From the NCBI GenBank assembly GCA_951406725.2, contig OX597815.1, forward strand, positions 57,350,001 to 57,414,000: 64,000 nt of DNA. Direction: 5' to 3'. Each line of letters opens with the position of its first letter. The stretch's first letter is position 1. The translations under genes and the position numbers were made by a program. Positions 1-64,000 of the stretch are shown one piece after another. The notes under the pieces were generated by a model. That model saw only the letters and a list, made by a program, of their open reading frames with translations, was not told where the DNA came from and did no database searches. Origin of the DNA: Octopus vulgaris (Eukaryota).

Positions 1-700
1 GGGTTTGTTGTCAAGATAAGTTATAGCGAAATCCAAACCTGCGAGCATAGTGTTCATAACTTGTTAGAAAATACCAGGTGCTACCTTTATACCAAAAGGA
101 AGTTGATTAAATTTATACAACCCTGTATGGATATTTATTGTCAATGACGTAGAACATTCTTCATCAACTTTTACCTGCAAGTTTGCTTCAGATAGGTCCA
201 ACTTTGAGAAAAATTTTTCTCCATTCAACTTCGCGAAAATTTCCTCCAGACTTGGTAACAGGTAATTATATGGCATCAAGCATTCGTTTAAACCTGTTGA
301 AAAATTAGCACATACTTGCATTTTATTACTTTTTCTTGACATAAACTGTTGGGGATGGCCATTTTGTGTAATCAATTTTTTCAGTAATGCCAAGCTTTTC
401 AAGTCTATCCAATTTCTTCATTGACTTGTTTCAGTGCTGTGAAAGGTACAATTCGTTTTGGTTTAAATGCTGGTATAGCATTTTCTTTCACTTGAAACTT
501 CACCTCTGTTTTGATGCAATGACCCAATTCATCAGAAAAAACGTCAGGGAAAATTTTTTTAAATTCTTTTTTTAAATCCTCTGACATCTTATTTGTACTG
601 GCTGAAGAACCATTCACATTTTTGCAAAAAATATTTATGTAGACGTCCCATAAGTTACATAATTCCATCAAATCTGTTCGTATTTTTCAGCACAAAAACT
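1..700 (-). mobile_element. Decayed Gypsy/Ty3-type LTR retrotransposon pol (RT) fragment
   Basis: ORFs 64..402 and 405..671 give FPDVFSDELG, LPSLEEIFAKLNGEKFFSKLDLS and GLYKFNQLPFGIKVAPGIF, typical Gypsy RT motifs; frameshifted and truncated. Confidence 0.85.
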
Positions 701-1749
701 TAGGCCTATGATATGCCTCTTGGTCCTGAGGCATATCATAGGAGTTAACTCAAGACCGCTACCTGCCATTATAACCTTTGTGGATTTCAGCAACAAGTTT
801 GACAGCAACCATTACAAAATGTTGAAGATGCTTTGAGCATATGGCATTCTAGACATTGCAAAGGCCTATGAGAAGACCAGAGCAAATGTGTTGTCATCTA
901 ATGGAAAAATGGAATTCTTTCAGAATAGCTATCCCATATATATGGGAATTTCCCCAATTTTGTCAGGACGCCCCACCCCCTTCTTTTATTTTCATGCATT
1001 GCAAAACAAGGAAGGGAAACTTTTTAAATAAAAGTTTTTAAAATCGATGCCTTTTAAATGTTCGTCTCCCCTGCCACACACACACACACACACACTTATT
1101 GTGCCTTTAGAACAACAACAATTAAAATGATATATTTTTCTTTTTCGTAATTTTTTGCCAGTTATCGTATTCATATCGTATTCTTCATTCTGAAACATTT
1201 GTAACTCACATTAAAGAAAGAAAAAATCTTACCTCTGCTTCCCTCCTTCATTGTACTTTTCACAATGAAGGAAAAATCAAACACTGGAAGTGGAAGTGTG
1301 AGAAAAAAATTTGAATTTTGAAAAGTGTAGCTATAAAGCAACATTTTCAGTCATTTATTTAAATTTTCTCTGCTAATTTGTCAAATACAATTACATGCAA
1401 TAGATGGGTTTTGAGATTTAAATTTGCTAATTTTCCAAGATTTTTATTCTTGTGTTTGAGGGGGCCCACTGAATTTGAGGTGCCTTGATCTCCCACGGTT
1501 TAAATCCAGTCTTGTACCTCATAATGATGAGAAATGAGGTTAATAGTTCAAAACTTTATCTTCTTATTAGCGTTCACTCAGCTTAGACATTTATGCTTAA
1601 AAATATTGAAGAAAATGTAAAATGGAAATAGCATCTCAACAACTCTTTTTTAATATATGTCCTTGCTCTGTTTTCTAATTTTGTAGATACATTGAACAAT
1701 AATGCAGTTTAATGTAATATGTTGCCAGTTCCTTTTGTTCTCCTTATAG

Positions 1750-1883
1750 TATCATCGAGAACTACAACGTCTTGTATCAGATGAACAGAAAATTGAACTT
1801 GGGAAATGTATGATTAGTTTTGCAAGGGAATGGATGAATTTCATCTCTGAGAAATGGGAAAAGGGCCGAGGGCGAAGGCCAAC
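1750..1883 (+). CDS. MAP3K4: MAP3K4/MEKK4 coding exon (YHRELQRLVSDEQKIELGKCMISFAREWMNFISEKWEKGRGRRP)
   Basis: ccttatAG acceptor and GTaagt donor. Translation resembles vertebrate MAP3K4 YHKEVVRL...ISFARKWMNY...GRGTRPR (recalled, not searched). Phase 2 end joins the next exon. Confidence 0.9.
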
Positions 1884-2033
1884 GTAAGTATTAGTTTTTA
1901 ATTTTGCTTGGGAATGTCTTCCTTACAAATTGAACCCTTTTTTTTTGTATAATTTGAAAGAAATTGTGGCATATCAGCTGTATATAATCTATAATCCTGT
2001 TTGTAAAATTCATTTCCTTCTTCAGCATGAAAT

Positions 2034-2090
2034 ATCATGCTGAAGAAGGAAATGAATTTTGCAATTCTAATCCCGAAACATGTACATGAT
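2034..2090 (+). ncRNA. Minimal type I hammerhead ribozyme motif (Penelope pLTR type)
   Basis: atcatg-CTGAAGA-stem II-GAAA-catg-TA-catgat: perfect 6-bp stem I, palindromic stem III ACATGT, GUA triplet; the first stem II pair is A:C. Confidence 0.65.
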
Positions 2091-2256
2091 TAATCAAAGA
2101 CTTGTTAGTTTCAATGTTTTTTCTTCTTTTTGCCTATGTGAGTTACAAGTATTGCTGTCTGTGGAGATATATTGTTGTAGAAGAATAAGCAGTTTTGACT
2201 GCTATTTCTAAATTTCCGGTATGTGGTGAAGCAACTTTTTGATAATCCCTTAATTA

Positions 2257-2317
<61 letters not shown>

Positions 2318-2690
2318 TGGAGGCGCAATGGCCCAGTGGTTAGGGCAGCGGACTCGTGGTCATAGGATCGTGGTTTATTGTGTTTATTAGTGTTTATTGA
2401 GCGAGAACATCTAAAAGCTCCACGAGGCTCCGGCAGGGGATGGTGGTGATCCCTGCTGTACTCTTTCACCACAACTTTCTCTCACTCTTACTTCCTGTTT
2501 CAGTTGTACCTGTATTTCAAGGGGCCGGCCTTGTCACTCTCTGTGTCACGCTGAATATCTCCGAGAGCTACGTTAGGGGTGCACGTGTCTGTGGAGTGCT
2601 CAGCCACTTACACGTTAATTTCACGAGCAGGCTGTTCTGTTGATTCGGATCAACCGGAACCCTCATCGTCGTAACCGACGGAGTGCTTCC
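2318..2690 (+). mobile_element. tRNA-derived octopus-type SINE (family 1)
   Basis: Head ggaggcgcaatggcccagtggttagggcagcggactc resembles a tRNA A box; flanked by TA/CA microsatellites; a second copy lies on the - strand at 19680-20058. Confidence 0.75.
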
Positions 2691-3925
2691 ATCCATATAT
2701 ATACACACACACACACACATAGGCAAAAAGAAGAAAAAACAACGAAACTAACCAGATTAGAATTGTAAAAAAAAGTTTTTTTATAATTATAAACATAATT
2801 AAAGGATGAACAAAAAGTTGCTTCACCAGATACCGAAAATTTAGAAATAGCAGTCAAAACTGCTAATTCTTTTACAACAATATATCTCCGCAGACAGCAA
2901 TACTCGTAACTCACTTATGCAAAAAGAAGTAAAAACAATGAAACTAACCAAATTAGAATAGTTTTTCTTTTAATATAGTTTTATTTAATATGAAGTTTAT
3001 GTTTATCTTTTTTATTGTGTGATATATTAAATCTATAGATATAACTAATTTATATAATGGATTTGAGTATATTTGTACTATTTCAAATTTTTGGATTTTA
3101 TTATTCATGAAGAGGAATTGTATTGAGTATATTAATTAGATGCTAAAACATATTAATAAATTTAAAATCCAGATAGATTAAATTAATCGTTGAACTTAGT
3201 AATTTAGTTTGTTTATCAATATTAGTTAGATCTTGTTATTATTTTGAGTTTGATTGTTGTTATTATTGTTATTGTTATTCACTGGTTTTGTATAGGACTG
3301 GTGATTGTGATTGTACATCTTCTTAGTGTATTGTTCTTTGGTTCTAATATTTTTGCACCTTTCTTTAATTTTGGGGTTGATAGGTTTTCTTACTTTCCAT
3401 TAACATATTATTCTATCTTTTTATATATATTGATTGATATTAGTTACGATTGATATTAATTTTTATAATTCTTTTTTTTTTAAATATATATATATTTATA
3501 TATTAAGGGATCTAACGAATTACATTTAATTTAATTTTAAAAATTAATTTCATCAGACAATATATTATTTAATTATTAGGTGGCTTATTTATTTGTAATA
3601 TTAAATTTTAAGTTAATTAGGTGTTATATTATTTGATATTTAGTCAACTTTGTTATAGATTGTTATATTAAATCTATAGATACTACACATGTATATTTAT
3701 TATATGGTAAGCTTATTTAAGGAGTTTGTCTATATTTGAACCATTTCTTATTTTGATTACAATTTAATGACTTGTACTAGCTTTGTGTATTTTATTTAAT
3801 TTTAAAATATTTAATAATTTAAGTATTGTTTTAGTTTTCACTTATGTATATTTAGTATTTTCATATATATATATATATATTAAAGTATATTTATTAATTA
3901 ATTATTTTATTGTTCTAGTTTATTT

Positions 3926-4016
3926 TTAACCTGATGAGTGACTATATTTATATTGAAGTGATTTCTCTACTACTATAATCATTTCTTAAATATAGCCATG
4001 AAACACGTGTCATTAT
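3926..4016 (+). ncRNA. Degenerate hammerhead ribozyme motif
   Basis: CTGATGA at 3931, long stem II gtgactatattta/taaatatagccat, GAAA at 4000, palindromic ACACGTGT, GUC triplet; stem I is weak. Confidence 0.55.
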
Positions 4017-4281
4017 TTTACAAATTATATATGTTTTTATTATTATTTTTTTGCAATTTACTTAATCATTGACATTTTATTGTTATTTTAATTTTAATAT
4101 TTCTATTATATGTAATTTTCTAGATGGTGTAATTTAATTGTTCATTTTGAATTGATAAAAGGTGTTTTTTTCTTCTAATTTTTGATATATATATATTATA
4201 TTGTGTGAAATTTGATTTAGTTTTTCTAAATTGAATTTTTTTCCTTGTAAGTTTGGATTTTATTCTCTCAAATAATAATTA

Positions 4282-4364
4282 TTATATATGTGTGTGTGTG
4301 TGTGTATGTATATATATATATGTGTATATGTATATATATATATATGTATATATATATGTATATT

Positions 4365-4395
<31 letters not shown>

Positions 4396-4400
4396 GTGTA

Positions 4401-4437
<37 letters not shown>

Positions 4438-4780
4438 ATGTAGATATATATATATGTGTATATATGTATGTATATATATATATATATGTGTATGTGTGTA
4501 TGTAGATATATATATATGTGTATATATGTATGTATATATATATATATATGTGTATATATGTATGTATATATATATATATGTGTATATATGTATGTATATA
4601 TATATATATGTGTATATATGTATGTATATATATATATATATGTGTATATATGTATGTATATATATATATGTGTGTATATATGTATGTATATATATATGTG
4701 TGTATTTATATATGTATATATATATGTGTATTTATATATGTATATATATATGTGTATTTATATATGTATATATATGTATA

Positions 4781-4825
<45 letters not shown>

Positions 4826-4870
4826 TGAGTACCTTATTTACTGTGGTTAACCCCGACTCAACCCGGGACC

Positions 4871-4912
<42 letters not shown>
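4282..4912. repeat. Complex (TA)n/(TG)n microsatellite array
   Basis: Directly visible dinucleotide repeats; these produce the spurious Y/I/C/V/M ORFs in the track. Confidence 0.95.
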
Positions 4913-4915
<3 letters not shown>

Positions 4916-5112
4916 CATTAAATATAAATTTAATAGTGTTCACTTCCGGACTCTCTCACTCTGTGAGAGCCTCAGTTCTAATCGCATGTGTCTTGAATGG
5001 GCTAGTGAATTTCTATTTTGGATGTATTTGGGGTACTTAATTGTGCTCATGACTTAGTGTTTGCTTCTTCCATTGGTATGAGTAAGTATCTCATTTATTT
5101 CTTTGCCACATT

Positions 5113-5165
5113 TATCACTGACGAAGGGAGGGTTCTTATGAGCTAACCCTGAAATCGATCCGATA
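5113..5165 (+). ncRNA. Degenerate minimal hammerhead ribozyme motif
   Basis: tatca-CTGACGA-...agggtt...aaccct-GAAA-tcga-TC-cgata; palindromic ATCGAT stem III; one stem I mismatch. Confidence 0.5.
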
Positions 5166-5554
5166 TGGTAATAATGGAATTTTTTAGAAATTTCTGTCGA
5201 CCTTTTTTCGAGTAGCATGCATGTTGTGAAAAATTATAATGGTTATGGACAACGTGTCTAATTTCGGCATATTTGGCATTAGAAATTTTTTCGTTTACCC
5301 TTACTTATAAGTTTTTTATAAATTTAACTTTTAAAGGTATTTTTAATATGCTGGCCATTGATAACATTTTTTTTCAAAAAAAAATTTTATCCTACATTAA
5401 ATATATATAAATATATGTGTTTGATTTGAAAACCCCACTAGAATGGGAGAAAGCGCTAAAGATCTAAGTGATATGATATATATATATAAAAAATGTAATA
5501 TATAAATAAATATCTGTAAATATAAACCATCCGATCTTCTGAGTACCTCATTTC

Positions 5555-5597
<43 letters not shown>

Positions 5598-5602
<5 letters not shown>

Positions 5603-5752
5603 GCTTCTTTCCGTTTCCATCTACCAAATCCACTCAATAAGCCTTGGTCAGCCTGAGGCTATAGTAGAAGACACTTGCCCAAAGTGCCACGCAGTGGAAC
5701 TGAACCTGGGACTATGTGGTTGGTAAGCAAGCTACATACCACATAACCACAT
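5598..5752 (-). mobile_element. SINE family 2, 5' part
   Basis: Reverse complement of the head of the full copy at 54844-55263 (gtggtaag...ggttcagtcccactg...cttgggcaagtgtcttct). Confidence 0.75.
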
Positions 5753-5829
5753 TTTTTATTTTAACTTTTACTTCTTTTTTTTCTTTTAATTTTTCCTAAT
5801 TTTATCTTATTCTCATTTAAATGTTTAGT

Positions 5830-6858
5830 ATTTTCATTGTAGCCAAAAACAGTTTTTTAATAAGTATAGTCAGTTGGTGCAAGGTCTGGTGAATATGGTG
5901 GATGACAGTACTTCCAATTTCAGTTCCTGTAACTTGAGTAGCATTTTTTGTGCAACATGTCATTAAGCATTGTCTTGCTAGAGAATTGGCCTGTCTCTAT
6001 TGACCAATCTCAGTTGTTTAATTGCAAGTTCACTCATCATTTTATCCAATTGGTTGATGTATACATCTGCTGTAATTGACTTACCAAGTCTCATGAAGCT
6101 ATAGTGGATGACACCAGTGCTGGACCACCAAACATGCACCACTTTTTGGTGAATATTCTTCTTTGGATTGTGTTTTGGCACTTCATCTCTATCCAGCCAC
6201 TTTGCAGAATGCTTGTTATTGTTGAAGAGAATCCATTTTTCATCACATGTAACTATGATGCAAAAATTGTTTGCTTTTATGTCTTGACAGCAAAGACACC
6301 AAGTTTCAAGATGATGTGTCTTTTGATTCTCATTCAGTTCATGCGGTATCCACTTGTCCAGCTTCTTTACATTGCCAGTTTGTTTCAGATGGTCCAATAC
6401 AGTTGGAATCAAAACATCAAACCTTGCTGCTAACTCATGCGTAGTTTGAGATGTATCTACTTCCACTACAGTTTCCAGCTCATCATTATCCACTTCGATC
6501 TCAAGTCTACTATAAGGCAGATTTTCAAGACAAAAGTCACCAGATCAGAACTTCTCAAACCATCAACATACAGTGCACTTATTCATCACATCTTCACCAA
6601 ACACCTCATTGATGTTTCAAGCTGTCTGAGATGCATTGGTTTCATAACAGAACTCATATTCATAAACAACACGAATTTTTGATCTAGCCATGGGGTCACA
6701 TAAATTGATTTACAAGAAGAAACTCACAATATAATCAGACATCATGAATTGCATTTCGAAAAGTGATTATGTAACTTGTCAGGATAAAACATTAGAGTTA
6801 ATGACTGTCAAACTTGGTGCATAAGAAAATTGGACATTTCATTCTTAATGACCTAATA
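5830..6858 (-). mobile_element. Decayed Tc1/mariner transposon
   Basis: ORF 5978..6493 contains WIPHEL, IVTCDEKWILF and VWWSSTGVIHY (mariner DDD transposase motifs); stops and frameshifts elsewhere. Confidence 0.85.
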
Positions 6859-6861
6859 TAT

Positions 6862-8985
6862 CATCAATATCATCATCATCAGCATGGGTTAGATGGTTTG
6901 ACTTGAGCTAGTAAGCTGGAAAGCTGCGCCTGGCTACAGTTGTCTGTTTTGGCTTGGTTTCTACAGTTGGATGTTACCAGTATGGATATCTTTTACATAT
7001 TACTAGCACGGGTTTTGTCTTTATGTATCACTGGTACCAGTGCCTTTTACATTTCACCTGCATTGGTGCCTTTTATATGTTACCAGCACTGGTGCCCTTT
7101 ATGTGTCACCAGTACAGGTGCTTTTTACGTATCACCAACATAGGTGCCTTTTACTTGCCACTGGCACATGTGCTTTTTATGTGTCATCAACACTAACTAT
7201 GCCCATGATTTCACTTAGCTTTACATGTCTTCTGAGGCACAGCAAATTGCTAGAAGTCTCAGTCACTTGTCACCTCCATGAAACTCAACAACCAAAGCTC
7301 ATATTTCACCACCTCATCCCATACCTTCCTGGGTCTACCTCTTCCACATGTTCCCTCCACATTTAGAGAGAGGTACTTCTTTATGCAGCCATCCTCTTCT
7401 GTTTGCATCACATGACCATATCAGCACAGTCTTCTCTTTTTCACTCTATATCTGATGCCTCCTATACCCAATTTTTCTCTGAAGACACTTACACTCTGTC
7501 GTACATGCACACTGATATTGCACATCCAGTGAAGAATATTAGCTTCATTTCTTTCAAGCCTTCACATGTCTTCTTCAGTCACAGCCCATGTTTCAATATT
7601 ATGTAGTATGGCTGTTTGCACATAGGCATCATACAGTTTGCCATTCACTCTGAGGAAGAGGCCCTTCATTTACTAACAAAGGTAGAAGCTCTCTGAATTT
7701 TCCCTACCCCATTTTTATTCTAGCAGCTACACTCCTAGAGCATCCTCCTCCACTGCTGTCTTAGTCACTTAGAGAACAGAAGTTATCTATTACTTCTAAT
7801 ATGCCCCTATCATTTGACAAAATCTATTTTCTGTACATTCCTAGTGTTTATTGTACCTGCACATCTTCCACTCACAATGACTACTTTCTCTGTTAAACTT
7901 CCTCCAATACTGCTGCAACTCTTATGTGCCCATAACTTCACTAGGTACACCTTATAGAGTTCCTACATAAATCATTTCTACATATGAAGGAGCGTCATCT
8001 ACCTGAAGGGGTTTGTGATTTGTCTGCTTTCTTACTTAGGATTTTGGTCATTGCTAAATTAACTCTGAAGCCCTTTGATTCCAGACTTTGCTTTCACATC
8101 TGAAATTACTTCTCTAGTTCTGATAGTGATTCAGCTTTAAGAATAAGGTCATCATCAGCATAGAGCAGCTCACAAGGGCAGCCAGTCTTAAATTCCTCTG
8201 TTATGGCCTGGTGGACTATGATAAACAAGAGGGTGCTGAGAACTGATCCTTAGTGAACTCCTACCTGTACACTGAATTCATTGCTATACATGTTGCCAAT
8301 TTTCATCTTACTGACAGCATCCCTGTGCATGGCTTGTACAGCTCTCACCAACCACTCATCTATCCCTAGCTACCACATTGACCATAATATAAGGGAACAG
8401 GTGGACCCAGTCAAAAGTTTTCTCCATGTCAACAAAAGCCAAGTACAGAGGTTTATTTTTGGCTAAATACTTATCTTGCAGCTATCTTACCAGAAAGCAC
8501 TACTGATACTATAGCATCAAAAGTGCTTCTCCTTGACACAAAGCCAAACTTCATCTCATCTTATCTTACTGTCTTCCTAATTAGCTGAGCTATCATCACT
8601 TGGTCCAGCAATTTAATGCCTCTGTAATTATTTCTGTCTAAAGCATCGCCTTTACCTTTGTAACAGTTGATTATAATGTTGCTACATCAGTCATTGGGTT
8701 CAAACCTGATTAACTATGCAAGTGAATAGACCATATCCCACTCCACCAGGTATTTGAAGCAGCTCTACAGTGATCCCTGATGGGCCGAAGGCTTTCTCTG
8801 TCTTCATATTGCTTTCTCTTCCAAGCTATTGTCTGTTTGGATTGCTGGTCCCTCTGTTGAGTGCACATTAGGCAGACTATCCTTCTCCTGCATGTTCTCT
8901 AATTTGGCAGCCCTTCGTAGTGATACTTCCAAGCCACTTTCTTTGCAGAGTCATTAACTGCAAATGAACCATCATATAGTAACTC
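6862..8985 (-). mobile_element. Decayed RTE-clade LINE, 5'-truncated
   Basis: (CAT)n tail on the left; colinear with the better preserved copy at 43722-45644 (RT YADD-region remnants, VDMEK motif). Confidence 0.8.
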
Positions 8986-9129
8986 ACTATATCAGCATGT
9001 GATTTGTTGAATTTTTTTTCGTTTTTAACAAAAAAAAATCAACAAATCACATGCTGATATTTAATTTTTACAACAGTCTAAAACTATGATAATAATTATT
9101 AAAGCTTGGCAAAAAAGAAAAAGAGCCTA

Positions 9130-9700
9130 GAGAATTTTATTTCAAGCTCAGAAAGTATAGTGGAGGAGGATGCTCTGAAAGTATAGTTGGTAGAATGCGG
9201 AAAAAAATCCAGAGAACTTTTATCTCTGTTGATAACAAAAGGCGTCTCTCTCAGAATGAAAGGCAGATTATATGATGCCTCTTCACAAACTAGAACGTTA
9301 CATGGCTGTGAAACTTGGGCTGTAAATGCAGAAGATGTGCAAAGACTTGAAAGAAATGAAACAAATATGCTTTGATGGATGTGCAATGTCAATGTGCATG
9401 TACGACAAAGTGAAAATGTTATTAGAGAAAAATTGAGCATAAAAGGCATCAGATGTGAACAGAAGATTGTACCAGTATTGTCATGTGATGTGATGTGGAT
9501 GGATGAGGACGGCTGTATAAAGAAGTGCTAGTTGCTAAATGTAGAAGGAACATGTGGAAGAAGTAGACTGAGGAAGACATGGCACGAAGTGGTGAAGACT
9601 GATCTCAAGATGTTGAGCCTCCCCGAGGAGATGATAAGGGACTAAGATGAATGGCATCATGTGCTTGAGAAGACCTCTCCATCTCAGCAGAATTGAGGCT
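9130..9700 (+). mobile_element. RTE LINE 3' fragment
   Basis: ORF 9187..9375 LITKGVSLRMKGRLYDA...LHGCETWAV matches the RTE C-terminus in other copies. Confidence 0.8.
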
Positions 9701-10427
9701 CTGTGAATCTTTCCCCCACAACACATCTATTTAATTCATATCCCACCATACTGAACTGATATCCTCTGCATCCATCTCATTCCCCATCTCTAATCAGCTG
9801 TCACACTATTTTCACTCGCATTTCCTATTCTGACTCATATTCACATTGTACCTGAACTTCACATCTCTTTCTTTCTCTCTCCCTCACTTTCCAGGTGGGC
9901 AAGTTATGTATTCACTTCATCAGCAAGACACTTGTTCCTCTCCCTCCATCATAATTTCTGTCTCCAGTCAGTACCCAGCTCAGTTGAGGGGTCTTTTATT
10001 GTGGATACTTGGCAACCTTACTGGTGCTGATGCCACATAAAAAGCATTTAGTGCACTCTGTTAAGTGGTTGGCTTAGGAAGAACATCCAGCTGTGGAAAC
10101 CATGCGAAAGCAAACATAGAACCTGATGGAGCCCTCTGACTTGTCTGTTCTTATCAAACTGCCAGCATAGAAAAAGGGATGTTGAAGGAGGAGGATTTGT
10201 TCTGTATTTACCAAACTAAATCTTTAATTACAAAGTTTACTTCTGCCATTTTAAACAATGGTGATTCTATGTCCAGCAATATTACCTTACATACTGCCTA
10301 TGAACTTCTTCCCTTACAGCCTTATAAGAATTCAATACTAAATATTGTTCAGTGATAACATTTCCCTACAACTGAATAACAACAATAATCTATTTATCTC
10401 TGGACATTCCATTATGTGTTAAGCAAA

Positions 10428-10538
10428 AGGCGGCAAGCTGGCAGAATTGTTAGTACACTGGATGAAATGCTTTGTGGTATTTCACCCGTCACTACATTCT
10501 AAGTTCAAATTCTGCTGAGGTCGACTTTGCCTTTCATC
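10428..10538 (+). mobile_element. SINE family 3, 5' fragment
   Basis: aggcggcaagctggcagaattgttag...gagg tcgactttgcctttcatc matches the copies at 58406-58886. Confidence 0.65.
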
Positions 10539-10994
10539 AGTTAATTTTGATATTATTCAACATAATCCCCTCTCAGATTCACACACTTATTGCAGCGATC
10601 CTTCACCTTTTCTAACCCCTGTAAAAAAACTCAGAAGACTGGGCCTCCAACCAGGCCTTTCGCGATACCCTTCAAGCTAGGAACTTTTCAGTACTCCCTC
10701 ATATTATCACTTAATTTTAACAATACCCTCTAGTACCAACCATAGTCACTTCTCACATGTGTTGCAGTCATATACTGAATACACAGAAGTGCCTACCAAC
10801 TTGATTCAGTTATCTTTGTTGGGTACCTATTGACATTTTGCATGTATTTTTGGGATTGGATATATAAAGAAATGTGTTTGAAGATCTTAAACTGAAATAG
10901 TGCTGAATATGTAAGATACTTCCTTGTAAGATGAATTGTTTTCGTTGACAATTGTTATTAACGATAAATGCAAAACTTCTTTCTTTTCCAAAAG

Positions 10995-11076
10995 ATGGGC
11001 AAATCAAGGCTTGGAATTTCTTGTCTCTGTTTGTGACCCTAAAATAATGGAATTACTTCCAGAAAGTGAAATTTCA
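10995..11076 (+). CDS. MAP3K4: MAP3K4 coding exon (WANQGLEFLVSVCDPKIMELLPESEIS)
   Basis: AG/GTaagt boundaries; phase 2 in, phase 0 out; resembles WATQGFDFL...ALPEDDF of vertebrate MAP3K4. Confidence 0.9.
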
Positions 11077-12189
11077 GTAAGTTTTCTTCCAACCTATTGG
11101 AACTTTTTTTTTCTTTATTCTTTAACATGGAGTTTGAATTTTGAGATAATTGCATGCATGTGCTCCATTTTTGAAATTTGATTATCACCCTACTTACCAT
11201 CAACATTGAAGTCAAAATGGTATCAATTTTCAAAACAAAATTTTGTAAACTAGGATATTATGGTTTAACGTAGTAGTATAGTTTGAAACTATGTTATATT
11301 ACTTTTCTGTCTTCTTTAATCTTTTCTTAACACCTAACACACTTCAATATTTGGAAACGATGATGTGGGTTTGATTAATATTTTAGTTATTTTGAGTAAC
11401 AGTTAAAGTTTTGTTGTTGAATAGTACCAGTGAGCTCAACTTTAGCTGACTTGTCATATTGTGGTAGCAGACTGAATACTTTGGAGTAACTAAGCACACC
11501 AGAAATATAACATAGACTACGTGTGTGAATAAATTTTCAGTGTTTGATCAGCATGCTAATTATAGCTATCCTATCTTTATTCATTGAGAGAATTTGTGAT
11601 AAGCATTTGTGAGTTCAAATATTGTCATCATTTCAAAAACAGACAGATCGTAGATTGGCTAGATTAAGCTTCCTTGCTGAGTTGAAAAATAGTGCATATG
11701 TTCTATTATAACTCACTTTTTCTCTGTCTACTGTTCTGTTGTTTTCTTATCTCTTTACCACTATCCATAACCTCTAACATCATCCAGAAGAGTTATATAA
11801 TATAATGATACTGAAAATTTTAAAAGAACAATAAACTCAGTGAGTTCTTTTCAGGCAAACTCTATGCTCCTTGATTTCAATTTCTGAACCCTGCATGAAT
11901 AATGCGAGATAACTTTTAAGTCAGCAACTTGATTGAACACAGCATCCTTGAATGTTGAGCATATCTCCTGAAGAATGCTTTGAATTACAGCAGTTTTTTA
12001 AAATAATTCCAGTGTTCTCTAAGGCTGGAGTAGTACCTAGTTTTGGAGCCATCACACTCTGATGGAGTTCTCCATATATTCACAGTATGATTGCATTGTT
12101 ATTTGCAATATGAAAAATTTAATTAATGTGACACAGTATACCAACTACTCATTTCCTATTTATTCTTTTGTTGTTCATTCTTTTCTAAG

Positions 12190-12265
12190 GTTTTTATATC
12201 TGAAATCAAAAGTTGTTTGGATCATATAGTTGGACGAAGCAGTACAGTAAAAAGTCCCACTCCTG
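12190..12265 (+). CDS. MAP3K4: MAP3K4 coding exon (VFISEIKSCLDHIVGRSSTVKSPTP)
   Basis: ttttctaAG and GTaagt; phase 0 to 1; resembles NECIGHVIGKPHSP. Confidence 0.85.
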
Positions 12266-13639
12266 GTAAGTTATTCAAAATATGCATACATTAAAGTTAA
12301 ATAGAAAGTGTAAGCATATAAACGTGAAGGTTCTTCCACTACAAGTAATAAATCATCAAGCATTAAAAGAATGAAGATTGTAGTACTGAGTTGAAGTTGC
12401 AACAAATGCACCACTTTTCCTAATCACAAGGTTACCCCCAGCTTGTTGTCGGTGCACTCCCACCACTGAGTTATAGCCATCAGCTACATCACCTCACACT
12501 TACCCTGCACTCACCCACCTGTTAATTGAAGTTCCATATCCTGCCACTTCACCAACCACCCCATCAACCACTAATTGAACAGTAGCATACTCCAATTCCA
12601 TGGTGGTAGAGAGGCTTGACAACTTTGGAAATGACTCATTTCAACCTGGAAAGACCAGGAATGTTGGTTTAGTGATACTAACTGATCCAAACTTTGCTGA
12701 CAACATCACTTTTCTATCAAATGAAATCACAGATATCCAGATCATTCTGTCAAAAAGATTGGGCTACACCTCAGTGCCAAGAAAACAGAATACATAGTCT
12801 CTACTATTCAGGATTGTTGAAGGTGTGCTGTTCAAGCAAGTTTCTTACTTAAAGAATCTTGCATCATTCATGGTGGAATCAAGGAGCACAGAAGCTTCAC
12901 ATGAAAGGAATTCAATGATATGTACTGCAACCTCTTTAGACAACTCAAGAAAAGAACATTTATTTGGCAGTAGTCTCATCTGTCCTTCAAGAATTTAAAA
13001 GTTGGGATCATTATTAAGTTCATAATTAAGTTTCTTGATGACTGTTACATTCAGATGCTCAAGATAGATTGTCAATATTGGCTAAATGCGGAAAGTGATC
13101 AATGAATAATTTTAACCAACGAGAGGCAGGAAGATGGTTGTATCTTTGCAGACAAAGCCTGCAATACCCACAGTTGTCAGCTAGGTCACCATCTGTGAGT
13201 CAGCCCATGAGGAGTTTTACCATAGCTGTCCTTCTGAAGCCAAGGGAGGACATTGGTTGTGTGTCTCCTGATGAACTTATAGCATTGATGATGGAACACT
13301 ATATGTGAGATGTTTACTATCTGATGCAAGCTGTTGTCCATTAATGAGTAGTTGTGATAGGCACAATGGAGTTGGTGGCAGCAATGAAGTTATAATAATT
13401 TATGAATATAATAGATTAACATTTTGAAAATTTTAGGACAATAAAAATAAGTAAAAAGTGAAAATTTTACCAGTGAGTGTGTTACATAATAAGGCACAAA
13501 AAGAAAATGACTCTCCCCAGACACAACAGAATAGAGTAACACTTATCTATTTATTATAAATTCAGAAAACTCTTTAATAGGCATAATTTGAAGATTAGTT
13601 TTAGTCCCACCCCTAACTTTAAAAAATTTAAGCCCACAA

Positions 13640-13950
13640 ATATACACTATCCAGCAAAGCTAGCTGTTCTTTTAGAAATAGAAATTTGTGCATACTGAGC
13701 AAATACTGTAAGTCTGAGTCAATAATATGCAAAGCATCTGTTAGAGGAACCAATGCAGACAGCACCATCTGCATACAGAAGACAACTTTAAAGTAAGATA
13801 TAACAACCATACTACTACATTTAGAAACTGGAACCTATGTAACACCTCAAAGCTCTTCAGTTGTATATGGGATTTGAAAGAGAGGTACACCAACTATTCC
13901 ATCAACTGGAAGATACTAAAAAGAGGCAAGCTCAATGCTAAAAATAGTAG
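13640..13950 (+). mobile_element. Penelope-like GIY-YIG endonuclease remnant (continues at 15653-15715)
   Basis: Broken translation FKVRYNNHTTTF...IWDLKE...YSINWKILKR, resuming after the CR1 insertion as SRKCGLCYAERWLILEN; typical PLE endonuclease C-terminus. Confidence 0.55.
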
Positions 13951-15652
13951 TTGAGGATCCTTATCAACAGAGTCAATTATTTGCCGAGGCTTTTTCAACT
14001 ATTTTCAAACAAGATGATGGTCGTGAAACCCCTCCATTTGATAGATCGGTACCTCCAATGCTTCGATTGGTCATCACACGGGACGAAGTCAAACGTGTTA
14101 TTCAAGGCCTCGATGTCAACAAGGGTCACTGCCCTGACGGCATACACCCACGGGTTATCAAAGCGTTTGCTCCGGTCATCTGCAAGCCCTTAACACGACT
14201 ATTCAATATGTCATTGGCGACGGGTGTTATACCTGCAGACTGGAGAACAGCGATAATCTGCCCAATTTTCAAGAAAGGGAGCCGCGAAGACCCGCTTAAC
14301 TACCGACCGGTTTCCCTTACATCAATAATCAGCAAGATGTTCGAAACCATCCTTAAGAAAAGTATGATGCTCCACCTCCTAAACACAGCCTCGATCACTG
14401 ATTCCCGACACGGCTTCGTGCCGAAGAGATCATGCTTGACCAACTTACTAGTAATGGAAGAATTGGTGACGCGCATCCTCGATGATAGTGATGCTGTTGA
14501 CATCGTTTTATTGGACTTTGCCAAAGCTTTTGACTCGGTAAACCACCGCCTACTACTTGTCAAGCTTCAAGCATATAGTTTCCATCCGGATATTGTACGA
14601 TGGGTTGGTGCCTTCCTCTCAGATCGCTCCTTCCAAGTTCAAGTTAATGGTTCGCGGTCCGACGTCTCCAGTGCGAGCAGTGGCGTGCCTCAAGGTTCAG
14701 TGCTTGGGCCCTTGTTGTTCTTAGTCTTCATAAATGACTTGCCCGACGACCTCACGCAACACACCCTTCTATTTGCAGACGATATCAAACTGGTCGCTCC
14801 TCGCGGTAGTATAGAGGATCTTCGTCGATGCCTCCACCAAATTTGGAAGTGGTCTAACGATTGGGACCTGTGTCTGAACGTGTCAAAGTGCTGTCATCTG
14901 CCTGTCGGCTCTACTCCTGCAACTCAACTTGATTTCGAGCCGGGTCGTCTGCTGCTGGAGAGGACCGATCAGGTAAAGGACCTGGGTATCTTGGTGGATT
15001 CCTCCTTTTCGCCTTCGGCCCAGTGCGTCCCTGCTGCCAACAAAGCGCGCGGAATTCTGTTTTTGATTCGACGGTCATTCGGAATGCTCACAGCAGCCAT
15101 ATTCCTACCACTCTATGTCACGCTGGTGAGACCCATATTGGAGTATGGGATTCAAGCCTCTTCTCCTTATCTCCTCAAAGACATACAGCATCTCGAAAGA
15201 GTCCAGAGGCTGGCTACCCACATGGTTCATGGTCTCAAAAATTTGTCCTACGAAGAAAGGCTGAGGATGCTCGACCTTTATTCTCTTGAAAAACGCCGCC
15301 GCCGTGGTGATCTCATTCTCGCCCACAACATCATAAGCGGGAAGTGTAACCTCTCGAAAGAGCTGTTCTTCACTCCTGCTCCGGAGCGTCGGCTGCGGGG
15401 TCATTCCGAAAAGCTCTACCTGCGACGATTTCCTCTCAATCGAAGGAGAGGAGCTTTCTCCGTCCGGGTTGCGGATCCGTGGAACAAGCTGCCAGACGAG
15501 ATGGTGAAGATGCCGACGACTGCTTTGTTCAAGATGCCTGGACCTCAAGTGGCCTGAACTCTTTACATGAACACCACCCTGTACTTAACTCCATGTCCCC
15601 CTACATGGCCTTGCTATTTGCTTTTGAGCCAAATTAACTAACTAACTAACTA
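13951..15652 (+). mobile_element. Young 5'-truncated CR1/L2-group LINE with an open RT frame
   Basis: 540-aa ORF with NYRPVSLTS, LDFAKAFDSV, GVPQGSVLGPLLF, LFADD and LEKRRRRGDLI; (TAAC)n tail; 5-bp TSD AGTAG at 13946-13950 and 15653-15657. Confidence 0.9.
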
Positions 15653-15729
15653 AGTAGAAAGTGTGGGCTCTGTTATGCAGAAAGGTGGCTTATTCTTGAA
15701 AACTCATTGCACCCTAATACCTGTTTAAA

Positions 15730-16075
15730 TGCCAAGCACCAAAGACAGTGGGTAGGGAAAAGAGAAACACCAGCAGCCCAGGCTAAGGAAGGTGTTGTTA
15801 TCTGTTTGATGGGATATGACAGGTTTGGTCAACTTTGAACGTTTAAATCCAAACCAAACAATGACTAAGGAGATCTATTGTGAGCAGCTTAAGTTAGCAC
15901 TAGAAGAAAAATGACTATCTTTGGTTTCACTACAAAAGGTGTTCTTCCATCAGGATAATGCTTGGCTACATACAGCGAGAATGACATTCCTAAGGCTGGA
16001 GGAGTTTGAATGGAAAACGATACCCCACCCACCATATTTGCCAGACATTGCCCAACTGATTATCATTTATTTAGA
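15730..16075 (+). mobile_element. Mariner transposase remnant
   Basis: Broken translation with HQDNA and PHPPYLPDIA...YHLF; related to the copy at 36173-36720. Confidence 0.7.
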
Positions 16076-16469
16076 TTAAAAAAGAACTTTATCTTAATTT
16101 TGAAAAATAAAAGAAGTATAAAAAAAACTGCATCTTTAGTAGTGACTATTCCATTGATGGATTGTTTGACTAAGACTTGATTGTCAGTATATATTTACAA
16201 TAAGAATCTATGGCTGATTCAGCAAAATGCTTATGTGAAAATTATAAAATAACAAAGATGGCTCTATGTAATATAAAACTAAAAAGGAAAAATTCAACTG
16301 TCACTAATTGTGACAGGGTGCAGGGTGGCACCTACATTACTACAAATAAGAAATAAAAACTCCTTAGAACTGCAAGGGATTAGAAAGATAAAATAGTGTA
16401 AATTCATCTAATGAATTATATCAGCAATAATAAAAAGAAAATACAGCAAAATATTGGCTACCCACATTG

Positions 16470-17722
16470 TGTGAGCAGTGTTCATTAAAGATTTCCCTTG
16501 ATCCATTGCCAGTTATTGGAGGAAACACAATTTGTACAGGTATAATGTCACATTGTAAATTGCAGCTTTCCACTAGTATTCGTTTGCTGTTTACAGCTGC
16601 TGAATTGGACTAAGATGTTATAATGGAGGTAGTTGAATGTCGATCAGTGATCAGGTTCTTATACTTAAAAGGTCGTACACCAAAAGAGACTTTTAATGAG
16701 AGGAAAGAAGTTTATGGTGACAATGCACCATCATATGATGTAATCAAGCACTGACATCACCAGTTCTAACGTAGTCAGACATTTGAACTGCTCCTATTCC
16801 TGGATGACTACATTATGCCATTGGTGACACCATCCATAAAGTAGAAGCTGCCATTTTGGAGGATTGCCACATAACTATTCAGCAATAAGTCCAAGAGGTG
16901 AAGATAAGTGAAGGGTCTGTGGAAAAAAATCATTCACAACCATTTGCACATGCCAAAGTTGCCTGCATGATGGATTCTCCTGATACTCACACCCTTTCAG
17001 AAGCAAGAACAAGTCAATTGCTCCCAGGCTCTTTTGGCAATGTGCCAAGAAAATGAGGAGGATTTTTTCAGCAGACTTATCATACAGGATGAAACACAGG
17101 TCCATCACTATAATCCTGAGACTAAAGTCCAGTTGAAGCAATAGGAGCGTGATAACTCACCATCTCCAAAGAAGGCTCGTGTTCCACCCCCAGCGGGCAA
17201 GGTGATGCTCACAGTCTTTTGGGACCAGCGTGGAGTAGTGATGATGGATTTTCTGGCAAAGGGCACCACAATTAATGGGGCATATTGTACTTCTCTGTTG
17301 CAGAAATTGCATGTCACCATCAAAGCTGAGAGGCATGGCATGCTGACCAAAGGCACCAACCCAGTTCACAATGTGCATGCTGCCCAGATGAAAGCACACT
17401 CCTGTGGCTATGAAATCCTTCCTCATCCTCCTTACTTTTCCAACCTCACACCATCTGATTTTCATCTCTTTCCATGAAGTCTTTTTTGAAGGGGAAGCAC
17501 TTTTTGGAGGATGATGAACTTATTTCCGCAGTAAAGTCTTGGCTCCAGATGCAACCTACCGACTTCTACAGACAAGGTCTTCACAGCTACATAAAGCAAT
17601 GGGAGAAGTGTGTCACCATTGGTAGTGTCTATGTAGAGAAGGACTAATAATTATGCCAAATTTCATTTATCCCAGTTCTTGGGAAGTGGGTCAGGGGAAA
17701 TCTTTAATGAACACCCCTCATA
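16470..17722 (+). mobile_element. Full-length but decayed mariner element
   Basis: ~35-bp TIRs (tgtgagcagtgttcattaaagatttccc / gggaaatctttaatgaacacccctcata); transposase remnants FWDQRGVVMMDFL and PHPPYFSNLTPSDFHLF; ~1.25 kb. Confidence 0.85.
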
Positions 17723-18151
17723 ACTTTCAAGACAATGTGTTGACACTAAATAAACACTACTTCAAAGTATTTTAAAGTAATGCTTTAAATTACTTAACAA
17801 TTTGTTTACATATCTGTGTATGTGATTTTTCTTGTATTTACTGTTTATCTATCTGTGGATGTGAATTTTTGTGTATACACAGATAATATATGTGTGAGTG
17901 TGGATGTAATGTATACAGTTTGAGTATTTATTTGTTATTTGTAGGTGTTTCGCTGTTTGCTTATACTTTGGTATATGGATACCTTGTCATAGCATACAAT
18001 GAATTATTATCAGTCAGATTGTTGCCATTGCAAACCCTTGTCGTGGATTCAGAACTTTACATAAAATATTAATAAATTTTACTAGAATATACAATCTAAA
18101 CCATAATATATTAATTATCCAGGTGAATTCAAATCTGTTTTTCTTCACCAG

Positions 18152-18220
18152 GTTCAGCTACAAGTCCTGATGTTTATGGTTATACTAGATTTCCATCAGT
18201 TGAAGAATCTCGTCCATCAG
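18152..18220 (+). CDS. MAP3K4: MAP3K4 coding exon (GSATSPDVYGYTRFPSVEESRPS)
   Basis: Pyrimidine tract ttttcttcaccAG and GTttgt donor; 69 nt, phase 1-1, open and in frame with the upstream exon; Ser/Pro-rich linker, so homology is not checkable by eye. Confidence 0.7.
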
Positions 18221-19546
18221 GTTTGTTCAGATTTTTTAAAATTATATTGAATTTACTTATCGATTGTTCAGTTTAGTTTTGCAGTAAGTTGTCTGCTTTC
18301 TATTAACTTCAGAATGTCTTGTGTCATATTTTATGTCATGTATTTGATGTGATAATAAAAATATACCACCACTTAATTTTAATTATTTGCTAAATGCCTT
18401 TTCTTGTATCTGAAGAGGAATGGCATTGCTTGTAGCTTATAAGGAAAAGGTAGGCATATCTCAGATCTGAAAGCTAGGTATTTAGGAAGATTATGATGGT
18501 TAACATGTGTATTGGAGTATTGCACTAGACATCAAATAACACATGATATTTAAAAGAGATGACGAAATATAGTATTTGGTATGCCATGAGTTTGGTAGAC
18601 AAACACAATGGTAATGAAGAGATGTAACTGAAAATGGGTACAGAAAAATAAATTTGAAAAGTAGTCAGTTACAACTACAGGATAAGACAGAAATCAACTT
18701 TACAAGAGGCTGCTAAGATTTTTCATTGATAAAGGTGCAAGCATCTCTATATGGTTAAGTTATACAAGTATGGCTGTATGGTTAACAGGTACAGGTAAGG
18801 TTGAGGGGTTAAATTCATTTTACAACTATAAGGTTTTGGATTCAGTCCCACTGTATGGTATTTTGGGCCAGTGCTGTTTTGTACAGCCTCACTTTGACCA
18901 ATGTGTTGATAGAAACTGTACAAAACCCACCAAATATGTATATGTGATTGAAGATATGCACATGTGCATCTGTGTAAATATTGACATTTTTACTTGTATG
19001 AAAAATCCCTGAACAAAAGATGGTCTTATTGACATTTCCTGACAACAAATCCCTGTCAACTGCACTTCTAAACCAGGTAAAAGTTAGTGACTGGAAGAAC
19101 ATCTAGTTGCAAAGCATTGCCTCAGTACTATGTACTTCTCAAGCATATGATACCATTGAAAAATGGACATAAACTGAAGAATATCATTTAATAATCAGTT
19201 TCACAACTTTTAAATGTGAATTTTGGTGCCAGGATTTGTAGAATATCATATAATTGATATGAAATAAGTATGCTTAACATTGAAGTACTGCTCATATATA
19301 TGTGCGTGTGTGTGTGTGCATAATAATAATATTAGGGAGTATAACTCCAAACTTACAGGGAAAAATTTAGTATTAAATCAAATTTCACAATATAGATATA
19401 TAGAATATAAAACCACTATTATGCAACTCAAACAGTGATAGACATAAACCAAAACATAAATAACAAATAATATATATTTTTATAAAACATATATCTAGAT
19501 CTCAAAAAGTATAAAAATGAATGATCAATATATAATAAGTAAAAAA

Positions 19547-19647
19547 ACTACATACGTTTCATGACTACAATTAAATTCGAATTACAATTAAGTTTAAATT
19601 CAATTGAAATAAATTCAATTTAAAATTATAGTCAATCTTCAGGTTAA
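19547..19647 (-). ncRNA. Hammerhead ribozyme motif with long AT-rich stem II
   Basis: Minus strand: taac-CTGAAGA-ttgactataatt...aattgtagtcat-GAAA-cgtatg-TA-gttt; same design as 3926-4016. Confidence 0.55.
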
Positions 19648-19679
19648 TGATAATAGATGTACACACATGTCGTCATCGT

Positions 19680-20058
19680 CATGCCACTCTGTTGGTTACA
19701 ACGACGAGGATTCTAGTTGATCCAATCAACAGAACAACCTGCTCATGAAATTAGCATGCAAGTGGCTGAGCACTCCACAGACACATGTACCCTTAACATA
19801 GTTATTGGGGAGATTCAGCATGACACAGAATGTGACAAGGCTGGCCCTTCGAAATACAGGTACAACAAACATGAAGAAAGAGTGAGAGAAAGTTGTGGTG
19901 AAAGAGTACAGCAGGGATCACCACCACCCCCTGCCGGAACCTCGTGGAGCTTTAGGTGTTTTCACTCAATAAACTCTCACAACGCCCGGTCTGGGAATCG
20001 AAACCACAATCCTACGACTGCGAGTCTGCTGCCCTAACCACTGGGCCATTGCACCTCC
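19680..20058 (-). mobile_element. SINE family 1, second copy
   Basis: Reverse complement of 2318-2690. Confidence 0.75.
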
Positions 20059-20466
20059 ACACACACATGTACATATATGTATGTGTGCGCAAGTGTGGAT
20101 CTGTATGTGTGTATATATACACATATATGAGCACAGGGTTATAAACATATGCTCATGGGTGGGCAGGTACGCATGTGTGTATATATTTGTGTAAGTGCAT
20201 ACATATATACTTGTGCGCGTATGTGTGTACATGTGTGCGAGTCTGAGTGTATGGGTACATGCATGTGTGTTTGTACTAGTGAAAGTGTGTGCCTATATAT
20301 GTGTGGGCTGGTGTATGCATAGATGTGTGTGTGCGTATCTGTGTGTGTGTACATGTATATGTGGGAGTATGTATATGTGCATATATCTGTGTATATGTAT
20401 GTGCATATATGTATGATTAAATTTAAATACACACACGTACACATAGACATATATTATTTTACATAG

Positions 20467-20529
20467 GAATTCAGACAGAACAATTTAAGAGACCGTTGTG
20501 CAAATACGCTTCCCTAGAAACACTAGAGG
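20467..20529 (+). CDS. MAP3K4: Candidate MAP3K4 linker exon (GIQTEQFKRPLCKYASLETLE)
   Basis: ttttacatAG and GTaaac; 63 nt, open, phase 1-1, compatible with its neighbours; no homology support. Confidence 0.45.
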
Positions 20530-20643
20530 GTAAACAATAATTCAAAATTCCACTGACCAACCGTATTAAACTGGCCAATATAGGTCTGTTTCATATCATT
20601 CTTACAGGTGATGAGTTAAAAATTGTAAATATGTGTGTGTGTA

Positions 20644-21000
20644 TCTCTATATATATAAAACTGAGAATGTGTGTGCCTGTCTGTCTGTCTGTGTGTTTCC
20701 CTAAAACCTGAGAACTACACAACCAATTTCATTCAAATTTTACACATGCCTTACTTAGGGTCCATGTAGTTTCATGGGCAAAAAAAATGTTCAACTTCTT
20801 ACCTAGAGCGAGCTCATAGCAATATCATATCTTCTCCACTATTTCAGTATTACGTGTTAAAAGTGAAACAAAAACATTTCTCTATTTTATGCCAGATACT
20901 TTCACTGTAACAATAAAAATAATAATAACAATTGAATTATATGTAGTAAGTAATAATTAAAATCAAACTAAAGTATAATATAATTGTAACATAACAAAAG
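20644..21000 (+). mobile_element. Possible non-autonomous Helitron 5' portion
   Basis: A|TC...tatatataaaactgagaatgtgtgtg...ctgtctgtctgt start resembles Helitron 5' ends; no 3' hairpin-CTRR end found. Confidence 0.4.
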
Positions 21001-21079
21001 TAAAAATAGCAATTGGTAAAAAATTGCATCAATGACTTGAACTTGAATAAGTGGTTTCACATGAATGGAAATAATTTTA

Positions 21080-21208
21080 AAATAAAATTAACGTGCAGGA
21101 ATGGAATAGTCCAGATGGATAATAAAAAATTAAATTAAAGAAAAGACTATTGTCTATAAAGTATACAATGTAGAGAAAAAAGAAGATTTGAACACCTGGA
21201 GGAAATCA
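21080..21208 (+). pseudogene. Decayed ORF1 of an older Tx1-like retroelement, left half (host of the insertions)
   Basis: NKINVQE...IKEKTIVYKVYNVEK/RRFEHLEES aligns with KKINVED...EKRRIIYKTFN of the ORF1 at 23202. Confidence 0.6.
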
Positions 21209-22976
21209 TTTTTTTGCGTGTTGTTATCTGTGATTAGAAGTTGAAATTTTGTTGTGTAAAGTGATTAATATCGCGCGAGGCGTTTGCCTCCACGTTTGGA
21301 AACCTTCAGAAGAAGGTGAATTGACCCTCTAGTCATGGCGACTTACGCGGGGGTCACGGGAAAGAAAAATAATGATTCGTCGATAATCGTGAAGGATGTT
21401 TTCTTTGAGAAAAGTAAAATCAAAGAATATGAAAAGCTATTCAAAAGGGAGGGTGATAGCGTGAAGCTAATCCCCCCGCGAAAGCAAAGGAGGACAAGGA
21501 AAACAAAACTGTAACGTATAGAACCCAGGACAAAAGTACAAAGAAACTGGCAAGAGTGGAGATAGCAGAGATCGAAAAATGTCTGGGAGACATAATGGAT
21601 AAATCGACCTACGTGAGTAGAGGAAAAAAATTTGGTACGGTGGAGGTGAGATGTGCAACGGAAGAAATTGCAGCCTCACTGGCTACCACTGTTCTAAGAG
21701 CGGAAACATTTATAATGTGGCCCTCATACAAGGGAAGAAGAGGGGTCCGGGTTAAAATCCCGAATATACCCCCAGAAGTAAAAACAGAATGGCTGGCAAC
21801 AGCTATTCTAGGAGCAGCAGAAGAGGAAGTGGAGGTGGAATCCTTTAAGGAGTCCAACGCAGTAAATTGGAGAGGATATGGGGTAGAACTGTGTTTGATG
21901 GCCACAAAAGAGGACATTGAAAGGTTCCCCTATAGAATAGAAATCGAAGACGAGAAAACCCTCAGTGTAATTGTAGAGGGAAGAAAGCCAAACTGCTACT
22001 TGTGCGGGACAAGGGGGCACATTAAAAAAGAGTGCCCGTTATATGAATTCATGGCGGAGTATGAGAAGGAAAATGAAGAAAAGAAGAATACGGTAAATGA
22101 AAAAGAAAACATAGAAAAGGAGACAAAACAACAAGAGAAAGGAAATAATAAGTCAACGAAGGAAAAAGAAATAAAAGAAAAGAAAGAAATAGAACCAAAA
22201 CAGAGTCAGGAAAAGAAAAAGGAAAAAGAAATAACAGGAAAAAAACAAGAGAGAGAACAGAACCAAACGAAAAGAAAAGACGGCACACAAAAGAAAAAGA
22301 AAAGGAACATAAAACACGAGAGAAAGAGAGAACAGACAAAGAACCAAAAAGACAAGAGAAGGAAGAAGAAAGAAAAGAAGGCAAAAAGAGAGAAAGAGAG
22401 AAACAAAGAGAGGAGAACAAGGAAGAAATAAGCCCGAAAAGAAAAACGAGAGAAAACGTAGGACGGAAACAAGATTACTACAAGTTAATAACCTTCCATT
22501 TCAGCCCCGAAATGAAGGAATTGACATGTAGTATGGAGGGACATGTGTGGGTCAACAGGATGACTGATCAGTGGCAGGAGACTGCTCTGATCCCCGAAGA
22601 AAGAGTCGCTGAGTTCCTCAGAGCAGCTGGAGAGAGTGTAATTTTTTACACGGGTGTTCGAGTGAAAGAGCGGCTGCCTGAGGGCTCAGTGATTGACTTT
22701 AGAGACTTGAAAAGTATTATGGAATACGTGTGAGATTGTGAGAGGAGAGAGAAGAAAGAAGAAAAAAAAGAAAAAAAAAATTGTGAACTATATGTGACGA
22801 AAATGTAACCTCTCGATTCCGGGGATCGAGTGGGCATTTGCATCTCATTGTAAATATTCTTTCATTTGTCATTTTTATTTTTATTTTTTCCCTTCTTGTC
22901 ATTTCGCTTTCTTATTTTAAGTTCCCCGATTGTATTGTCCCCTCTATGTTCGCCCCTTGTGGGTAGTAATAAAATC
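21209..22976 (+). mobile_element. ORF1-only non-autonomous non-LTR element (half-LINE, element A)
   Basis: ATG at 21335; gag-like ORF1 (21556..22431) with CCHC knuckle CYLCGTRGHIKKEC and a Lys/Glu-rich tract; no ORF2; 3' tail and TTTGCGTGT 5' end shared with element B; bounded by 15-bp target duplications. Confidence 0.8.
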
Positions 22977-23201
22977 ACCTGGAGGAAAGCAATTTGCGTG
23001 TATAGTAAGTTATTATATTTTGCCATCGTATTTATTCTCTCCGTTATAATCTACTGTGTGTCTACCTGCTTTGTTTATTGCTGTACAACTGTTGAAGTCA
23101 GCCTTCGTGCGAGGACTTCGTAGTGGTGTTCCCCCCTCCATGGGGGAAAAAATATCATTTATCTGGGATTTACCAAGGGCTTGTTAAGCCAGTTGTTCGA
23201 G

Positions 23202-24521
23202 ATGGAATCCCCCATCTCATATTCTCCCGTGACTAGTGAAGAAGAATCTCCGGCGGTGTCGCCAAAGAAAAAAGAGGCGGTGGCGCCAAAGAAAAAGGAA
23301 ACCCCTGCACCAGCACCAGCACCAGCGAAAAAATTCTCAGAAGTAGCTGGTAAGAAAATCAAAAAAATAAACGTAGAAGACTTAAAGAAATATGTGGACT
23401 GTGTTACAAAAGAGGGCACGGAAGTGACAGTGGTCTCAAACGCCCAAAAACATGAGGAAATCGAAAAAAGAAGAATAATCTATAAGACCTTTAATACGAC
23501 AACCAAAATGATACAAAAAATTGAGGAAAAAAATCGAGAATTGTTTAAAACCATTAATGGACAAGATCACATACATCAACAGAGGAAAGAGATACGGCAC
23601 AGTAGAGGTGCGTTTCACAACAGAGGAGATAGCAAAAAAACTGTCGATGGAGCCAAAAAAAGCGGAGAACATTGTTCTCCTCCCCTTGTATAGAGGAAAA
23701 AGAACATCGAAAATCACGATTAATAACATTCCGCCAGAGGCAGATGCCGAATGTCTGGTGGCAGCAGTCATGGTAGGCCTGGAGGAAAAAATAAACATCC
23801 TCCAGGCCACAGTAGAGGAGGAGGAATTCTGGAAAGGGCAGCGGATTATAATAGCCATTCAGGCAGAAATTCAAACACTGGAGGAGATTCCAGAAACGCT
23901 AAAAATAAGTGAAGACGATAGAATAACAGTTTTCATTGAGGGCAGAAAGCCGAGGTGCTTCGGCTGCGGCAAGAAGGGTCATGTAAGGGCGGAATGCCAA
24001 CCCCAACCCAAACCGCAGGAAGCACCTCAGCCAGGTGAAAAAGAAGATGAAGTGTCACCAGAAGCAGCGCCGGGCGGCCCAGAGGGACGACTGAAGGTGT
24101 GGAGGTGACAGAGGCAGCAGAACCAGCGGCAGAGGAAAAAAAGAGCAATGAGGAGGGGTGGTCAAAAATCACCAGAAAAAAAAGAAAAACGGAAACCACC
24201 CCTCCCAGAGTGATCCAAAAGAAGAAAAGAGAATCGATGAACTCATATATGGCCGTTAAGGCATCAAACAACAGACTCGGGAACGTGTTGGCAGCTATGG
24301 CCAAAGTGGAAAAAATAGGAAAAGAGAATGACTATATAGTTTACAGAGTAGGCCGGAAGGATTACGGGCGGATAAAGTCCGAATTCTTTCATGACGTAGG
24401 CCCGCTCAGAATGGATTTAACATCTCCATATATATTCGAGGGCCTACGTCAGACTCCCCCACGAGGCCCAGAAAAAGAGATAAACAAAGAAGAAAAAGAA
24501 AAAACCGAACCACTGATATAA
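23202..24521 (+). pseudogene. LINE ORF1 (nucleic-acid binding, CCHC zinc knuckle), two frameshifts
   Basis: Split over ORFs 23181..23693, 23521..24108 and 24099..24521; RKPRCFGCGKKGHVRAEC. Confidence 0.85.
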
Positions 24522-24530
24522 AGGTAAGTA

Positions 24531-27500
24531 ATGGATTACATTTATGTTGGTTGTTTGAATGTGCGCGGCCTGGGAGCAGGCTGGAAGCAAGGTCGCTTCC
24601 TGCATGATATCAGGTCACGTAATTTAGATGTTATTGTTGCTACAGAAACCCGGTTAGAGGGGCCAAGAGGTCTACTCCTGCTGTTTCACGGCTACGAGAG
24701 ATTTTTCTCTCCTGGCAGTCCTACTGGCGGAAGTGGGGTGTTGGTCCTAATAAAAAGAAACCGGGTTTCTGAGAAAAAGTTAATTTTTGCAGATCCAGAA
24801 GGTAGGCTGGTCGTCATGGATTTGACGTTCAGTAATGGTAAAGTTATCAGACTGGTTGCAATTTACGCACCCAACCATACAGGGCAAAGTGATTATTTTC
24901 GTGAACTAGAAAACTTTCTTGGTACTTCGCATTCATTAGTTGTGCTAGGAGACTTTAACACAATTTGCAAAGCGGATGTAGATTGTGTTGGCTCGCGTTC
25001 AGATAGAAAAGGTAACAGTGGCTTCATGGAACTGCTAAGCCGCTTTGAGCTAGCAGATCCTTATAGGCTGGAATTTCCGAACGCTCCATTGTGGACATGG
25101 TCAAACAGCGACGGATCTTCCAGGTCATATTTAGATAGAATACTAATTAGAAAAGTAGACAGAAAAATAACTAAGTGTCCACAGTTTTACCCGATCAGCT
25201 ACAGTGATCATAAAATGGTCACCTGTAAGCTTGACATAGATAAGGTTAAAAATAGAGGATCCAGTTACTGGAAACTTAATACGTCCCTTTTGGCGATTAA
25301 GGAGTACAAAGACCGGATTAGGAATATAATTCAGAGGGCACTATCTGGTACCATCATTAATAACAAATGGTGGTACGCCCTCAAACGAGCCATCAAGTTC
25401 GAGTCAATTAGATATAGCATAGGAGTAGTGGCTAGAGAGGCTAGAAGGGAAACTACTCTAGTTAAGGAATTAGAGGAAGCCTTGAAAACTGGCTCTGTGG
25501 CTCAGGTGGCGTCCAAGAGACTGGTGTTAAACCAGCACCTCGAGGCCAAACACATGGGCTGCATTGTCAGGGCTAGGATCCGCCATATGGGTTGTGAAGG
25601 AATCAACGCCGTGAGATGGGCCCGAGTGGTGGAAGCTCAGCATGGTAACGATGCCAGGATTCGATCTTTGACGAACCAACAAGGTGAATTGATAAACGAG
25701 CCCGAGGAGATGTGTGAGGCCTTTCAGGAGCACTTCGCTCAGCTTTTCGGTGAGTGCGGCGGACTGGATAGGAGGAGGGCCTTTACTGACCTACTCGACG
25801 GGCTGCCGCGCTTATCGGGGCGAGATGCGGAGGGCTGTGAAGAGCCAATCACGCCTGAGGAGGTGGTTGAGGCAATGGCGGACTGCGGCGCGGGCAAGGC
25901 GCCGGGTTTGGATGGTCTACCCTATGAGTTATATAAGAGTATGCCAGACTTGTTCGGGCACCTACTGGCGGAGGTCTATGCGAACTGGCAGCAGAACGGG
26001 CTTATACCCAGATCTGTGCACCGGGGAGTAGTGACACTCGTCAGAAAGGACCCGAACAAGGGGGAATGCATTGATAATTTCAGGCCCATCACTCTGCTAA
26101 ACACAGAGTTGAAGATTTTGGCCAAAGTGTTATCGAAAAGATTGGCACGTGTCGCGGATGGTCTGATCGGGGAGGCACAGACATGTGCCGTTCCTGGCAG
26201 AACCATTCAGGATAATCTCCATCTTATGCGGTACACTATAGAGGGGTTTAATAGTGATTCTGGCAAGGGTGGGGCACTGGTCCATTTAGACCAATCTAAA
26301 GCATTTGATAGGGTCGACCATCGTTACCTGGTATCTGCCCTGGCACAGTTCGGGCTGAGCCTTGGCTTCCTCAGGTGGATTATCCAAATTTACGATAACA
26401 TTGACTCGGTAGTTCTTGTCGAAGCCGTTCAAAATCAAGCACTTGGTTCGTCAAGGGTGTCCGCTCTCCCCGCTTTTGTATGTGATGGCTCTTGAGCCAT
26501 TACTGCGAAAACTGAGCGGCATCCTGAGACAGCCAGGTAGTGGAAAATCGGTGTCAGCGTACGCGGATGACATCACCATCATCGTAACCGAAATGGACCA
26601 CCTACGTAAAGTAGGCAAGGCCATAGAGGTTTACGAGACGGTGACAGGAGCAAAAGTTAATCGCGAAAAGTCAGTCGGCTTGCAACTCGGCACCTGGAGA
26701 GGCAAGTCGATGTCTCCTGACAGCGTCTCGGGACATTGGACGGAGGGTCCGATTAAATTGCTAGGGGTCTGGTTCGGTCCAGACCTCCAAATAGAGAAGA
26801 ATTGGGACGAGGTATCGAGCAGGGTGGCTGCAGTAACCAAGACCTGGTCTTGGCCGTGGCTATCTCTGAAAGGGAGGGCGGAGGTGGCCAATGTGTTTAT
26901 CGCATCGGTCATCACCTACCGCCTTTCCGTCGTTCCTTGCCCTGATTCGTGGTTGATCAAGTTGGAAAGACAGCTCTTCTACTTCTTGTGGAATGGCGGG
27001 AAACCACTTGTGAAACGCTCTACTTGCTGTCAACAACCGTTAAAGGGTGGGCTAGGGATGCCTTGGCTGATGATGCGCAGACATGCGCTGAGGTTAAGAC
27101 ATCTGTGGCTCTACCTGGATGGTGAACGGGTGTGGTCTCCGCTAGCAAAACTGATGTTTCTCAAGTTCACTAGTTTCGGTGGATGGGAAACCTGGCTGAA
27201 TCGTAGATCGAAACTTGGCACTTGGTACACGGAGTGTCGCAAGGCTCTCCTGCTATTCCGTCGCTCGGGCAACGCCTGCGGTGGGAGTTCCACCACATTC
27301 TTCTATAGAGGGTTGGTAGAGGCGGAATGTGAAGATACCTTGGGGGAAACCCTGGGTCTCGACGATAATCAGCTGGCCAGTCTGTTCCGACGTACGTTCA
27401 AGCCGAAGACACTGGACAACTTCCAGAAGTCTCTGGCATGGCAATGCTACAGAGGAGCTCTACTTGTTCGGGATAAACTCGCAAGGCACGGTAGCCAAGA

Positions 27501-27912
27501 CAGTCCGATATGTCCAAGATGCGGGCGGGATAGGGAAACCATCCCGCACGCTATTGTTCATTGTCCGGACGTGTTTGAGGTGTGGGTTTATGCCGAACAG
27601 CTGTTGTCAAGTACACGAAGAGTACAGCTGTCGACTGAGTCGATTACAAAAATTGACCCACTGGATTTCCTCGTGAATGAAGGTAAGTTTCGTTTTCTCG
27701 TTGTAGTAGCAATTGCGAAAGAGGTGATATGGAAGATGAGAATGAAAGGTTTACAGTCAGGCAAGTTCATCTCCGGCCCTGGTTTGATGAATTATTTCAT
27801 CTTCCACCTGAAAAGGAAGATAGGGCTGGAGAGAATATGCCTGACTAAGAGAGTGTATGAAGAACGATGGAAAGATGTAGCACGAAAGTTGCGAGTGAAT
27901 GATACAACATAA
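24531..27912 (+). pseudogene. LINE ORF2 (AP endonuclease, reverse transcriptase, C-terminal CCHC), one frameshift near 26416
   Basis: LNVRGL, ETRL, YAPN, GDFN, SYLDRI, SDH (APE); WKLN; FRPITLLN, LDQSKAFDRV, QGCPLSPLL, AYADD (RT); CPRCGRDRETIPHAIVHC. Confidence 0.92.
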
Positions 27913-28160
27913 ATGTAAAACCAAACGAAACCAAAAGTATCAGTGGGGAGGCGGGGCTCGTGGGGTCTGAGCTAAACCCGCACCCACTCCATCCGTAATG
28001 TCTTCCTGTCTGTTCCAACATTCGATTTCTGTCTATTTTTGTAAATTTTCTGTAAATTTTTAAAATTCGCTTTTTTGTAAAACCCATATCGTGTATCTGA
28101 CCCCATCATCAGATTGTATTGTCCCATCTATGTTCGCCCCTTGTGGGTAATAATAAAACA

Positions 28161-28470
28161 ACCTGGAGGAAAGCACCATCGAAAAGTGTCTTGGTGCGAC
28201 TATGAAAGATATCTAACCAGAGGTGGTAAATCCGTCACAATAGAAGCAAGGTTCGAGTCAACACAGCGTGCAAGGGAGTACTCGACTCGAACTTGCAAAG
28301 TGGAAATATTTTATTTTTACTTTTATATCTGGGATGTAGGATGTGCCGGATAAAAATTTAAAATGCCCCCCCCCCCCCGAAGTTGAGGTAGGCTGGATTG
28401 TAGCCACACTTCTATACAAGAGGGAGGACAAGATACAATTGATCGAAATTGCAAGAGACAGGCTTACAAT
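28161..28470 (+). pseudogene. Decayed ORF1 of the older host retroelement, right half
   Basis: LEESTIEKCLGATMKD/YLTRGGKSVTIEARF...LYLGCRMCRIKI*NAPP/EVEVGWIVATLL aligns with IEKCLGDIMDKSTYVSRGKKFGTVEVRC...IPPEVKTEWLATAI of element A. Confidence 0.75.
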
Positions 28471-28648
28471 TCCAGTCTGTTATATATTTTGAGTATTGTT
28501 GTCACTAGCGATATCAAGATATAACTTTGTATTTTGTATTTTATGTGTAGATGTATATATATAGATGTACATGTAATATGTACACATATATATACACATA
28601 TATACATGCACTAGCACTATGACCTGGCAATGACGGGTCATAATGTAA

Positions 28649-28685
<37 letters not shown>

Positions 28686-28687
<2 letters not shown>

Positions 28688-29775
28688 AAGGGTTTCTTGC
28701 GCAGAGTGAAAGGTAGATTGTAAGACGTATCTGTGCAAACTCCCATGCTTCACTGCCGTGAAGCATGGGCTATGACTGCAGAGGACATGCGTAGGCTTGA
28801 AAGAAATGTAGCTAGCATGATCCACTGGATGTGTAATGTCAGTGTCTATGCATGACAGAGTGTTGGGCATTAGAAGCATTGGATGCAGTATGCAGGAGAG
28901 ACGATTGCGTTGGTATGGTCATGTACTATGGACGGATGAGGAGAGATGTATGAAGAAGTGCCACTCCCAAACTGTTGAAGGAATCCGGGGTAGAGGTAGA
29001 CACAGGAAGACATGGGACAAAGTGGTCAAGCATGACCTTCGTACGTTGAGCCTCACAGAGGCTATGACGAAAGACTGAGACTTCTGGAGATATGCTGTAA
29101 CTTCGAAGACCCAACAAATGAAGTGAGTTCATGGCTTGCAGGACTGCCTGCTGCACTTGAGGAGACCTATTGTGTCAAGTTCATCAAGATCAAAATAAAA
29201 ATCATATGGAAATTGTAGTTGTGATACCCATGCCGGTGGCACGTACAGCCTCACAGAGGAAATGACGAAGACTGAGACCCCTGAGATATGCTGTGACTGT
29301 GAAGACCCGACAAATGAAGTGAGTTCATGGCTCGCAGGATGGCCTACTGTGCTAACCTTGGATCGTAGAGTGACCTGCTGTTCTCAAGGAGACCTATTGA
29401 GTCAAGTAGTCAATACCAATATCAAAATAAAAATCAAATGGAAATTGTAGTTAAGACACCTGTGCTGGTGACACGTAAAAAGCACTGTCCGAATGTGGCA
29501 GATGCCAGCACTGCCTGACTGGTGTCTGTGTCGGTAACACGTAAAATCACCAATTGATTGAGGCCGTTTGCCAGCCAGCTCTGGCCCCTATGCTGGTGGC
29601 ATGTAAAAGCACCCACTACACTCACAGAGTGGTTGGTGTTAGGAAGGGCATCCAGCTGTATAAACACTGCCAAACCAGACTGGAGCCTGGTGCAGCCTCC
29701 ATGGCTTACCAAACCCCGGTCGAACCGTCCAACCCAAGCTAGCATGGAAAACGGACATTAAATGATGATGATGAT
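28686..29775 (+). mobile_element. RTE LINE 3' fragment with 3' UTR and (GAT)n tail
   Basis: ERRLRWYGHV...GRGRHRKTW...DLRTL; ends ggacattaaatgatgatgatgat. Confidence 0.85.
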
Positions 29776-30107
29776 ATATATATACATGCACACATAAGTA
29801 CACACACATATATATGCATATACCCCCAGTCTCTCATACGCATATACAATTATTTGTGTTTAATTTTGTTCAGTAACATTTCAAAAATATGTGGGAGGAG
29901 AGGGAATCAAGTAAGTTTTTAACTGGTGTGAAGATATTGATAATGATGTATAAAATTGGTTAGTAATTTAAGATAAATAATTAAATAATAATAATAGTCA
30001 GATGGATATTAAGAATAAACACATTATTAGATACATATATATATACACATACACATACAAGTGTAAATAAATAAATAAATAGTCACATATTGATTTGAAT
30101 AATATAT

Positions 30108-30140
<33 letters not shown>

Positions 30141-30143
<3 letters not shown>

Positions 30144-31942
30144 TATTATAAAAGGCAGATTTTATCTGCTTCCCTTTGTATCTTATAGAAATCTACAATA
30201 TAGGATTTCTTCAATTACAATTTACCTAGCATTTTTAAGAGTAGAATGCATCGGGTCGTGCCAGGTCCACTTTTTAAAATTTCAACCCCAATTAAGCAAA
30301 ATTCAGAGAAAACTCACATTGTGGTGTATGTGTCAAATGCTTCTCTTAGTGTGGAATACAGCACACGCAAACGCACACACACAGTGTGCAACGAATAAAG
30401 TGAAAGTGATTCACTTTCTGTAGTGAGTGACTCTTTCACTCGGCCTCCCACTTCCTCTTTACACACATAGACACGCAAATATATAAATAAAATTGTAAGC
30501 TAACGTGCGTGTGTGTGAGTGTGTGTGTGTGTGTGTGTGCATGTGTGAGGGTGCGTGTGTGTGCGTGCGTGAGTGTGTGACAGGAAAGTTTTTTAGGACG
30601 AATATAAGACCTATATCCAAGTAGCAGAAAGATCGCCCAAAAGTGTATATAGATATTTAAATGTATTTATATATTCATCTATACACAGATGTATGTATAA
30701 TGTGTGTGTATATATTTCCATAGAGGTAACCTTTCACTCCATACAAAGTTTTTTAGGAAGAATATAAGATCTAAAGTATATACAAGTAGCAGAAAGATCG
30801 CCCAAAAGTGTATATAGATATTTAAATGTATTTATATATTCATCTATACACAGATGTATGTATAATGTGTGTGTATATATTTCTATAGACGTAACCATTC
30901 ACTCCGCACAAAGTTTTTTAGGACGAAAATAAGATCTAAAGTTATCTCTAAGTAGCACAAAGATCACCCAAAAGTGTATATAGATATATAAATGTATTTA
31001 TATATTCATCTATGCACACATGTATGTATAACGTGTGTGTATATATTTCCATAGAGGTAACCATTCAATCCATACAAAGTTTTTTAGGACGAAAATATTT
31101 ATATATAAAAGAAAGGTTGTGTGTCTGTCTACTCCGATTTACATTCCTAACTACTCCCACATTTTGCGATGCAGTTTAACCAAAACCGGGTATCTTATAG
31201 TCGTGATTCATATTGAGCCCTTCTGGGTATTAGCGCGCGTCTACGATGAGCCTATGATTTTACAAATAATTTACCATCATTTTTTTCCATTTTAATGCAT
31301 ATTTTTTTTAATAAAGGGAAGTAACTCTCAAACTTCACACCAATATGCGTGCTCATATGCGACATAATATCACATCAGCAGCATTTCCTCACACCCTCCT
31401 TGCACTTGGCGAAGGCAAAATACCAGGGGATGAAAATGGTAATATTGTCATCGATTCCATTTGTACCATTGTTAAGACGCCTTCTGATCTCAGAGATGCA
31501 GTGTTCCCAGATCTACAAGCTAATTATCAGAATATGGATTGGATTGGCAAAAAGGCTATACTGGCCCCGAGGAATAAAACTGTTCACCATATTAATGATG
31601 AAATGCTAAAACTCATTCCTGGGGAAGTCTATGTATATCAGTCTATTGATACAACTCCTGACCCAGAGGACGTCATCAACTATCCAATAGAGGTACTCAA
31701 TTCCTTTGAGCACCCCGGACTACCACCACACTTTCTTAAACTTAAAGTTGGTGCCCCTATAATGCTCATCAGAAATTTGGTTCCCCCAAAACAATGCAAT
31801 GGCACACGTTTGATCGTTAAGTCCTTATCTCCCACCGTAAACTTATATCAATATTTGCCTGAATAATCATCATAATTCAGTGCAATCATTAACAGTACTT
31901 TCAAGCAATTCAGCCCCGAGCAACGCCGGGCAATTCTGCTAG
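30141..31942 (+). mobile_element. Non-autonomous Helitron carrying a PIF1-type helicase fragment
   Basis: A|TC start in a (TA)n tract; ORF 31345..31866 with AILAPRN, GLPPHFLKLKVGAPIMLIRNL and CNGTRL; GC-rich subterminal hairpin gccccgagcaacgccgggc then CTAG|T. Confidence 0.85.
30585..31097 (+). repeat. Tandem repeat inside the Helitron, ~160-166 bp unit, about 3 copies
   Basis: aaagttttttagga recurs at 30585, 30745, 30910 and 31076. Confidence 0.9.
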
Positions 31943-32056
31943 TATATATATACACACACATCTATATATGCATACACATATACATATACATACTTACACA
32001 CATACACATGTAAATATGTGTATATATGTATATATAAATATAAATATATATATATT

Positions 32057-33165
32057 AATGGTACCTTTCCTTCATTGGACACTAAACACTGCTTGTGAAG
32101 ACCTGTTGAGGCAAGTGAAATCGAAATCAAATTCAATGACTAGCATCCACGCTAGTGGAGCGCTAAGAGCACCATCCAAGCGTGATCATTGCCAGAGTGA
32201 TTAGGGGACCCTGGTAAAGACTTTCTCCATGTCAACGAAAGCCAGGTACAGAGGCTTATCTTTGGCTAAGTAGTTCTCTTGCAGCTGTCTCACCAGAAAT
32301 ATGGCATCAGTGGTGCTTTTCCCTGGCACGAAACCAAACTGCATCTCATCCAAGCTGACTCTCTCCCTAATCAGTTGGGCTATGACCCTCTCCGTAACCT
32401 TCATTACCTGATCCAACAGCTTGATACCTCTGTAATTATTTGTATCTAAAGCATCACCTTTACCTTTGTAGCAGTTGGCTATTATGCTGCTACACCAGTC
32501 ATTGGGTATGACTCCTTTGTGTATCACCTGGTTAACTATACGGGTGACTACGCTATAGCCGACACTACCAGATATTTTGAGCATCTCTGCAGTAATTCCT
32601 GATTGGCCTGGCGCTTTCCCTGTCTTCATGCTTCTAATTGCCTTAACTACTAAGGAACTGTCAACTCGGATAGCTGGTCCCTTTGTTGGGTCGACATTCC
32701 TCAGACTCTCTTTATGCCATTCATTTTCCTTATTTAACAGCCTCTCATAATGGTGTCTCCAAACCTCTCTCTTTGCATCCTCATTCAGCATAAGTGAGCC
32801 ATCATCCATGCGAACACATTTCTCTCCTACCACATCACGATTCTCTCTCTCACACTGTCTTGCAACACGGAATACCTCAAGTCTTTGGTCCTCACAGCGC
32901 AGAACATTGGCAAATTTTTCCTTATCTGCTTCCCTTCTGGCTAAATAAACCTGTCTCCTAGCTTCTCTTTTGGTAGTCTGATACAGTTCCCTGCTAACTA
33001 CCAGTCTATGTTGTGGGGTACATTCTTCGCCTGGGAAGGTTTTGGCATTTATAAACAGCCATCTTTCCCTTTTCCTAGCAAGGGTGTAGTCAATTTGGCT
33101 GGTATGTTGGCCCAGTCGGTAGGTGACTAGGTGGCTGGTAGGTTTCCTGAAGTTAGTGTTGCAAA
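32057..33165 (-). mobile_element. Internally deleted RTE LINE (endonuclease-end and RT fragment)
   Basis: ORF 32201..33238 with SQIDY, NYRGIKLL, QFGFVPGKSTTDAIF and AFVDMEK. Confidence 0.85.
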
Positions 33166-33394
33166 CACACATATATATATATCCTGTGTGACCCTTCTGT
33201 CCGGCATTCACCATGATAGATCGGTAGCCACTACACACATTTTTTTTCTCTCCTTGTTTCTTTCTGTGTTCCTTTCTGTGGAAGAGTGTAGGATCGAAAT
33301 GTTAAAGACTTTTTCAATTCCTGAGCATTATACTAATACATCTCTTTGTTTTCTACACCACCTGTCTTCGTCTTATGTTTTTTTCGTGAATTCT

Positions 33395-33436
<42 letters not shown>

Positions 33437-33992
33437 CAGTGCATTTCAATATGTGACTGCACGTCTATCATTGACGATTTTCTTTCTCCATCTTCCCTTC
33501 CTTGGACCTTTCCTTTTTCTATATTATATTTATATATTTTAAATGAAATAAATACGCTATGTCTTTATATATAGCTCATTATTCATTCACTTGCATATAT
33601 ATATACATATCGATATATATATATAAACAAAACTAAAACAAAGCTGACTTTATATAAACATAAAAATAAAGTCTATAGACACTTCAAATCAAAGTAATAT
33701 CAATATAAACAAAATGCCCCAAATATGAACATCAAGCCCAACAATCAATTATACATGATAAATACTCTATATCTACTTATATATACATATTATGGGTAGC
33801 TATGTTTGTGCATTATATATATACATACACACACACACACATATATACATATACCATACATACACATACACACATATATACATACATACCCATATACATG
33901 TATATATCTACATACACATCCACACACTCATATACATATCCATACACAGCTATACATCCACACAGCTACACATATGTATCTACATAAGCACA

Positions 33993-34048
<56 letters not shown>

Positions 34049-35360
34049 CATACATACATACATACACACCCATACAGCTAGACTAAAATATATATACTCA
34101 CTTATATATATATACCTAGATACATATCCATTCAGATATATATACACTGTCATATCTACACAAAGACTTTCACATATATAGATGTATACCTCTTCCCATA
34201 TATAAAGAAATATCTAAAATAAAAATCTAAGAAAAAATATATACATATATCCCCACAGATAGACATTCATCCACACACACACATGTATATATACATACAC
34301 ACACATATATACATATATACAGCTATATGTACAGGACCGAGATACATCATCATTAAGTTCCTGTTTTTATATTCATATCATTAAAATGGGGAAACATTAA
34401 ATTCTATTTATAATTTTAATTATTATTATAAGAGTTGTTAATTTACTTTACAATAGTTAAAGATATCTATTATGAGGTATCAAAATGTCTATGAATTATA
34501 GCTCTAATAAAAAAAAAATCATTTATATCTAGTAAATACATATTTGTTTTTATGTAGGCAAGAACTTCAGGTTAAGTAAAGGAAATGTCGCTATGCAGAT
34601 AAATAATTTCTCATTCAAACAAAGATGCCACTTCCTATTACTTATATTGTAACTAGGTGCAGTCACCAAGTTATCCCATTCGAGATTAAAATTAATTTTT
34701 CTATCTTAAGTTCCCAAATGAATTTACTTAGACGCATTGAATTTTGTCTTTTCTTATTCCAAAATGTATATAAGTGTGTTGAAAGATACTTCTTCATTTC
34801 GTTTTTAGTTGATCCAATTTAAATATATCTATTATTAATTTCTGTGGTAACTTTACATTGATATACTACATTTTTTAATTTATATAAATCTTTAACCATA
34901 CTGCTATCTATATTTTTACAATCACATGTTTTATAAGAATGATCATTTATATTGGTTTAGGAAGAGGCTTTAGATGAAACTGGTTTCTGATCATTCTTAA
35001 TAATATTATGCTTATTAATGAAATACCTAGTATATTAGGGGAGTTATTATTAACACTCTCTATTTGAATAAAATAAATCTAATTTTTTTTATTTACAGAA
35101 GCTATAATATTAGCTAAGTTATGAGCTAAACTATATCCTATCTATTTTTTTATTGTTAATAATTTCATAATATTATTTATATTGAAATGCTTATTAATTA
35201 GCCTATAAATACATTTCACCAAATTAGTTTTTATTTGTATGGCATATGGGATTATAAGCCATTTTATCTTATTTGTATCTACTTATTGCTGTTGAAACTA
35301 CTAAAATTATTTTTATTCATTAAGTAGATATTATTTTTCATTTTATTCGGTTTCTTTATA

Positions 35361-36085
35361 TCATCATTTAATGTCTGCTTTCCATCCTAGCATAGGTTGG
35401 ACAGTTCAACCAGGGTTGGGGAAGCCAGGAGGCTGCACCAGGCTCCAGTCTGATCTGGCAGTGCTTCTACAGCTGGATGCCCTTCCTAACGCCAACCACT
35501 CCATGAGTGTAGTGGGTGCTTTTTACTTGCCACCAGCACAGGGGCCAGAGGAGGCTGGCAACAGCCATGATCGGTTGGTGCTTTTTATGTGCCACCAGCT
35601 GGAAGCCAGTCAAGGTAGCGCTGGCATCAGTCACATTTGGATGGTGCTTTTTATGTGCCACCAGCATGGGTATCACAACTACAATTTCCATTTGATTTTT
35701 ATTTTGATGTTGATGTACTTGACTCAATAGGTCTCCTCAAGCACAGTGGGTCACCCTATGATCCAAAATAAGCACAGCCGGTCGTCCTATGATCCAAGGT
35801 ACTTTTGAATGGGCTTGGGCTGGGGCTGGTTATGTGAAACTGGTGTAGGATACAGCCGTGAACTCACTTTATTTGTTGGGTCTTCGCAGTCACAGCATAT
35901 CTCCAGAGGTCTTGGTCTTTTGTCATTGCCTTTGTGAGGCCCAACGTTCGAAGGTCATGCTTGACCACCTCATCCCATATCTTCCTGGGTCTACCTCTAC
36001 TCTGGATTTCTTCAACTGTTTGGGAGTGGAACTTCTTCACACATCTCTCCTCATCCCTCCGTAGTACATGACCATACCAGCACAA
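35361..36085 (-). mobile_element. RTE LINE 3' end
   Basis: WYGHVLRRDEERC...RGRPRKIW; same 3' UTR as the other RTE copies. Confidence 0.8.
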
Positions 36086-36108
36086 ACATACATACATACA
36101 TACATACT

Positions 36109-36159
<51 letters not shown>

Positions 36160-36172
36160 GTATGTATGTATG

Positions 36173-36720
36173 TATTGGGTCATCCCCAAAATGTGGGTTT
36201 TTTTAATACTTCTTTTATTTTGAAAACTGGAATAAACAATAATCAGATGGGACAATGTCCAGCTAATATGGTGGGTGGGGCATCATTTTCCCATTCAAAC
36301 TGCTCCAGTCTTTAGAATGTCATCCTCACTGTATGTGGTCAAGCATTATCCTGATGGAAGAACACCTTTCATCTTGTAACCAAAAACGGTCGTTTTTCTT
36401 CTAGTACTGACTTAAGCCATTCAAGCTGCTTGCAGTAGACTTCCTTTGTTATCATTTAGTTTGGGTTTAAAAGTTCAAAGTGGACTAAACTTTTCATATC
36501 CCACCAAATAGAGAACAACACCTTACATAGGTGAAGACCATCTTTAGCCTGGAGTGCTGGTGTTTCTCCTTTCCCTACCCACTGTCTTTGATGCTTGACA
36601 TTTTTATTGAGAGTCCATTTCTTCTCACCAGTCACTATTTGATCCAAAGAAAGGTTCATTCATGAGACATAACAGCAAAGAAGAGCATAAATTCACTCTC
36701 TGAAATTTGTCTAGCCCATT
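36173..36720 (-). mobile_element. Mariner remnant
   Basis: IVTGEKKW...SIWWDMKSLVHFELL; TA-tgggtcat terminus. Confidence 0.75.
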
Positions 36721-36802
36721 CTTATTCTAGCAACTACACTTTCTGTTCTTCCTCCTCCACTGCTAAGTTGCTTACCAACTAACAGAAGCTATTTACTGCT
36801 GA

Positions 36803-37237
36803 TTTCCTGGAACTTGCACATTATGTTGGCAACAAGCCATCACTTGATTGTGCTGTTACTGTATATCTTTTTCTGAGAGATTTAGAAATGTAATATTTCT
36901 ATTTTTATAGATTAGTGAATGTTTTTCACTTCGAATTAGCAGTGACATCTAGCAAGGCCAGGCTACTCCACACTGATAAAGGGCAATAACTCTGAAACTA
37001 GTCAATGGATGCTGGATTTTGCTGAGTGGAGGTGCTAATCTTCCCTGTTTGAAAACATAAGGACAGAGAAAGTTTGTGTCATATAACAGCTAGAAACGAT
37101 GTTTCTTGGGGCTAAATAACAGTAACATTCCTCCCTTTCCTGGTACTGCCACATTATATTGGCTATAAGCCATCACTTTATCATGCTGTTACTGCATATC
37201 TCTCTTTGAGAGATTTAGAAATATAATATTTCTATTC
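36803..37237 (+). repeat. 333-bp-period partial direct repeat enclosing a degenerate hammerhead motif
   Basis: 36803-36904 resembles 37136-37237; CTGATAA at 36973, GAAA-ctag-TC at 36994-37003. Confidence 0.6.
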
Positions 37238-37238
37238 T

Positions 37239-37272
<34 letters not shown>

Positions 37273-37312
37273 TATAGATAAGAAAGTTGGTTTGTGAAAG
37301 CACGTGGTTGAA

Positions 37313-37647
37313 TATATAGAAAATAGTAAAAAGTGAAAAAACTACAAAAGGCTTAAAGGTTAAAAAATATATATATTTGAGTCAATATGTCTGAAGAATA
37401 TTAAAAAAATTTTTTTCCTTACAATGACATAGTTTAGAAGAAAGACCGGTTTCACGTTTAGCTTTTCAAATTTCTTACGTCGTAAGAAATTTGAAAAGCT
37501 AAATGCGAAACCGGTCTTTCTTCTAAACTATGTCATTGTAAGGAAAAAAATTTTTTAATATTCTTCAGACATATTGACTCAAATATATATATTTTTTAAC
37601 CTTTAAGCCTTCTGTAGTTTTTTCACTTTTTACTATTTTCTATATAT
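37313..37647. repeat. Near-perfect ~335-bp palindrome
   Basis: Arms of ~167 bp centred on T37480 (cttacg T cgtaag), with only a few mismatches. Confidence 0.95.
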
Positions 37648-37661
37648 ATATATATATATAT

Positions 37662-38025
37662 ATTCTTTTATTTGTTTCAGTCATTTGACTGTGACCATGC
37701 TGGAGTACCGCCTTTAGTCAAGCAAATCGCCCCAGGACTTATTCTTTGTAAGCCTAGTACTTGTTCTATCGGTCTATTTTGCCGAACTGCTAAGTGACAG
37801 GGACATAAACACGCCAACATCGATTGTCAAGTGATGATGGGAGACAAAGACAGACACACAGACACACATATATATAACAAGCTTCTTTCAGTTTCCATCT
37901 ACCAAATCCACACACAAATCTTTGGTTGGCCCAAGAAGACTCTTGCCCAAGGTGCCATGCAGTGGGACTGAACCAGGAACCAGGTGGTTGGTAAGCAAGC
38001 TATTTACCACACAGCCACACCTGCA
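37662..38025 (-). mobile_element. SINE family 2, full copy
   Basis: Reverse complement of 54844-55263. Confidence 0.8.
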
Positions 38026-38311
38026 TCTATGTATTTATATATATATTATCATCATCATCATCATTTAGTGTCTGGTGTCCATGCTGGCATGGGTTGGATG
38101 GTTTGACCAAGGCTGGCAAGCTGGAAGGCTGCACCAGACTTCAGCCTGTTTTGGCATAGCTTCTACAGCTTTCTAATGCCAACCACTGGGAGTGTAATGG
38201 CTGCTTTTACATGCCACCAACATGGGTGCCATTTGTGTGATACTGGTATCTACCATGACTGCAGTTTTACTTGGCTTGCTGGGTCTTCTTCTCAAGCAAC
38301 TCAGTCTTACA

Positions 38312-38377
<66 letters not shown>

Positions 38378-38532
38378 TATATTTATACACACACACACAC
38401 TCACATGCGTTATCAGTTCTTCATCTAGAAGTCAGAAAACAAAACCAACCTTACATTAGTAATAGTTTTATGTATGTTTTTTTATATCTTTATGTATGTT
38501 CATATTTATATCTATATCTATTTTTTCTTTAG

Positions 38533-38748
38533 CTGGTTCTTCTGATTCATTGTCAACATTAGCTGCAAAAGACAGGCATAGCAGAAGTGCCCATATTCTG
38601 CAGTCTATCAACAATCTTGAAAACAAGCGGAATAAAAAGTTACAGAAATCACATATTATTGGGTATATCACAAACAAAACTTCAGATTTGGATTTGCGTA
38701 TTCGAGTGAGGCGAGTGAATTTCAGATGGCAGAGAGGCATTAAGATAG
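38533..38748 (+). CDS. MAP3K4: MAP3K4 coding exon leading into the kinase domain (...LENKRNKKLQKSHIIG...RVRRVNFRWQRGIKI)
   Basis: ttttctttAG and GTatgt; 216 nt, phase 1-1; resembles NIIGQV...LRKVTFKWQRGNKIG. Confidence 0.92.
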
Positions 38749-38784
38749 GTATGTTTCTGTTCTTTTCACTCTTATATACTATAT

Positions 38785-38843
<59 letters not shown>

Positions 38844-39345
38844 CATCATTACCCTGTTACTTCCATTCTTTTGATTTTTCACGCTAAGTCTAGAAAAAGA
38901 GCTGTGCCCCTGCTTTTGCAGTGATACAAGTTATGTTCTGCCTAATCTGTTCCATGTTGATAGTTGCTGGCAAGACATGAACAAGGAGATTCAAGAAGGC
39001 TTATTATCTGGAAAGGGAAAATTGAATGTTGTGGTGTGTGTGATCTGGTATTAGATACAAGGGTGATGATGAGAAGACAGGAAATGAATGGTTACAAGTG
39101 CATAAATGGAGGTGGGATAAAGCCAGCCACTTCCAAAAATAAATAATCTTTCTTTTGATGAGGTCAAAGATGTCTGTGTGAGCAGCATCAGCAGCATCCC
39201 ATAAGTGGGAACAATGCTCCATTGCGGAGCTCACCTAAGCTTTGTAGATTGTCAGATGTTGTTGAGGGATGAAGTATTTTCTGCCCTCAAGAGAATGGCC
39301 AGTCTTTGTTATTCGCCTTTGTGCTGAAATTGTGCTTTCACAGTT

Positions 39346-39394
<49 letters not shown>

Positions 39395-39395
<1 letters not shown>

Positions 39396-40060
39396 CAGAG
39401 AAGATAGTCTTTGTGTGTGGCAGATATGCAAGTGCAATAAACACTAAAAATGTACTGGAAATAGACTTCCACAAATGTCTTTAGTGGATATCCTTAGAAG
39501 TAATGGATAGTTTCCATTACCTAGACAACCAGATTAGAAGTGAAGGAAGTTGCTCTGAAAGCATAGTTGCTAGAAAAAGAAATGGCTGGGCAAAGTTCAA
39601 TAAGTTATTACTTTTGTTGGTGACAAAGGGCTTGTTCCTCGGAGTGACAGGCAGTTTGTATGATGTCTGTGTATGGATAGCTATGCTGCATGACAGTGAA
39701 ACATGGGCTGCCACTACCAAAGACATGTGAAGGCTTGAAAGAAGTGAAGCCAACTTACTTCATTGGATGTGCAATGTCAGTGTACATGTATTATAAAGTG
39801 TAAATGTGATGAGAGAAAAATAGGGTATAAAAAGCATCAGATGTAGTATGAAAGAGAGAGGACTGCACTGGTTATGTGATGCATATGGATGAAGACAGGT
39901 GCATAAAGAAGTCTGATCTCTAATGGTGGAGGGAAATTTTGGAAGGGGTAGACTCAGAAAGACATAGAATGAAGTGGTGAGAAATAATCCTCAGATGTTG
40001 AGCTTCACAGAGGAGATGACAAGAGACCAAGACAACTGGCGATTTGATGTACTTCAGAAG
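39395..40060 (+). mobile_element. Decayed RTE LINE fragment
   Basis: SFHYLDNQI...GWAKF...LHDSETWA. Confidence 0.75.
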
Positions 40061-40630
40061 GCACTTTAAGCTATATAAAACCGAGACCATGCACCCCTAC
40101 CCTTCCTGAAATACACAGTGTGCACCCAGTCAAAACTCATTCCACAACCCATCTTCCCAACACCCCCTCACTTATGCTCATCATGTGTTGCATGCTCCTC
40201 TACTCTCCCTCATGTTCCTACCCACACACAATTGTCATGCCTTCACATATCTCCCGTAGCCCCACCAACCACTCCATTTTCACCCACCATCATTTGCTGC
40301 AGTTATCTCTTCCCCATCTCTAAACATCTCCCCTCACACTCTTATGTAACATTCTCCTCTATCTCCTCTGTACCCTATGGGTATGTTCTGATACATCTCC
40401 ACCACCATCTATTTCACTCTTTCCTCTTATCACGTTTCCTGCTGGAGTATCCAAGTGTCTTCTCTATAGTAAGACACCTATCTCTATCCTTCTATTATAC
40501 TTCAACTGCTCAACTGGCATTCCAGCACAAAGCCACCACCATCAGCACCAGTCCCTCTCCAAGCCAAAGGGTCTTTGTCTGGTGATGTATATATATATAT
40601 ACAGGGTTTTCCAAAAAAATGTATACACGC

Positions 40631-41547
40631 ATCATCATCATCATCGTTTAGCGTCCGCTTTCCATGCTAGCATGGGTGGGATGGTTCAACTGGGGTCTGG
40701 GAAGCCAGAAGGCTGCACCAGGCCCAGTCTGATCTGGCGATGTTTCTACGGCTGGATGCCCTTCCTAACGCCAACCACTCCGTGAGTGTAGTGGGTGCTT
40801 TTTATGTGCCACCGGCACAGGTGCCAGACGAGGCTAGCAAATGGCCACGATCGGATGATGCTTTTTATGTGCCACCGGCACGGGGGCTAGGCAAGGCTGG
40901 CAACGGCCGCGATAGGATGGTGCTTTTTACATGCCACCGGCACAAGGCTAGTCATGGCGGCACTGGCAACGACCACGATCGGATGGTTCTCTTACGTACC
41001 ACCGGCACTGGTATCACAGCTACAATTTCCATTGATGTTGATCGATTTCGATTTTGATTTTCACTTGCCTCAACAGGTCTTCACGAGTAGGGTTTGTGTC
41101 ACAAGAAGGAAAGCTATGCATAAGTGGACTGGCTACATCCCAGGTAGGGGCCACGGGTTATGGTCTCACTTGTCCTGCCGGGTCTTCTCACGTACAGCAT
41201 ACTTCCATAGGTCTCGGTCTCTAATCATTTCCTTGGTGAGACCTAAAGTTCGAAGGTCATGCTTCACCACCTCGTCCCAGGTTTTCTTTGGTCTACCTCT
41301 TCCACAGGTTCCCACATCCGCCAGGGTGTGGCACTTTTTCACACAACTATATTCATCCATTCTCACCACATGACCATACCAGCGCAAACGTCTCTCTTGC
41401 ACACCACAACTGATGCTTCTTAGGTCCAACTTTTCTCTCGAGGTACTTACATTCTGTCGAGTATGAACACTGATATTACACATCCATCGGAGCATACTGG
41501 CTTCATTTCTTGCGAACTTACGCATATCCTCAGCAGTTACGGCCCAT
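40631..41547 (-). mobile_element. RTE LINE 3' end, 5'-truncated
   Basis: ORF 41166..41594 EASMLRWMC...ERRLRWYGHV; (CAT)n tail. Confidence 0.85.
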
Positions 41548-43358
41548 TGAATGATTATTAAATCAGTGTTTATTAAAATACATTTTATTTTCAAAATATG
41601 ATTAAATTGACAGAATTTAATTTTTTTATGAACCCTTTGTTTTCAAACAGATGACCTTTCTGATGTAAGCACTGCTGATACTGTGAAGCAATATAATTGC
41701 AAATATCAAGACATTTCATAATTGCAAAGTGAAATTCTTAACCAACTATTGTTGGAAAAACATAATAGGAAGTTAACGGACATTTTTTTGATTTTGAAAG
41801 ACATTAATTTCCATCATATATGAATGCTTCAACCCCATCCCATCATCCACCACATCATGTTTTATAGGGAATAAATATTTGAAGTTCTATTTAGAATTTT
41901 CATTGCACAGGTTTAGATTATAATAGAATCTAAAGTGATTCTGTATGTTTTTATGATTCTGTATGTTTTTATTTTAATGAAAGTAAAAACAGCATTTTGT
42001 TTTAAGTTTCAGTTCCAATATCATTTTTAAGCTTTCACTTTTTGTTTTGTACTTGTTCAAGTTCACTTAGCAAAAGTATTATCATTCCTGCTAGTATATA
42101 CATACATATTTGTGTGTGTGTGTGTGTAAATGTATAAACATACAAGCATATCATCCTCTTCATCATCATCATATTTTGCATAAACTTTCCATACTGTCAC
42201 TCTACTCCATGTTAATTCACATTCAGCGTTATTGCGTTTCTCATTGTGTTGGAAGACCACATCTTATTCCGGTTTCATTTCTGGCTTTGTTTCTGTATCT
42301 GAGTACCCTTCCTAACACTGACCACTACACAGTGTATAGGATTCGTTTTATCATAGCACCAGCACTGAAAGTTTGTCTTGTCCTCAAAAAGACTAAAGAA
42401 TCCTTTTGACCCCACACATTATAGATTGTATTGAATTCATTTTGTTGTTGCATCAGCATTATTAAGGTTGTCATGTTCTCAACAATATTTGAGGGCCTCT
42501 CAACCACACAATTACACTCACTCATTAATCACCTTACACAGTGTCCTAAATGGAGTTTACAATAAATGGAGTTACTAGCATGAGTGACATTGTCTTGTAC
42601 TTCATAAGATTAGTGAGTCCTCAGTTGAAGAACTGAAGAGAACAGAAGATCCAGAATGGGTGGAAAAGGGAAGTAAGAATGTAATGTTGGAAACAAATGA
42701 TGAGAATGAGAGATTAGTAGTAAAGATGGTAAGATGGTAGTGAATATTAAGAGTTTGGTTAAGAATGAATGATAGATGTCAGTATATTAAGGGAGGTATG
42801 GATAAAGGTATGTGCAACACAGGGGAAAGTGATAGTAGCATAAGCTATAGTGTCAAGAGTGATTGTGGTATGTGTGACAAATAAGTGATAAAAGGACATA
42901 AGATAAGAGATGAATGAAGAGAGATAGGATGTATGATAGTTGCAAGAGTAAAAAAGAGATGAATGTGAGAGGGATATCTGACAGAGGTATGAATAGTGCA
43001 GGTGTTAGAGAAATGGAAGGCTAACAACAAAAAGGCAAAAAATGTATACTTGATAGTATACATGCATACATATACACATGCATATATTCATGTACACACA
43101 TATAATGCATACTCACACATGCATATTCATTATATCTTCTCACCTCATCACTAACAATTTTAACATCCATTTTGCCATGCCTGTGTATTTCCATATCTGT
43201 TATGAAATTCTGGTGTTAGATTGACAAGTAGACCTTTAGAAAGTACTCAGCAAATGAATTAATCTATTTCTCAATGATTCTGGTTGAGTTTACAATATCA
43301 TATTGTTAAACATTGTTCCATATTAGCTTATGATGTCATATTTTTATTCATTTCTTAG

Positions 43359-43429
43359 GAGAAGGTACTTTTGGCAAGGTATACACTGCTGTAAATGTGG
43401 ACACTGGAGAGTTAATGGCAATGAAAGAG
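43359..43429 (+). CDS. MAP3K4: MAP3K4 kinase exon, subdomains I-II (GEGTFGKVYTAVNVDTGELMAMKE)
   Basis: Gly-rich loop and catalytic Lys; tttcttAG and GTtagt; phase 1 to 0. Confidence 0.95.
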
Positions 43430-43721
43430 GTTAGTATCAATATAAAAGCTAATTTTTGCTTGTGATTATTGAATTTACATTTTAAACTATGGATATTATA
43501 TAAGCACCTTGTTTGAACTTCATGACTGTGGTTTGCCTTCTATCAAATCCTTGTGATCAGACTTGTATAAATAGAAATTTTGTGGAAGGTTTATGGTGGA
43601 AAAATGATAAAATCAGTGTATCAAACAAAAATGTGTCCTTCACTCTAGTTGATTTTGCTTTTCTTTATGATGAAGTTGATAGATAATATAATTAGCTAAA
43701 ACCCTTGAAGACATTACTCTA

Positions 43722-45644
43722 TCATCATCATCATCATCATCATCGTTTAACGTCCGCTTTCCATGCTAGCATGGGTTGGACGGTTCAACTGGGGTCTGGG
43801 GAGTCCGAAGGCTGCACCAGGCCAGTCAGATCTGGCAGTGTTTCTACAGCTGGATGCCCTTCCTAACGCCAACCACTCCGAGAGTGTAGTGGGTGATTTT
43901 ATGTGCCACCGACACAGGTGCCAGACGAGGCTGACAGACAGCCATGCTCGGATGGTGTTTTTTATGTGCCACCGACACAGGTGCCAGACGAGGCTGGCGA
44001 ACGGCCACGCTTGGATGGTGTTTTTTTATGTGCCACCAACACAGGTGCCAGACGAGGCTGGCGAACGGCCACAATCGGATGGTGTTTGTTACGTGCCCAC
44101 AGCACGGAGGCCAGTCGATGCGGTACTGGCTACGGCCACGTTCGGATGGCTTTCTTATGTGCCACCGGCACTGGTACCACAAAGATACAAATTCCATTGA
44201 TGTTCATCTATTTTGATTTGGTTTGATTTTCACTTGCCTCAACAAGTCTTCACAGGTGTCACAAGAAGGAAGGTATGCACAGGTGGACTGACTACGTCCC
44301 AGGTAGGGGCCACGGGTTATGGCCTCACTAGTCTTGCCGGGTCTTCTCACGCACAGCATACTTCCATAGGTCTCGGTCTCTAGTCATTTCCTTGGTGAGA
44401 CCTAAAGTTTGAAGGTCGTGCTTCACCACTTCGTCCCAGGTTTTCCTGGGTCTACCTCTTCCACAGGTTCCCTCAACTGCTAGGGTGTAGCACTTTTGCA
44501 CACAACTATCTTCAGCCATTCTCATCACATGACCATACCAGCGCAGCCGTCTCTCTTGCACACCACAACTGATGCTTCTTAGGTTCAACTTTTCTCTCAA
44601 GGTACTTACACTCTGTCGATTATGAACACTGACATTACACATCCATCGGAGCATACTGGCTTCATTTCTTGCAAGCTTACGCATATCCTCAGCAGTCACG
44701 GCCCATGTTTCACTACCATGTAGCATGGCTGTACGTACACATGCATCATACAGTCTGCCTTTTACTCTGAGCGAGAGGCCTTTTGTCACCAGCAGGGGTA
44801 AGAGCTCTCTAAACTTTGCCCAAGCTATTCTTACTCTAGCCGTTACACTTGGTCACCTAGGTAGCAGAAGCTATCAACTACTTCTAGTTTGTCTCCCTGG
44901 AACGTGGTAGAAGTTGGTCTCTGCACATTTCCAGTGTTTATTGCTCCTGAGCATCTGCCACAGGCAAAAACTATTTTCCTAGTTAGCCTTCCTTTGACAT
45001 TGCTGCACTTCTTATGTGTCCATAGCTTACACTTGGTGCACCTTATAGAGTTTCTACCTACACCTTTTTTACAGATCGAGCAGGGCCATCTACCTGAAGT
45101 CGTTTGTGATTGGTCCACCTTCCTACTTATTAGGACTTTGGTTTTGGCTAGCTTGATTCTAAGGCCCTTCGATTCTAATCCTTGTTTCCACACCTGAAAC
45201 TTCTCCTCCAGGTCTAATAGTGACTCAGCAATTAGAGCAAGGTCATCAGCATAGAGGAGCTCCCAGGGGCATCCTGTCTTGAATTCCTCCGTTATTGCCT
45301 GGAGGACTATGATAAATAGGAGGGGACTGAGGACTGAACCTTGGTGGACCCCAACCTCTACCCGGAATTCTTCACTGTATTCGTTGCCAACCCTCACCTT
45401 ACTAGCAGCGTCTCTGTACATGGCTCGCACAGCTCTCACTAACCATTCATCTATCCCTAGTTTCCTCATTGACCACCAGATAAGGGATCGGGGGACCCTG
45501 TCAAAGGCTTTCTCCATGTCAACAAAAGCCAGGTACAGGGGCTTATCTTTGGCTAGGTATTTCTCCTGCAGCTGTCTTACCAGGAATATAGCATCAGTAG
45601 TACTTTTCCCTGGCATGAACCCAAACTGCATCTCATCTAAGCTA
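43722..45644 (-). mobile_element. Young 5'-truncated RTE LINE
   Basis: ORFs 44843..45631 (AFVDMEKAFDRV, GVHQGSVLSPLLF, LYADD) and 44328..44789; (CAT)n tail; ~60-bp tandem units in the 3' UTR. Confidence 0.9.
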
Positions 45645-46720
45645 AGTATACTAATAACTAATAACTAAAACCATTAAGTGTGCCAACTCTGAGGGCGTGA
45701 GCTAGCAAGACCCAGGGATGAGGGACAGCATTTTGCATCTGAAAAGAAAGCTCGCATGTGTGTTTGGCAGACATTGTAAACATACAAATAGGCCTCAATC
45801 TGCTTACACTTCCAGATAAGAATATAAAAGAAAAAGATAATTTCCTTTAATTATGGTTTATTTAACATAATTAAAAGCTATATTACACAGATGTGGAAGA
45901 CTGACTTATTAGACTGGTGACCTACTATTAAAAAGAAAAAGATAAGGGTTCATATCTCATCACCAGTACTGTACCCTTGTCAAAGATGACTTTCAGTGAC
46001 CTTTGCTAAATAACCTGCTCAGGAGTAAATAATTTAATGCTGATCAGTACTGACTCAATGGGCTTGTTTATTTATGTAAACAGTTGCTACTAATTTGAAA
46101 GTTTAGCTTTTGTTATAATCTTAAATGTTCTTTTAGTGTGTTCCATTTTGTTTCACTTTATAGCACTCATTATAATGATTATCATTATTCATTTAGTTAC
46201 CTATTTAGCCACAAAGTTTCAGTTATTCTATGTTGTATGTTATAGTAAAGTTAAGAAATCCAATTGTTCAATTCTGTTTACACTTGCTCTAAGCCTCAAA
46301 ACTTCCATCTCTTCATTTGTTTGTTTGTTTCTTCTATTGTAGCCTTAATTCTCGAAAATTTCACCTCTCTCTCTCTGTTTTGTTACCCACTATATTTTCA
46401 CTTGTCTATACTATGTCTAACCTTGCTTTCCCATTTTGATTGTTAATTAGCAGCTCTCGATCTGTTAGTGGACATGTTACATTGCCTTTAGCTAGGGAAT
46501 AGGGCACCCATAGTGTTTTATTGTTTGCAGGACACCATCCCAACCCACCTCTGCCACCTGTACCAGAAGTCTTTTTCCTCTAACCTTTACTAGATGTCTT
46601 TCTCCTAGCACCTCTAATGGTTTCCTATACAGAATGCTCTCCTCCTTTCCTTCCCTTCTATCCCTATCTAGTGTCTATTCCCAGTAAACATAGTGATTGT
46701 GAAGCGAATAAAATGATGGT

Positions 46721-49700
46721 GAAGTGTAAGCAGATTGAGGCCTATTTGTATGTTTACAATGTCTGCCAAACACACATGCAAGCTTTCTTTTCAGATGCAA
46801 AATGCTGTCCCTCATCCCTGGGTCTTGCTAGCTCACACCCTCAGAGTTGGCACACTTAATGTTGGCTCATTGAAATGTAGGTCTGGTGAGATTGTTGAGA
46901 TGCTTGAACAGAAGCATGTAGATTTGTGTTGCATCCAAGAGATAAGGTGGAGTAGAGGTTCTCCTAGGTTCCTCAGAAGCAAAGAACATAAGTATAAGAT
47001 TTTCTGGGTAAGGAATAGTGATGGGGTTGGGAGCATGGGTATACTCCTTGCTGTGAAATGGGTTGATAAGATAATTGAGGTAGTCAGAATCTGTGATAGC
47101 ATACTTAAGCTTAGACTACTTCTGCAACATGGAATAGCAACCATTAGCTTGGCTTATGCCCCTCAACCAGGTCTACCTGTTGAAGAAAAAGACCAATTTT
47201 TTGACACCTTTGATGAATGATAGGGACCTTCACTTTGTGGCTGGCAACTTCAATGAGCATGTTGGACAATATCCAGGGAGCTTCCATAGTGTGCATGGTG
47301 GCAATGGATTTGGTTCCTACAATGAGGAGGGAACCAGGTTGCTGGAGTTTTGTGAAGCAAATGATCTTATGATCTGTAAAACTAACTTCAGGAAACCTGC
47401 CACTCATCTACCACTCCAGTGGCCACACTTATCAAATTGACTACATTCTTGCCAGGAAACAAGAAAGATGGCTTCTTATAAATGCCAAAACTTTCCCTGG
47501 TGAAGAATGCATCCCACAACATAGGTTAGTTGTTAGCGATATCAGGATGGTTACCAGAAGATGACCAGTATGGAAAAGAAGGGTCTGGAAGCTTAAAGAT
47601 CCTCTGAATGGACAGAGATTTAGAGACATATTACTTGAAGCTTTTGATGAAAAGAGGAGGATATAGTATCACTATGTGATACTATATGTGGACAACCTGT
47701 TGAGGGCTACTAACTAGATCTGTGGTTGGTGCAAAGTCCCCTCTTGACCTAAGGTGACATAGTGGTGGGACAATGTAGGTGACAGGACCATGAGGGAAAA
47801 GAAACAGGCCTAGAAAGAATGGAAGTGTAGTGGTAGCAGGGAACTGTATCAGATAGCCAGAAGGAAAGCTAGGAGACTAGTTTACTTAGCCAGAAGGGAA
47901 GCAGAAAAGAATAGATTTGCCAATGTTCTGTGTCATGAGGACCAGAGACTTGAAGTGTTTCAAATTGCAAAACAGTGCAAGTGAAAATTGCCATGTCATA
48001 GGAGAGAAATGTGTCCTCATGGATGTTGGCCCACTTGCATTTAATGATGCTGCAAAGAATGAGACTTGGAGACACCACTAAGAAAGGTTGCTAAATGGAG
48101 AGAATGAATGGGAGAAAGGGAGTCTACCAAATGTTGACCCAACTGAGGCACTAGCTATCTGAATTGACAGTACCTTGGTAGATAAAGCAATTAAGGATAT
48201 GAAGATAAAGAAAGCAGTCATACCCAATGACTGGTGTAGCAGCACTGTAGTCAGCTGCTACAAAGGTAAATGTGACACCTAAGATAGAAATAATTACAGA
48301 GGTATCAAATTGTTGAATCAGGTGATGAAAGTCGTAGCCCAACTAATTAGACAGAGAGATAGTTTAGATGAAATGCAGATGAGGTTTTTGCCAAGGCGAA
48401 GCATCACTGATGCTATATTTCTGATAAGGCAGTGGCAAGAGAAATACCTAGCCAAAGATAAACCTCTGTACCTGGCTTTTGTTGACATGGAGAAAGCCTT
48501 TGACAGGGTCCCCAGATCCCTTCACTGGTGATCAATGTGGAAATGAGTAGTTGGTGAGAGCTGTACAGGGATGCTGTCAGTCAGGTGAGGGTTGGCAATG
48601 AGTATAGCAAAGAATTCAGGGCTTCACCAAGGATCAGTCCACAGGCCCCTCTTGTTCATCATAGTCCTCCAGGCAATAACAGAGGAATTCAAGACAGCCT
48701 GCCTCTGGGAACTCCTCTATGTTGATGACCTTGCTCTAATAGCTGAATTACTACCAGAACTAGAGAAGTTTCAGGTGTGGAAGTAAGGTCTAGAATTGAA
48801 GGGCCTTAGAGTTAATCTTGCGAAAACCAAAGTCATAGTAAGTAGGAAGGTAGACAAATCACAAATCCCTTCATGTAGATGGCCCTGCTCGATCTGTAGA
48901 AAAGGCATAAGTAGAAACTCCATAAGATGTACCTGGTGTAAGCTTTGGACACATAAAAGGTACAGCAATATCAGAGGAAGGTTAACAGGGAAGATAGTTC
49001 TTGTGTGTGGAAGGTGCACAGGTACAATAAACACCAAAAATGTACAGAAAATAGATTCCATCACATGCCGGAGATGGGGGACTAGAAGTAGTCGATAGCT
49101 TCCATTACCTTGGTGACCAAGTCATTAGTGAGGGTGGATGCTCTGAGAGTATAGCTGCTAGAATAAAAATAGGCTGGGCAAAGTTCAGAGAGTTCCTACC
49201 TCTGCTGGCAACAAAGAGCCTCTCGCTGAGAGTGAAAAGTAGACTACATGTTGCCTCTGTGCAAACAGTCAAGGAAATATGTGCTGTGACTGCTGAGGTT
49301 ATGTGTAGCCTTGTAAGAAATGAAGCTAGCATGTTTTGCTGGATGTGTAATGTCGGTGTGCATGCATGACAGAGTATAAGCATCCTTGGAGAAAAGTTGG
49401 ACATAAAAAGCATCAGATGTGGTGTACAAGAGAGACGACTGTGCTGGTATGGTCATGTGATGCGTATGGATGAGGACAGCTGTGTGAAGAAGTGTCACAC
49501 TCTAATAGTGGAGGGAGCCTATGGAAGAGGTAGACCCAGAAAGACATAGGATGAGGTGGTGAAGTATGATCTTTGAATGTTGGGCCTCACAGAGGCAATG
49601 GCAAGTGACCGAGACCTTTGGAGATATGCCCTGCTTGAGAAGACCCGTCAGACCAAGTGAGATCATAGTCATGGCCAATGTCAGTGTCACGTAACTGGCC

Positions 49701-50140
49701 CATTAAAAGCACCCTTCAATTGTTGGGCGATATGCTGTCCTTGTGAAGACCTGGCGAAGCAAGTGAAATCATAGTTATGGCCAGTGCCATCTGACTGGCA
49801 CCCATGTTGGTGACATATAAAGCACTGTTCAAGTGTTGGACCTCATGGAGGCAGTGACAGGTGACCAAGACCTTTGGCAATATACCATGCTTGTATTGAC
49901 CTGTCAAGCCAAATGAGACCATAGTCATGGCTGATGCCAGTGTCAGGTCAATGGCACCTGTACTGGTGGCACGTAAAAAACACCTACTATACTCAGAGTG
50001 GTTGGTGTTAGGAAGGGCATCCAGCCATAGACACCTTATCAAATCAGATCAGAACCTGGTGCAGCTCTCCAGCTTACCAGTTTTTAGTCGAACTGTCCAA
50101 CCCATGACAGCATGAAAAGTGGACGTTAAATGATGATGAA
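46721..50140 (+). mobile_element. Near full-length decayed RTE LINE
   Basis: APE motifs (GTLNVGSL, CIQEIRW, AYAPQ, GNFN), RT remnants, C-terminus, 3' UTR and ggacgttaaatgatgatga tail; many stops. Confidence 0.88.
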
Positions 50141-50945
50141 TGCTAATGATTGTTAGTGTAATGCTAGTTGCATATGGTATTTGCTGAAACATTAAGCATA
50201 CAGCACATTGGTTGAAGCAAGATTTGAACTAGTGACCACATGCTCAATATCTCAAAATTTCTATATTCGTTTTGTCACTGTTTAGATATAGTAGATATTA
50301 TTTTGTTGTAGTTAAAAGGAAATACTGATTATAATTATAAACAAACCTCTTATAAGAATTGCACTGAATCTATAAATAATGAAACTACTGACTAAATACA
50401 TATAAATTTACTGTATTAAATTGTATAAAATATCTTATTTTGTGCGATGAGTGTTGTAGTTGAGCAGTTTTCTTTGCTCCACATGATTCTGAATTTAATC
50501 CCACTATATAGCATCATAGGCAAAGCCTTCTTCTGTAACCTCAGATTGACCCAGGTGTTGTGAATGAAATTGGGTTGACAGATACTTTCAGACAGAAGCC
50601 CATCTGATAAATAATATTTTGGGGGCAGCAGACTTAATCTATTGTCTAGCTTAATACTAACAGCTGTCTTGGGTGTTTTTAGTGAAGTCTACCTTATTGA
50701 AAGCATTCAGATCAGATTTGAGCATAACTTGATATCTTGACATACTGGTTCTTACTGCTGAAGCTCAGGAGTTATGATTTCTTTTAACCCTCTTCCATAT
50801 CACCATTTAGCTTTGCAAAAGCAACAGGTGCTGCTCTTTTTTACTTCTGACAAAGTCATAAAAAATATATTAAACCATTAAAGATATGTAAGTCTACACT
50901 GATTAAAATTTGCCTATTAATTTTTATTTCATTACTTTTTGCCAG

Positions 50946-51068
50946 ATGAAGCTAAAACCAACAAATAAAATGAGAAATCCTTTGAAAGAACTTGTTGAGG
51001 AAATGAACAACCTAGAAGGAATTAGTCATCCAAACCTAGTCAAATATTATGGTGCAGAGGTTCAAAAG
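50946..51068 (+). CDS. MAP3K4: MAP3K4 kinase exon (MKLKPTNKMRNPLKELVEEMNNLEGISHPNLVKYYGAEVQK)
   Basis: ttttgccAG and GTacac; 123 nt, phase 0-0; HPNLVKYYG motif. Confidence 0.95.
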
Positions 51069-51941
51069 GTACACTAATTGACTATCTTATTTTTCCTCAT
51101 AATATTTACTTTTCAAATATTTTTCTTTGAAATATTTATTTTTTGATCTCTGAAAGCATGAAAAGCTTTGTAAGATAATGACAGAGTTCGCATTGAAAAC
51201 AGTGAGCATCTAAGTTTACACAATATGCATCACTGTACTACTGTAGAATCATTAACATGCATAGGGTTTGTTTACACTCTAATATTTGGTAACTTTTTTA
51301 ACCATGTCTATTTTTACTTTAAGTGTTTTATCTTCAGAGTTAAGTTTTGGAACACCAGTTCTTAGTACTTCAGATAGTAAAGATTTTTGTGGATAAAATT
51401 CTCTGCTAGTTCTCTTGCTGGTTAGTGTTTAAACTAAGCTGGGATTTGATACTCTTTAATATTGTGAATAGGGCTGCAAAAAAAGGATATATCTTTGAGT
51501 TGCTGTACTTTTGTGAGTTAGCGTTAAGAATGAAGTATTGCTGAATAAAATCAAGGTATGCTACTCTATTAGATCTGAAGGAACTCTAAAAAGTTCTATA
51601 AGAATAGAAGCAAGACAAAAGTGTAAAAAGAGAAATACAGTAGTACATATACAATTGTAGCATAATTTTTAAAATAGTGAAATACATAAAACATCTTGTT
51701 CCTGTTTCTTATATTACTTACACAAGGTTGATTCTTTTTTTTTTTTTTTAAATTGCAGTGAGAAAATTTAAGCTCAATACTCTAAGGAGTATAAATTTGA
51801 AAGGATTCTGTTATAGACTAAATAGTTTAAAATTTCACTAGATATTAGAAATCAAGTTTCCTTTCTATTATTTGTGAAACTGTAGATAATGTAATTATAA
51901 ACTGTGTAGTATTAAACTAAAACTGAAAAAATTTTTCACAG

Positions 51942-52101
51942 GATGAAATGATTATATTCATGGAATATTGTGATCGAGGAACAATTAAGGAAGCTTCAAA
52001 GCTTGGATTACCTGAAAGCATAATTCGTTTGTATACAAGAGAAATTTTAAAAGCACTATGTCACCTACATGAAAATGGTATCATTCATCGAGATCTGAAA
52101 G
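51942..52101 (+). CDS. MAP3K4: MAP3K4 kinase exon (DEMIIFMEYCDRGT...HENGIIHRDLK)
   Basis: Catalytic HRDLK; ttttcacAG and GTagta; phase 0 to 1. Confidence 0.95.
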
Positions 52102-53292
52102 GTAGTACTAATTCAAACATATGTAAACCTTTATAAAATAAAATTTGGATGACTGTAAGTGAATTTGTAATTATGTACATGTTGATTAGGCACAGCTATA
52201 TGTGGCTAACAAGTTTACTTCACAATTCCATAGTTTCAGGTTCAGTCCCACTGCATGGCATCATGGGTAAGTGTCTTCTACTGTAGCCCTAGGCCAATCA
52301 AAGCTTGAAGTTAGTGAACATAGCATATGTATACTTATGTAAGAGTTCTTGGTTCAATCCTTCTGCATGGCATTTTGGGCAAGTATCTACTGCACTAGCC
52401 TTGGGTGAACCAAGGCCTTGTGAATAGATTTGGTTGACAGAAACAGAAAGAAACTTGACTACCAGTATTGGTTTGTGTACATTCCTGTAACTTAGCAGTT
52501 TGACAAAAGAATAAGTACTAGTTTTTAAAAAAATTAAGTAATGGGGTTGATTTGCTTGAGTAAACCCTTCAAGGTGGTACCCCAGCATGGCTTCAACCCA
52601 ATGACTGAAACAAGTAAAAGAATGAAAGAATGTGTGTGTGTGCGCGTGCATGTATGCATGTGTAGTTGTATTTCTTGTCTTGACATCATGTGATAATTAT
52701 AAAGAGGCATCATTGCTATATAAGCAGTGCCCTTCATTTCCAGTCATGTCCAGCGATGGAGAAATATTACCTTACTTGGAAATAAGTTAGAGTTGACATC
52801 AGGAAGGGCATCTAGCCAAAGAATATCTGCCTCATTAAATTCTGTCTGCCATGCAAGTATGGAAGAGTGGACATTAAAGAAGTGATGATGATGACAACAA
52901 CATCAAGACAATGGTTATGATGGTGATTATAGCCAATGACAATAAACATGATGTTCCTTTACTAAATTTGGATATATACATGAATATTTTATGATTACCA
53001 GATTAGATAAACTTTAGTTTTAACTTGACTGTCAGACCACCAGTTGCATTGACAGAGATCATTATATTACATTATCTTATCTCTGGAGACCCTAATATAG
53101 GAAAATACCATGAATTTTTTTTTTTTTTTAACTGGGAATGTTAATTATTGTTGCAATTTGTATTAATTTGTTAGTTTTATTACTTTGCCATTCTTGTCAA
53201 ATATTGTCAGTTTGATATTTTTGCCAAATGATATCAGCTGTAAACTTAAATTATTAAAATGTCAGTGATTGTGAATCATTTTTCTTACTTAG

Positions 53293-53412
53293 GGGCCAAT
53301 GTATTTCTTACATCAGATGGTGCTGTAAAGCTTGGAGACTTTGGTTGTTCTGTCAAGTTAAAAAGTCATTCAACAATCCCTGGCGAAATTAGTGATTTAG
53401 TTGGAACAACTG
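53293..53412 (+). CDS. MAP3K4: MAP3K4 kinase exon (GANVFLTSDGAVKLGDFGCSVKLKSHSTIPGEISDLVGTT)
   Basis: DFG motif; KLGDFGCSVKLK is characteristic of MAP3K4; AG/GTaagt; phase 1-1. Confidence 0.95.
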
Positions 53413-53965
53413 GTAAGTCTAATGAGCTACAGTATGGTTGGTGGTAAGGAAGAAGTAGACTCTTTTATTATATATGATCATTAACTATTAATCATATCCT
53501 AATCATCTAGTTACTAATTAGTGACAATCTATCAGACAAGAGATATCAATCATGTAAATTTTACTTAGTTAAACTAATCTTTAGCTCATCACATGACATA
53601 TTGGTTCCAGAATTTATTTTAGCATCTATAATTTTTTTTCATTCTGTATTTATTATTATACAGCCATTTCTTATTAATGACCAAATTGTCTTGCTTTGTT
53701 GTTTTTGCATATATAAATTGAATTTGCAATAAAATGAAGAAACACATTCATGTAATGAAGAGCAACATGTGTCTTTCCTATAGTCTGTTGTTTATTTATT
53801 TGACCAGTTAGTTTAGAACATTGATGAAAATTCTCTTGTACCATATTTTACTCCTTGTTTCCTTGTTGTTAAACTTATTGTCACTTTTTCCTTTTTTATG
53901 ATAACTGTCTTTTTTGAATGCTACCCCATTTTTGTGAAAAATAACTTTCAAGCATTTATTTGCAG

Positions 53966-54072
53966 CTTACATGGCCCCTGAAGTTTTTACACGGAATGAT
54001 AGTGAAGGACATGGAAGAGCTGCTGATATTTGGAGTTTGGGATGTGTAGTGTATGAAATGTCTACAGGCAAA
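53966..54072 (+). CDS. MAP3K4: MAP3K4 kinase exon ([36 protein letters not shown])
   Basis: APE and DIWSLG motifs; [15 protein letters not shown] as in vertebrate MAP3K4; tgcAG and GTaaat. Confidence 0.95.
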
Positions 54073-54181
54073 GTAAATATTAAATAATTCTGTCCATTTC
54101 TCTTTAGTTTTCTTTAACTCTGACACTGGTGATATGCAATTAGAATAGAACATAAACTCAAGGCAAGCTTAGTCGCTTTAA

Positions 54182-55695
54182 CCCTTTCGTTACCAAACTG
54201 CCCAAAGCCGCCCGAAAAAAATTTTGGTTAATGTGACCAAACCGCCCAAATCCGCCCGTATTTACCTATTCATATTTAAATGAGAATATCAGATCAAATC
54301 TCTTTAGTAAATTCGTGAAAACACGTGATTATACTTCGTAAACAGTTCATCTACAGTTTTGTACAACAATTGAAGTGTAATTTTAATTCCGTGAATTTTG
54401 GGAGATTTTTTTCCGAAATTTGTTCCTATTGTGTTTTCAAAATTTGTAATTCTGACAAAAAATGCATACGAATTTCATTATATCAAGCAGCGAGTCAGAA
54501 TTCGAAGGATTTTCTACTGAAGACCTTCATAAATCTAACTCTATGACTGAAAAAAAAAGCATGTGGTATTTGATAATGAATCTGATGTTTCAATTTCCGA
54601 AAGTGAAAACAGTGAATCCGAGAGCTCTGACAGTGATAAAGAAAATGAATTGGCACCTGAATGGAGTGAAAATTTAAAAACTGTTTCTTTCGGTGATTTT
54701 TCTGAAGAAACTGGACCAAGCCACAGACTTTCCCAGGAGAGTAAAACCTTAGACTATTTCTTTTTACTTTTTCGAATGAGCCTATTTGAAATCATTACGG
54801 CAGAAACGAACCGTTATGCTAAATGTAAACAAAGCGAAAGAAAGGCGCAGGAGTGGCTGTGTGGTAAGTAGCTTGCTAACCAACCACATGGTTCCGGGTT
54901 CAGTCCCACTGCGTGGCATCTTGGGCAAGTGTCTTCTGCTATAGCCCCGGGCCGACCAATGCCTTGTGAGTGGATTTGGTAGACGGAAACTGAAAGAAGC
55001 CTGTCGTATATATGTATATATATATGTATATGTATGTGTGTGTGTGTTTTTGTGTGCCTGTGTTTGTCCCCCTAGCATTGCTTGACAACCGATGCTGGTG
55101 TGTTTACGTCCCCGTCACTTAGCGGTTCGGCAAAAGAGACCGATAGAATAAGTACTGGGCTTACAAAGAATAAGTCCCGGGGTCGAGTTGCTCGACTAAA
55201 GGTGGTGCTCCAGCATGGCCACAGTCAAATGACTGAAACAAGTTTAAAAAAAAAAAAAAAAAAGGATAGTTAGTGGTTTCCCACAACCTTAAATGAAATT
55301 AAGACTATTGTTTCCCACAACCTTAAATGAAATTAAGACTATTTTGCCATAAATATTATTATGGGTATCAGAAAGTTACCCAGAATAACAAATTCTATCG
55401 TAAAATTTTGTTGTATACCCAATTGAATATTAGCTAATAACCCATTTTCTATAGCGATGTTTGAACAAAATTTTAATAATTTTATATTTTGTTGAATTTA
55501 CCTGTATTAGAGTCACTTTGTGACAAAAATTATAGTATAGAATTGGTTGAGAACATTTCATTAAATTATCTTCCAAAAATCACATTAATATATTGATAAA
55601 TAAAAAAGTTATAGTTGTTTAATGAAACCAGAATAAATTAATTAATTGGAACACATAAGGGGTGTATTTTGGTCAGAAATATAGTAACGAAAGGG
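54182..55695 (+). mobile_element. Non-autonomous piggyBac, copy 1 (interrupted by a SINE)
   Basis: TTAA TSDs at 54178-54181 and 55696-55699; TIR CCCTTTCGTTAC/GTAACGAAAGGG; transposase N-terminal remnant ...LDYFFLLF...ETNRYA. Confidence 0.92.
54844..55263 (+). mobile_element. SINE family 2, full-length with poly(A) tail, inserted in piggyBac copy 1
   Basis: tRNA-like head ggcgcaggagtggctgtgtggtaag...ggttcagtccc, internal TA/TG tract, A-tail; absent from piggyBac copy 2. Confidence 0.85.
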
Positions 55696-57374
55696 TTAAC
55701 CTTCTTTCAGCTCACTTCATTTGAGTGATTTCTGTAAATGATAACTATCTCAAGCCTATCCTCTAAAACAGTAGCGATAAATCTTTTTTCATTGGTAATA
55801 ATCTAAAATATCCCATCACAAACATGTGGGAATTTTTGAGCTACAGATTATCATTTTCATTGGCTTACTGATGATTTGTTAGAGTATTTAGTTTAGCTGA
55901 AAGCATTCCTAAAGAAATCTGTTAACTAAGTTTTGTATTGTTTGGATAGGACAGCCTTAGGAATTACATGTTCTATTTATTTATAATAAGGAAATCATTA
56001 AAAGTAAGATTAATGAATTATATACCATTAAAAGGGAAGAAATTATTTAACTCACAACAATAATAAACTTTTCAAGGAAAAAGTAATCTTAATATTTGGA
56101 GAAACTTAAATAAATGTAAACATTTTAGAAAGTATATTAAAACAATTATTGTTTTATAAAGACAATTGAAGACTAATATGAATAATGTTGTTCTTTATAA
56201 GCAACACAGATTATAAGATCAATGTTTTAAACACCTCAGTAGAGAAATAATATAAAATACAATAAACATAGAATTGAATATTTATCAAAAAATAAACAAA
56301 AGAAAGAAGAAAATAAATATTTCGCTCTCAGTGAAATTTTTACTAATGTACTTTATACTAGGGTTATATTTAGTTGTTTTGAGATAAACATGCAGCACTG
56401 CTTTCAATTTGACTTAACAAAATCCTTTACTGAAAACATTGAATCACATGAATATGTTGATGAAAATACTGTTCATATTGTCATCGCAAGTTTTTCAAAC
56501 TGGCAAAAGTTTCAGGAATAGAATTCCTCTATTTTCTGCATTTTTTATTACTATTCTTGTCCTTAATTAGTCTCTTTCACTATTATGTAATTCAGCTCTC
56601 AAGACTACAAAAGTTTAACTTCAAATTGAGCTATTGTATAAAATGATCATATCAATCAACAGCAGTATTTCCTGATACAGGTTATTTAGTTACACTATCA
56701 GCACATTTAATGAATTATGTATTTTTTCAAATGATCTGAATTCAGTAAATCTTAAAGGAAATTGTTCAGTAGTTGACTTAACAGTAGTTGATAATTGCTT
56801 TTGAACACTGAATGTCTGTTTCTTATAAATTTGAAAATTGGTTATGTGATAAACTTAATTAATATTAAAGAGCAATAAGGGAATAGAATTAACGATATCC
56901 ATAAATTTAATTTAATTATAAAATTAGTAAATTAATACTAGAACAATAGCTCATTATTAACAATAAAAGTATATATATAAGTCTGGATATATAAATCTCT
57001 ATTCTCCTAATTAATTTATTTTATTTATATATATATATAAAACAAAGGGAAGTTGTAAGATACCGCACGAGTGGAAATAATTATGAAAGAAGGTTTGAAA
57101 ATGCAATTTTAAAAGGTGTTTATTCACTTGACCGGTTTCACTTTTTTAGAAAAAAGATTATCAAAAGTAACATGTAAAAGCTTTGTTGTATTAGGTACTG
57201 GTTGTCACAAAAAATTACAATACATATATACATTCTTTGATAATAATAAGAAAATGTTAAAAACAGTTTACAGAAAAAATCTTGAGAAATTATTAAAAAG
57301 TTCATAAAAAATATTGGGATTTCATTAAGAATCATGTTTGTTGAAATTATAAGTTCAAAAAGGTCATTTTGGTA

Positions 57375-57424
<50 letters not shown>

Positions 57425-57629
57425 ACACAGAAGGAGATATATTTAGGAGTTTACAAAGAATTTGGGATGAACTGACCTGTTTCACCATTTTATCATAAAA
57501 GACTATTTTCTATTTCAAGGGACAGTGTATGTTTGGGTGGGAGATGGAAGAGCAATGTGGAATTGAAAGGGAGTTTTTGTTTCTCTTTCAAGGTTCAGTG
57601 GTTTTGGGGATTGGTCTTTAGAGATCAGA

Positions 57630-57697
57630 ACGGTGTGTGTATGTGTGTGTGTATATATATATATATATACATGTGTGTGTGTATATATATATATACA

Positions 57698-57745
<48 letters not shown>

Positions 57746-59945
57746 TGTTTGTGTTTGTGTGTGGGGGCCGTTTTTGATTGGTCCCAGGGTTTATTGTGGT
57801 GTATGTAAATGTGTCTGTGTGTGCTTAATATTTGGTAGGATGGTGTGTGTATATGTGTGCACGTTTGTGTGTGTGGTTAATATTTGTTAGGGTGTTGTGT
57901 GTATGTGTTTGTTCCCATGTGTGTATATGTGCGTCTGTGGGTGCGTGTGTATGCTTGTGTATTTTTTGTGTTAGTGGGGATGTTATGTGTGTGTAGGTGA
58001 GTGTGTGTGTACCTGAATGTGTGTGTATCTCTGTCTTAGTATGTTTGTGTTGTTATGATTGTCTTGGTGTTGTGTGTGTATGTATGTGTGTGATTGGTAT
58101 TTGTTATAGTGTTGTGTGTGCACATGTGTATATTTATGTGTTTGTTTGCATGTGTGTATGTGTGCGTCTGTATGTGCGTACGTGAATGTTTGTGTGTTTA
58201 TTGTGTTGGTGGGGATGTTATGTGTGTGTATTTGAGTGTGTTGTGTCTGAGTATGTTTGTGTTTTAATTGTCCTTGTAGTGTGTGTGCATGTGATCAACC
58301 ATATGTGTGTGTGATTGTCTTGGTGTTGTGTGTGTGTATGTATGTGTGTAATTGGTATTTGTCATGGTGCTGTGTGTGTGTATATGTGCATCTGTATGTG
58401 TGCACGAGCTGTTAGGAACATTAGCGCTCCGGGCAAAATGCTTAAGGATATTTCGTCTGCCGCTATGTTCTGAGTTCAAATTCCGCCGAGGTCGACTTCG
58501 CCTTTCATCCTTTCAGGGTTGATTAAATAAGTACCAGTTATGCACTGGAGTCGATAATCGACTTAATCCATTTGTCTGTCCTTGTTTGTCCTCTCTGTGT
58601 TTAGCCCCTTGTGGGTAGTAAAGAAATAGGTATTTCATCTGTCTTTACGAAATAAGGTGGTGAGTTGGCAGAATCCTTAACACGCTGGGCGAAATGCTTA
58701 GCGGTATTTCGTCTGCTGCTACGTTCTGAGTTCAAATTCCGCCAAGGTCAACTTTGCCTTTCATCCTTTCAGGGTTGATTAAATAAGTACCAGTTACGCA
58801 CTGGGGTCGATATAATCAACTTAATCCATTTGTCTGTCCTTGTTTGTCCCCTCTGTGTTTAGCCCCTTGTGGGTAGTAAAGAAATATGTATGTGCGTGCG
58901 TGTATGTTTGTGTGTTTTTTGTGTTGGTGGGGATGCTATGTGTGCGTATGTGTATGTGTGTTTTTTGTGTTGGTGGGGATGTTATGTGTGTGTATGTGAG
59001 TGTGTGTGTGTTGTGTCTGTCTGAGTATGTTTGTGTTTTAAATGTCTTTGTGGTGTGTGTGTGTGTGAGCAACCGTATGTGTATGTGAGGGTGCATATGT
59101 ATGTGTGTGGGTATGTGTGGATAAGTGTGTTGTTGTTATCAGGGGTTCTGTGTGTCCATGTGTGTTGGGTTTATCTGGGTGGTGTGTATGTGTGTGTATA
59201 TGTGTTTTGTGTGTATTGGTGTTGAGTATGCGTTTGTGTGTGTCTGTTTTTATATGTGGGTATGGTTTATGTAGTCCTGCAGTCTCCAGGTGTGTGTGTA
59301 TGCACACATGTGTGTGCACACATGTGTGTGTTGCATTTGTGAGTGATTTGTTTTGTTTGTATTGTTAGTGCAGTGTGTGTATACATGTAGGTGTGTTTGT
59401 GTGGGTGTGTCTATGTGTCTTGTATTTGTCGGGGAGGTGTGTGTCATTGTGTGTGTGTGCATGCTTGTGTGTATGTATGTTTGTGAATGTTTGTTGTGGT
59501 TGTTGTGATTGTATTATAAGTGTATGTGTGTCTTTTCTTTTGAATGTGTGTGTGATTTTATTACTGGGGTATGGGTGTATTGTGCACGTGTGTGTACAGG
59601 TGTGCATAAATGCATGTGTGTTTGTGTGAGTTGTGTTGTAGTTGCATGTTTGTTTGTGTATGTGTGGTTGTGTTTGTGTGAATGTGATTTGTAATTTCGG
59701 GGTGGTGTGTGTAGGTGTGTGCATGTCTGTGTTCACATATGTGTATATGTGTGTGAAAGTGTTGGTTATGGTTGCTAAAATCATATTGCAAGTGTATATA
59801 TGTATGTGTTTTTTCTTGGGATGTGTGTGGGTTTGTGCTCTAGTGTGAGGATATTGTATTTGTGCATGTGTGTATTTGCGTCGGAGGTTGGCATTGTTTT
59901 TGTGTGTGTGATTTTGTATATCTGTATGTGTTTCTCTGTGTGTTT
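57630..59945. repeat. Long degenerate TG-rich low-complexity tract
   Basis: Directly visible; yields spurious C/V-rich and H/T-rich ORFs. Confidence 0.9.
58406..58886 (+). mobile_element. Two tandem copies of SINE family 3
   Basis: Units 58406-58628 and 58654-58886, each with a gagttcaaattcc B-box-like motif, the core gcctttcatcctttcaggg...aaataagtaccag, and the tail gccccttgtgggtagtaaagaaata. Confidence 0.85.
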
Positions 59946-61157
59946 GTTTTGGATTTGTAGCGGGGGGGGGGGCTAGAGTATGTTGAGTTGTGGTCTGTAT
60001 TTTGGAATAAGATTATTTCCCCTATTTATTCGTGTTTAGTCAGTGGTGTTGTCCGGGCATTGGTATAGTGGGAAAACTAGGAATTTGGGGGACTTATTGT
60101 GTGCACAGAGGTCTAAATGCCCACTAAGTTGTATCTGTCTTGTGGTGAGATCCCTCAGTTGTTGGCAGTGAACTGTCATCCTTTCTCTGAGGGTAAGGCT
60201 CGTTTGCACTATGAAGTCTTTGTGGCACCCTTCACACCTTATGACATAGAGTAAATTCTTTGATGTGCAGGTGAAATTATTTTTTGACAAAAATGTGTCC
60301 CGACTGGAATTTGTACACTGATCCTTCAATGAGGTGGATGCAAGTCCTGCAGTTGGAATGACCACATTTTTTGACGGTGGGCGGTGGGTTTGTGTTGGGT
60401 AATTTTGCATTGGTGAGTAGGTTTTTTAGGGATTTGGGTTGTCTTTTGCTTTTTATTATTTTATGGTTTGCGAGTAATTTTTTTAGACATGTGACTTCAT
60501 TCAGCTGTGGAATGTTGTATATAATTGTGTAAGCTTCTGCATTTCTTGGATTGTATGTTGAGAGATAGGGGAGGCTATTTACTGTACTGTGGGTGTGTTT
60601 TGGTTTTTGTAAGTCTTGGGTGGTAATTGATTTGGTATATTCTATTCCATTGTCAACTAGTGATGCTGGGTAATGTCTTTTGAGAAGAATTGCCTTTAGT
60701 TCTTGGAGTCTTTTACTTCGTGTTCTATAATTTGAGACAGTTGTGCAGATTCTTCTTGTTAGGTTGAAGGGAATATTTGCCTTTGTGTGCTTTAGGTGAT
60801 TGCAGGTGAACAGAAGGTATTGTTTGGAATCAGTGGGTTTGTAGTGGATGTCAGTTCCAATGTTGGTGCCTTTTTTAATAATAAGAATGTCAAGAAAAGG
60901 AAGTTGGTCTTGACTATATTCCATTGTAAATTGGATATGGTTTTTGACACTGTTGATAAGGTTTTTGAAGTCAATAAGTTGGTCGAATGTGTGGGACCAT
61001 AGGATGAGGCAATCATCTAAGTAACTTTTCCAATTCTCCAACAAGTACTTGTGGAAAGACAGGCCGTACTTATATTTGGATTTTTCATAAATATGTGATT
61101 CTAGGTTTGCATAGGTACTTTAGTACCCATTACAGTTCCTGATACCTGTGTTGTTAA

Positions 61158-62243
61158 CCCTTTCGTTACCAAATCGCCCAAAGCCGCCTGAAAAAAATTT
61201 TGGTTAATGTGACCAAACCGCCCAGAGCCGCCCGAATTTACCTATTCATATTTAAATGAGAATATCAGAGCAAATTTCTTTAGTACATTCGTGAAAACAC
61301 GTATTATACTTCGTAAACAGTTCAACTACAGTTTTGTACAATAATCGAAGTGTAATTTTAATTCCGTGAATTTTGGGAGATTTTTTTCCGAAATTTGTTC
61401 CTATTGTATTTTCAAAATTTGTAATTCTGACAAAAAATGGATACGAATTTCATTATATCAAGCAGCGAGTCAGAATTCGAAGGATTTTCTACTGAAGACC
61501 TTCATAAATCTAACTCTATGACTGAAAAAAAAAAGCATGTGGTATTTGATAATGAATCTGATGTTTCATTTTCCGAAAGTGAAAACAGTGAATCTGAGAT
61601 CTCCGATAGCGATAAAGAAAATGAATTGGCACCTGAATGGAGTGAAAATTTAAAAACTGTTTCTTTCGGTGATTTTTCTGAAGAAACTGAACCAAGCCAC
61701 AGACTTTCCCAGAAGAGTAAAGCCTTAGACTATTTCTTTTTACTTTTTCGAATGAGCCCATTTGAAATCATTACGGCGGAAACGAACCGTTACGCTAAAT
61801 GTAAACAAAGCGAAAGAAACGATAGTTTGTGGTTTCCCAGAACCTTAAATGAAATTAAGACTATTTTGCCATAAATATTATTATGGGTATCAGAAAGTTA
61901 CCCAGAATAACAAATTCTATCGTAAAATTTTGTTGTATACCCAATTGAATATTAGCTAATAACCCATTTTCTATAGCGATGTTTGAACAAAATTTTAATA
62001 ATTTTATATTTTGTTGAATTTACCTGTATCTACCTGCAATTAGAGTCACTTTGTGACAAAAATTATAGTATAGAATTGGTTGAGAATATTTCATTAAATT
62101 ATCTTCCAAAAATCAGATTAATATATCGATAAATAAAAAAGTTATAGTTGTTTAATGAAACCAGACTAAATTTATGATTACGTTAGAAATTAATTGAAAC
62201 ACATAAGGGGTGTAATTTGGTCAGAAATATAGTAACGAAAGGG
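61158..62243 (+). mobile_element. Non-autonomous piggyBac, copy 2 (1086 bp), inserted in the Penelope RT
   Basis: TTAA at 61154-61157 and 62244-62247; same 12-bp TIRs; ORF 61437..61874 is an acidic piggyBac transposase N-terminus. Confidence 0.93.
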
Positions 62244-62587
62244 TTAAAATTCATGAAGTTGTTTTGGAAAATAAATTTTAGGCCCTTGATGATGAATTCT
62301 TTTTTTATTCTTTCTGGGACCTCATTGGGATATTTATCTTGCCAGAATTTAATGGCTTCCAGTCCTAATATTTTAATGAACTTTTTAATATTTTCCAATG
62401 TTTTTCCTTGTAAACTGTTTTAACATGTTATTATTATCAAAGAATGTATATATGTATTGCAATATTTTGTGACAATCAGTACTTAACACAACAAAGCTTT
62501 TACATGTTACTTTTGACAATCTTTTTCTAAAAAAGTGGAACCGGTCAAGTGAATAAACACCTTTTAAAATTGCATTTTCAAACCCTC

Positions 62588-62644
<57 letters not shown>

Positions 62645-63751
62645 CATAAGGTGGGTATAATGAAAACTCACATTATCACAGATATCAGCTAATGATGATG
62701 AACAAGATAACATTGCTATTTTATCTTGCTGAATTTGAATATAGTTCAGTTACATGCAACTAAAAATGTTTCAGTTGAACTAGTTCATCTGTGTCAATAC
62801 TTTCAGCTTGTCCATAATTGCTAAAGTATCTTGACTATGCTTTTAGATTGGCTGCTTTTATTCACTTAGTAAATTTCTATTAATCAAATGCTCATTGAGT
62901 AATCATGGAATTTCCATTACTTGGCCACTGATGAACATAGTGAATGTCTAGTTGCTGGCCACAGCTAAAGATACAAACATACATACTTGTAATTTTGTGA
63001 ACGAGCACCCTCTTTTAATGAGAACTGAAGATGGAATGAACATCAACTGAACACAACTAACCTGACCCAAATATGAATACGACTTCACTACTGAACTGAT
63101 CATTTGAGGCAGCAAGCTCAAAGAGTAGTACCTCTGACATTAGAGTTGTTAGGTTTGAGCTTTGTAGTTACTGCAATGTAGAACTACTTTCTTTTAATTA
63201 GTATATCTGGTTATTATGTCTTTCTTGAGCAAAGCTCCATAAAACATTACTTATAATAATTGTTTAAATAAATAATATAAATTACTCACTGTTTTAAAGT
63301 GTCTTTTTTACCTTAGAATTAGCAAAATAATAAACTCCATTCAATATATCTCTGCATGTTTAAAATAATAAGATATAAAAATATACCTTTAGTTTGTATA
63401 TAAATATAAAACATTTCTTTAACAAATAGTGATATTAATGTGCTAATTTAATAATTCTATAAAATGACCAAATTAAAAACTACCTTCAGAATTGATACAG
63501 GCACTACTGATTTATGTAGGTTATTTCCAGAAAGTTTCTTTGATGACAGTGTTAATTGCAGGCAATACAAGTAAATTTAGAAGTCTATGTAATGTATACA
63601 TTGTCACTCATTACTAACAAATATTTTTATTTCCTTTATTTTCTCTTTTGAAGTCATGTATCATTGATCTCTTACATCTACTCCTGAAGTAACAGTGTAT
63701 TATTTATATTCTTTATAAAATCAGAAACAAAAATTTATATTTCTCATATGC

Positions 63752-63900
63752 ACAGGCATGGCTGTGCAGTAAGAAGCTTTATTCCCAATCACATGCTTTC
63801 AAGTTCAGTCCCACTGCATCGCACCTTGGGCAAGTGCCTTCTGCTATAGCCTCAGGCCAACCAAAACCTTGTGAGTGGATTTAGTTGACAGAAACTGAAA
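63752..63900 (+). mobile_element. SINE family 2, 5' part
   Basis: caggcatggctgtgcagtaagaagc...ttcagtcccactgc...cttgggcaagtg matches the head at 54844. Confidence 0.7.
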
Positions 63901-64000
63901 CTTGGAAATGGATGCATGCTATTCAATTAAATAATAACATAAATAATATATATATGTATATATATAAATAGATGTGTGTATTTTACCCTTGTTAACAATT

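Follow-up and report, generated by a model that had tools for sequence, protein, structure and literature searches.

Two LINEs stacked at one 15-base site in the decayed ORF1 of a related LINE in Octopus vulgaris: candidate sequence-specific targeting of kin coding DNA

How do two different non-LTR elements come to lie one behind the other at the same 15-base stretch, inside the ORF1 of a third, related retroelement? The question is raised by a 64 kb stretch of the Octopus vulgaris genome (contig OX597815.1; "the window" below means this whole stretch), in which, according to the original prediction, three copies of a 15-mer bracket an ORF1-only element (A) and an element with ORF1 and ORF2 (B). 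The coordinates and the shuffle controls bear this layout out. The parts of the locus are the following.

21134..21193, + strand: host ORF1 before the site, first RRM, decayed; colinear with the 3' part, high summed depth
21194..21208, + strand: target-site copy 1, with T at position 13
21209..22976, + strand: element A, an ORF1-only non-autonomous LINE of HAL1-like build, full length, 1,768 bp
21335..22733, + strand: A ORF1, with two predicted RRM-like domains, a CCHC knuckle and a K/E-rich linker
22928..22976, + strand: 3' tail of A, common with B; AATAAAA plus 2 nt at the end, no poly(A)
22977..22991, + strand: target-site copy 2, at the A/B boundary, located by the 15-mer search
22992..28160, + strand: element B, a two-ORF LINE, likely of the L1/Tx1 group, full length, damaged, 5,169 bp
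23202..24521, + strand: B ORF1, with frame breaks near 23520 and 24100
23777..23791, + strand: unoccupied near-target in B ORF1, 12/15 matches with an exact 11-nt core
24531..27912, + strand: B ORF2, with AP endonuclease (PF03372), reverse transcriptase (PF00078) and zf-RVT (PF13966)
28112..28160, + strand: 3' tail of B, shared with A
28161..28175, + strand: target-site copy 3, in frame with the host ORF1 (codons of HLEES)
28176..28459, + strand: host ORF1 after the site, decayed, its frame broken at least 3 times and interrupted by a stop; homology runs to about 28459

The three copies of the 15-mer compare with a chance expectation of 0.20, a count of three was reached in 0 of 100 shuffles, and a search of the 64 kb window with up to 2 mismatches found no further match. 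Copies 2 and 3 are identical, and copy 1 is off by one base. Since the empty-site joins described below match copy 1 over 12 letters only, the T probably arose in copy 1. Both elements open with the 9-nt sequence TTTGCGTGT, placed 1-4 bases past a site copy (this sequence occurs 4 times in the window, including the starts of A and B; expectation 0.30), and both end in a common tail of 47 nt with 95.7% identity, so that the common start and tail that had been predicted are indeed present. Apart from start and tail, no DNA similarity between A and B was found by blastn. The two tails end at equal distance from the site. There are thus n+1 site copies, and the nick positions are equal for two elements whose ORF1s are only about 37% identical in the core. 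We conclude that the stack in the window is real and well formed. The further claim that neither element carries the target itself holds for the full 15-mer, but has to be qualified for B in view of the 12/15 match in its ORF1. An ungapped comparison of the equivalent codons, with a frame break at this point, gives 6/15 matches to the target for A and 4/15 for B.

Removal of A and B had been predicted to rejoin a decayed frame with homology to their ORF1s. Frameshift-aware alignment of the joined host flanks supports this, because it is colinear and its scores (119 against A, 144 against the B-type protein P0010) lie far above the best of 12 shuffles (39 and 35, respectively). The amino acid identity of the host ORF1 is 32% to A and 34% to B. 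A profile search for ORF1 relatives returned 799 clusters at E<=0.001. In a tree of 86 rows, made from 83 proteins that cover at least 80 of the 125 core columns together with A, B and the host, the host forms a clade with P0141, P0044 and P0064 (99/96, from few columns and with rough bootstrap), separate from A and B. Its own clade and its 32-34% identity to both elements identify the host as a third, related ORF1 lineage, in agreement with the original prediction. P0064, from the host lineage, bears a peptide, EESTIEK, that is similar to the one encoded at the site. Among 157 ORF1 proteins, there was neither a near-identical host protein (best 46-54%) nor an intact host ORF1, and a 47-aa piece of the host, a weak query, had no hits among proteins. 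Metagenome contigs were searched for the tail pattern and with the ORF1 alignment, genome contigs with the ORF1 alignment, and viral contigs for tail and target patterns and with the ORF1 alignment; no loci were found. Proteins that start right at the site were considered as marks of insertions, and rejected as such, as there is a natural Met at this place.

If the 15-mer is host DNA, host copies without insertion should contain it once. Logan contigs from 4 of 24 listed sequencing runs (X1, X2, X5 and X9) were compared with positions 21000-28540 at 82% likeness. A join from 21193 to 28161 was found in 6, 1, 2 and 0 contigs, and a join from 21196 to 28164 in 2, 4, 3 and 1 contigs, respectively. 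The search for empty host copies was therefore successful: in 4/4 runs the host flanks are joined across a single 15-mer, with a longest short side of 57 nt. Moreover, loose ends before 28161 that read as host 5' flank were present in 27, 27, 22 and 18 contigs of the four runs, so that a multicopy target with empty sites is seen in all of them. The 15-mer is therefore duplicated target DNA from a high-copy repeat, in which many sites are empty. Summed depth at host positions 28232 and 28264 was 824-10,769 times the median of low-depth contigs, while on the same scale A reached 14-349 and B ORF1 11-164 (three places each). The host depth is roughly 10-100 times that of A or B ORF1; the ratios are rough and give no copy number, and we use only their order, which places the host far above A and B. 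The listings behind these results comprise 15 of the 588 joints, 24 of the 6000 loose ends and 40 of the 1635 letter rows. Neither the flank of another A or B copy (among the listed joints and loose ends) nor a host-to-B join without A (among the listed joints) was found. A weak join from 28157 to 28466, in one contig in each of 3 runs and with a short side of 21-22 nt, places the tail elsewhere and is a hint of a second tail position. Further joins, which lead from 21186 to 28462-28468, were attributed to repetition of an A-rich motif and rejected as a deletion allele.

Element A has both ends and no ORF2, with 243 bases between the stop of its ORF1 (22733) and its end (22976). Its ORF1 is predicted to consist of two RRMs and a CCHC knuckle: the knuckle is detected by Pfam (zf-CCHC, E 7e-05), and the structure model (pLDDT 93.9) matches tandem RRM proteins in Foldseek (E 2.6e-05) and superimposes on VIA with Z 7.6 and an rmsd of 2.9 over 71 residues. 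The A and B copies of the window are both damaged, with breaks in A ORF1, B ORF1 and B ORF2. In A ORF1, the breaks are near 21471 and near 22288, and other A copies have one extra base at both places, according to the Logan contig letters. A ORF1 is 96-99% identical to named Octopus vulgaris proteins. In O. vulgaris, near-identical A proteins are encoded by 6 chromosomes and 1 scaffold; at the protein level, those on the 6 chromosomes are 93-100% alike, except for one at 86% that has an N-terminal frame break. A is young. In view of the low identity of the two ORF1s, B may not be the parent of A. The shared tail does not fold better than its shuffles (z -0.23 and 0.20).

The ORF1s of the Tx1 clade contain RRM domains and a CCHC knuckle. 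Such features are present here as the tandem RRM of the A model and as a CCHC knuckle in A and, weakly, in B (Pfam E 0.027). A relative of B ORF1, P0010 from O. sinensis, is 75% identical to it. B ORF2, which has one frame break near 26420, combines an AP endonuclease, a reverse transcriptase and a C-terminal zinc domain, without an RNase H family at Pfam E<=0.1, as in the Tx1/L1 group, and its best solved relative is human L1 ORF2p (E 1.7e-11). The Atlas clusters retrieved were generic EN/RT ones. Judged by these domains, B is likely a member of the Tx1 clade. The hairpin loop of the B endonuclease aligns without gaps to the loop of the promiscuous human L1 enzyme, whereas the loop of Tx1L is two residues longer than that of L1 (PMC1950540).

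Stacking of A also seems to recur elsewhere in the genome. The gene models that cluster with A include 22 CAI accessions on 6 chromosomes, which form 9 neighbouring pairs (within 2 numbers), compared with 0.05 pairs expected from random draws and at most 2 in 10,000 draws. This count leaves out two CAJ accessions, assumes that accession numbers follow genome order, and reflects the order of accessions. Six of the nine pairs differ in sequence; the other three consist of identical proteins, which may be isoforms. The longest run comprises five proteins with pairwise differences at 1-23 residues, which indicates separate copies. In P0166, P0167 and P0181, from two chromosomes, an 88-aa peptide of another young repeat, family C, is joined to the C-terminal part of A, and in P0003, from a third chromosome, diverged forms of C and A are joined. 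The C peptide mostly ends in GK, which resembles one reading at the ORF1/ORF2 junction of B. We infer from this that C may be the ORF1 end of a further LINE upstream of A, over whose ORF2 the gene predictor would splice. Across the 4 gene models with a C-to-A junction, the subtypes of the two families co-vary, and A proteins that are neighbours have a mosaic appearance.

The reading that we favour, with a probability of about 0.68, is that a sequence-specific endonuclease of L1/Tx1 type targets a kin ORF1 that is abundant and seems to be dead, and thereby gains a safe haven. A and B would have been placed one after the other at the 15-base stretch by an endonuclease that recognises it. As far as nick position, mobilisation of A, order of insertion and reading of the host sequence by the enzyme can be inferred, a B-type ORF2 protein would nick the bottom strand immediately before ACCTGG, reverse transcription of the RNA would begin at the shared 47-nt tail, and the top strand would be nicked 15 bases further on. 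The duplication would restore the site, so that later elements could re-enter and stacks could grow. A, which has no ORF2, would depend in trans on B or on a sister family, for example C, whose machinery would pick it up by the common tail. Insertion of A before B is weakly favoured, because site copies 2 and 3 are identical and copy 1 is one base different. Thousands of old host copies would offer a harmless landing place.

The original prediction that the family targets the ORF1 of a related lineage gains from the target-site duplication in host DNA, from the separate and abundant host lineage, and from the apparent stacking of A elsewhere; directly, insertion at the host site is seen at one locus. 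The accompanying expression "transposon versus transposon" exceeds the data, since this host copy has decayed and intact host ORF1s did not turn up among the proteins compared. Together with the youth of A, these facts fit a shelter in dead repeats better than an attack on a live rival, and an attack of A and B on a live competitor is unsupported. It is correspondingly doubtful that at least three L1/Tx1 families of the octopus (A, B and C) formed a guild that shared an endonuclease against the RRM codons of a rival LINE's ORF1, changed these codons in themselves, and helped the rival to extinction, an older conflict of which the stacks would be the fossils. Some observations also speak against targeting as such. 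Two SINE-like copies (at 58582 and 58840), with tails that are 83-87% similar, have unrelated flanks, and hence the tail alone does not imply the 15-mer target. The L1-length hairpin loop of B and the unoccupied near-site in B point in the same direction.

Runs of A, and neighbours of the C-to-A type, would be equally well explained if a first element had entered the host by chance, and later ones had used the tail of a sister element as their landing mark, each inserting directly after it with a constant stagger of 15 bases and duplicating whatever came next. The equal distance from tail to site in A and B fits this scenario, and self-nesting LINE clusters are known from Zepp (PMC3446292). 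We nevertheless regard it as unlikely, because the first element would have had to hit a kin ORF1 by chance, at a site that reads like the empty copies. The O. vulgaris genome is near 2.8 Gb. At this size the 56.3 Mb of L1-Tx1 elements in the assembly (PMC13282606) amount to about 2%, and ORF1 is only a fraction of that. Somewhat less probable still is a specific endonuclease with another multicopy sequence as its main target, such as a small RNA gene, a satellite or a DNA transposon, which the host codons would merely resemble. Tx1 targets do switch among U2, U5, 5S, microsatellites and transposons (PMC4494074), and the lack of other flanks among the listed contigs is compatible with this possibility. 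However, no Rfam family reached its gathering score in the window, and the sole match, at 28140-28400, is unrelated (E 6.6), although such a scan has little power for 15-20 nt. An off-target would hardly have been entered twice, and sites are very numerous in the host family itself. A tRNA scan was empty, and a supposed resemblance between the site and the ends of snRNAs found no support and was dropped.

The co-variation and mosaic appearance noted above would also be expected if A, site and B had moved together as a read-through unit, or if arrays had expanded by unequal crossing-over, with only one true insertion on record. This we consider improbable: neither A nor B is a duplicate of the other, the inner site copy still requires an earlier insertion at the same sequence, and the partner of A is B here and C or A elsewhere. 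Least credible of all is an origin of the 15-mer from the elements' own ends, which the original prediction had named as an outcome that would speak against it. The 15-mer does directly follow the tail in A and B, but three copies accompany two elements, and it lies in the host ORF1 frame, with a similar peptide in P0064. The empty joins, with one 15-mer per empty host copy, rule this origin out.

With respect to known systems, targeting of the host ORF1 by A and B would resemble that by Tx1L of Xenopus, for which specific nicking has been demonstrated (PMC1950540, PMC4494074). In both cases, an APE-type LINE is found at one sequence within another transposon. The target of Tx1L is the piggyBac-type Tx1D, whereas here it would be the coding DNA of a related LINE ORF1. 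Moreover, B has a hairpin loop of L1 length, and its specificity is deduced, while that of Tx1L has been measured. The crocodilian elements Tx1-Mar, Tx1-8_Crp/Tx1-4_AMi, Tx1-9_AMi and SINEU-3 would share with the octopus elements the preference for old abundant transposons, a non-autonomous partner, and tandem copies around one TSD, as described for SINEU-3 (PMC4494074). In contrast to the octopus case, the targets listed for them belong to Mariner, LTR and Harbinger elements, and their partner is a SINE, whereas A, the partner in the octopus, encodes an ORF1 and the sequence entered is a non-LTR ORF1. In having both ends and ORF1 without ORF2, A is similar to HAL1 (half-L1), HeT-A and Ag-Sponge (PMC5786205). 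It differs from HAL1 in the distance between its ORF1 and that of B, and in its place in a site-specific stack, which the available text of PMC5786205 does not mention for HAL1. Zepp of Chlorella/Coccomyxa is likewise a LINE nested in LINE DNA (PMC3446292). However, it nests in its own family and forms one cluster per chromosome, whereas the stacks in the octopus appear dispersed and the host belongs to another clade; insertion into the own family was not encountered here.

LINEs are considered target-specific when more than 20% of their flanks lie within one kind of repeat (PMC4494074). The targets listed for Tx1 families are the piggyBac element Tx1D, Mariner, Harbinger, LTR elements, U2, U5, 5S and microsatellites (PMC4494074). 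For O. vulgaris, 80 L1-Tx1 consensus families have been reported, 13 of them recently active; the word "target" is absent from the main text of that paper (PMC13282606). In the literature, at the level of titles and beginnings of abstracts and with Repbase, Dfam and most subscription papers outside its scope, our search found no LINE for which the ORF1 of a different LINE family is described as the target. As Tx1 elements that target other transposons have already been published, the new part would be the kind of target, not the principle.

If the favoured reading is true, the coding DNA of kin LINEs joins the list of targets of sequence-specific APE retrotransposons. Families A, B and C, together with the 799 related ORF1 clusters, form a natural set for studying the origin and switching of target specificity, including whether it starts as self-nesting, as rivalry or as a search for shelter. 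Work on enzyme specificity should also profit from a young APE lineage whose duplication is 15 bases long and lies at a defined site, and whose hairpin loop has the L1 length. Finally, LINE stacks of this kind yield false gene models in the octopus.

Within the ORF1 of element B, the member of the stack that carries both ORF1 and ORF2, the sequence at 23777-23791 matches the target at 12 of 15 positions; the 11-nt core is exact, and no insertion is found there. The first bases of the site differ in some empty host copies, in which the flanks of the decayed host ORF1 are joined across a single 15-mer, and such joins (21183 to 28161-28165) reach appreciable depth. These differences may represent escape variants or else plain decay. 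The tail common to A, the ORF1-only element, and B is also joined to a second place just beyond the host ORF1 (28157 to 28466, one contig in each of three runs). The sides of these contigs are short, and the join may mark a second site or a chance match of A-rich sequence.

In the run contigs, depth increases several-fold at the ORF1/ORF2 boundary of B (24276-24779), as if a similar ORF2 were common to many families whose ORF1s differ. Several O. vulgaris gene models have a further repeat, C, spliced onto A. C (P0163-P0170, P0179-P0181 and P0003) is a young repeat family with an 89-aa peptide, one form of which is carried by nine contigs, and its subtypes covary with those of A in the C+A models, which are probably false genes derived from LINE stacks.

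Other features of the window:

13920-15557, + strand, reverse-transcriptase fragment (PF00078)
32201-33301, - strand, reverse-transcriptase fragment (PF00078)
61431-61874, short ORF within the 61154-62247 element

By blastn, the stack showed no relationship to either reverse-transcriptase fragment. The 61154-62247 element, presumably piggyBac-type from its appearance, has TTAA-flanked inverted ends of 12 bp (identified by eye), and a second right end lies near 55680. Tails matching that of A and B at 83-87%, at 58582-58627 and 58840-58885, terminate two SINE-like units. ARAGORN detected no tRNA in them, and their flanks are unrelated. Possibly, they represent a SINE mobilised by a related L1/Tx1 family.
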